DNA of 56,304 nt, counting the filler, from Sphacelaria rigidula (Eukaryota): NCBI GenBank assembly GCA_964200075.2. It is 3 parts of 3 records of this genome, joined end to end, with 100 filler letters (N's around TTAATTAATTAA, not from the genome) between each part and the next. Parts side by side here need not be neighbours in the genome. Positions count along the whole stretch, not along the records: positions 37,607 to 56,304 come from CAXNAA020000810.1; 2 more parts are not named here. One strand, 5' to 3'. Position numbers and translations under genes: made by a program. Position 1 is the first letter of the stretch; every line of letters begins with the position of its first letter. The notes under the pieces are model-generated. The model worked only from the letters and a program-made list of their open reading frames with translations, ran no database searches and was not told the DNA's origin. This document shows positions 1-56,304 of the stretch, one piece after another.

Positions 1-40
1 GGCGTGTACTTGGGTTGTAACGCTGAAATGAAGCCTAGGG

Positions 41-103
41 ATGATTCGTCACGAGTCGACTCATCATACTAAAACTAAGTAATTTTCAGACGAATCATTA
101 TTT
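41..103. repeat. Short interspersed repeat (~60-75 bp); reverse-orientation copies at ~12571-12647 and ~18654-18706
   Basis: acgagtcgactca.tatactaaaac.aagtaattt.cagacgaatcattattt is the reverse complement of the 18654 and 12571 copies; both other copies end at assembly gaps. Confidence 0.75.
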
Positions 104-118
104 GTCCGACCCTTGCAG

Positions 119-359
119 GTTTTCGAAGGTCCTTTTGGACGCGATCGGGAACAGCATCCACAAGGGAGAATCGGTGTCTCTAGGCTGGGAAGGCAAGGAC
201 AAGACGGTGGTCATCGTGCGGGACGAGCTTGCAGGGATCGTGACAGATTCTCATTTGCCCAAGGCCTTGTTTGCTCTTTACCTGGGCTCAAATCCTGTTG
301 CACCAGCGGCGAAGGCTGCCTTTGCCGAGGGAGTACCGGACTTCGTTAACAGCAAATAA
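119..359 (+). CDS. 3'-terminal exon of a chalcone isomerase-fold (CHI-like / fatty-acid-binding) protein; upstream exons lie outside the window
   Basis: Acceptor ccttgcAG at 117-118, then FSKVLLDAIGNSIHKGESVSLGWEGKDKTVVIVRDELAGIVTDSHLPKALFALYLGSNPVAPAAKAAFAEG...*. The 'ALF.xYLG..PV.P.AK' ending is typical of CHI-fold proteins (recognised from memory, no search run). Confidence 0.75.
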
Positions 360-3300
360 TCATCGGCAGAATCTGGACGTACGTGGTGGTGATGATAAAT
401 GAGAGGAGGGGGCACCCGCGCTTCGACATTTTACCCCACTTTTTTGTGCCCAACGCAGTTTTATTAGCCCCACGTGTTTTTTGGCACGGTGATACTGTTC
501 AGCGATCCATCATCGCAGTGAACTCCGAGGAGATGTGGTGTGTGAATTTCGTTGCAGAGATTTCCCGTTTTTTTTGTACCAACAGTCACGACTACCTGCT
601 CATCAGTGTGCTTCATATTTTTTTGTCGCAGAACAGATTGTAGTAGCACCGCAACAGTTCGCGTGTGTCTTCGTGCTGAATTTGTACGTCGCTTCATCGG
701 ATATTTGCCGCCTATCCATCAGACATTCCACACTTTTATTGGTGCGTTTTTTTATGTATACTACTACCTAGCTCCCATAGTTGTGCCGCAATCGGGACGG
801 GGTGGCGAGATGCCATCACTTGTAGCCGGCCGAGCTTGTCCAAGTGAACAGTGACTCAGCGTTGCAGTGGTCATCCGGCTTGAGGATCGTAAGGTGATCT
901 ATCATTGTGTGCGTGAAGCTGTGTTCGACGTCCGCCGAATCCAGCGCTGCTACGGTACATCTGTAGCCAACTTTTGAAATGTGTTGAAGTAGTCATCCTT
1001 CGTTGGGCACGAAGATTCTCGTGGGCAACGGGGTCATCGAGTTGGAGTTGGTGCGTGTATTTTTGGGCCACCTCGGTACGGTATTCTCGGTATATTGATC
1101 CCGCACCGGCCGTTTGAGCCCTTGTCGGATGTGATGTTTTTTGTTCATGTTGGTGTTGGTGTTGCCTGGGAGAAAGATCGTTTTTACTTGTGTGATTCGA
1201 TATTTGTTCATGTGTAACCCTTTGCTTGTGGGAAGATGGTATTTTACGGTTGAGTGATTCTGCAGAGGGACCGCGGTCGAAGGGAATGACCGATGTGAGG
1301 GTAAATTCTGGTTTGGCAGAGGGCAAAAACCCGATCGGCAACAATTTTCGGTAATTTCGACAGGAAAAGAGTACCCGCAGTTGTGCTTGATTCTATCGTA
1401 TGAGGAAGGAAATTGATTGGCCGGGATCTTTGGACTGCTGTTCTTACCTTCACCTTTACGTATGTAGCACTTGTATCCTGGTTGGTGAGTTGTCAAGACC
1501 ATATTTTTTGGCATAAGACGTACGTTGGTATTTGATTTTGAGTGTGGAAATATGTGTGAAATGTGCGATGGTTGGATGTGCACTCATGGCTGATGACGCG
1601 ATGGCTCCCTCACAGAAAAAAAAGTGGCTACCGCATGTAAATGAAAATGACAAATAACTGCCGAGCACACACCGAGCAGCTGGGGACTCTTCCGCTTGGG
1701 ATCGCTTTCGTCTACGTCGCTCATATGATGCGCTTCATGCAGTCTGGAACCAGCTATCATGCGCTGTACGATCATGTTCTTGGCAGTTCGGGGGTTGGTT
1801 TAAGGGGGGCTACCCCGGCATCACACGTGAACGATGCGGACCACGGCGAGTGGCGCCAGGATTGGGTGTACATTGATGAGAAACTGGGGTGGATACAGTG
1901 CTTCCGTAGTCACCTTGGACAGCTGTGATGGGTGGATTATAGGAAGGGATCGTGACGATCCGGGGAGTGATGCTACGGTAGGGGTGCACATATATTTTCT
2001 GAGGTTTGCATTATTAGGAGCCCTGTATCTCATCCAAAACACCACTTACGGAATATGTGAGATACGCCAGGATTACTATTTCCATGTGCTGGAGATATCC
2101 CGAATGAAGTTGCAAACGGGGATGCTCTGACCCACACTCTCGTGCAATCTAGAATCGTTAGGCGCCCCTGAAAACTCCTACAGTAGCATTGCTCCGGGAG
2201 ATTAAAAAAAGTGTACGCTGTGCTCGCTGTGACCACGCACGTTCAACATGCAGAAGACAGCGAGAGAGAGACAGGTGATTTCGATTTATGACCACACTGA
2301 TGCGTGCGGATTAGCAGAGAGGCGTGTGCATGCTGTCGATCCACCAAGAAGTTAATATCCCAAAGGTGGCATTGAGAGGCTGAACCTAGCCTGTACTCTC
2401 TTCAGAAAATATTGATTGACAGTCGCACATCAACTGATCTCCTAGGGACCCAGCCGTGATAAATATCCACTAGACGTACCCAAGCTGAACAAAGCGACCT
2501 ATATTTCTGGGAACTCCACAGACTCCAAAACCATCGCGCTTCACGGGTGCATGGGGGAGGAGCGACGCAACGTGCCCTTGGATGGTATGGGCAACTTGGT
2601 GTATGCAGGCATGACTAAAAAATTATCAGGGGGGGGGGGGATTATTGAACCCTGGTTCATGTCACTTCTCTCGTACCTCATCCATATCCTGTATCCTCTA
2701 CACAGGGGCTGAAGTGACGAGGGCGATACTCGTTTGGTCCAGACACGGGATCGTTCTTGGAGTGCCACATTTCGGGTGGCTCAAAGATGCGAGCTCTGCA
2801 TGGGGGAACATGTACACAGACAACCTTGACGTGAATTCTGCTCTCGACTCAAGCAATAATGTTGGAATGAAAGAAGAAAAGTCGAGCTCATACTGCATAC
2901 AGTCAACGTCCGACAATAAAACAAATCAGCCACCATCCAACGTGCTGTAAACCAAGACAGCAAAGCCTACGCGTGCCAGCACACACACGTGATCGCTTTC
3001 GAGGGCTCTCTGTCAGACGGGATCCCACACACACCATGCACCCATCACACGTACCATCAGATGGGGGGGGAAAAAAGGCGGCAGAAGAAGACACAGCAGC
3101 AGTCAGTATGCTGCACCGTGTCGACACACGACACGGGAGCACATGCGCGCAGTTTTAAAAAAGCCGTATCTTGTGTCTCCAACCAGCGCGTACACACGCG
3201 GAAGAGTCGAGAAAAAAATATATACGTGGCGCGTACAGAGACCAGCACCCACTCTTGCTAAGCCGGCCCTTAGTGCACGGACCCGCTCGCAAACCCAAGC

Positions 3301-4518
3301 GCAACCTTCGAGATCTAGACCCTTTCAACTCCACCCATCCACGATTACTTCAATCAAGTCAAGAAATGTAATGAAATTGAGAAAAATGAGGCGTTTTCAC
3401 TTCCAGCAACTGCCTTGCACTGCAAGGGTTGCAACGACGAGCGCCTACGCCGTGTCGAAACTGCAACAAAATTCAAAAACACAACAAAACTTCCCCAAAC
3501 GTCTCTCGGATGGCGAGGATACCCCGATTGGATAGTTGAGTCACTGACTGGAACATCGTTTCGTCGGTCACATCTGCAGAGTCTCCATCCATCATACCCC
3601 CCAAAACGCTCCCCATTGGGTAACCGCTTCGAGCATTTCTTCGAAGTCTCCGATCAAGTACGTGACCTGCCACGTACGCAAGCACCACAAAGCACGTAGT
3701 GTCCCTCAGGAAGAAAAAAAAGACACGTACACCTACTGTAGCGCAAAACAACAACGACGCTCGCGTGCAACGCGCGCAGTCGCCGGAGCCGACTCTTCCG
3801 TCGGCTGCTCGTGCCTCTTCCTCAACCCTTGCATATATTTTTCGCTTCAATATCTTTCGCAATTCGGAGATCGATGACAATACTTCATTCTCCGTCATTC
3901 CGACGACAAGCTAAACCGCTCGTCTTAACTTAGACAATAAAAAACTTCACTCATGATACAAGCTGTGGTCACGCGCAACGGACACGCCAAGGACCAAAAT
4001 ACTTGATGCTCCTGATTGTGGCAATTCCCCCACGAGAGTCATCAATAAACGAAGACACAAGGGACACACCGTGTCATGGAAGCGCCTGTCCTTCCACGTT
4101 ACCCCGGCCGACAAAACATGAGAAAGGGTACAAGACATGATGCAAAGCGGGGCACACAAAAATCTACGAATAGGCAAATGGCACCGCAGCAAGCTTTTTC
4201 ATCCCAATCGAAAACAGCAACAAGGGATATTACCCGTCCCTCCTTGGCGAATGCCGGCAGGCGGTACCCTGCCGCCAGCACGACACCCTGGCCATGCCAA
4301 ACAAACACCTGCATTAAGGGCACCACAAAATTCACCCGTCAAGAAAAAAGCAAACACCGATGTCACCCACAGTCTCGGAGACCCACGGTAGCATCGCACA
4401 GAGGCCCGCAGACAGTTGACATACCACGCAATTCGCAACACAGTATACAAGGGCGGAGCGAAAAAGAAAACACAAGCAATACCGCTGTCACCCGGCAAAA
4501 GCAAAATCAAGAGCAAAA

Positions 4519-7500
4519 TTACGGCGCGGTCGGATCCCCCTCGCTACCATCCCGTCGCCCACCAACCCTGCTGCTACTTCCACCACCGCCGACCCCAAGG
4601 GCGCGCAATAGCGATCTCCACCCCCCCGCACGCCGCTGCCCTCCGCTATTCCCCGAAGACCCATCGGTGGGCGAATGATCGGCCCCGATATCGCCCCCAT
4701 CAGACCCCGGTCGATCTCCGATAGGTTCGCTGTGAACGGCAGCCGACGACCCGGAGGCAGGGGTCAACGCTATGTCTTCTCTCGCCACAGCGGACCCATC
4801 ATCGCCACCGCGGTGTCCCGCCTCGACCCCAACATCGATCGAGGGGGACGACGAAGCAGCCGACGCGCTTCTACTCCTCGTGCTGCGGACGGACCCACCG
4901 GAAGACGACGCAGCAGCAAGGACCACTGGACCATCAGGCAGAGCCCGCGCCAAAAGCGACCTGGGAGAGTCCGCCACGATTCCTCGGCTAAGCGACCGCG
5001 GGGTGCCCACGGCACCGCCAGGGGTATCGGGGTCGCGGCTGGAGGATCCACGGGATGCCACAGCCGCGCGTGCTGCGGCGATCAAAGAAGCCGGCGCGCC
5101 CGCAGCATCAAATCCCCCTGCCCACGGCGAGCCCCTGCTCCCCCCGACGGCAAGGGGTGGGCGGTCAGCTCTGGTTGGCGTCGCGACGGCCGACGCTGCA
5201 GCTGTCGGCGGCGGAGGCGGCGGCGGGGGTGGAGACGGCGGCGCCCTCAGCGGCACGATCGCGTGAATGTGGATGTTGATATTGCTCGAGGTAGGCGCGG
5301 GGTTGGACGTGGACACCAGTTGCCGGAACGCCGTATCCGGGGAACGGTCAGGTGATCGCGACCGGGCCTGAGGTTGTCGTTGAAGTCTTCGGTTCAACCC
5401 TGTGGTCCGTCGCCGCACTCGTGAAGTCGCGGCGTTTCCCCTGCGGACCTCTCCGGGTTCTGCTCCATCCTCTGCTCTGTTCCCCATCCCCATACGTGCG
5501 AGATGGGGGGCGACATCCGTCAGCATGCGCCCAAGACGGTCTAGCAGCGGGGCGACATCGCTGGCGAGCTCGGAGGCCTTAGGGTCGGCATCACTTGATG
5601 AATCAGCCGCGACGGCAGATGCGGTCGCGTTGTCATTGACACGTTGACGTGTCCAGGGTAAGGTGTGCGACACAGAGCGCTCGCCTGCAGGGGGCGTCGA
5701 TGCATCGTGCTCCAGACATCGAGCGTAGCACGCCGATAGCTGTACGGCGAGGGGCAAACACGGACGGAAACGGAAAGAGACAAGAGAAAAGGGACGCGAA
5801 AAGGAGAAGAAAATAACCGAGTCGTTGGGGTTACTTTTTGGACAAGGAGATGAAAGCTGAAACTGTTTCCAGTCCAACACAAGGTTTCAATAGCAAGAAA
5901 TTGGTGGCTGAATGCAACGATACCAGGAGCAGAACGTTCCCTTGTTGAGGGCAAAATTTGTCCGCCCTTACGCGATGCATGCCGGCTCAGTCTAGCTTTT
6001 TCGTATGACACGGAGGGCACAACATAAGCGCAAAGCAGAACCTCACGATGGTTTGGCCTCCGCAGCCTTACGAGCCTCTTTCTTGGAGACAGTCACAACC
6101 CTTGGCCCAAGTCTCAAGAAAACCGCACGAGAAATTTTGTGAAGCTTCCACAAATTAGCTATGCCACGGATCCTCCCGCTTATCAAAGCACGAAACTTGA
6201 CGCGTCGAAGTCCAATCTCACCTCCTCAACCATCGGACCGATCTCCTGAAGAACTCGGCTGACCTCCGGCATGACGACTCTTACATCGTCCGTTCCAGTG
6301 ATGGGCGCGTTGCGGACAGCGGAGATCGGCGCCGGCGACACATGCTGGGCATGCGGCAGGTGCTGTGTTCGCGTGCGGAATGGTGCTATCCTTGGCGAGT
6401 CCCAGCTAAGCCACTCATCCCATCGCGGCGGCCAGCCGTTGTAGTGGATCTGAAGCTGGGTGCCTGGGGCCATAAGGAAGCGGAGTCAGTGGTGGGAATG
6501 AAGGCACAGGAGCAGAGATCCAATGAATGGGTAGAGTAAGCAACACACCAGGCGAGCAACCGAGAGCCAGGTGGGGGGGTGACCGCAGATGCGGCGGGTT
6601 GCGGGTTGGCGGCTGTGCTGTCATGTGATGGCTGCCTTCATCCACACCACAGGAGTCACTGCGGTTTTGTCACGAGCGCGGAGCTGTCACGAACAAGGTA
6701 ATACATGGCAGTACCAGCAGGCAGTCTCAAACAATATATTTTGGGCGATACCCGCTTTTTCCTTTCACAGCCCATTTACAGAAAAAGGGTTAGGTACGAG
6801 AGTACTCAAACATTCGGAACGAAGCACGGTCATGATGCAAGTCACGGCCTCGTCAAGGAGGGGTTGGTGGAGTCACCGTAAAGTTTGGGCAATAAAATGG
6901 CTCCATCCACTCTATCCCCAAAGCTGCGTACCCGAGTCTGATATATCCATAACAGTCGCCTCAAGCCAATTGTGAACCGTATCCTTCACGTCAAGCCACT
7001 GCCCCACGAAGAACTTGCGAGTGCATCGGCGACCCGTCTCCCCTACGCCCTCCTCCTTCTTTTCTTCCTCAGCCGTGCCGCCCGCAGCACTCGTCCGGGA
7101 TCGACGGAGGAACGAGCGCAGGGACCTCGACTGGTTCGCTTCTCCCCAGCCATCGCTGTATCGCCGTGATTGGAGAAACGGAGGGGGGAGGGAGAGAAAA
7201 AAATGGCAGATGCGACGCAAAGATGGCGATCAGTTATATAATAATGTTCGTTCATAATGTGGTGTTGTCTCATTGAGTCCAAAAGTTGACTATGAGAGCG
7301 GTCGGCGGTCGGCGGTCGGCGGGCGACGGCGGGCGACGGGGGGGGGGGCATTTTGAACCCGAGCAGGTAGTATCGCTGACAGCATCCGAGATCTGAGCAA
7401 AGGCATCAAGTCACCCAACTACAGTGCGCACGACATGGCAGCACCACACCCTGGAGAGCCACCGTAGTACAGTCATCACCTACAACGCGGCTACAGCCGC

Positions 7501-9255
7501 GTTCAAACGCGTCAAACTCGACATGAGAGCACACGGCGCGCTTTGCTTCCACAATTTCAGCGATAACAAAAGGATAGAAAAAATGATGTGTTCGCAGTAT
7601 GAAAACGACGGAGCACACGGGGAAAAACTTCTCCGCGCTGTTCCATGCAAAGTTCTCCACAACACTGTACTGTGCCAGATGTTCGTAGACGATCCGTTGC
7701 ATTTGGCATCCGAGCGGTTAACCTGTTCATTCAACCGAAACATTCCCAATACAAAAATGAGCATGCCCAAAACAGCCACCACCATCAACAACTACTTGAA
7801 TATGTCACACAAAATATATGCTCACCTCTCCCCGCTGCTGGACACAAGGTCCGGAGGCCCGGCATCGGTCGAAATCGACGAAGACGAATTAGAAGCCGAC
7901 GACAGTGACCTTGACCCCATTGGAAACACCCCAGACTCCCCGCTGCTCGACATCAGCTCCGGAACACCGTCCGAAGATGACACTGTTCCCGAAGACGGCA
8001 TACGGGATTCGGGACGAAATACACCTGACCTGCTCATCGTCGTCGAGGCCCGTCTCCCCGCCCCCCTCCGTACTGCCCCCTCGGATATCGGGCAGGGTGG
8101 CGACATTTCCGAAGCTTGCGCCGAATCGGAGACACCGGGGGCTCTCCCACTATCCTCATCTTCCGACGACGCGGATGATGTTGATATTGCGTTGGACGTA
8201 CTGGAGGACGCTGGTAACCAGGTCGTGCTGGCCCCATCGGACGCTGACAATTCATCGCCGTCCTTAGCGCTTCGAGATACACGTGAGCTCGCGGGCGACG
8301 ATGTGGCCAAGTTTGACTCGTCGACCTCGACACTTCCAGTAGTCTGCTCAGCAGATACCACCCTGTCTGGTGCAACTGCCGTCGTGGCAGCTTCATTATC
8401 TGCTAGTGTAGTAACTGCCGGATTGGACCCTGCCGTCGCCGAGCGATGCTCAGATGCGTCTGCTGCATCAGAAACCGCGGGTGACGCTGCCGACGTTACA
8501 GTGGGCGGACCATTTTGCTCATTCCTAGTTTCTAGTCCTGACAGCAAAGTGTGCAGGGTCAGCAGGCCCTGTCGAATGTGCTCTAGGCCCAGCTGTCCCT
8601 CCTCCTCGGCTTCCCGGCCGCCGCTTCCCCTGTGAGCATGTGCGGTTGCCGCCCCGCCACCCAGTGCCCCCGCGCTAGCGTGCGCGGGCGCACCGGTGGC
8701 GGCGGCGTCTCTGCCGCCCAGAGCCCTTGCGCCTCGAGGCTCGACGGCGCCCGTCACAGAATTCTGCGGTTGGGACAGTTGTCCCGCAATCAAGTCAATT
8801 CCCCCGCCGGATCCTGCCGCCCCTCCTGCGGCGCCGCTCGCGAGGCCCAGCATGTTGGACAAGAAATTATCGCCAGTCAGATCGCCGGGGTTACCCTGAA
8901 ACTCTGAAACTCCGAGGCCGGCGGGGTTACCGGCGACACCCGCAGTCATACCGCCACCGGCACCGGTAACCCCGCCCTGTCCGAACGCAGGAACACCCAT
9001 GCCCATGCCCATCAGCACGCGCTGCCCAAGCGCACCCGCGCGTGCGCTAGCGGCGGTTGCTGCTGGTCGGTTCGCCGCTTGGTTCGCTTGGGTGTTTGCT
9101 GCCACGCCGGCCGCGGCAGAGGTTTCTGAAGAGGGTGGAACAAATCCACGAGGCCTGGCCACCATGTGGAGCGAGTGCCCAGTCTCGACCTTGTATGTGC
9201 TGAGAGATTCCGAGTCGACCAAAACCTTCCCGCGGTAGATTAGTCGCTGTCGGTC
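4519..9255 (-). CDS. Ubiquitin-like-domain, BAG6/Scythe-like protein with an internal Tudor/MBT (Royal family)-like domain; 5' exon(s) not located
   Basis: Exons 9255-7826, 7155-6932, 6463-6222 and 5739-4519 have GT-AG borders, phases 2/1/0 join in frame, total 3117 nt. Motifs: UBL C-half DRQRLIYRGKVLVDSESLSTYKVETGHSLHMVARP; RKFFVGQWLDVKDTVHNWLEATVMDISDSGTQLQIHYNGWPPRWDEWLSWDSPRIAPFRTRT; APLLDRLGRMLTDVAPHL; NINIHIHAIV. Confidence 0.8.
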
Positions 9256-9686
9256 CTGCAGGGCGAGTAGTACAGCAGGCGACATCACAACACCAACATC
9301 GACGCGTAAAAACAATCAGGTATCACGTCACTAAAGACAGAGGGCTACATGCATCTCTCCGGAGAAATCTGGTATTCTGTACATCGATATTGTATACACG
9401 GGAAAAAATAAAGGTGGCAAAACTGATTACTACCATAGAATAAAATGACAACCGAAGAAAACGACCGCCAACATCCCTTGCGCAGCCAAGGTGGTTTCCA
9501 TCTTGACATATTCGGGCATAGTTCCAAATTTCGGGTACATCTGCCGTGTGGAATCTCGCCAAGATAGTAAGTATATACCGGGGAGAGATGGGTTGATCTC
9601 TTAAGACCACGGCCTCATCCCGATGAGGGGCAGGGGTTCAAAGCGCGACAAATCAATAAAAAAATCAACAAAAATACGAAGTCTGA

Positions 9687-9760
<74 letters not shown>
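9687..9760. repeat. (AAT)n microsatellite, about 24 units
   Basis: Uninterrupted aat run. Confidence 0.97.
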
Positions 9761-9761
<1 letters not shown>

Positions 9762-10652
9762 CTCTGACGTGAAGACGTAACGCGCAAACCTGAAATCGAC
9801 AGTCTCGACGCGGCCTGGAGGGGGGAAAATGGCAGAAGGGACAACGCCTTTTGTACCAGTAGGGCGAGTTATGACGCACATCGCGTGGCTAAAAAGACAC
9901 TCCAAACCTTCATCTAGGTACCCATGCCACGCGTGCGCGCTGGGACCATTGTGAACGGGGGACTCATCACTCATCACCCCAGTGACACCTTGCTCGCACA
10001 CCGTAAATGTACATGCAACTGCGGGTCATGCGCCAAGCATGACGTTGTGATGCTGTCAAACCTCGGAAGTACACATCATTTCACCACACTTCATTCGGGG
10101 AATATCCTCACACTACAGGCATAGGCTGATAACTGTAAGAAGGGTGCGCACAAGCGAGAAACTCACTTGTCACACACTTGAAGGGATATTTCAACCTTTC
10201 GACCGTCAGGGTGGGCTATCCGGGTCTTGGAATCATTTCTTCAAGTGAACATGATACTGATCTGATAAATGACCCACCCTGGCTTTCCATGTAATAGACA
10301 GCTCTGCTCATGGTGTTGTTTGTACTCGACAGCAATTACGGATATTCAGACCTTTGAAAGCTGGTTTGCGCGAGCCACTCAAAACTCGGATGGAAGATTT
10401 CTTCACGTCGATACGTGCAATGAAGACCGGTATAACAGGATTGAAGGACACCGCATCCACTTCATGGCGAGGACATGGCAAACGCAACTCAACACAGTGC
10501 CCTCATTTGAGTTAGCCTGCGCGGTCCGGCCCTGTGGCATTCAAACAATACTTTGTTTGGGACCAAGAGTCGCGGCGTTGTGTCGATTTGTACCGAAAGG
10601 GTCATCTTGCAAGTTTCAACATCTCGCTAGCCACAATCTCCACGAAACAGTG

Positions 10653-10846
10653 AGGTCGAGTAGAGTATACTCAATTCGTTTTTTTTTTTTTCAAGTCGTA
10701 GGTGAACTACACAAATTGAGGGTAGGGTTTTTAGGGATCGCTTTTCAGTTATTTTTTGGGTACGACTCCGAACTCTCTACCCTGATTTGAGGACCTCAAG
10801 CACGTCTTTCAAAATACCCCGCAGTTGAGGATACTCTACTTGAGCT
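10653..10846. mobile_element. MITE-like element with ~24-bp imperfect terminal inverted repeats
   Basis: Left end aggtcgagtagagtatactcaatt versus reverse complement of right end agctcaagtagagtatcctcaact; no clear TSD. Confidence 0.55.
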
Positions 10847-10904
10847 GCCCTTGAATGATTCGATTCTGTCTTTAGTGGCCCTTCCCAGATCGATTCGATT
10901 CTGT

Positions 10905-11018
10905 CTTTAGTGGCTCAACAGTGGTATAAGAAAAAATCCCAGATCGCTCCGGGAATCGAACCCCACAACTCAACCATCAGAAGGTTACGAGGCTACCAAC
11001 TGAGCCAAAAGGGTGACC
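10905..11018 (-). mobile_element. tRNA-derived SINE head (tRNA-Gln(CTG)-like), short copy
   Basis: Minus strand: ggtcaccctttTGGCTCAGTTGGtagcctcgtAACC-ttCTGat-GGTTgagttgtgggGTTCGATTCccggagcgatctgggattttttc. Has A box, B box and an anticodon-like arm, an imperfect acceptor stem, and the same downstream body as the copies at 16155 and 28699. Confidence 0.7.
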
Positions 11019-11121
11019 GGCAAGCTATACAAACGACAATACCGAGCTCGGTTTGCGGCTCATTTCTCTACAGCGCTGAAAGGCATGCGGTGTTGGCGCA
11101 CGACACATGAGCTGAGATTTC

Positions 11122-11420
11122 CACGGTTATGTTTTGTAAGGTACGGCTTTCTGTAAACTCGGGGTATTTTTCCGGGTGTGTACCGTACCCGACAGTTCTG
11201 TAATTTCTGTACATTACATTTACCCGAACCCGAAGGGCGGGTATACCCGAAAAGAGTCACCCGACTGCTGGTACCGGTTTTCTGTAAGCTTCCCGTACCG
11301 TACCCGACAATTTCTGTAAACTCTGCAAGACTTTCATACCGGTACCCGACAGCTCTGTAAACTCTGTACGGAATCTCATTCCCTACAGAACGTACCCGCA
11401 CCTTACACAACACAACCTTG
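11122..11420. mobile_element. hAT-like MITE (299 bp) with 8-bp target-site duplication
   Basis: TIRs cacggttatgttttgtaagg / ccttacacaacacaaccttg; TSD GAGATTTC at 11114-11121 and 11421-11428; internal repeated gtacccg and tctgtaa motifs. Confidence 0.85.
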
Positions 11421-11598
11421 GAGATTTCTCTGAACTGCGACAAGCCTGAAGAAAAAATGTGGCCAATTTTTTCACGAAGTTCCTGGCGCAGCAAGGGGTA
11501 TCATATCTCTCCGTTGTGGCATGATATCCCCCTCCCCCCCCGCCCCCCCTTTATTTTTTGGTCGTACAGAAAAAAATTAATGTTGTCCAGAAACCACT

Positions 11599-11810
11599 AT
11601 TGGAGGGATCTCAAACTCGGTTCCCGGTTTCCTGGTTTAGTCGTTGGCTCTGCGTTTTGTACTATTTCTTCAAATGAAAGTGATGGCGATTCATAGGAGG
11701 ACCTGACCTGGAGGGGGTCTCTTCATCTGATGATTTGTCATCACTTTCATTTGAAAAAGTAAAACAAAACACACCACGATACCGGGAACAAAGTTTGATA
11801 TACCTCTATT
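11599..11810. mobile_element. Palindromic (hairpin) MITE-like element
   Basis: tcaaactcggttcccggt pairs with accgggaacaaagtttga; ttcaaatgaaagtgatg pairs with catcactttcatttgaa. Confidence 0.7.
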
Positions 11811-11812
11811 AA

Positions 11813-11914
11813 TTCTTAGATCGCGAGGGTAGGTCACCTGCTGAATCGGCATCAATATTCACTTGAAAATAGTATACGTGATCCACATGGACTACCCGCA
11901 CCGCGGTCCAAGGG
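11813..11914. mobile_element. ~100-bp piggyBac-like MITE; further copies at 30428-30539, ~30544-30643, 30689-30748, 47746-47843 and a degenerate one at ~32000-32089
   Basis: Consensus termini CCCTTAGACCGCGAGGGTAG...CTACCCTCGCGGTCCAAGGG, flanked by TTAA or TTAA-like tetramers; shared internal tgaatcggcatca motif. Confidence 0.7.
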
Positions 11915-12480
11915 TAAAGACCACGTTGTATGGGGGCTGGGGGCCCAAATCGGGGGAGATGCGGGAGTCTCCCGATCTAAGCAGAAAGGTGATGAATCAA
12001 AAGTCAGCACCCAGACAATCGGGGAATTGATCTCGTTTCCTCAGATCTAGGCGGAAAACATTGCCCAACGGACTGGGGTCCAAAAATTCAATCCACGGGA
12101 GAAAATCGGATCTAAACGGGCTGAAATCCTCATATTTGTACAAACACGGATTGTTTGCCATACAAAGTGGTCCAACCCTTTTGGGACCGGACCCCCAGAA
12201 ACATGGGGTTTGCACGCAGAAGCTTCTCGGTGAATCGGCATCATTTCTGGTCGTTTTCAATAGTGTTCAATATTGTATCGATTTTTCCGATATATCCTAC
12301 CGAAATTTTCAATGAATACATCGTACCGAAAATTTCCATACATCGGATCGAAACATCGTCATCGTTCTCGTATCGAAATCGTAGCGAAAACAGTCCGATG
12401 AAAAGATAACGATGACAACAGCGATAAGTTCGACACGACACGGCATGATACGATAAATAGCCGTATTTTTACCCCATTGA

Positions 12481-13680
12481 CACTTATGGGACCGGGCCTC
12501 CAGAACGACCAATGAGGCTGGTCGAGAATGACGTGTCTGGCGTCTGCACGAAACAGTGCACGGTTAGGACGAATAATGATTCGTCAGGAAATTACCTGGT
12601 TTTAGTATAGTAAGTTGACTCGTGATAAATGAATCCCCATGACTCATTNNNNNNNNNNCAATCAGGCAGAAGAAATCGTGAATTTGGTGATTTTGAGTCG
12701 TGATGATTTGTCCCAACCGTGAAACCGTGGCGTGTTGCTGAAAATCCGCGCATGTAACCGCAGGGTTATGACGAAGACCGAAAGTTTCATCGAATCTATT
12801 TTCAGGTGCAGGGTGCGCATCAGGTGGTGTACATCTCACGTAGCCAGCAGTGTGAGTCGTGGTTGCGAGCTTCCAACAGGATGGCGCGACCGGCGAGCCG
12901 CCCGCCACTTGTGGCTTTGGATGATACTTTTGTCACCATCACCTTGCCACACAGTCCATTGTGGTCGGGGTGGGCCGCCCTTTCCCCACTTGTTGCATGT
13001 GGCAAATTCTCTTCGCAGATTATCAGCGTTGCGGCGCGCATGCATACAACTGTATAGTACAGTACAGTGTAGTACGCCTCTCCGACTGAAGCAGCAGCTG
13101 TCGCTGCACACTCCCTTGCACGTTTGGGCAATTCTCAGCTATCGAAATCAGCTGCCTATATACAGCTTTGTCGTCCCCGTCCACTACATACGTGTGGACT
13201 GCACACAACAAGTCATCGGCAGAGGGATACGCAGAATTCATGACGGTAGCTCCTTTTGTTTTTCCACAGCCCACCTGGGTTTAGTGCCTCGTGAAAATGA
13301 CCACATTGTGGCACGTACACTTCCCCCGTTTTTTTCCGGTGCACCCCGTGTTAGTGTAAATTATTACGTTTCAGTATAGAACTGGGACCCAAAAAGCACT
13401 CCGGAAAAACTCGGGAACGGTATACTGGGTGCAAGTAGTACCATAAAACCAAGCTGCGACCACCCTGCACTTGGAAACCTGGGGAGGCTTATCTGGGCCG
13501 GAGATAAGGCCCCCACACGATATTTCCAGTAGCACCACACTCGACAACAATCCCCGCGCTGGTCGCTCGGGTCTGGTCGATAAATTTCGCCTCGCCGTGA
13601 TTGGGCAGGTCGTTCGAAGACAATTTCTCATTATTCCACTAGCACAGGGTCAACCCTGTGTTGGTCCGGTCCCAAAAGGG
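12481..13680 (-). mobile_element. piggyBac-like non-autonomous element, copy A (orientation defined relative to copy B)
   Basis: Ends cacttatgggaccgg...ccggtcccaaaaggg followed by TTAA (13681-13684), left flank TTGA; reverse complement of 14003-15053 over most of its length; contains a short-repeat insertion and a 10-N gap. Confidence 0.8.
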
Positions 13681-14002
13681 TTAATGAGTGATTATTCATC
13701 TCATAGTTGGTGAGATGTAACTGTTAGGCTCTTACCCGTTCTGCTTTTCGTGCTGGCGTTCTCTGCTCCCGACTTCGGGCAAGCACATGCCTCAATGAGG
13801 CTTTTCCGCTGATTGGTCATGCTACTTTGGGGTATAGTAAAATTTCCCACACCTCAGCTCGCCGACATGTGCCAATTATGACTCTTTTCTTTCAACTGTC
13901 GACTTTCGTTTCATGCCTTATTTTTCACACGCACGCTTAATCTCCTTTCTCATGTCTCCAGGTTTGCGTAGTGTATGCTCAAAACCGTCTACTTCAATTC
14001 AA

Positions 14003-15053
14003 CCCTTTTGGGACCGACCCCCCACTAACACCGGGTCAACCCTGTGTCAGCGAATTAATTTTCAAAAAGTCTTCGAGCGACCTGCCCAATCACGGCGATG
14101 CGAGATCTATCGACCAGACCCGAAGGATCAGCGCGGGGATTGTTGTCGAGTGTGGTGCTACTGGAAATATCGTGTGGGGGCCTCGACAACAATCCCCGCG
14201 CTGATCGTTCGGGTCTGGTCGATAAATCTCGCATCGCCGTGATTGGGCAGATGCCACTCCAAAGGTCGTGTGGGCACCCTATCCCTGGCCCAGATAAGCC
14301 TTCCCAGGTTTCCAAGTGCAGGGCGGTCGGAACTTGGTTGTGGACATTACTTGCACCGAGTACAGCTTTCCCGAGTTTTCCGGTGGGTTTTTTGGGTCAC
14401 AATTCTATACTGAAACGCAGTAATTACACTAACACAGGGTGGACCGGGAAAACCGGGAAGGAGTGTGCATGCCACAATGTGGTCATTTTTACGAGGCACT
14501 AAACCCAGGTGGGCTGTGGAAAAACAAAAGGAGCTACCGTCATGAATTCTGTGTATCCCTCTGCCGATGACTTGCAGTGTGCAGTTAATATATATGTTGT
14601 GGGCGGGGATAAAGAGGCGGTATGTAGGCAGTTGATCTCGGTAGCTGAGAATTGCCCAAACGTGCAAGGGAGTGTGCAGCGGCAGCTGCTGCTTCAGTCG
14701 GAGAGGCGTACTACACTGTACTGTACTATACTGTTGCATGCATGCCCGCCGCAACGCTGATAATCTGCGAAGAGAATTTGCCACATGCAACAAGTGGGGA
14801 AAGGGCGGCCCACCCAGACCACAAAGGACTGTGTGGCAAGTTGATGGTGACAAAAGTATCATCCAAAGCCACAAGTAGCCGGCGGCCCGCCGGTCGCGCC
14901 ATCCTGTTGGAAGCTCGCTACCGCGACCCATACTGCTTGCTACATCAGATGTACACCACCTAATGCGCACCCTGCACCTGTTTTGTTTGGCCGCCAGACA
15001 CGTCATTCCTGACCAGCCTCAGTGGTCGTTTTGGAGGCCCGGTCCCAAAAGGG
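14003..15053 (+). mobile_element. piggyBac-like non-autonomous element, copy B
   Basis: Perfect 14-bp TIR CCCTTTTGGGACCG / CGGTCCCAAAAGGG, flanks TCAA and TTAA; no transposase-like ORF recognised. Confidence 0.85.
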
Positions 15054-15084
15054 TTAAACGCCAAGATGATGGACACAAAAATCT

Positions 15085-15142
15085 CATTATTGTTATTTCC
15101 GCACATCAGTCCGATCTCTCGAACCTGTGGTCACAGACGTGG
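15085..15142 (-). repeat. Probable 3' end of a non-LTR retroelement with (TAA)n-like tail; copies at ~31470-31525 and ~55135-55190
   Basis: ttattgttatttccgcacatcagtccgatctctcgaacctgtggtcacagacg recurs three times, each beside a tta/att run. Confidence 0.55.
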
Positions 15143-16154
15143 CATACTCGTATTCAAGTCCAATTCAGAGGTGCCCGGGGTGCCGTCATGCCGTCCGTTG
15201 ACCTAATTGACTCAAATTTCTGCTCAAAATGGAAGTACACGTGGTTGCATGTGCTCGTTATTGCTGTCATGATGCGGAATCATACACATTGCGGATGGAC
15301 TTTTTCCAGGATCAGCTTCGGAAACGTTCACAAGTGGGCATCGGAATATTTACGGGGGAAATCCAGTGCATTCTCCGGCCGTGATGTGTGGCCTCGCTCA
15401 CTTGAAAAAACAGCAAAATGATAAAATCTCGTGTTTTCTCTCGAACAATTTCGATATCCGTTCCTTTCTATTCTTCAGAATCCCCTGCAAGAACGGTTTA
15501 CTATAAATTGAGGATATGGATATTCATTTTAGGATGAGCGAGGCCGCATATCACGGCCGGAGAGGGCGTCTGCAACATTTAAAAATATTTCGATTCTTCT
15601 GAAGGTTGCCAAGGCTCATATCATTCTCGGAAGCACATATATCCGCATTTTGCGAAATCCCATGTTTTTTTTCTCTCAACTCTGCTGGAAATGCTCCGAG
15701 TCCTAACAGTTCTGGCCATGCTTCTATTGTCGAACCTGCATTCGGTCGTGCTCGTTTTCTTTGGTGTAAATTTGCTCACATTTCTGGGGACAGAATCGAT
15801 AAGGCCCTGGGAATTGTCGTTTTTACAAAACCCGGAAAAATGAATTTCTCCTGGGCTGGTAGGCCCTGAGTACAGTGGGCCAATTTTGACGGAAGATAAG
15901 GTCAGATAGCCCAATTTTGTGGCCTCCGGCAGCGCCTCCTCGCCAGCCGGGGAGGGGGGGTTGGAGCTCGACCAGTGAGCGGGCGAACGAGCCCGCTCGC
16001 TGCGCTCGCAATTCGGTTTTGTCCAATTTATCGAATTTATCGACATCGAACGCTCCAAATGTCGGTATCATATCAAAGTGATGAGTGGTTCGGCGACCAA
16101 CACTAGTTTTCAAGTAAAAGTGATTTCTATTTAAAAACGGCACCTAACGTAACT

Positions 16155-16937
16155 GGTCACCATGGTAGCTCAGTTGGTAACCTCGAAAGCTGCTGACGGG
16201 TGGGTCGTGGATTCGAATCTCGAAGCGATCTGGGAATTTTTTCTCACACGATGCCCAGCAGTGGAGAGCGACGATGTCGTGGGTACCAGTGTTGGATATC
16301 GTATCGAAAGCTTCGATATATCGTATCGAAATACCGTTATCGTTTTCGTATCGAAAACATTACGATAAACGATAAAACGTACGGTGTCATTATTTGGTTT
16401 TGCCGAGTCCGGACACGTTGTCTCCTAGGCTAGGAGACCTTGATTGGGCCAATATCGATTGGAAATAGAGCTATATATCCCGATTTTCTTGCCTCCGGCG
16501 GCGCCTCCCGCGGGATCCCCTCGTGAGCCAGGGGGAGGGAGGGGAGCATTTGAGGCTCCAGCGAACGGACTCGCTGCGCTTGCCTCCGTTTGGCTTCCGC
16601 CGAAATTTATCGAAATTTATCGAAATTTATCGTCATCGAACGGTGAAAAAGTCGATCTCGTATCGGAGTGCTAAATGGTTCGATATCCAACACTAGTGGG
16701 TACACGAAAAAAATCTACTGAACGGTCGACGATGGAAAGGGACCGTTGAACCCCTCTCGCGATTATATATAATATATTGAAAAATAAGGGCAGGCTCCGC
16801 AGAATCAAGGTGGAGAAATGAAAAATAATAATATTAAACTGATATGTTGGCCTTCCTTCCGTGTGACCTCGACTGGTGCGCCCACATATACCGAAAGGTG
16901 TAGCCTGGCGTCCAGATTAGATGAGAAAACAACACAA
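16155..16937 (+). mobile_element. tRNA-derived SINE, full-length copy interrupted by a hAT MITE
   Basis: Head ggtcaccatggTAGCTCAGTTGGtaacc...tgCTGac...gtggATTCGAATCtcg; body gtggagagcgacgatgtcgtgggtac; 3' region ggtgcgcccacatataccgaaaggtgt and aacaacac tail, shared with 28699-29017. Confidence 0.8.
16287..16695. mobile_element. hAT-like MITE (409 bp) with 8-bp TSD, inserted in the SINE
   Basis: TIR CAGTGTTGGATATCG / CGATATCCAACACTA; TSD GTGGGTAC at 16279-16286 and 16696-16703. The paralogous SINE has a single GTGGGTAC at 28784-28791 (empty site). Confidence 0.92.
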
Positions 16938-17289
16938 AAATACACCTGCGAGCAAACCCCATGTTTTTCGAGAGTCCGGTCCCCGAAGGGGTGACCTTTA
17001 AAGAGCGAGCGTCGCCTACCAACATTTTCACAGGTTGACAGTCTAGGAGACATTCGGAGGTTTCCAGTGGCTGGGCGGGGTGTTTTTTTTTTTTTTGAGG
17101 GGGGGTCTGTCCGCAGAGAAGCCGAAAAGCTTGCCAAGCGTCAACCATGTGTGTTTGGACGTTTTCCGTGGAAGATTCTACGCCGTGGACGAGTACGTAG
17201 TTCCCCTACATGTGGATTACTTCGCTGTCTAGTGGAATTTTTCATTTTGGTCACGGCAATTCAACCATGAATAACATTGATTGTGGAGA

Positions 17290-17960
17290 GCGATAGCACG
17301 CTGACTGTTTCTTGCCTTTGTATCCAGCGGAGACATACCGCACACATACTGTCCCGCAAAAAGGAGTCCGACCGAAATGGTTCGTTTACGATGAAGAGGT
17401 TAACAATGCACATGATTGGCTCACTGCGGCGAAGAACATGAGCAAATGGCATATTTTACTCAAAAAAGGAGCGCAAGAGTTTGAGGACACGTGGCGGCGC
17501 GCGGACAGATGAGAATCAGACCGCCGTCACATGCGACAGGCTGCTGCGTCGAGTGCCGCCAATCGAAGAATCCTGTCTGCTCATATCGGTTGTTGATTAT
17601 GTTAAGAGTCGGTGGCTCTGCGGTGTCCCCTGGTGTGTGTCTGTATTTACTCTGCTGCCCTGAACTATTTGGGCTTTTTCCTTTTTTTTTCGTTCCATTT
17701 TTTTCCGCTTTCTTGTCTTCTTCCTCTTTCGTTGTTGTTCTTCAGGTTGGCCATCTCTTTCTGTGCTTTGCTTTCGTTGACTTTATTGTTTCACGTCTTA
17801 CTCTACTGTGTCGTTCTGTTCGACTTTTTTCTGTTCCTTCTTTTCTTCAGCGAGTGTTTCAGTTTTGGTTTTCTTGGATACATACGTCTATCGTGCGACC
17901 ACGGCTGGACCCCTGGGGGGTCAGCTAAAGTGCGACAATCAAATCAAATCAAATCAAATC
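17290..17960 (+). mobile_element. 5'-truncated LINE fragment (RTE-like) with (CAAAT)n tail
   Basis: Decayed ORF end HTVPQKGVRPKWFVYDEEVNNAHDWLTAAKNMSKWHILLKKGAQEFEDTWRRADR, then a T-rich 3' region ending in aatcaaatcaaatcaaatc. Resembles the C-terminus of brown-algal RTE-like LINEs (from memory). Confidence 0.6.
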
Positions 17961-18706
17961 ATACTGACTCTGGACGCCCTTGAACGCACTGTCAAAACCG
18001 GTCAGTGGTTCTGCAGGACTATTTTTTATCTACATGCCCGGTATCCACATGATTATGAAAATGCGTTTCCTGTAGCGAAAAAAAAGCTATTTTGAACCCC
18101 AGATGTGGCATTGTCCATCCTAGTCCACCTGCCGGGGGGTCGCTGTCCAAGGGTTGAAGTAGAATGACGGTCTCTGCAAGCCACTCATTGGCTGCAGGGG
18201 TGTTTCAATGCATACAAAAGACAACCGATTAAACGAGCTGATATTTTTCTGCACCTCATCTACATGGTGTGGCACCGTCTCCAGGAAACTCTGAAACTCA
18301 GCCGCCTCACCGGCAGTTTTTCATCACTACACCAGGTTGATATTTCTGACTCGCGGTCAACCCGTACCAAAGTGTCTCAGACAATATACATTCCATCCCT
18401 AGTTTCAATGGCATACTCCCAAGACATGAACCACTTTCAATTTCGGTAATCTGACCACGTATGACAACTCAATTACTTGAATTTAGAGTATCTCTCCTCC
18501 CGCCCCATTAACTTTCATGATGAAAAAAAAAAATTGTTGTCGAAACTTGAAGAGTCAGCACCCCTTTGGTGCAGACACGTATTACGGCGATGATCACGGA
18601 CATGCACGGGGAAGGAGTAACTCATCTATGATGAAAAGTTACAAGGGTCGCACAAATAATGATTCGTCTGGAAATTACTTGGTTTTAGTATATTGAGTCG
18701 ACTCGT

Positions 18707-18806
18707 NNNNNNNNNNNNNNNNNNNNNNNNNNNNNNNNNNNNNNNNNNNNTTAATTAATTAANNNNNNNNNNNNNNNNNNNNNNNNNNNNNNNNNNNNNN
18801 NNNNNN
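18707..18806. other. Assembly gap with artificial TTAATTAATTAA linker
   Basis: N44-TTAATTAATTAA-N44, 100 nt in total; stop codons in all six frames; same structure at 37507-37606. Confidence 0.95.
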
Positions 18807-19750
18807 GAATCCTTTGATAATCTCCATTCTGTTATGACCCTGCCTCCTGGGCTCAAGGGTCCCTCTTCTAAAGAGCCCCCCCCCCCCCCCCCCCGCACGC
18901 AACTGTAACACGATGTTGTGCCGCCATGTCATCGATACTTCATTACTTCATTGTAATTACTGTACACAAGGCATACTATAGCACGATCAGATTAACCTCC
19001 CAAAAAGTAGTCAGTCGCCGACGACAACAGCAACAGCTCCAGCACAGAAAGAAAAAAAAAATAGACATGAGGAGACGAGAAAGTGGGTGTCGCTGCTGCT
19101 CTGCTGTGCTTACTGAGTCATGCACTGGCCCGTCTGTGTTGAATATTTTTTTCGTTAATTTGGAATCTGAAAGTCAGTCGCTGTCGCCCATTGTCAACAA
19201 CAACGACACAGGAAAAAGAACACAAAAACAGTACTGTCATCATCCATCCGTGAAAATAAATCGTTTCGTACGTGTGTGATAGGAGTGTAATCTGCAAAAC
19301 TTCCGCGGCTGCCTTCCAATGGCGGATGCATCAACAAAATTAGGCACCCTTCATCTCTCCCTGATTGATAGATACACATGTATGCGCCCTTATAAAATTC
19401 CTACGCTAAATCTCAGCCTTTCAATAATTCGCCTCATCAGACGCTCATCCAGGTCACCTGATCAGATCAATGAACGCCGAGTATTTCATCATGAGCGGCC
19501 CATCATCCATTAGATACTCAGATGGATGGGATCCACACACATCGTGGTGGTCTAAATTACGCGCACACGATTTCAAAAGTTTCCACGTATACAGAGTCCC
19601 AAAAGTTACGGGATGCACGTCGACGATATGACGCGAAAAAACGCGTACGCAAAACTCAAAAATCAAACGCGTTGATGACATGACAATTTGGGCAGACTCT
19701 CCTCAGCAACAATCAATCGCGGGATCAGACACGTTCACTCTTTCGACAAG

Positions 19751-19781
<31 letters not shown>

Positions 19782-22256
19782 ACCCCCCCCCCCCCCCCCA
19801 CACCCACCCCCCCCAACCCACCCACAACAAACCCTAAAAAACACATCACNNNNNNNNNNAATTTGGGCGCCCCCCCCCCCCCAACAAAAAACCCCGGGAT
19901 CCAACACCTTCCCCCCTTCCACACCCCCCCCCCCCCCCCCCCCCCCATCCAGAAACAAAAAACAAGAGCGCTCAACCTCGACCCAACATGGAAAAATACA
20001 TATTTCTACTTGTGTGATGTGCGACCAATTGGTGATTGGTCATTGATGTCCGGATTTTCTTATTATATACCCCCGTACCCATCGTTTTCGCCTTTTGCAC
20101 GCATTCATGTTATTGCCCGCCCCCTCCGTACTACTGTTATGTACGGACGCACGCAAACCATAAAATAAGGGGGGAAAGGACAGGACGCAGTACGTAGTAA
20201 TGTGAACTGAACTGGTGAAGGGGGTGTTAGAGGAAACATGAAAGAGGAAAAGGGCATATGCCAACGTCAACATGCAACAACGAAAACGCAGCAGGGAAAG
20301 GACAAAGCAAATCCTAAACGGGCAAAAACGTAGTTGGAATATGACCGGGAATACACAACCCCTCACCCTCTACCCGGTGCCCAAGGAAAGAACACATACG
20401 ACAGCTTACAGGGCAATTGGTTCCCGACTGTAGTAGCACGAGGCAACAGCCCGCGCGACCCAAACCACCAATAAGGCTCACGAACAGAAAAAAATCTGAC
20501 CTGAAGGGAGGGGAGGCAGGGGAGGGAAGGTGGGGGGTGTAGATCCATCTTGGTCGAAACAATTTCGATCCAGAGGAACCTTTTGCATCGGGAGCATCCA
20601 TCCACTGCCTCTTGAACTCGACGCGACACAACAAAACACGACGGCTCCTCCCCGTGTGTGCGTGGGGAAGCTGACGCGTGTGAGTGATTGGTCCTCCTCT
20701 TGGCGGCCACTAAAAAAAAGAAGAGGGTGATGGAAAAAATAAAAAACTGTTTGATATGTCACTGTGGCTACACGCACGCCTTCAAAATCGAGTATAGTCC
20801 CCCTATATGGTCTTCGCGTAGTAATAGTAGTAGCACTGCAGCACACATATACGTACGTGTAAGGTATCTAGATTCTTATATCAAGAAGTGAGAAGAAAAA
20901 AAAGGAAAAGAATCATCATCAGCCGAGCCTTTTCCTGTATCCCCTGTAACCCCCACTACTGGGCAACAGCTGGTCGTCTACATTCCCCCTCCCAGTGTAT
21001 CCTAGTGGTCATTATCCAGTGCTCGCTACTCTAAATCGGCATTTTCCCCCTCTGCGTGCCTCTTCCGACAAAAACGCCCTCTCGACACACACATGATGAG
21101 CGTAGGCACGCAGACAACATTCGAACCCATGTCGACTTTCTACTCTCCCCTCACACCATAACATCATCGTATATACTACAGCTGAGTCATGCCGCGATAG
21201 CCCCCCCCCCCCTCCCCGCAAAACTAGCCCGAACCCTCTCACGAAGAGCATGGCCACACAGCTGGTTTCAGACTTTATGAGAGCCCCTCATTTGGGCGAC
21301 ATTGGCGAAAAGGATCCCAAGCATGAGAGTTCCCCAACTGCTTGGTATACTCTGCTTCCGTCATTTTGATTTACATGTAAATTTTTCTCCCTCAAACCAG
21401 CCATTCGTCCGAGGAAGGGCTTATCGCGGCATCACTCAGTTCACGCCACATATGGGAAGGTATTGGCGCGACAACAATTGGCATCACCTCTTCTCCCCAC
21501 TCCCCCAATCATATCGGACATTTTCTCAAGAGACTATCGTGGTCCTCGAGAGAGGGAAATGGGGGAGCCTCGTAAAAAACACACCGGGCAACGGGCAAAA
21601 TACGCGACAAACGATGAGACAAGGAAACGCGCGGTCCAACACACACACAGACCACGCTTTACAACGAGAGCGTCACAACCTTGTGGTGGCCTGTCTACCC
21701 CTATCGGCCGGTTGGTTCTCTTTCCTCAATGTCCTTTTATCAGGCGACCGACCTTTCTCCCCCTCTCTTGCCCCGGCGCCCACGACTTCTGGATGCAGGC
21801 CCCTGTTCTGTCCTGTCATTGTCGTCGAGCACCCTTGCCCTCCCTCTCCCACGCCACAAGGAGAACTATGATACCATCATCTTCGAACAGAACGGAAATG
21901 ATTTGTTGTGCTCGAATCTACCGCTCTTTTTCAGTTCAAAATTTCAGATGCCATCATCGTGCAGAGGAGCATTGACCACATCCTTCCCCCCCCGTCCATC
22001 GGCATCAGTGCGGGATTTGATTCCCAGAAACAGATATGAAACGGGTTATGCCTGCTCATCACCACACATTCGATTGGTGGAAGGTACGATCAACCCGTCT
22101 AGAGGGACAAAAAAAATACGATTCGGCCCTTGGGGTCTGAACTGGTTCTACACAAACCGAACTTTTGGTTCTAACCCCTGTCTTTCCCTTCAGCAACCTC
22201 TGCGGGCTCTAAACTCTCTTTCCCTGCTCCTCTCATGTACTTTAAGCCTCTAACAG

Positions 22257-22305
<49 letters not shown>

Positions 22306-23753
22306 CCCNNNNNNNNNNCACCACCCTTCTGGGCCCCTCCCCCCCTTTCCCCCCCCCCCTCATTTACTTTTACCCCTCACCCACCCCCCCCCCCCCCCCC
22401 CCCCCCCCCGCCCTCTTTCTCTGCCGCAAAGCACAGCACCATGATTTGCTAACTGCTTGCAACACCCTTCGCATTGTTTGTCTTGTCTAGTTTAGTACTC
22501 TTGCATCACTTCGCCATCATCTATAACGCATCAAGTTTGCCTCTTTACCGCGCGGTCCTACAGTAGCCCCCAACCCACCCCCACCCCTTCCACAAGCGAC
22601 CGCGTTTCCTCAAGACCCTTACAGAAGAGAATAAATGCGGTCGGCTATTGGCATTGCTATACCGCCAGTACTTCGTAAAGAAACAACGAAAACATGTACA
22701 CGCACACACAGAAACAATAAATGCAAAAATCTTGCTACAATACCAACAGTAAAACCTATTCGTCAACGAAAACAAGGACGTATGTGACTGCGCCAATACG
22801 CCCCCCTCCCCATTCTTTTGCCAAGCATCTTCCACAGCAAGCCCAGGGAACGTTTCCCAGACCCGTAGAAGAACGTTCCGCGATTTTAGTTCCCCCTAAA
22901 CACACAGGTCTATCAGGTACTCCGCGCGCCGAGGAAGACATGGAAAACCAAAACAGACAAACAGCGCCGCAAGCATGACATGCGAGCCAGCCCACTACTA
23001 CGGCGGTAAAATCCCCTAGCCCATAGCCTCTTCATCTTCAAAACTGTTCACATGGGTACTATCATGCATCATACAACTCAAGACTTCTTTTGCCACGTCG
23101 ACTCCACACAGACAAGACGAACTACTTCTTTGGTCTGTCCCCCGCTCACGCTCCTCCCCCGCCTCTCTTCATTTGACAGACATGAAAAAAGACACCAACA
23201 TAAACGTCTAGTCGACAAAAATCCGAAGAATGTAAAAATCCACAATTTTTAGTCCGCGATCCGTCGAGACAGAAGAAGGGTTACTGCTGCCGCCCCCCCG
23301 CGCCCCCTCCTCCGTTCTTCCGACACATCCATGTTGTTGTTCGATATCTCGTTTTTCAAGTGTTCGGGCTATTCCCATGCATGCCTCACCGCCTCCGCGA
23401 CTCCCTTGCGCTTACGGGCTGAACCTTTCCCGTATAGAGCCCCCAGAACTTCCACGCCACATCACCAACATCGTCCTTCACCGACATGTTGGGGTCCCAC
23501 ACAAATGACGTAACGTACGGCTCAGTATCGCAAGTACTTCGAATTTTCACCCGATGATACCTATCCAAGGTAATCCGCAGGCACTCGACACTGCGACTAT
23601 CCTGAAAATCCGGGATAGTACCCGCGCAATACGATGGGTACCCTGGAGGTACTCGGTACTGCAAATACTCCGAAAAATTCCGAGTGGTATGGAACCTACA
23701 GGGGTATAGGGCTACCGGCGGTACCCTAGCCTGACCACGACCAACCCCCAACA

Positions 23754-26700
23754 TTACTGGCCGGTGGTCATTGGGGGCTGAGGAGAGGGCAAGCGGTGGC
23801 AGCATCCTTCCGTCTTTACTTTGGCAGAGCACCGCGGGTCAGGGGAGGACGCCGTGACGACAGCCCGAGCTTGCGCGAGGTTCAGCTCCCTCAACAGTCG
23901 GAGCGGGCCGGGGAGGTCGAGCGGTGTGCAGATGCGGCATGTGTCGGGCTGGGGACATCGAACCAGGTGGCTGAGCAGGGACTTGCACGGGCGGCACCAG
24001 CGATGCTCGCATGGGTCTCCACTGGGTCCGCGCCTGGGAGAAAAAAAACGGGTTGCCATTGTTATTCATTTATAGCAGAAGCAACAACAACAAATCGCAA
24101 GTGTGAGGTAGCGTGTATGACATCATGTACCGCAGTTCCGTCATTATCCACGCACACATGTTTGATGAGATTTTTACTTTTTCCATGCTATTACTTCGTT
24201 GTCCCCCTCCTCAACGCATGTTCCATCATGAGTTTGGAGAGCCGGATTTGGGAGAATCCTCCGCAAAAAAACTCCGAGCTCAGCTAACAAGCCTAGAACA
24301 AAAAATTCCAGTACTCCCCCGAAAAAACAAATCCACTCCTACATTATCCTCGCAAACCAACCAACCATCCTACAAGCTCACCCCGTGCAGTCCCGGATGT
24401 GAAGCATCAAGAACTTAGTAGACCGGCAGACCTCGGCGTGCTGGGGGTTTGCGTGATGACCCGGACACGTTCGCGCGTGCGCCATCAAGACCAAAAGGCG
24501 AGAGGCCTGTGCCGTGGATAGTCGGCCCTCGGCAGCGGCGCCATCTGCACCGGCGGCAGACGAGGAGTCTCCCGCCACCACATCCGTGTCGAAACAAGCG
24601 AGTCCTTCCGGATAGTCCTCGTCATCGTCTCCGTCGCTGTCCGAGCAAGAATCGCTGCCGTATCTATGTGTGTGTATATGAGAGAGACAAAGACAGAGAC
24701 AGAGACAGGCAGCGACGGGTTGGACGGTTGGATGGGTGACAACGAGAAGAGGATAAAGGTTCACAATTATGAACTACGACCACGAATTTCTCGTACAGTA
24801 CTGCAGTGTTAATGGGACATAAGCGACGACGAGGACGAAGTCGGGGCGGACAGAGCACAACAATGGATGAGATTTGCTTTTTATCACTTTTTTTTTCCCT
24901 TCTTCCACTTATTGAGAGAAAAAAAAAGACGCGGTGAACTTCCGTGTTCGTGATGCCAGTTCACATCAAACCGTAGTTTACACAGCGTGTGAAGAGGGCG
25001 GAAAGGGGAGGGGGAACTCCACAACTGCACTTATATTATTTCAACCGGCCGCGGCGTAGGGACGACGACGACGACGCAAACAAAAATACGCAAGTACCAC
25101 GAAATAACTCCGGAAAGCATAGAGCTGTATATCTATATCTTATGTCAATAAATAAAATAAATACCTACGGCTGGATTTGTAGCGAATCAATCAAAATAGA
25201 TTTCCAGACGTTCAGCTAATGCCCACTCGATCACGCATACGATACTCGTATTATGCTAGCTCACTGCGTCAGAAACGACAAAAATAACAAACGAACAGGA
25301 ATCAAGACGTACCCATCACTATCGCAGCCTTCTCCCTCCTCCGCGCACACCGCGTGAATATAGTCTACACTGGTCGCCGCACTCGCGGCGTCAACGCGCG
25401 GGATCTGCGACCTGTGGCATTTCGGACACTCCTGCCTGAACAGCGACCACCATGGGTTAGACGCGACCTCCGCCTCGTAGTTCTCCTTGCACAACGAACA
25501 CTCGTAAGACACCGTGCGCGGCGCCGATAGGACGGGCGCCAGAGATCTCTGCCTTTTGCGCTGACGAGGCGCCGCCATGTGAGAAAGTGCCATCCCGCCG
25601 CCGCCATCGCCGCCGCTCGACATCATGCCTGCTCCGCTCGAAATACCGGCGGTCGCAGCCGGAGCGGCGGCCGTGGATGGAGATGAGCCGGCGAGGGTTG
25701 CCACGCCCTGTTGCTGTTCTTGTTGGTGATGACGGTGCTGTACCGAGTATTCATACGGTCGTTTTCGGGACGCGGTAACGGCCGAAGACGAAGAGAGTGT
25801 ACACGACGCTTGTCCGCATCGGCACTCCTGTCGTGTCTGGGGTGTCACCGCCTGCGGCGTGGGCGCGAGGGTCTGCGGCGCCGGAGACCACGAAGGGTGG
25901 GAGGATGGAGAACCCTGGGTCATCGAGGCCGCGGCCGTTGTTGCTTTGGCGGAAGAAAAAGACGACGTGGTAGCGGGAGTGACCGTTGATCCCGCTGCGA
26001 CCGGCGAAGACGCCGCCACCGCGGCATTGCTGGCGCTAGAGGCAGTAGCAGCGGCCGTGGTTACAGGTGCAACAGAAGAAGACGTTCTCAGCTCCTGCTT
26101 CAACGAAACGCTCGGTGTCGTGTTCGGTGCAGCAGTACCAGCAGCGGTAGCCGTTACCGTCATCGCTGTCGCAGTTGCCGCCGGCGCCACCCCCGGGGTC
26201 GCCGATGCAACGGTCTGTGCAGCGCAAGAGGAAGACGCAACAACCGTGGATGCAAGCGGAAGCGCGTTCCGCGGGAGTTTCTGGTTTCGCGCACTGTTGA
26301 AGGAGGCATTTTGGGGCACCGCCGTCGATGGCGGTGGCGGCGACGGAGAAGATATCACGATGGTGTTGCTACTGCTGTTCGCTGCCGGGCTCCCGGCACT
26401 AGAGATGGTGCTCGAATCGGACGTTTCTTGTGATGTAACCGTCACCATTATCAAGTTGTCGTTGTCGTCGTCGCCCTCCGTCTTAGCGGCGGCAAAGCCC
26501 ACCTCCGCTTCCATTTTTGAGGGTACGGCTATTGGTATTGTTGCCCTCTCCGCAGTCCCCTCAGATGACGATATGTCGATGCTACCATCTGTGATCATCA
26601 CATCCCCGCTAACGTCCGAAGCCATTGCCACAGCGGCCGCTTCCTCATCCTCGTTATCAAGGACAGTGCTCAGCAAGAACGCATCGGGGGCAAACAGCTC

Positions 26701-29700
26701 CGACAATTCATTCATCTCTTGGTCGATGGCCGCGCTGCTCTGGGCACCATCTCCGCCCAGCAGGTCGTCCTTTGTCCGACTCCGCGAGAGAGACCGGGGA
26801 GATCCGGGCGACAGAGACAGCTCGGACACGGAACGGTGCTGCGGGCCAATAGCGTTCGTTTCATTATCTTCCAATGACAGCGAGTCGTCGGAAAATTCGC
26901 CGTCCGTCATGGCCGAAATGGTCGACAGGGTGGACACGGACGCCGAACGTTCCGCGCTCCTCGGTGACTGATGGCAAAAAAACGCCGAATCCTTGTCCTG
27001 CGATAAGGAGAGGTGAATATAGAGTGGGCGCACGAGAGTGGGTGGGGTTGCCTTTCCGAGGGATGGTCTCATTTGATGTACTGCGGTGTGCTGCATGCCC
27101 AGTGGGATTGAAAACTGGCGCGTTCCGAGCCTCCACCCGGGCTATGCCGAATGCGATCGTGGGCTCGACAAAAAATCGCTCTCTGCTCTTTTGCTTCTGC
27201 GAAGACTGATTCATGGTGCCTGACTTCACCACCACGAGGGGAAAAAGACATCCCGCCCATGTAATTGCATTTCAAGTAAGAGAAAACACAACAATAACGA
27301 CAACGACCACTCCGCCACAGAATATCCATCCTACAATATCTACCTCGTGCCCGTCCAAGTCCAAGAGATCAAGACCAATCCCTCCGCCGTCGCCATGGTC
27401 ATCGCAGTCCCCCCCGACCAAATACGCTCCGCCGCAGTCATCCTCCGCTGCATCGCCGCACAGCTCGCCCAGGTCCGCTAGGGACAGCGTGGAGCACGGC
27501 CGTGTCAGCTCTTCCCCGGCGGACGCACTGCTCCCCATGATCGGCGCCTGCTGCACCCCGGCACTTTCGGTTACCGCCATCCAGCTGTCCGATACGTCCG
27601 AGTCGCCAGATGACGTCCGCTCTCCTCCGCCGTCCGTGGTGCTGTCTGATGCTGCTTGTGGCGGAGGGCGAGGGAAAGGAGGGAGGGGGGGGTGTTTCCC
27701 GGGTGAATGGCAAGAACTAACGACCAGGTCTGGACTGCATTTTTTTTCGGTGTAATTCATGTGTATGATGACAACCCCCTTTGACTCAAATGGGGTGCGG
27801 TCGCATATTGTGCAGGGATTTTAGGCGCATTAGACGTGTGTGGTTATGCGTGACTGAATGCCTGGGAAATTTCATCCTTGGCCGCGGGTCTCAATACAGG
27901 GCTTTTGTGATCATCAACAAAGAGTAATACTTAACTGTGATACTACTTACACAACACAACACAATACAAAATGAGGAGCTCATCGTCACGCTAGTGGGGT
28001 ATTGCTCACCCTCCCACACACACATATTTGAGAGCAGAAGACATTCAGGGAACCAGGTCTTGCACTGCTGCAATGTACTTGGTGTATGTTCCGCCCTGTC
28101 AACATTTCGGGGCGGCATATTTTGCGTTTCTTCGCGCTCTCGTTGAAGGGCGCTACGCGGGTTGGTCAAATGTACTTGAGCGTTGTGCGCTCAAACCTTT
28201 TCCGGACACAGGATGATCACACAGCACAACTATTAAATGAGAACAGCCGGAAAATAAAAGTTCGACGAGGAGCTCGATAATGCAAGTGTCATAATACAAT
28301 CGTACACACGATACCTACCTGTCGATACCGTCTCCGTCTCTTGGTCAGCGATCGCGGGCGGTTGCGCAAGCTGGGTCAGCATTCTCTCCTTCACAGGGAG
28401 CAACCGCTGGGTGATATGCTCCTATTTTGTTTTTCGAGCACAGAATGGCAACACGGCGAAGCACATAGACAGTGACAGATTTGAACAAAAAAATGGGGAA
28501 CACGATTTTCTTTCAGTGCAAAAAAATGTGTCAGTATCAGTGTGCTCCGTATATACATAGCAAAGGTGCCTCTTGAGGTAGAGTGCATATACACCTCATG
28601 AGTATCCTGTATCTTCAGTTGATACCACAGGTACTCGGATGAACACTCAGTTTGCTCGGCACTCGATACCCTGAGCATCTTGTGTAAGAGAGCTTACTTG
28701 GGTCGTGGGTTCGAATCTCGGTGCAGTCACACGATCTAGGATTTTTTCTCACACAGTGCTCAATAGTGGAGAGCGACAATGTCGTGGGTACACAACATTC
28801 GTCTTCACCGTCGATAAGGGATAGGGACTGCTGAACCCCTCTTGCGATAAAAAAATGAAGTAAACACCGCAGAAGGCATGCGGAGAACCGAAACAAATGA
28901 AAAAACAAGGAAAAATCCTGTTTTGGTATTCCTCTTGTGTGACCCCGGCTGGTGCGCCCACATATACCGAAAGGTGTGGACTGACCTCCAGAATAGATGG
29001 GATGACAACACAACAACGCATTCACTGATTCACCGCGCACTCAGCCGTGGTCATGGGACAAAACATAAGAGAGAAAAGTGAATACAAAGCAATACAAGAC
29101 AAGGGCAAGAGCAATTAAACGCACTATTCGATAAGAAAGGTAGCAGCAACGCCTGACTGAGAGATATCGAGCTCTATAATGTGTGCTGTGTATACCGTAC
29201 GTAGCCGATTATTGTAAATAATGGTTTGAAACCATCATCCATAAATTCCACGTGTCGGACAGATCAGCTCCCTGTAGCTCGAGCAATTTGTTTTTAGCGT
29301 AGCTTTCTATTGAGTTATGAGAGCTACGCATGTTCTTCCTGGGTGAGCAATGAGGCTACATGAGCTATGCATGTTTGCCCTAGGTGAGCTACCAACCCGT
29401 AGCTCATCGGCTAATATTTGCCCTGGGTGAGCCATGAGAGCTGCATGAGCTACGCATGTTTGTCATAGGTGAACTACTAACCCCTAGCTCATCAGCTCAT
29501 ATTTGCCCTGGGTGAGCTATGAGATATGCATGAGCTACGCACGGTTGTCCTGGATGGGCCATGAGAGCTACATGAGCTCGGCATGTTTGCCCAAGTTGAG
29601 CTAAATAGCTACGGGAGCTACGCCGATTTTGGAGTCGTTTCTGTTCCGATACCCATGCACGTTGATATGTGAAAACGGTTACATGTGTACACACCTGCGT

Positions 29701-32700
29701 TCCGTTTCGTGCAGTGATGGATTTGTTGTTTTTAGGCCGGATGTTATGGCAAACAGATTTTTGGCGCACGGATTGTTCACTTTTGGGACGTTTGACGCAC
29801 CTTTTGACCCCCAAGCCAAGAAAACCAACCACCAACACACGTCTCGCACACTTTCCATCACCCCACAGAGAGGAGCCTAGTCTGCTTTTCAGATTCGCTT
29901 GGCTCCGAGGTTTCGTGAGTGGCCGCTGGACAAAAAAATGTGCGCAAAAATCTGTGCTTGCCGACTCCCACCAGTTTGCCCAATAATCTGTGGAGATCGC
30001 CGTAGATGTTGTTGCACACGGATTATTGTTCAGCGGCCGCTCTCAAAACCTTGGAGCCAAGCGCTTCTGAAAAGGGGGCTAGGTTCTACTCTGTGGGGTG
30101 ATGCAAAGTGTCCAAGACGCGTGTTGGCGATTTCCCCTGTTTGGGGGTCAAAAAGTGGATCAAACGTCCCAAAAGTTGACATGGCCGTAACATCCGGCCT
30201 CAACATCAGGAATGGCCGCATATAAAGCCGTCCCCACATTAGCCGTCACAGAACTCACACACATCCAAACTGCACACATAACCCGCACTACAGGGCGAAC
30301 GCCGGGGGGAGCAACTCTAGCGGCGCTCTAGTCAGAAATGATGCCGCGTGCATCTCGATTCTTCGTAATAGGCGATCTTTGTGAAGGAAGCTAGAAGTAA
30401 TCACACATGAAATATTTGATTGCTCAATCCTTTGACTGCGAGGGTAGGCGATCAGTTGAGTCGGCATCACTCACACTAAATACATACGTCGTATGAATCA
30501 TGCTGATGTTACACATCAGCTACCCTCGCGGTCCAAGGGTTGACCATTTGACGGCGAGCATGGGTCATGTGTTGAATCGGCTTCAATTTCACGTGAAAAA
30601 AGTATGCATGACCACATGGACTCATACCCTCCCGGCCAAGCAGTCAAAAGCAATGAACTGGTCGATTTTTGAGGCCACCGAGTCTCAACCCTCAGACCAC
30701 GATGCGGGTATTTCATCTAGCAGGTGACCTACCCTCGCGGTCGAAGGGAACCCAGGACGGGTTATTCATGTTTTGAACCGTTACATCATGCGAACGAGGA
30801 CTCGTGATTGTGATCTGTTCTTCCCACCGCGAGAAGCGAGGCAGAAAACCATAACCTAATGAGCCGTCCATTCGAACAAGAATGTAACAGTATGAGCGAC
30901 ACCGGTTTTGCCATCGGTTAGGCACATGACGTGAGTGAGCTATGAGCATTTGTTCCCGGGATGAGCTACGTACGTACAGGGCGTAGCTCATCCCCTCGTG
31001 TTTCCCCTGGGTGAGCTATAATGGGTGCGTGAGCTACACGTGTTTGGCTTGGGTGAGCTATGGAGTGTGTACCTCATCCGCATATGTTTCCCCCGGGTGA
31101 GCTGTAAGGGCTACGTGAGCTACACATGATTTTCCTGGGTGAGCTACCAACCCGTAGCACATTAGCTCACATCCGTCCTGGGTGAGCTGTGAGAGGTACA
31201 CGAGCTAGGCACGTTTGTCCTGGGTGATCTATGAGAGCTACATGAGCTGCGCATGTTTGTGTCCTAGGTGAGCTACCAACCTGTAGCTCATCAGCGCGTG
31301 TTAACCTTGGGTGATTTATCGGACGTAGCTTCCATGTACATGTTTGTCTACAAGTGAGCTACAGCTCGCAGATGAGCTGTTGTCCGACGTGTGAAAAAAA
31401 TCCATACAACCACCACCATCATGACCATTGTAATGATAACTGCCAGTTGTAGCCGGTACCATTTCCGAGCTATTATTATTTCTGCACATTAGTCCGATCT
31501 CGCGAACCCGTGGTCACAGACGTAGGCTCGCCTTTCCATGGGTCAGAAAAAAGGGAGCGCTTCGTGCCCAGCCGGCACAAGGAGGTGGGCACGGCACTCT
31601 TTGCTAACGGACTCATGCGCAACACTGAGTAGCACCTTGTCGTGCACCGGCATCAAGTGATGATATGCCGCTGTTGACTCTTGTGAACATGTATACTATA
31701 ATCAGTACTGTCATAGTCGATATTGGTGGTGTTTGTGTTATCGATGATGGTGTGCTTACGGTCCAGCAGTGGACTCCGGCGATTTGCCCCAGGGCCCAAG
31801 GGATAGTAACATGAACCATACGGTACAGACAGTGTTGCAGATGCCAAAATCGATCTGTCAACTACAGTGCGGTTGGAAAGTTGAGCTGGTCATGTTCCCA
31901 CAAATGAACCGAGTGTATCGCAAGGGAACACGACAAGCAACACCTAGTTACAATGCACAACAACCCCGACCGAAAACTGCGACGTACAGGTATCGTCGAC
32001 CCTAAGCATCATCTGGGTTTTACTGTCAATATCCAAGTGAAAAAGATGCCGATTCAATAAATGACCGACCACGACGATCAATTCAAGGGTTAATTTGAAC
32101 TTGGGATAAATTTGAGGAGGCGGATTAGGTAAAACCAACGAATTTCATAGTTGTTACACACGAAGGTCCTCTGTAGCATGGACAAAAGCGGGGTTCCGCC
32201 TCGCAAGTGCAGTGGCCGAAATTCGATCCACACGCGTTTCGAGCGCAATCGTCCGAAATCTCTTGTGAAACGATGAACAGACTTAATAAATATAGAAATA
32301 TCCAATACTGACCGGACCGTACTGATCGTACCTCGTGGGACCAGGGCATAAAATATCGCGTTCGGGTCCGATATTTTAGCATACTGATCATCAAGGTGTT
32401 CATTCCATCATGTTTTCATCCATGCACATAATACACACAAATACCTCAAGCATGTCGAGCTGCGCAGAAGTGTAGTGGTGCGAGCCCGCCTTGGCTTGCT
32501 CCATTCGGTCGGTAGTGTTCTTCACGTGTGCAGTAAAGTATCGCAGTCTACCCAGCTGTTGCTGCGGCCCGTTTTCATCGACACCATCCTGGCAAAAAAG
32601 CACCAATCCACACACACACACTCAAATGAGAATCAAGTGCGAAGTGCATACAAAATTTCCGCAGACCAACATGATAGTCAAACATGAGTAAATATTTTCA

Positions 32701-35442
32701 ATCGCTGTGGGTTGTGGAAGTCTCCGAGAGAAGGGACACCATTTGCAATACCGTCGGTTTAGGTGGACTTCCTCGTTGCATCGGATACAAGCAAATACTA
32801 ATACTACGATGTTGTTCTCTAAGATGGGGCAAAGGCTCGATTACAGTGAAATGGGACCAAGACGGTGTGGGTTACGCGGCGACAGAAAGCATGAGCATGA
32901 ACATGTGTTGACGATCGCTGAACGCGTTGACGATCGCTGAACCTGCTGTCTACAGACAGGGCAATTTGACCTGTACACGAGTGGTACAGACAGTAGTACG
33001 ACGCCTTTGCTGTAAGGTCCATCCTCTCGTTTTCACACTACGATAGTGTGCGTCCAGAACCGGTAACGTGCGCAAATCGGAAATCTTCATCGACAGATCA
33101 CACGATTGAAGTCAGCGCTTCCATCACATGTATCTCAAACCATCTGGTACGAAATCTGCAAGGAGTGCCTTACGGTGCAGTTGAGTACGAGTGTACATTC
33201 AATAATGCGGTTTTGCCCATAAGTATGCGACACCTTGATAATTTATCTATTTTGGGGGTCTCCCAGCAAGGATTCCCGCACGCTAGTGTGGTGCCTGATC
33301 CGAGGTATAACACATGGTCGGTATACTGTTCTGAACTTCACGTACGAGAGCCTGCAATAGTGTACAGGCACGACATCAAGAGTACAGTACAGTGTAGTGC
33401 CAGAAAAAGAAGGCCGCAAGTGCTGTATGTAGTCTGCAGCGCCAACAGCTGTCAGCACAACCGCCGTCGGATACAAATGAACAGCGAACGATGAGCTCCG
33501 CTCGCCGGTACTAACATGTGTTACTCGGAATCGACTTTGACGTGAAAAATGGTTTGATCAGCGGGTGCTTGACGTAAAAATCACGACACTCATCTCAACT
33601 GAAATCATCAATCCCCCGCCAAAACACTCTCGCTCCTTCGAAATGCTTGTGAATGAAAAAAGTGACATCCATCAACCCATCAAAGGACGTCGCTTGATGT
33701 TTGAAGACTGACTCCGTTTTGATGTACAGTTAGAGAAACTGGTTCCCCGAAAACTGCAACGGTACATCGAGTAGCGTCAGGAAAGACTACAAAAAAAAAA
33801 GACTATTCTGGAAGGAGCGGTGAATTTTTTCACTCTCCCGACCGTACGGCCTGTGCTACTGCTACAGGTTGTACTTGTACCACTGGATGTTTTACTAGTG
33901 TAATTCACCATTATACAACAGTAGCACCCTCCCCATGCGCCCTTCTTATTCAGGCCCCATGAAAATTGTTTTTGCACAATTTCTCGTGAGAAAAATGTGG
34001 GGGTATGGGACGGGTATATGGTGCATGTGTAAACATGTATCTATCACTCCCGAGGGATACACCTTATGTACAACATGGCAACGAAGGAGTCCGAGGGAGT
34101 CCTCGAAGGAGCTACACAGTGATGACAGTCAATCATCCTAGTCTCGCCCTTTATCATGCATACCATCTCCTTGCTACATCGACTCTTACCATGCTCGCTG
34201 TACCATCGCTGGACACTTGAGGAGTCAATTCAGCCTCGAGTCTGGTGAATTCTCGGACCAAAAAGGCTAATTCCTCCCCATATTTCGCCTGCATCGCGCC
34301 CACCCTGGCCTTCATGGCCTTGCGTAATTTCTTCGTTTTCGCAGTAGAGGTACTTGTACCGCCTTCCGAGGTTGCATCCTTCTTTCCCGTGACTGCTCCC
34401 ATGCTGATGCCCTGCTTCTTGAGGCCCGCTGCCTTTGTGGACTTTGAGCCTCGCTTCGCGACCGAAGACGCCTTAGCCTGGTGTTATGTTGCATGTTTAT
34501 TTTGGGACATCGGGACGCCTTGACTTGACTCAAACGACTACTCTCGCTGGACAGAAACGATGTATGTCCAAGGAACGGGAGAAAAGGACCGCGGTTTCCT
34601 ACGAGATACAAATGTACTGGAACGAAAAAAAATCCGAAAAGCGACATTGTGGTACATACCGAAGATAAAATAGAGCAGGAGGGGGGGGAGGGGGGGAAAG
34701 AGAGAAAAAAACGGAAAGAAGCAACAGCAACCGAGAAGTACTGCTGTTTTGCCACACGCACCAACTTCCAGCTGCGTGCTTGATGCGTGTAGACACGACT
34801 TATTTTGTTCACAAGAAAGCGTTAAGGAGCGGCCCCACGGTTTCCTGAACGTAAAGGTTCACGGACTGACACTCCGCAATGCTTTGCCTTCAAAGTCACC
34901 AAGTGCAGTAACTCCACCAATCACCATATTAGACCCTACAGTACTATGGAGTCTGGAGTCTAGACCTCTCTGCTGTGGATCGCCCGGCAGAATGGTGAAT
35001 AAAAAATTCACCACCCGAACACATACCCATTCCGGCATGCCATGATTCAAGGCGATACGATACTGTACACCAAACAAGAAGCGGGGAGCGTCACTGATCA
35101 AGAGAAGAGCGAACAATTAGATGCTCCTTTGGTGAGTCCCTCCCTTGACGGAGCTGACGAAAACCCACACATGTTTCATCCCAGCGCGTTCAATTTCGTG
35201 ATCCGCGGAGACACAAAAGGACGCACTGAAACAATACACACGAGCAGACATCCCTGCAAGTGGAGATATAAATGTAAAGGACATGTAACATGAACCATTC
35301 TCAGTTCTTCGCTTTTCTTCCTCACCACTGCTTGTTGCCGTTTTTTCGTGCGGGCAGGAGGAGTGGTCGTCATGGTAGTAGCAGCAGCCGCCGTAGATGA
35401 CATGGTGTCGCACGCTCCGTAAGTTCCCAACTGTGGTGGCAT
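23754..35442 (-). CDS. TAZ-type zinc-finger protein (~1068 aa) with N-terminal helical domain and C4 zinc ribbon; putative transcriptional co-regulator
   Basis: Exons 35442-35326, 34477-34190, 32588-32445, 28421-28319, 27651-27344, 26997-25313, 24663-24382 and 24033-23754; all GT-AG, phases 0,0,0,1,0,2,2, total 3207 nt. Motifs: YECSLC...NPWWSL...ECPKC...QIPRVD and RLLVLMAHARTCPGHH...CRSTKFLMLHIRDCTG...PCEHRWCRPCKSLLSHLVRCPQPDTCRIC (TAZ pattern). First and last exon limits are less certain. Confidence 0.85.
28699..29017 (+). mobile_element. tRNA-derived SINE, 5'-truncated copy in intron 3 of the TAZ gene
   Basis: B box ggttcgaatct; body and 3' end colinear with 16155-16937 once the MITE is removed. 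Confidence 0.8.
29249..31393. mobile_element. ~2.1-kb TIR element with arrays of GAGCT-containing subterminal repeats and nested inserts
   Basis: Termini CACGTGTCGGACA and TGTCCGACGTGTG (13 bp, 2 mismatches); degenerate ~40-bp units (catgtttgccctgggtgagcta...gagctacatgagcta) at ~29270-29620 and ~30930-31380; no TSD found. Confidence 0.65.
29735..30200. repeat. Foldback-type inverted repeat (arms of ~200 bp)
   Basis: cttttgggacgtttga...ttttgacccccaa...catcaccccacagag...cgcttggctcc pairs with ggagccaagcg...ctctgtggggtgatg...ttgggggtcaaaa...tcaaacgtcccaaaag. Confidence 0.85.
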
Positions 35443-37506
35443 GCTGAGCGGAATGTAAGGACAGGACGTACAGGATGCGCCTGTGTCTCTCCGTTTATCG
35501 TCCTTTCCCTGCTGTGCGGTGCGCTATGTTTTCTCAAGAAATTCGTTTTTTTTTTTTATATAGACCAAAGTTGTGACGTATGTCTTCTTGTCGGCCGACG
35601 CCTGATTACCGCAGGAGCTCGCTTCACCCTGTGTGCCCGTTTCAGGCAAACCATGTACTGTTGCCAAACATGAGCATATCGCGAAGCATCGCGCGGACTT
35701 GCACGGCTAGCATCAAAAGAAATTGCTAGCTCAGGCGGATACTTAAGTTTATGTAGGTTGGCGCTGTACTTTGCGTACACTGGCCGCCTACGGTGCTACA
35801 TTTATTGTTTTTCGAGACGTGGAGCTACCTGTTCAGGACGTCGCGATCAGTACGATCAGTACCTGACGTCCTGGTCATCTTGTTGTGTGCGTTCGCTGAC
35901 GTTGGCAGAAGACACCCGCTCTATTTTGGAACATTGTAGTTATTGTAGTTCGACCGCACATGACAGCTTCGACACATGATACTCATGTGATGGCAGGGTG
36001 GTACGCGATACTCAACTGTTGCACCGTCGTACATGATACAGCGGTATTGTTGGCTGTTAATCTGAAGAAAAGGCCGGGACGCACCTTGGGGAATCATGTG
36101 TTGAGAATGGCCTCCATGAAATACATCATGTCTGCGGCAGCAACCTCTTTCATCGCGTTTTCACGATACTTCAATACCTAATCGTACCCGGCGTAGGGTG
36201 CAGGGTGAGGGATGTCCATGTACACGTCATCAAATCGTCTCCATGAGATCTGCACATCTTTCGGGTATAAAACGCAACGATAGTATATCAGCATACCGTT
36301 GCATTAAATATTCACCCTTGAAGACGAGGTGAAGGTTCGATGTACGACCGTGTCGTTGCTGGGCATTTATGAGTGAGTTGATCGATCATACATTGCCAAG
36401 CGGCCTGCTCTCAGTCACTGCAGTAGTAGCCGCTATGCATGAGTGTTCTATGTCGGTTCGAAAATTTATACTACTGTTGTACACCCTGTACTGTCTGTGC
36501 TACTTGTTGCCCTCCATTCCACCCCCATTGTGACGCGCCCATCTTCCGATATTCTCAGAGTACCGACCCACCACCGGCGATACTGATACTTGATGTAGAT
36601 ATTCCGAAAATTACACGATGTGTACACTCGAGTATTGATACTCGATACTGTACGATATATATATACGGCTGTTTGGTATGACCGCAGTGTAGAAGACCGA
36701 GCGATATACACGGGCACCCTCACTTACTATTTTTATTATAGGTTGCACAATAATAAGATACCGCATCCCCTAGACTGATTTCGAAGCTCATTTACTCCTC
36801 ACCAGAAACGATGCCGGGGCTGAACTGGGTTGCGTTACAACCATCTCGTCGAGAGTTTTCCAAAACGTGTCGTTTGCTGTCGGCACCCTCTTCGTTGTGG
36901 AGTAATCGAGCATCGAAAATCGCTCCTGAGGATGCGTAGTATATTATGCAACCTACTACGAACAGTGATAAATAATAGAAGTGTGTATAGGATGACCGAT
37001 ATCTGTACTACGAGATTCTTAGAACAAAAAATCACTTCATCTCCCGCACAACAATAATACGACGTTCACCAATTTTTATTCGGTACGTTTGTGGCATCGA
37101 CTACGAGCACGTCAAAAACATTGAGGATATTCGCTTCATTCTGAAGATCCTGCAGCCAAAACCGTATTTTCGACATTCACGTGCAAATAAATGCGTGTGG
37201 GTGGAAATATCCAAAAACTGTTTTTTGCTCTTGGACCCTCAATATTCCGTGAAAATACTCCATTTTCTGTGATCCGCTCGTAGTCGTTACCATAACGGTA
37301 CTGAAGAAAAAATGGTGGACTTCGTTTTGTCTTGCGGAAGATGTGGCGATTCTCAATTCTCAATTTTCAGAATATCATCCTACAGAAATCGGGGTCATCC
37401 TATTATGTTCATCATCACAGGCCGTCCAGACGAATGGATGAGAGGGGGGGGGGGGGGGGGGGGGGGCCTCTTTTTTTTTTGTTTCTCGGGGGGTGTTGCC
37501 GCCGTC

Positions 37507-37606
37507 NNNNNNNNNNNNNNNNNNNNNNNNNNNNNNNNNNNNNNNNNNNNTTAATTAATTAANNNNNNNNNNNNNNNNNNNNNNNNNNNNNNNNNNNNNN
37601 NNNNNN
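37507..37606. other. Assembly gap with artificial TTAATTAATTAA linker
   Basis: Same N-linker-N structure as 18707-18806. Confidence 0.95.
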
Positions 37607-37960
37607 ATGGCGTCAGCACTTAGTATCCGCTTGTCAAACCCCGTGGGAAGTTGCTTCAGCAGCTGGGGGCGGCAGTACGCACACCCTGTGCTGTCACGAG
37701 ACTGTCTTCGGCTGCCGTTGCAAAAATATCAAACGTCTCGTACTCTAGCAATGTACGTCAATGCACGTACGTCACCTAAAAAAAATCGCGGGAAGTCACG
37801 ATCTCGGAACGATTTCCCTCGATTTTTTCGAAAAATCGGGGGGGAACTTTCCGAGATCGTGACCGCCCGATGTTTTCGCCCCCGATTTGGTCCAAATCTG
37901 TGTCCATGAAGTGCTTTCCTCGATTTTTTGTCCCCCCGATTTTGAAAGAATCGAGATGAA
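37607..37960 (+). repeat. Transposon fragment homologous, in inverted orientation, to ~54170-54420
   Basis: tatccgcttgtcaaacccc...gcttcagcag...ttgcaaaaatatcaaac is the reverse complement of 54297-54408; shared aaaatcggggg motifs. Confidence 0.75.
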
Positions 37961-39484
37961 AGCAATATTTATTTTCCCTCAAAACTCCACTAAAAATACG
38001 AGGAAAATGAAAAAATGAAAAAATGAAAAAAAAAATGGTATAAAGCTATGCTGTTTACTCCATCATACACTAGCGGTTCTTCATACGAAATTTCATAGCG
38101 CAAGTCTCGAAAACTGAGACGCGATATCCAGACTTGGGGAATCTAGTGTCTCTTCTCGTAATATATTGATTTTAGTGTAAAAAACTATGTGCGCTTCATC
38201 TCGAGATAGATTAAGAATTTTGTGAAGGTGAGGGTATTTACGAGTATCGTCTCCCCGTGCTCCGGAGAAGGTCCACCCCTAAAATCGTCATCGTCCGCTG
38301 AATGTATCGTTCGGGGTTTCATATAGATTTTAGTATGGACGCTATCCCCGTACGGTATAGGAATTACTAGACAGGGTGTTTAATCAACGGATAAATATTG
38401 GACCAGATTGTTTAGCAGATGGGCACCTTCCCCTTGAGTGGATTTCCGGTTGGCGCAGAGCAATTTCAAACTGTTCAAAGCTGAGTTATCAAAAACCGCC
38501 CTGCTAGAACAGATTTTTTGCCGGTTTTCTTCGGGGGGGGGGGGACGCATCGACCAATCACAAGGCATGAAAACAAATGGATCTAGGGGAGGACGATTTT
38601 CCCGTCTCGAGAAGACACGCCCAAGACGCTGTCTCAAGAGTAGGTCTAAACCAATAAGGCACTCTGGGGGGACTGAGGCCAAGGGTTAGAGTTTTTGATA
38701 CTGTGCGCTTAACCGCAGCCTTTGTTCAATCACCACGTATCATTGCTGTCTTCGACTCTTTTGTGCAATTAGTAGATCATGCGGTTGTGGAACACCTGTG
38801 TGTACAACTTACATTCAGTAAGGTACATTTAGATACCACCCCCAGTACAAGGACTGAACATCAGACCTTCGAGTCTCAAGCTGTAGCAGCATCTCCAGCG
38901 GCAAGGCCTCATTCGCAATGGTTGTAACCTTGTAAATCAAATATTTTGTAAGGCGCAATTCCTGTATATCGTACTCTAGCTCGAATTCCTCCTCCATGGC
39001 TTGCCGCAAACGCTCTTCTTCTCTTACGATTACTGTAGCTAAACGCGGATGATCTCGTCCTTTGGGGTACCCTTATTCGTTTTTGGGGTACATAATTCAA
39101 AAACGCCTACTTGCACACACCGCCGGTCATGACGTGGTTCGAGTGCTGTGCGTGTGCCCCAACCAGGTGACAATCTGTACTCGCTTTTAGGGTTCAGGGT
39201 TTTGCCCAAGATAGCTTAACGCTACTTCGATACGGCAGCCTTGTTCACAGCCTAGAAAAAAAATCAACTCCAGCCATCTAATCCAGTTCAAGTCAACTGG
39301 AAAGAGGAGGAGAAGAAGCAGCAGCAGCAGCGGCCCGGTAAAAACAGCTGCCTCTTTTCAACAACGATCGAAGGCAACACGACCTGACAGTCCCGCCGTG
39401 GGCGACAACACGCTGGGGACACGACGAGCGGCTGAGCAGACGACGATTACTGTACGTACACGCTGTACTTTGGCTGTATAAAGT

Positions 39485-42400
39485 ATGTCAGGATGCAAGC
39501 AGCCCACTGCGCACCAAGGATCAGCTTCCTTTGCTCGCAGACCTAACTTAGCTGCGGCATCGACACTCGGATTGTTGGTTGTTGCGACCACCTCCGTTGA
39601 TGCGCTGTTGCCCAAGACGCCCATTGTTTCGAGAGGATGCGTGAGGCCACGGGGCTCAGCGGGAGGCATTCCGAGATCGACAAATGGGGCCACAGGGGGG
39701 GAAGCCGAAAGTGCAGATTCATCTGAAATATATGCGTCGTTGCGGAAACGATTAGAGGTGAGTTCATGGTCCATACCAACAGCCTTCACTGAGCGGCCGG
39801 CGGGTGTGTCAAGGTTCAAACTGGTGTCAGAAGCAGGGTGGATCGGGGGTCCTTAGAGCAAGTCTCAAAGGGTGGCAGGAAGGGAGGAGGGGAAGCCAGG
39901 AACGGGAGCGTGTAAGCTGCGCGTTTGTTGCAGCTGTATGCGCTGGCCTGTCGTGTGAGCATGCTTGCGCGCACGTTTTTATCGTGAGGTTGGAGATATT
40001 GACGCAGCACATATTCGATTGCAACACTCACGTTGAACATCAACATGAACCAAGTAGCCGGTAATACTGTTTTCAGTCCTATTCATACGACATCACACAA
40101 AAAAAGCATCCAGCGTGCTTGGTGTATGCGTATCACACGAAGCATGCCTTGTACTTACTTTTGTAATGTCTCTTTCACAACTGGAACACCGTCTATGTCC
40201 CATGTTCAATGACGTCTAAAGCGTGGCAAAGCGATGACACGCACAGAGGTCATGAATGATGGCGACACCGACCCTTTGCCTTCCCGTCGCGACTATCTAC
40301 TGGTCGTGGCACTACTGCCTTCGTTGTAGACAGTAGCTGTGCTGGTGAGAGACCGCTTGAGCGTTGGTAGCGGTTCCGGGCCAGCACAGACGATACGCTG
40401 TATACACAACAGTACACGGTGTAAAGAGATTTTGTTGCGGTGCCCTCGGTAGAGTGCCCCACGCATTGTGCTGGGCCCTAAAAAGGACACGTCATGAACC
40501 ACTGTGGGAAGTATCTCCACATTTCAATATGCTCGACAGTACGACTGTGAAACGCTTTCACGAACACAGGGGTTGAACCCATGAACGTCCTGCTAGATCC
40601 AATGACTAAGGCAGGGTTTTTCACGCTACGTCTGTAGTGAATTTGTGAAGCGTGTCCTTGTTATCCTCTCGTTGTCCTGTACATATGATACATGTATACA
40701 GCACAGCAGTACACACTCGGAGTAGCTTCTCCAATACGGCACATTGCGTCGAGACAAAAGTTGCGAGTAAGATCAGGTTTGGCCGAGGGGGGCTTTTTGT
40801 TTGCTTTGGCTTGTTTTGCAGTGTTTTGCACCCGCCGATCACTCCCGTATTGTTTGCCTTGCTTCGATTCTCACTGTACCGTCTTCCTCTATCTCCAGGA
40901 GCTGCGACATGCACGTCATGATGACGACGATACGCCTACGCCGTCGTCACAGCTGGAGTGGGAGCGGTTGGAGCAGCAGGAGTGGGAGCAAAGGAACACC
41001 GCAAGTTCCCCCACCCCTCAGGTGGTGTCTTACTCTGGACACGACATGAAGAAGGCCTATTACGAGGCGTTCTGGCGAGCTAGGTGCGTTTTGTTGTGTT
41101 CCCATCTTCCTGTCGTGCCCGATCCCCCTGGTGCATGACATTACTCCTTGTACACTGGCCGGTCGTGTGCCGTTCTTTCCTCTATTAACTCGGCAGGTAG
41201 CAGGATTGGGTGGCTTGCTTCACCTAACGCCTCGTACAATTCTGCCGGAGCCCGATGTTGCTTCTGCAGAATCATAGAGGACGTTTTCGTGCCGTGCGGA
41301 AACAGTCTGTACCTGTATTTTGGCAGACCGACGAAGATATTTTCCTGCGATGTTTTTACCCTTAAGTGCGCATCCTCAGCAATTCCTCTTGTATCCAGCG
41401 CCGACGCCCCCCCCCCCCCCCCCGCCTTCCTTTCCTCTCCCTCTCGCACCGCAATGAATACGACCTCCACCGGCATACGTCCACGCCACCGCCACCTCCA
41501 GGAATCTGAAAAAAGGATCCAAGACCGATGAAGCCAGCAGCAGCATCTATGATGACCCACCAACAAATCCACCCACCCCTCCCGCTACGACATCGTCGTC
41601 CTCCTCTGACGTCTCGCGCCCGGCGACAACGCTGCTCACCACAGCCGCCTTCGATATGGTCATGTCGAAGTATGAAGAGGACGTGGTGGCCGCGGCGGAG
41701 GCGGCGTCGACAGCACCAGAGAAGAAGACGGCGGAACCCGCGGTCCAAGGACTGACTCAGATGTTTTACCTAGAAGAAAAAGACGAGCAGTTGGCTCTTA
41801 CAACGGCGCTCGCCGAAGCCGGCACCGCTGGCGACGCCGCTCGGATCGGTGCCAACGCGGCAGTACGAGTTCAAGCGGCGTTGGAGCAACCGTGGCCGGT
41901 GGGACTCTCACAGATGTTTTTCGTGGAGGATGCTCATGAGGAGGCGGCGGCGGCGGCCGGCGCGCTACCCCTTGCCCCTCGGTCCTTCCTGAGGGAGCGG
42001 CTCGGTGTACCGGGGGAGATCGTGCAAGCTTTGCGCCAGGTATGTTTCGCCTGTGTATCTGCGTCATGCCACTACAGGGAGGGGGGGGTGAAATTTTGGG
42101 CCATTTCTTCCACGAAATTCCACTTCGAACCGTCGTTGAAAGCAGCAACGGTTGTTCGAACGCGCTTGTTATCGATAAATAGCGCCCATTCATACTGCTT
42201 GACATCGTTTTTGCCCAAATACGAGTACACCGCGAGTGTGCTAGGCCTTACGACACATCCATGAGCTCTTTTTGTCATGTAATCCGCCCCACCTTCCCTC
42301 TCGTAGCATGACTCGTTTTGATCCTGATGTTTGCCCTGAGTCGTTTGAGGTGTGGCGTGTGTTGCGCGTACTGTGTGACCGCCATGTTCACGAGGTGAGT

Positions 42401-44589
42401 GCATTCCAAAAGGCAGCATTCAACGTGTATATATTATGCACCTCTCCTTGTATGCGATTTGTTGAAGTGTGTGTGTGGGGAGGGGGAGGTGGACCCATGG
42501 GACAGTGAAACTCATGAGACAGTGGTCAACCCGTGGCTGTCTCTGCAAGTGGCGATACCAGAAAATGAAACAACGAAGTGTAGACTGCCACCTATATGCA
42601 AGATAATTAGTACGCTTCGGACCAAAGTATTTTAGCAGGATGCAGCTTATTCTACGTGCAACGTGCCGAACACATGACGGCGCTTCGCGCTTGGTGACTG
42701 CGAACCTGGTCCGGCGAAAACCCGGCGTGCTCTCTCCTGGCTTTGTAGGGATGCGAGGTCAACGGCCATTTAACTACGACATGCAAGATCATTAGAGCAA
42801 GTGGAGGAGGATCCCGTTGTGGGATAAGTGCTAAGGGCCGTGTTTTTCCGAGCTCTTGATGCTTTCGAAAAGACTGCCGGAAATGCGGCGGGGATTGGAA
42901 GCGGGGGTTGCCGCCGAGGATCTCAAATCGTGCTTTCGCACAGCCAGCGCGTCGCATCCGAATCCTATTTCGGATTCCCCTACCGGTTTTGTGAAACCCC
43001 TCGATGCATCGGAATAGGTTGTCCACACACACAACACTAGTGCATCGTTCAAACCATTAGTTCATCACTGGCACATCTGACTGTATTTTGTTTGCGTCGC
43101 AATGCCACCACCCCAGGTCGAGCTGGACCATGCCCGTCTCGCGATGCTGGCAGTTTTACTTACCGGCGTGGTTGGGGCTGGTGCCGGGGCAGGTGTGCCG
43201 GCGAGCGCTGAGATTTTCGACTCCAACCTCGGGCTCGCAGCGGTAAGGGATCAGCACGCTCTGCTTGTCCTTCTCGTTATTGTCGACGGATGTCTGCCTT
43301 TGGGTTGCTGTATTACAGGGTGGATATGTTTCTGCGGCCACGACCGCATCGTCATGTATACACACGGTTGTGATCTCCTTGCAAAATCGAGGGAGTAAGT
43401 CCCGTATGCCTGCCCCGACAGTACGTAATTCTGGACGAAACCGCCCGCCATGCGTCAAAATTCCCTGTCATCGCTCATCAGTTTTACCCCCTGTCGTGTT
43501 CCTTTCACAGCTGTTGTGTATTGTACCTCTGATGCGCCAGTGCCCACCCACTTTCCTTCACGACGCCTCTCTTGCCTTCTCTCCCGTCCTCATTTTATCC
43601 CTCAGCTTGCACAGGTTGCTCGAACGCCTTGGCTCGACCCGTGCGTCGCAGGCGTTATTCTGTCGGTGAAAGCCCTGTCGGAGGGTGACGGACGACTAGG
43701 CAAGGGTGCTCTGGCGGGATGGGCAGACAAGGGTCTCCGCGCGGTTTCTGATATCGGTGCCAAGGCTTTGCGCTTGAGCTCTGGCGACGAGGTACGTGAT
43801 GCGATATCAAATGCGGGAAAACTTCGTGTTCCGTGCTTTCCATTAATTTAACCTCGGTAATATCACCGCAGACAGCTCCTTGCCTTGAGGTATGCTGCTT
43901 TTTTAGCCATCATGATGTCGAGTGACTCTGGGTCGCTTGAAGCTGTGATTCTTACAATGCCCGATGTACATTGCTCGGTGCGTGTGCTGTAGTACTCAAG
44001 CATGTTGCAGTCCGCTGCTCATCCACCCGCCGGATCCGCAGATAATGCAGTCATCTTTTGTGTGTTCTCCGAACAGAGACGTAGTGACTGATACGTGCTG
44101 TTCGAAAACTTTGGGGTTGGCCTCGAGCGTTGACAACCTAATCGGCCGGCAGTACCCTACCGTCGACTCCGTAGTCCCTACACCGCGTCCGCGAACACTT
44201 CATTTGCCCTATACTTTGGCACATACTGTTAATCTTACTTCGTCATGTCGCGTTGTATGTGTCCGGACGTATTGCTGCCCGAGTAGCTGCCGCCATCTCA
44301 ACGAACTCTCTGTGCACATACGGCATAACCGGCTTTGGAAAAGGTGAAGGCGGGCTCCAGATGTACATCAACTTCGTCTTAATCGGATATCAACGAGAAC
44401 ATCGTTGACTCCCCTCCCCTCCCCTTCCCTGTGCCCGGCCCTTGTTCTCCTTTTGTTGTGGTATATCGCTTATGCCCGCCGTAGATGCGCAAGCTGGCAG
44501 TTGAGATGGAAGTGAAGCATGGCCGAATGGCTCTGGGTGCTGTCGTATGCGCGATGGCGCAACAGGGCCTCATGACCGTCGGCGCATGA
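39485..44589 (+). CDS. Divergent light-harvesting complex (LHC/FCP-like) chlorophyll-binding protein, ~470 aa, with bipartite plastid presequence and long N-terminal extension
   Basis: Exons 39485-39757, 40899-41083, 41502-42039, 43117-43242, 43606-43791 and 44485-44589; GT-AG, phases 0,2,0,0,0. Helix-1 motif LRQ|VELDHARLAMLAVLL and helix-3 motif MEVKHGRMALGAVVCAMAQQ (ExxHxR, Q at position 18). N-terminus LAAASTLGLLVVATTSVDA-LLP resembles a signal peptide with an ASAF-type cleavage site. Confidence 0.8.
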
Positions 44590-45789
44590 TCCGTCGACAC
44601 ACATCTGTAGACGAAGATTTATCCCTTCCGTCTAGACTCACCGTGTAAAAATGTCATGTATCTTGTTTCGTCTTCAATTTGTTGCGGGCGTATTCTTGGT
44701 TCGTTTGGTGTCCCTTATACTTTTTCGGTTTCTTTTTCATGTGCTTGGTACACGGAGGCGTTTTTACCGTGCTTTTGTCGAAACAGGGTCCCTACGTGTA
44801 AATAATCATTGCCAGTTGAAACGCGGGCATTTAACTCAAAACGGCAATATTTGACGCCCCCGCGTATATCTTATGCAGAAGAGTTGTTTTTATTTGCGCA
44901 ATCGTAGGTGAAGCAGTACTGCATCCCGCGGCGTTTGGATGGAACGGGGGCAGATTTACGTGTCGCTGCTGCATCTTATCGAGCAGTGTCCAGTACGACT
45001 TATTTGATTTGATTCGATTTCATGATTAATTGATTTACTGTCGCACATCAACTGATCCCCGAAGAATCCAACGGTGGTCCAAAGTATTTCGACAGGCTTC
45101 CCTATGTCAGTTGAGAACCTCGGGGTGATATTCATCCGTCCGCCGTCAGCAACATGCACGGGAACGGCCCTTGGCAAAAAACCTTGAAAATTTGATGACA
45201 CTCTGAAAATTGTTCGAGTTGGGTGGGGTACTCATGATGGAACCACATATGCGACTGGACGCGCTTTCGGATGGATTCTCCGTGCCAACATTCTGAAATA
45301 CTTGGTATTCTGTATTTTATTCTGTGTCTTGCGACGTGTCGCGGTGCCGGATTGACCAGTCACTCTTCTGACGTCATTATTCTTGGAGGGGAGCGAGGGG
45401 GCATGCCAAGTGTACGCGGTATGCCCACGAATACTCCCCGCGTCGTCGATATATGCAACGTCCCGAACCCCTAAGTGAGATCAGGGGAGACGAAAGTGCT
45501 GCGGCGCGTGGACACACGGGCAAAGAAGACAAACTTCAAAGTTTTGGAACGCTGTTGTAAACCACTGGTTCCTGCAAATGCAATGCAAGAGGGAAGCGAA
45601 TGCGAGCACGCAATCGTAGTCACCCGGTGCATGTGCTGTAGTAGCATACCTGTATGCAAATCGATTCCACCCATATATTATCGTCTCCTGTCGTGTTTTT
45701 CTGCATAGAGATGTGGGCGGGACGGGGCGGGTTGTCAGCTTACGCCGCTTGCATTCATGTGCCGCAATTTCTTTCATCATGGTGTGTGA

Positions 45790-46345
45790 GTGTCATGTCA
45801 TCCCGTTAATGCCGAAGGGCAATCTACACCTCTCGGTATATGTGGGTGCGTCAGTCGGGGCAACACGGGAAAAATATCAACATGGATAAGTTTTTTTCAT
45901 CTTGCTCTGTTCCTTCACCTTTCTTCTGCGGTGTATGCCTTACCTTATATCGCGAGGAGCGCTCGTCGATTCATTTCCAACAGTGTTTTCGTGAAATTGA
46001 GGGTAGCGGATACGATGGAGAGTGAAAAGCAGTCAACTAGTGAATGAATCGTTTCACTTCCGAAATGCCAATCCCCGAGGCTCAATATGTTTTCTGTAGT
46101 AGCTTGCCTCTGAGGCCCTTAATATCCCTGAGTAGGATATCGACGTGTAGCTGTGAGCTCACGGAAGTGATGGAGGCAAAGAAAAGCACACACGGAATCA
46201 AAAATTGACTGAGTTCAAGCGAGTGATCAAAACCACTCTCAATGAGCGCGCTACTCTCAATCTCACGAAATCATTTTCCCTCGTCGTACATGAAGCCGAA
46301 TTTTGTGCACCTATGTCGTTGTCGCTCCCAACTGTTGAGCATCGA
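45790..46345 (-). mobile_element. Degenerate, interrupted copy of the same SINE family
   Basis: acacctctcggtatatgtgggtgcg matches the reverse complement of the SINE 3' part, and ttgtcgctcccaactgttgagca matches the reverse complement of the body. Confidence 0.55.
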
Positions 46346-46862
46346 AGAAGAATTCACGCCCCAACTCCCCGAGTATTTCGAGGTTCCTCGTTTGCTTGTT
46401 AGAGTGCATTGACTTTGGACTGGACTTGACCATGACCGTGAAGGTGGGCGTGTTTTTTTTCGTTCCGCTATGAACTCCGGAGAGGAACAACGGTTTTCAG
46501 AGTCAAGAAAGGCCAAGTCATTATTTTTTTGGTTTCGGCAACACATTGCACATCACACTTCCACGACAAGAATAAGACCAGACAAATACCACAGTGCTCT
46601 GCGATGCTCGCTCAATCAAGCTAAACGCACCGATCTGCACCGCCAATTTGCGTTCAATGTGCGTCGTATGTTGCGGTAGCAGATGGGGTCAACAATTATG
46701 GGCGCTACCTCACCCAAGTCGACCCAAAATGGCTATTCGCTATTTATGGAGTGTTTCTTATTATTGAAGAAAAAAATTACGACTGCCGGAGGGGGGGGGG
46801 TGGGGTACATAAGGTCTCGAAGGTTTTTACATGGGTACTGCTGCTCTGAAAAAAATCGCTTT

Positions 46863-47310
46863 AGGCTACTTCTTGTGTACCAAAAAAAAGTTGTTGAAAA
46901 GTGCATTTTTGGCTCTTCTCTGTCGTTTCCCCCCGAAAAGAGGGCTAGGCGGCTATTGACTCCTTGGAGTGACTTGCTCTACTAGGCGAGACGGTTCCAG
47001 AGCACACATGCGTTTACCGTAGGTCACGGTTTCGTTCTTGGCCAAACTTACATTTTCGATAACAAACGATACCAGAAAAATGTCAGTTTCCCCCCTGTTT
47101 TTCGATAACTTGACCGTTTGTTATTGAAAATGAATTTTTGGCCAAGAACGAAACTGTGACCTACAGAAAACGCGAAGATGCTCTGGAACGATCTCAGCGA
47201 GTAAAAGAGCAAGTCATTTCAAGGTGTCCACATCCGCCTAGCCGTCTTTCGGGGACAAAAACGACGGAGGAGGGCCTAAAAAGCACTTTTCGATACATGA
47301 GGAGTAGCCT
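46863..47310. repeat. Long imperfect palindrome (arms of ~200 bp), foldback/MITE-like
   Basis: gttccagagca...gtaggtcacggtttcgttcttggccaaa...cattttcgataacaaacg pairs with cgtttgttattgaaaatg...tttggccaagaacgaaactgtgacctac...tgctctggaac. Confidence 0.85.
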
Positions 47311-50300
47311 TACGGCAGGAGAAAAATTAGAGCGGAATGTGCACCGTCACCGGCTATTTTTCCTTCCACTCTGACTGAAAGATGAGGAAAAACGTTTACC
47401 GAAACTCTCTAATAATGGAGCTTTCATTCTTCGGACAACTTCGGAGCCACTAAAGGCCACGATATATATTTTTGTGGGCTTCGGCAATACACTGCACATC
47501 ACACTTCCAGTACAAGAACCAGACCAGACAAATTCCACAATGCTCTGCGATGTTCGCTAAAACAAGCTAAACGCATATATCTGCTCCGCCAATTTGCGTC
47601 CACTGTACGCTGCATCTTGTGGTGGTAGGGCCAACAGGCAACGATCGATGATCGCCACTTAAATTTGTTACGCCGATCAAAAGGGGGGTATACGGTACGA
47701 CATACTAACCATATGTGGTTAATGATAAATTATCTTACCCTTTGACCCTTAGACTGCGAGGGTAGTCCATCTCGATCACGCATACTTTATCCGAGTGAAA
47801 TTGATGCCGATTCAACAGATGACCTACTATTGCCGGGTAAGAGTTAACGTCGATTAAGCTTCTGCAGGCGAGCCCTCTCTTAGGGTTCACATGTCTTTTC
47901 TCGGAAGAGGACCGGGTCGTCTGTAGGTTTCTTCGGTCCTGTGCTACGTGTAACATGTTAACCGCCGTGTAGAAAGTCCGCTACGAACTACGAACGCACA
48001 TGCACATGCGTAGAGAAATATAATGGTGCGGACGGATTATGTTTACTATTTGAATTTCAATTTTCCATGAATCGGTGCATGCTTGTATACACTCATGGAT
48101 ATACCGGCAGGAAAACTCTCATGGAAATATACCCCCCTTAACATGTTTTTCCCAACAAGAATACGCACAGTTTCGAGATGATCGTGTTTGAATGGCTTGA
48201 GCACCTATCCTACCCGGCGTGTTCTTGAAGCAAGGGTTGACGTAGACAGCTACTGACTACTCGTACGCGCACGTTGTATGTGACCGACGGGTACCCTCAT
48301 AGTGAGCAAATGTGAATAGGTCAGCAAGAAAGTGGTGAGGCTATTTTCCCCAATAACCTGAGGCACCGGTACCGGAGGACGACCCTACCTCTCCCTTTGG
48401 CCTGTTTAAAGCACGACTGCGGTATGTACCTTCAACGCGTAAAGAAATATTTCGCTGATGGCCATGAATGTGGAAGTATTTCTTGTTTTTTGCTTCTTGA
48501 CACAAGTATATCAGGTCTACGATTAATTGGTTGGCGAAATACGCGCAGGCAAGCTCTCTGTTCAAGTACAGGAAGTACTGCGTGCAGACGAGTGTGCTCA
48601 GAGGGGTAGAGGGCGTTAGGATAGTTCGAATGTCAATCTTACTGTTTTCGTTAAAGAGCAGAAGCTCCAAGGTGAATTCCACCCCAAGCGTCGATCTACT
48701 CTTGCTAATTTGTCCGATAGCACAGCCTTCTGTGTGCCGATAGCAAGGAATACTCACTCCCTAGCTGGAGCCTCCCACAGCATGTTGAGGAATTGCAAGT
48801 ACAAAGAACAAAAACCAAGGCAAGCATTCACAATAGATTAAGGCAATCAGATGGACGATACAGGGCAGTACGGCTATCTATCGTATTGCTGCATTTATGG
48901 TCGTGGTGTCGTGCTTGGTACCTCCTGTGTGCAGTTTTTCTCGAGTACCAAGTGTACCGTGTACCGCCTACACTCCAAGAACCAAGTTCCTGCGGCTCAA
49001 AACGGCAGCGGTATATGGACAGCACCCTACCATTACCATTAGGTACAGACGGTACAGACGGTACAGACAGTGCAATACAGACAACACAGCTGTCTGCAAA
49101 AGCTGGCGCCGACCCTAACCAGTACCTACTTACGCATTGAGGATAGATTCTGGACAACGCATGTCAAGGGCAGAGAAGGTGTGACTTCTGTTCCTTACGG
49201 CCTACTAACCTGCGCTGTACGACTTGTGCTCAGCCTCCATGGTGACCATTTCAGAACATTTTTGTGGGCGTGTGCTGCTTGGTTTTGTGCTTGCGAACCG
49301 CTCCCCTGCTCTGTAGTTGTCGTAAATGCCATGCATACCCTGTTATCCCGTTGCTATTCCATACTTTTTTATGAACAGCATGATAAGCGGGGCTTCGCAG
49401 AATATTAAAAAAAGAAATCCACACAACTCATGAGGGAGTCGATACAAAATCCCTAGAGTAGCTCAGGTTACCACAGGTGGACGACGTTTACTTGGTCAAA
49501 ATCGGCATTCGGGCGAGTTCGGAATAGTTGTTTCGGGTTTAGAGGTATCGTTTACAGGCCGACAACGGAAATGAGACCGATAAGACCGCATCGATCAACG
49601 TACGGATATTCTATAGGGCTGGGTACTGGCGCAGCCAGCCAGTGTATTTTATATTGGCTGCGTCGCCAACCAGTATACTGGATTGTGCCAGTACCTTGGG
49701 TCCGCGGCGAAGCCCTGAGAGAGGGGGTGCATTTCCACCAAATATGGTCTCACGAGAAAATGTCACTGGGCTTCACTTGCGGCGCAATCAGATGGGTTTC
49801 CATTGAATATTGAGACGTTACCGTGAGAACGATGTAAGAAGGAAAAAGCAAAGTGCTGCAAGTACGGGCTGCTCTTTCCGGGTCCAGTGTTCCGAGACCT
49901 AACAAGTCTGCAAAGAAAGCGTACCCGTTGAAGGGTCACTGTAACTCTTCTCACAAAGATTCTCCCCCGTTTTCCCCCGTTTCGCCGACTTTTGAACTCT
50001 CTGGCTGAGGCTCATGAGACAACCTGCGTAGATTTCTTCATAATGTCAGATTCCATGTTTATTTTACGGGTGAAGATCTTCAGGGCTGACCATGTATTGA
50101 AACCAATACACGTTCGAACACATGAATATTCACTGGAATCAATATACCAACCTTATCTGCACTTGATATTTGTCGTGATCAACCATTTGTTCAAGTATTA
50201 TAATATTTTCTCCAATTGCTCTAGGTTATTGACATATTTCAGCTGTAAGGGTGGCTGGCGAGGGCTTTTGCTGCAGCAGCGCAACTGTGAAGGGAGACCG

Positions 50301-52348
50301 GGTTCATGAAAATCCCCTCCCCCCCCCCCGCCCCCGCCAGCGACATTGTGTTTCTCACAACGCTTAGGTGGACTGCATACGAGTAACTCAATGCCTATGC
50401 ACCTCTAATATGACGTATCGTTTGTGGGCAAATGTCCTGGTTGAAAGCTTTGTAAAGTTCAAACCTGTTTTTTCTACCCCTACTTATTTTACCTGGTATT
50501 GGTATTGTCAGTCATACTATATCGCATTGTTTTGTACTTTTCACTATATTATTTTCGCTCCGTTTTTCTCTGTAGCGTGAATTTCGTTTAAGTGCAATGC
50601 AGCCTTCGGGCGCTCAATCACTGGCTCGATCGGAAAGAGAGATGAAGCCCAAACGTGTTCTTATTTCTTGTTCCTGACCTTCCCCTCCCGACCGGCCGGG
50701 CCTGAGGCCGTTTAGGCTCGGGCTGTGCTCTCGCGTGACGATTGCGCTGCCACACAATGTGTACATCATGATGTGATGGCTTCGCCAAAATTATTGCTAA
50801 TGCATTGACGTATGGATGAAACGAATTCCCATTTTTTTCGTTCTGACGAAAAGGACCAACGCACAGCCCTCCAAATGTAGAAGACTTCCCACTCTTCACG
50901 TGCAGGAAGCTCTCACATAACTGTCAAAAGATCGAGCAAAACGTCTCATACTTGATCATCCTTCATACCCTGGACAAAAGAATACACGGTCGAAAAATGT
51001 ACTGCGTACAGTATGGAATCTATTGTCTACAGCTCCTTGAACCGGGCAGAAAGAGTAAACATCCCATGTAATCGTATTTTAAGTGCAAGTACTGGAATTT
51101 ATCCGTACATAAGTTGGTATCATTTCACACGTAGTTCTGTAAGTATCTACGGTGGTGCGTGCCGAGAACCATGACTAGTACACATGCTACAAGTATTGGC
51201 CGTAGCGCGTCGAGACTACCATTTGCCGTGATTGCCCTGGGAGTAGTTGCATGCACGCGTTCGTCCATAGATAGTCGCCGCTTGACAGTCCCTTGGCGAC
51301 CTTCATACCACTGGCTGAGATTGGTACTTGGAAAGCAAACCGGGCTGATCAACCGTCCATGTCCAGCCAGCAAACCCACCATTCTCTATGAAACCCGCAG
51401 GACTTACTGTCAGTGGAAAAGAAAAATCGGAATGCCTCAGAACTGCACGTGACAATCCATGCATCCATCCATCGCCAACCTCGGCTGTTGTTTGATTATA
51501 TTCGCGGTTGGACTACTGTACTGTGTAAATGTTTCCTTGTCCCAGAGCACGTAGAGACTTGCTTCCCCCCCCCCCCCCCCCCCCCACCTGGCTTATTCCA
51601 ATCTCCAGCCAGCACATCACCGCTCACACCCCCCCCCCCCCCCCCCCCATGTGTTTTTGTCCACAGAAAAGATGATTAGTACGCCCCCCCCCCCCCCCCC
51701 CCCCCCGCGCCCCCTTTTTTCATTGCGGACAGGGCAGCCTAGACTACCACCCCGTACACACTGTTTTGTCGACCACCCTTGCTCTTAGGCCTCGCGACGG
51801 CACGCATAATCTGGTCGCCCAGTCCCTCGTGTAGCGACGCTCACGGAATCAATTTTTATTTTCTTGCCACGTACCCTGTGAACCCGGCATTCCGGCAAAG
51901 CCGTAGGGCGAAGGGAGGCAGAGGCGAGCCCTTGCGATCAGAAGGGCCGCAAAACGTTGCATCCGGGAAGCCGCTGAGCGAGTGCACACCTACCGCGCTA
52001 CCGATCACTATTATAGGAAAGCGGTTTGAGGTAGAAGGCCAAGTATCTCACATCGCCCTGAGAAAAAATCATCCCTTGGGACCTGGGGGGGTAACCACAC
52101 GGAGATCAAAAGCCGAGGGGTGGACGGAGAGGACTGGCAGTCTGGAAGGCGTGTGACGGAAGGAGACGAAACAAGGAAATAGCGCCAGCATTCACCTGTG
52201 TCGCGGTCCACTACGTCATTATCCACGAGTCACGAAGAAGTTCAAAAACCACGCATACGTGACCGACTCCCTTCGTTGAGAACCGGAGAAGGGATAAGTG
52301 AGTTGAAACGTGAATATACTTGAGGCCGAGACGGGTGGGAGGTGAAAT

Positions 52349-53213
52349 ATGTCGATCCGGCTGAGGCAGCTAATCCGGCAGGTGCGGGCGTGCAAGACTG
52401 CGGCGGAGGAACGAGCCGTCATAGCTAAAGAGGGCGCCCTGATTCGCACGTCCTTCAAGGAGGGCAATGACTCGTGTAGGGCACGGAATATTGCCAAACT
52501 ACTCTACATGCACATGCTGGGTGAGTAGGCAAGGAGGCGGGGCGAGGAAGGGGCAGGTGGGGGCGTCAATTTTCGTTTCGAAGCGGGAGATTGACTTGTA
52601 CGATAGCAAAGTCTGGAGATTTTCAAGTGCCCTCATCAGCCTACGAGCAGCGTGCTCGTTACGAGTCCCCTGCTGCCCTCGGTTGTCTCTTGTAGCTGCG
52701 ATAATCATTTGGGCGACGGGGTGTGTCGTATGTCCACATGTCCGGGCCTCTTGCACCCGCGGAAACGAGGTGCAGTTGGGCATTGGCTAGTACGCTTCCT
52801 CGGCGGCAGGTGCATCCTTTTTTGTTTGTTACAATTTGACACACCCTGGACAATATTTGGTCAATAGATGCAATGGACCAAAAGTGAACTGGGTAAAGTA
52901 TATACCTGTTGCTACTACTGTCGGTCAATAGCTGCAATAGGCCTGTACTTTACCCAGTACATTTTTGTCTGTTGCATCTATTGACCATATATTTTCCGGG
53001 ATGTGCAATTTACAACGATATATCGTGATTCACTGTTGTGACGTTTTGGTTACTGCTGATATTTGTTTCTTCCCCGCGCGGGGGCGGGGGGGAGCAGGGT
53101 ATCCATCCCACTTCGGACAGATGGAGTGCATCAAGCTTATCGCCAGTCCGAGCTTTCCCGACAAGAGGGTGGGATATCTAGCTCTCATGTTACTTTTGCA
53201 GGAGAAGGATGAG
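52349..53213 (+). CDS. AP1G1: AP-1 adaptor complex gamma subunit (gamma-adaptin), first two coding exons; no further exon identified in the window
   Basis: Exon 52349-52520 [57 protein letters not shown] plus exon 53098-53213 [39 protein letters not shown]. This is the characteristic gamma-adaptin N-terminus; the phase-1 GT-AG junction is consistent. Confidence 0.93.
52833..53011. mobile_element. Hairpin MITE-like element in intron 1 of gamma-adaptin
   Basis: tggtcaatagatgcaa...actgggtaaagta pairs with tactttacccagt...ttgcatctattgacca. Confidence 0.8.
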
Positions 53214-53814
53214 GTGAGTGCATCCAAGATTATCATCTTGTTGTTTTCAGTTTTGATTGGGACCAGTGATTGCAAACGTGTTTCCTAGTGGGCGGCGCTT
53301 CATTTCGGGCCCTGGGGTAGTGGAAGGGAGCAGCATTTGATTGTGTGCTCAGGAGCGAGCGACCTGAGCGAACACGGGCATTGGCCAGGAAGAGGTACAT
53401 GTACCTTTTACGAAGTGCTTTTCATTTCACGTTTGTTTGATTGTTTTAGGGGCATACAACGTTCGGCGATACTCTTTTTTTAATTTTGTAGGGCGCAATA
53501 AGATGCGGCTTTGACTCGATGTTGCGTTGTTACTTCTCTGCGCCGAGTAGAAGCAGCGCTGCTTGCTTTGCTGCTTCCTTTGTTTTACACATGCAACGCG
53601 GAAAAAGTGACATGAAACCAAGAGGAGTGGTGCTCAACCACGCCTTGGAGGTCTCGGGTGCTCCATGAGAACACACCCAGCTGTCCTGCACCCCAGAGCG
53701 GTCCGGAAGGTGAGATTTGTTCGTCTCTCCTTTCCTCAGGCGTCAGTAAAATTACTGTTCATCATGTTGCCGATTCTTGCTCCACACCTTCCAGAGATGA
53801 GGGAGTGCGTTAGA

Positions 53815-54877
53815 CAATCTTTTACGGCAGTCACCAATCTCGATTTTCTCGAGCATCGGGGGACAAAAATATCGGGGAATACATTTTATGGACCCCGATC
53901 TGGGCCAAACGGTGCACCGTGAGGAATTGCCGTGGTTTGTGCGATTTGCCCCACTGAGGGGGACAAACGGTTCCGTGAAAAAATCCATGCGATGGATATC
54001 CGCTCCGTGACAATCTGTGATTTTTCCCACTGGTGGATATCCGCTCCGCTCCGCGATATAATCAAGGCCGGACATCCGCTTCGCAATAATCCATGATATT
54101 TTCAACGGCGGATATCCGCTCCGTCATGATCCGTATTTTTTCACACAGTCGGGTATCCGCTCCGTGAGGTTTCGAAAACAAAATCGGCAACGCGGAGCGG
54201 ATTGTCCTCCGTACACATCCCTGAAAAATCGGGGGAAAGATGAGGTCCACCCGATTTTGAGGAGGTGACGTTCGTGCATTGACGCACAACGGTGGGGTGT
54301 TTGATATTTTTGCAACCGCAGCAGAAGATATTCTCGTCACAACGCAGGGCGTGCCTGCCTGCACCAACTGCTGAAGCAGCTTCGCAGGGGGTTTGACAAG
54401 CGGATAATAAGTGTTAACGCCGTACCCGCCGGCGATTGTAATATTTCACGCTGCAGTGCGCTGCCATATGTATCACTAAAACGAACGGTACTGTACTACA
54501 GTACCCTAGTCTGTTGTCGCTGTAGTTGCAGGGTGGTGTATGGCACTGCACCGGTGAACTCTTCTCGCGCACTGTTTCTTCACTGTTCTCGCAACACCGA
54601 CTGTTCCATCATGGATTACCACACGGCATTATCATGTACTGTAATGATGGAGTGTCCTGCTTTGTATCACCCCAGGGTACCACGGTACGACACTGCACTA
54701 GAAGGATTATTCACCGCCTGACTGCTCCTCGGCTTCATGCACGAGTACGCGATACCATACTCGTGCAGAAAGTGGCAGTGTACAGAACTGTTTCACAAAT
54801 CTGTGATACCATAAAACGGTCCCCCCGATTTTGAACGGAGTCTCAAAAAAATCGAGATTCGTTGCCGTAAAAGATGG
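53815..54877. mobile_element. Non-autonomous TIR element (possibly Tc1/mariner-like) downstream of gamma-adaptin exon 2, presumably in intron 2
   Basis: Ends caatcttttacggca...aatctcgatttt and aaaatcgagatt...tgccgtaaaagatgg; right flank TA, left flank GA; internal repeated gatatccgctccg motif. Confidence 0.6.
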
Positions 54878-56304
54878 TATTATCGTCGTGGTGATACATT
54901 GAAAGTTTGAACAGTGTACACAAAAGGGCCAGTGTTCAAGATGCAGATGCTGTCTGCGATTACCTTCAATGGCAGGCGGCACAACGAGCGCGAGTAGTGC
55001 GCTGACGACGGAAGTAGACATCAATCAACAAATGTTTTAAATCCCGTACTATAGCCATTAACTATGATATTAAGGGCGTACCCCCGCCGCCGCCCCCGCC
55101 CCCCCACATTGGGGTACCCCTTCACGCCGATGTTGTTATTATTGTGTTCGTCACATTAGCGCGATTTCTGGGACCCGCGGTCACAGAGTGCTAGGAGCAT
55201 ACCACCCACACCCATAACTCAAACAGCCCGCAGAGGAAGGCGAGAAACAAATAATCTACACGAAAAAGGGCACCTACACTACGAAAGATCCGTATGAGAC
55301 CGATTGAGCTACGGGAACTGATCCTCTACAGAGCCTGCGCACCGGAGACTGAACAACATCAGATAGAAAGATGCAAAAAAAACGAGCCCATGGCAACGAG
55401 GAGGGAAAGCGAGGAACTGCGATCTCCCTCGGGTTCTGGTCAAGTACCACCGTCATGGAAACACAACAGACAGGACGCGTCTAGCCTACACGGCATAGCG
55501 TTATCAGCAAAAAACAGAATCTGTTGAGTGTCCACTATTCAAGCGTGAAAAAAACATGGGATACCATCTGTATATAGTATCCACGACCAACAACTATGTC
55601 AAAAACGCAACAGAAAAATAATAACCCGCCCTGAACATTAGCCGCCTGCTCTGCTCTTCTCCGTTGCAAGGTCCTCGTCAAAGGTGACCTCCTGACGCTC
55701 CCATCTGTCCTCACCAACGTCCATGGCCAACCCAACCGCCTATCCACGCCAGTGTCCATGATTCCAAACAGCGCCCCCTACGCTTTTCGTGAAGAAACAC
55801 TTCCTCCTTCGTTATGCCCTCTGGTTCTGGTCTGTAGTAAGTGTCTCGTCCAGGAGGCTCAACCAGATCTAACCGATCCGTCGACGACGACCGCTTCTCC
55901 TCCACCCTTGTCGACGAAACTAGTCTACACACCGGCGCACGCTTCTTTGTATCAAGAGTGCGCGTGCCAGCTTTCGACAGCGGTATCACCTGCCTCCGCG
56001 CACACACCGAATGCCAACATCCCCGCACTCAGGGTGTTGGCATATTATACCGCTGCATTACTGCAGGAGTGGGTATGTCTGATAATTCTATGCTTATCCT
56101 AAAATCGATAGGGTGAAAAATGGCCTATAGTCGGCGGGGGCCCTCGGTACTGTACTCCCCATGGCCATCCAATGTGTTATTTGAGGAGCATCCCTCTCAA
56201 ATCTGGAGTACCCCCACCTTCCTGTCCTGAAATTGGCGGGGGGGGGGGGGGGGGGGCTCTTCTGTCCGGTCTCCCTGCTTGGCTGCGCCTCTCCCCCCCC
56301 TCTT

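Follow-up and report, generated by a model that had tools for sequence, protein, structure and literature searches.

A spliced six-exon gene for a long LHC-like protein

We analysed a window of 56,304 nucleotides (filler included) from Sphacelaria rigidula, a stretch made of three parts of this brown alga's genome joined end to end. On its plus strand, positions 39485-44589, lies a six-exon nuclear gene with a coding sequence of 1413 nt (470 codons and the stop) for an LHC-like protein. The parts of the transcript are as follows (aa, residues of the protein):

39300..39484, plus strand: 5' UTR, minimum extent; gap-free cover by RNA-like contigs at 39300-39755, with contigs extending further upstream
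39485..39757, plus strand: exon 1, aa 1-91; the predicted presequence parts and the start of module A
40899..41083, plus strand: exon 2, aa 92-152 and the first 2 nt of codon R153; module A ends here, followed by a variable acidic linker and by module B
41502..42039, plus strand: exon 3, third nt of R153 and aa 154-332; low-complexity acidic arm, two repeats and a conserved pre-helix segment, RSFLRERLGVPGEIVQALRQ
43117..43242, plus strand: exon 4, aa 333-374; predicted LHC helix 1, whose end is Gly/Ala zipper-like, and the first part of the putative lumenal loop
43606..43791, plus strand: exon 5, aa 375-436; predicted LHC helix 2, followed by an amphipathic helix (aa ~403-430), then the loop preceding helix 3
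44485..44589, plus strand: exon 6, aa 437-470 and TGA; predicted LHC helix 3
44590..44900, plus strand: 3' UTR, minimum extent; contig cover, the contig continuing for 792 more letters

These six exons had been proposed from the DNA alone (the original prediction), and their translation was identical, letter for letter, to P0007 (NCBI CAM9195783.1, 470 aa), which is publicly titled 'unnamed protein product [Sphacelaria rigidula]'. An in-frame TAA (39479-39481) lies directly 5' of the ATG, and the five introns (1141, 418, 1077, 363 and 693 nt) all have GT..AG borders. The exons had been called in-phase; the frame is indeed continuous, but the exons are not all phase 0, since codon R153 is divided between exons 2 and 3. 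The RNA evidence consisted of contigs from four RNA-like runs of one study, whose depth cannot rank expression. When the introns were checked against these contigs, all five were skipped in every one of the four runs. One contig of 2809 nt (X4 record 15) spans exons 1-6 and the 3' UTR, with 108 extra letters upstream of 39300, and it covers 44483-44900 together with X1-X3 records 5, 10 and 14. The gene is transcribed and spliced as first proposed.

We considered whether the 470-aa protein could be an annotation artefact, in which the gene of a soluble protein (exons 1-3) has been fused to that of a small LHC-like protein (exons 4-6). Intron 3 is long and contains, by contig mapping, a highly repeated or expressed element, and no Pfam family matches the N-terminal part, which would be in keeping with two genes. 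However, the junction 42035->43113 (GT..AG) was present in one contig per run in 4/4 runs, and its depth equalled that of the other four junctions. Intron-free contigs of a relative gave the same architecture (P0008, 442 aa, 2308 nt; P0023, 465 aa, 2389 nt), which also recurred in 14 named species. Because the five introns are skipped in the contigs and a single contig runs from exon 1 through exon 6 into the 3' UTR, the fusion of two neighbouring genes was rejected, and we regard it as extremely improbable.

LHC domain, presequence and N-terminal arm

The C-terminal ~140 aa are, as judged from sequence, a divergent three-helix LHC domain with the core ligand and lock residues. The protein had been placed in the LHC family by its motifs, and the Pfam profile PF00504 (Chloroa_b-bind) bore this out: the whole protein scored 35.8 bits (E 1.4e-8; residues 324-463 = profile 24-161 of 162) against a gathering cut-off of 22.3 bits. 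Taken singly, exons 4 and 6 scored 16.6 and 17.3 bits; three orthologues reached 30.6-37.1 bits and P0020 39.9 bits. The helix 1 motif VELDHARLAMLAV (43120-43158) contains E334, H337 and R339 (ELDHARLAM from residue 334), and helix 3, EMEVKHGRMALGAVVCAMAQQG (44497-44571), contains E445, H448, R450 and Q462 (EVKHGRMAL from residue 445, with Q462 at +17). The predicted helix 2 (aa ~383-401, 43630-43686) ends in an invariant E400-G-D. In conventional LHCs the residues kept here are the core-chlorophyll ligands and the helix 1/helix 3 locks. In an alignment to six conventional LHC units, the ligand and lock positions of helices 1, 2 (E400) and 3 coincided, and in the profile match helix 2 also aligned with helix 2 of iFCPI-8. 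P0020 was collinear across the whole domain with the antenna chains 9ygv_7, 9jj8_F, 9uh3_T and 8z11_F (E 2e-4 to 2e-3). The helix 1 motif and the helix 2 EGD were kept in 17/17 brown-algal sequences, and the helix 3 motif with its Q in 15/17, the two misses being one mis-modelled and one partial gene model.

The middle helix proposed earlier (LDPCVAGVILSVKAL) holds in one respect, as it aligns with the conventional helix 2 including its Glu, but it is only weakly hydrophobic (Kyte-Doolittle 1.63 over 15 aa; <1.2 in 19-aa windows), and for this reason the three-span topology is not secure. Two AlphaFold2 models came out at low confidence, with a mean pLDDT of 48.6 and 49.3, and gave no LHC fold with Foldseek and VIA-align; helices in one of them lay at residues 79-98 (pLDDT block 87), 386-399 and 403-430.

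Both CAB motifs lie within the last 137 aa, in accordance with their reported confinement to the last ~140 aa, and the protein does stop just after helix 3, its terminus being only 8 residues beyond Q462. In conventional proteins, a carotenoid motif X[F/Y]DP[F/L]G (G..DFG in Lhcf) is described as lying ahead of helix 1 and in the loop that joins helices 2 and 3, and the N-terminal S.[S/A][L/M]P and the C-terminal PGSVP are described as markers of Lhcr and Lhcq, respectively (10.1101/2021.09.06.459020). The original prediction had noted the absence of a DPLG-type motif, and DP[FLA]G, [FY]DP[FL]G, G..DFG, S.[SA][LM]P and PGSVP were each found in 0/14 family members, whereas the conventional units used for comparison do carry [FW]DP[LV]G. 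The LHC domain has lost the DPxG motifs, the lumenal part after helix 3 and all the subfamily markers tested.

At the other end of the protein, aa 1-40 resemble a signal peptide (hydrophobic stretch 20-43 by hydropathy; h-region 22-38, then ...SVDA-L) and aa 41-72, which are rich in Ser, Arg, Pro and Gly, resemble a transit peptide; the presequence is predicted to be of the bipartite type. Orthologues have SVQA-F or SVxA-L at the same place after the h-region, and these A-F or A-L sites resemble the ASAFAP-type motif described in PMC3750529.

The arm between the presequence and the LHC domain comprises ~260 aa and is acidic (net -17) and mostly low-complexity, with four short conserved blocks. 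It had been characterised as acidic and S/T/P-rich: the acidity stands (41 acidic versus 25 basic residues over 61-320), but the second attribute holds only in part, as A (16%) and E (10%) make up the largest shares, with S at 9.6%, T at 8.1% and P at 6.9%. Module A begins at aa 73 (SSEIYASLRKRLE, aa 73-91) and ends in exon 2 (consensus SSE[LI]Y..[LM]R.RLEEL, column identity 0.74). Module B, YSGHDMKKAYYEAFWRARNLKK, occupies aa 136-157 (consensus MK..YY.AFWRA.NL, column identity 0.88), and its residues M141, K142, Y145, Y146, A148, F149, W150, A152, N154 and L155 are invariant across 13 sequences. The remaining two blocks are copies of a repeat, [VQ]G[LM][TS]QM[FY][FY][LV]E[ED], at aa 234-245 (41743-41778) and aa 286-296 (41899-41931); their family consensus is GL[TS]QM[FY][FY]LE[ED] (column identity 0.80 and 0.68), and both were found in 17/17 brown-algal sequences. 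Over 13 orthologues, column identity was 0.82 in the LHC domain, 0.98 over residues 331-345 and 0.45-0.48 in the linkers.

This distribution of conserved residues bears on the possibility that the LHC domain has lost pigment binding and is a mere anchor, the function lying wholly in the arm, which could for example tether a stromal complex to thylakoids. Such a loss would be in keeping with the missing DPxG carotenoid contacts, the weakly hydrophobic helix 2, the low similarity to PF00504 and the location of the family-specific conserved blocks in the arm, of which modules A and B are the part common to two environmental relatives. However, the LHC domain as a whole was rated the most conserved part of the protein, and precisely its ligand and lock residues vary little or not at all, a pattern unexpected for a mere anchor. 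We therefore consider this possibility improbable.

Family members and known LHC-type systems

A search for orthologues in other brown algae found them in 14 named species, with one listed per species; they include the 'expressed unknown protein' CBN75747.1 of Ectocarpus siliculosus, whose model has no precomputed PF00504 match because its last exon is mis-modelled. One orthologue per species is more readily reconciled with a specialised gene of low copy number than with a multigene antenna family. Two environmental proteins, P0127 and P0122, have the N-terminal modules A and B (hhalign probability 97.3 and 96.6) plus PF00504 in common with the brown-algal family. These comparisons place the S. 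rigidula protein in an uncharacterised family that is conserved among brown algae. An LHC subfamily not described before had been suggested for it, and in line with this no subfamily-level match appeared among 177,635 distinct PDB sequences and a literature search found no paper on this long-armed LHC-like family.

PDB matches were taken from a search with the family profile (best 60 of 259) and a second one with P0020 (best 60 of 221). The closest solved chain to the family profile was iFCPI-8, which is Lhcq-type (26.2 bits), and no chain of the 177,635 sequences exceeded ~26 bits; the best matches were spread over iFCPI-8, cryptophyte CAC2/ACPI, CP29 and FCPII-J, none of them above that value. 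With the conventional FCPs (Lhcf, Lhcr, Lhcq, Lhcx and Lhcz) the long-armed protein shares the predicted three-helix domain with ExxHxR in helix 1, ExxHGR...Q(+17) in helix 3 and the Glu at the end of helix 2, as well as the collinear whole-domain alignment and the bipartite-type presequence. It differs from them in its length (470 aa versus ~200 aa) and its conserved arm, in the absence of the carotenoid, Lhcr and Lhcq motifs and of any sequence after helix 3 beyond the short terminus, and in its apparently single copy per species.

The divergent CAB motifs, the absence of DPLG, the short sequence after the last helix and the apparently low copy number are features it has in common with ELIP, LIL3/SEP and OHP1/OHP2. 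In LIL3 and OHP2, parts outside the membrane hold enzymes or assembly factors, and by analogy these helpers may be the nearest model of how the long-armed protein works. Its three predicted helices, two CAB motifs and lack of DPxG resemble the architecture of ELIPs; these, however, are described for the green lineage and their N-terminus is short, whereas the brown-algal arm is far longer. SEP/LIL3 are described as having two helices and one CAB motif, and OHPs one helix (PMC3020630, PMC13250310), in contrast to the three helices and two CAB motifs predicted here. The comparisons gave no sequence match to an ELIP, SEP/LIL3 or OHP, and none of these was among the best 60 of 259 and best 60 of 221 PDB matches; Atlas leads to ELIP-like clusters scored 0.85, the bar being 0.9.

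RedCAP, the red lineage CAB-like protein, takes PSI antenna position 1. It is a three-helix member of the LHC superfamily outside the main FCP clades, as the long-armed protein may also be; it is plastid-targeted, occurs in brown algae and in Ectocarpus is a separate gene model, Esi0256_0036 (PMC3750529). The passages of that source that describe RedCAP mention no long conserved arm. A solved RedCAP-type chain, iFCPI-1, belongs to the same entry as iFCPI-8 (PMC11648859), and no RedCAP, FCPI-1 or iFCPI-1 chain was among the best 60 of 259 or the best 60 of 221 PDB matches.

Possible function of the long-armed protein

We are highly confident of the identity and architecture of this long-armed LHC-like protein. 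Its function is a separate matter, on which true antennae offer one precedent. CP29 (Lhcb4) of the green lineage is an LHC with an extended stromal N-terminus of ~100 aa that makes contacts, its long N-terminal loop binding the photosystem core. CP29 helix 3 was among the PDB matches, but its N-terminus is unrelated in sequence to the brown-algal arm, and CP29 retains the antenna motifs and the lumenal helix. Similarly, the long N-terminal loop of the Lhcq-type antenna iFCPI-8 touches the PSI core (PMC11648859). The long-armed protein could itself be an ordinary but minor antenna, serving as a peripheral or linker FCP in a photosystem supercomplex; its arm would run across the stromal surface and attach to the core or to antennae nearby. 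Every core chlorophyll-ligand position is retained, and PSI antenna chains gave the best solved matches (iFCPI-8, 26.2 bits; FCP7, FCPI-5 and 9jj8_F). In contrast, both DPxG motifs and the lumenal C-terminal part are missing, the arm is far longer than known antenna loops, and one orthologue is listed per species. Moreover, ~26 bits is the most that any solved chain reaches with the family profile, and therefore the protein is not among the chains resolved in any supercomplex of that PDB set. We consider the antenna reading unlikely, though it carries appreciable weight.

We tentatively favour a helper or scaffold over a bulk antenna, on the basis of the missing antenna motifs and the analogy with LIL3 and OHP2, while putting this function at somewhat less than an even chance. 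The protein would be imported into the plastid and inserted into the thylakoid in the LHC topology; if so, the arm would face the stroma, as this topology and the bipartite presequence would imply, and the conserved blocks of the arm may dock at least one partner in the stroma or on the membrane surface. The LHC domain would bind a limited core complement of chlorophyll a and carotenoid, and the protein could act as LIL3, OHP2 or ELIP do, helping with pigment delivery, assembly or photoprotection. The retained core chlorophyll ligands fit an antenna role equally well. Taken as a whole, with the firm architecture and the tentative helper function blended, we assign this explanation a probability of about 0.6. 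A more specific version is doubtful: an undescribed extended-LHC subfamily throughout brown algae, with P0122 and P0127 as marine-algal relatives sharing the N-terminal module, in which a pigment-binding three-helix anchor and a stromal docking arm would recruit to the thylakoid either an enzyme of chlorophyll or carotenoid biosynthesis or a factor for photosystem assembly. Such a protein would be the functional equivalent, in the red lineage, of LIL3 or of OHP2/HCF244-type systems, with a complete three-helix LHC as its base.

Much of the primary production on coasts comes from brown algae, and their antenna families (Lhcf/Lhcr/Lhcq/Lhcx/Lhcz and RedCAP) have been catalogued; public records, however, still list this conserved PF00504 protein as 'unnamed' or an 'expressed unknown protein'. 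If it is only a minor antenna subunit, it would extend the FCP catalogue modestly. Plants and cyanobacteria have LHC-like proteins with additional parts that proved to be key factors in pigment delivery and assembly, and to our knowledge red-lineage plastids lack several such factors. For this reason the conserved, apparently low-copy, long-armed protein is a concrete candidate for a role in pigment delivery, assembly or photoprotection in chlorophyll a/c plastids, a role that Ectocarpus would allow to be tested genetically.

Structure and transcription of the gene

We re-derived the gene (39485-44589, + strand) from the sequence and translated its six exons:

Exons of the gene, each re-derived from the sequence and translated
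39485-39757, + strand, exon 1
40899-41083, + strand, exon 2
41502-42039, + strand, exon 3
43117-43242, + strand, exon 4
43606-43791, + strand, exon 5
44485-44589, + strand, exon 6

The introns between them (1141, 418, 1077, 363 and 693 nt) start with GT and end with AG in 5/5 cases, the joined coding sequence is 1413 nt long, and an in-frame TAA stop lies directly 5' of the ATG. The translation is identical to P0007, the 470-aa protein held at NCBI as CAM9195783.1 ('unnamed protein product [Sphacelaria rigidula]', Phaeophyceae), so the six-exon, ~470-aa model of the original prediction matches the public annotation exactly. The exons had also been described as in phase: the frame is indeed kept throughout, but not all exons are of phase 0, as codon R153 is split by the exon 2/3 junction.

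We compared region 39300-44900 with contigs from four runs of one study (X1-X4), which were typed 'RNA?' by guess, none being recorded as RNA; we treated them as RNA because their contigs are spliced and the introns lie at near-zero depth. Contigs of all four runs skip the five predicted introns exactly, at GT..AG ends (word depth 304-448), and the intron bins mostly have depths of 0-36, the repeat in intron 3 excepted. One X4 contig (record 15, 2809 nt) spans exons 1, 2, 3, 5 and 6 together with 5' and 3' UTR sequence; exon 4 corresponds to its positions 1286-1414, and both junctions of this exon occur in X4 at equal depth. In X1-X3, contigs of ~1620 nt contain exons 1-5 joined to a 30-nt piece of exon 6. 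Intron-free contigs of a close relative (2308 and 2389 nt) encode proteins of 442 and 465 aa (P0008 and P0023) with the same architecture. We asked whether exons 1-3 and exons 4-6 could belong to two genes. As the junctions are spliced in 4/4 runs, they form one gene, and a fusion of two neighbouring genes is ruled out.

One contig each in X1 and X3 (depth 10-14) carries a non-canonical joint, 41430 to 42707, with TT..CC ends, which skips 1276 nt with 4 extra letters between and connects the poly-C/CT-rich end of intron 2 with the repeat in intron 3; it is probably an assembly chimera driven by the repeat. In intron 2 a run of ~16 C lies within a CT-rich stretch (41403-41425), where several contigs end or diverge (loose ends 41397-41423). 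In intron 3, the summed contig word depth reaches ~12,000-79,000 at 42479-42852 and 1,400-2,800 at 42105-42291, compared to 300-450 in the exons (X1-X4). Hundreds of contigs contribute to this depth; most are 95-99% alike (335 of 431 in X1), and loose ends are numerous near 42665-42697, which points to an element that is highly repeated and/or highly expressed. A 25-base piece of it occurs once in the window. Rfam (E <= 0.1) and ARAGORN gave no match to the element, and a Pfam search of eight intronic ORFs gave nothing over noise.

A Pfam scan of the 81 ORFs of at least 110 aa in the window outside the gene (window G+C 50.6%, 206 N) gave three matches only and no second LHC gene:

Pfam matches among neighbouring ORFs
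7825-9315, - strand, ubiquitin family ORF (36.1 bits)
24381-24773, - strand, TAZ zinc finger ORF (22.3 bits, weak, below cut-off)
52941-53285, + strand, adaptin N-terminal region ORF (36.2 bits, just below cut-off)

These neighbours are unrelated to photosynthesis and, as the genome is eukaryotic, neighbouring genes are uninformative on function.

The C-terminal LHC domain

The protein had been predicted to belong to the LHC family, and PF00504 bears this out: at 35.8 bits (E 1.4e-8) the full-length P0007 exceeds the cut-off of 22.3, and its residues 324-463 match positions 24-161 of the 162 in the profile. Orthologues score 30.6-39.9 bits; exon 4 alone (16.6 bits) and exon 6 alone (17.3 bits) are both below the cut-off. 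For comparison, polyproteins among the hits of the profile search (P0124, P0126, P0128 and P0085) supplied six conventional LHC units, which were aligned to the C-terminal regions of ten members of the family. E334, H337 and R339 align with the helix-1 ExxHGR motif of the conventional units, E400 with the conserved Glu at the end of helix 2, E445, H448 and R450 with the helix-3 motif, and Q462 with the Gln at position +17 from the helix-3 Glu. We take these residues to be the core chlorophyll ligands and the two Glu-Arg locks of helices 1/3 known from LHCII and FCP structures. All 17 brown-algal sequences have the helix-1 motif and the EGD of helix 2, and 15 of them have the helix-3 motif with Q(+17), the misses being the Ectocarpus siliculosus protein (P0019) and P0026, a partial model that ends before helix 3. 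The Choristocarpus orthologue is collinear over the whole domain with 9ygv_7 (FCP7), 9jj8_F, 9uh3_T (FCPI-5) and 8z11_F (iFCPI-8), with E of 2e-4 to 2e-3. Judged by its sequence, the C-terminal domain is a member of the LHC superfamily.

At the end of helix 1 (residues 346-360, 43156-43200) there is a Gly/Ala stretch, GVVGAGAGAGV, in which G349 and G352-G356 are conserved at >=90%; it is found in most brown-algal orthologues, with other residues in Choristocarpus and Discosporangium.

According to the accessible part of 10.1101/2021.09.06.459020, the carotenoid-binding motif is X[F/Y]DP[F/L]G (G..DFG in Lhcf), Lhcr is marked by an N-terminal S.[S/A][L/M]P and Lhcq by a C-terminal PGSVP. A motif search found these in 0/14 family members, in line with the earlier remark that a DPLG-type motif is missing, and the domain carries none of the subfamily markers examined. 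The conventional units of the same comparison do have [FW]DP[LV]G. In the alignment SDIGAKALRL occupies the place of their GDLGFDPLRL, so the loop looks homologous, with the motif lost. The chain does stop just past helix 3, with only 8 residues beyond Q462 and hence no lumenal helix or tail. A minor antenna or linker subunit that carries a long arm, a reading for which the retained ligand positions speak and against which the loss of the carotenoid motif speaks, seems to us an unlikely description of the protein.

Helix 2, LDPCVAGVILSVKAL, has a Kyte-Doolittle value of 1.63 over 15 residues and never reaches 1.2 over 19. Given this weak hydropathy, the three-span topology, which is taken from homology, is not secure. 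AlphaFold2 gave a mean pLDDT of 48.6 (13-sequence alignment), and of 49.3 for the shorter orthologue P0016 (16 sequences). It placed helices at 324-353, 386-399, 403-430 and 434-462, without confident packing at this mean pLDDT of <50. Foldseek found no PDB match to these low-confidence models at E <= 0.001, and a wide VIA-align search with the low-confidence model gave generic helical-hairpin matches (Z <= 8.2) and none else.

The N-terminal arm

Residues 1-40 are signal-peptide-like, with a hydrophobic stretch at 20-43, and end in ...SVDA followed by L; orthologues have SVQA followed by F, or SVxA followed by L, at the equivalent site. Bipartite plastid presequences have an ASAFAP-type junction (as described in the accessible part of PMC3750529), and the presequence fits a putative junction of this type.

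Residues 73-320 have a net charge of -17. The linkers show a column identity of 0.45-0.48 across 13 orthologues, and four blocks exceed this. Conservation in the modules, the two repeats and the segment preceding helix 1 is as follows:

Conserved segments of the arm (residues of P0007)
73-98, module A, SSE[LI]Y..[LM]R.RLEEL (column identity 0.74, 13 orthologues)
136-157, module B (column identity 0.88, 13 orthologues)
234-245, repeat 1, [VQ]G[LM][TS]QM[FY][FY][LV]E[ED] (column identity 0.80)
286-296, repeat 2, same pattern as repeat 1 (column identity 0.68)
313-332, segment preceding helix 1 (column identity 0.88)

In module B, M141, K142, Y145, Y146, A148, F149, W150, A152, N154 and L155 are invariant, and both copies of the repeat are kept in 17/17 sequences. 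The arm helices of the AlphaFold2 model (79-98, 106-125 and 138-158) have its highest local confidence, with blocks of 74-87. A Pfam search of the arm gave no match. S79 and S80 are nearly invariant and lie in acidic surroundings; as a speculation, they could be phosphorylation sites.

Distribution, relatives and proposed role

Word-based searches collected orthologues from Laminaria digitata, Ascophyllum nodosum, Pylaiella littoralis, Scytosiphon promiscuus, Ectocarpus fasciculatus, Ectocarpus sp. 6, sp. 8 and sp. 12, E. siliculosus (P0019, CBN75747.1 / D8LGH2, 'expressed unknown protein'), Choristocarpus tenellus, Cladosiphon okamuranus, Nemacystus decipiens and, as a partial model, Discosporangium mesarthrocarpum. 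A precomputed PF00504 match exists for 13 of the 14 proteins listed, the exception being P0019. After ...LGSGNE this protein continues with CLGVVCEAVSWCGVYSLVAEL in place of the helix-3 exon found in every other orthologue; its last exon looks mis-modelled from the sequence, which may perhaps be why it remained an 'expressed unknown protein'. Choristocarpus and Discosporangium, which NCBI taxonomy puts within Sphacelariales, are the earliest-branching brown algae, and their family members suggest that the family is older than the brown-algal radiation.

Searched against 1.84 billion representative proteins, the 13-orthologue profile gave 114 matches only (E <= 0.001), and most of the fragments examined were single brown-algal exons extended into introns. 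Two environmental proteins, P0122 (383 aa, JGI/IMG) and P0127 (352 aa, ENA), appear full-length. Both contain modules A and B (hhalign probability 96.6 for P0122 and 97.3 for P0127, E 6e-10 and 1.6e-11) and match PF00504 (25.5 and 28.0 bits), so the architecture also exists outside the sampled brown algae. Their helix 1 reads EVKHMRVA or ELKHSRVA and their helix 2 E-A-N..W..G[RK]; helix 3 of P0122 is EVGHGRLA. Searches of metagenome contigs with the orthologue alignment and with P0122 confirmed no relative, and a homologous-protein search with P0127 returned P0127 as its sole match. ESM Atlas matches (0.83-0.85, below the 0.9 bar) are leads only, among them, at 0.84, a cluster of Bacillariophyta 'hypothetical proteins' of 377 aa with PF00504.

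Against 177,635 distinct PDB sequences, the best match of the family profile was 8z11_F, iFCPI-8 (26.2 bits, E 3.4e-5), and the next matches listed were cryptophyte CAC2/ACPI, CP29, FCP7 and FCPII-J. In this entry iFCPI-8 is of Lhcq type and iFCPI-1 of RedCAP type (accessible part of PMC11648859); the latter is absent among the matches listed. NCBIfam gave nothing relevant. ELIPs, which are three-helix and LHC-like, are closest to the family in architecture, and LIL3 and OHP2 are closest in logic, all of them without a sequence match. LIL3 and OHP2 hold partners through their extra-membrane parts.

Full-text searches of the literature brought up no account of the family, and neither did the accessible parts of PMC3750529, PMC3008699, PMC3020630, PMC13250310, PMC3592843, PMC11648859, 10.1101/2024.02.19.579948, 10.1101/2021.09.06.459020 and 10.64898/2026.08.10.743057; supplementary tables (such as the Ectocarpus CBP list of PMC3008699 and Table S1 of PMC3020630) could list the gene. 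CBN75747 and D8LGH2 have no mention in the searchable literature.

How might the protein work? The bipartite presequence would direct its import into the plastid, where it would insert into the thylakoid with LHC topology, which would make the arm stromal. The LHC domain may bind a small core complement of chlorophyll a and carotenoid, and the conserved blocks of the otherwise flexible acidic arm would dock partners. We tentatively favour a helper or scaffold role in pigment delivery, assembly or photoprotection (probability about 0.4). A role of the domain as an anchor only, set beside its retained ligand positions, is improbable, and the rest of the probability falls to some other role outside these readings.

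The original observation is real and was correctly read. What public records give solely as an unnamed or unknown protein is an uncharacterised branch of the LHC superfamily, conserved across brown algae and equipped with a novel conserved N-terminal arm.
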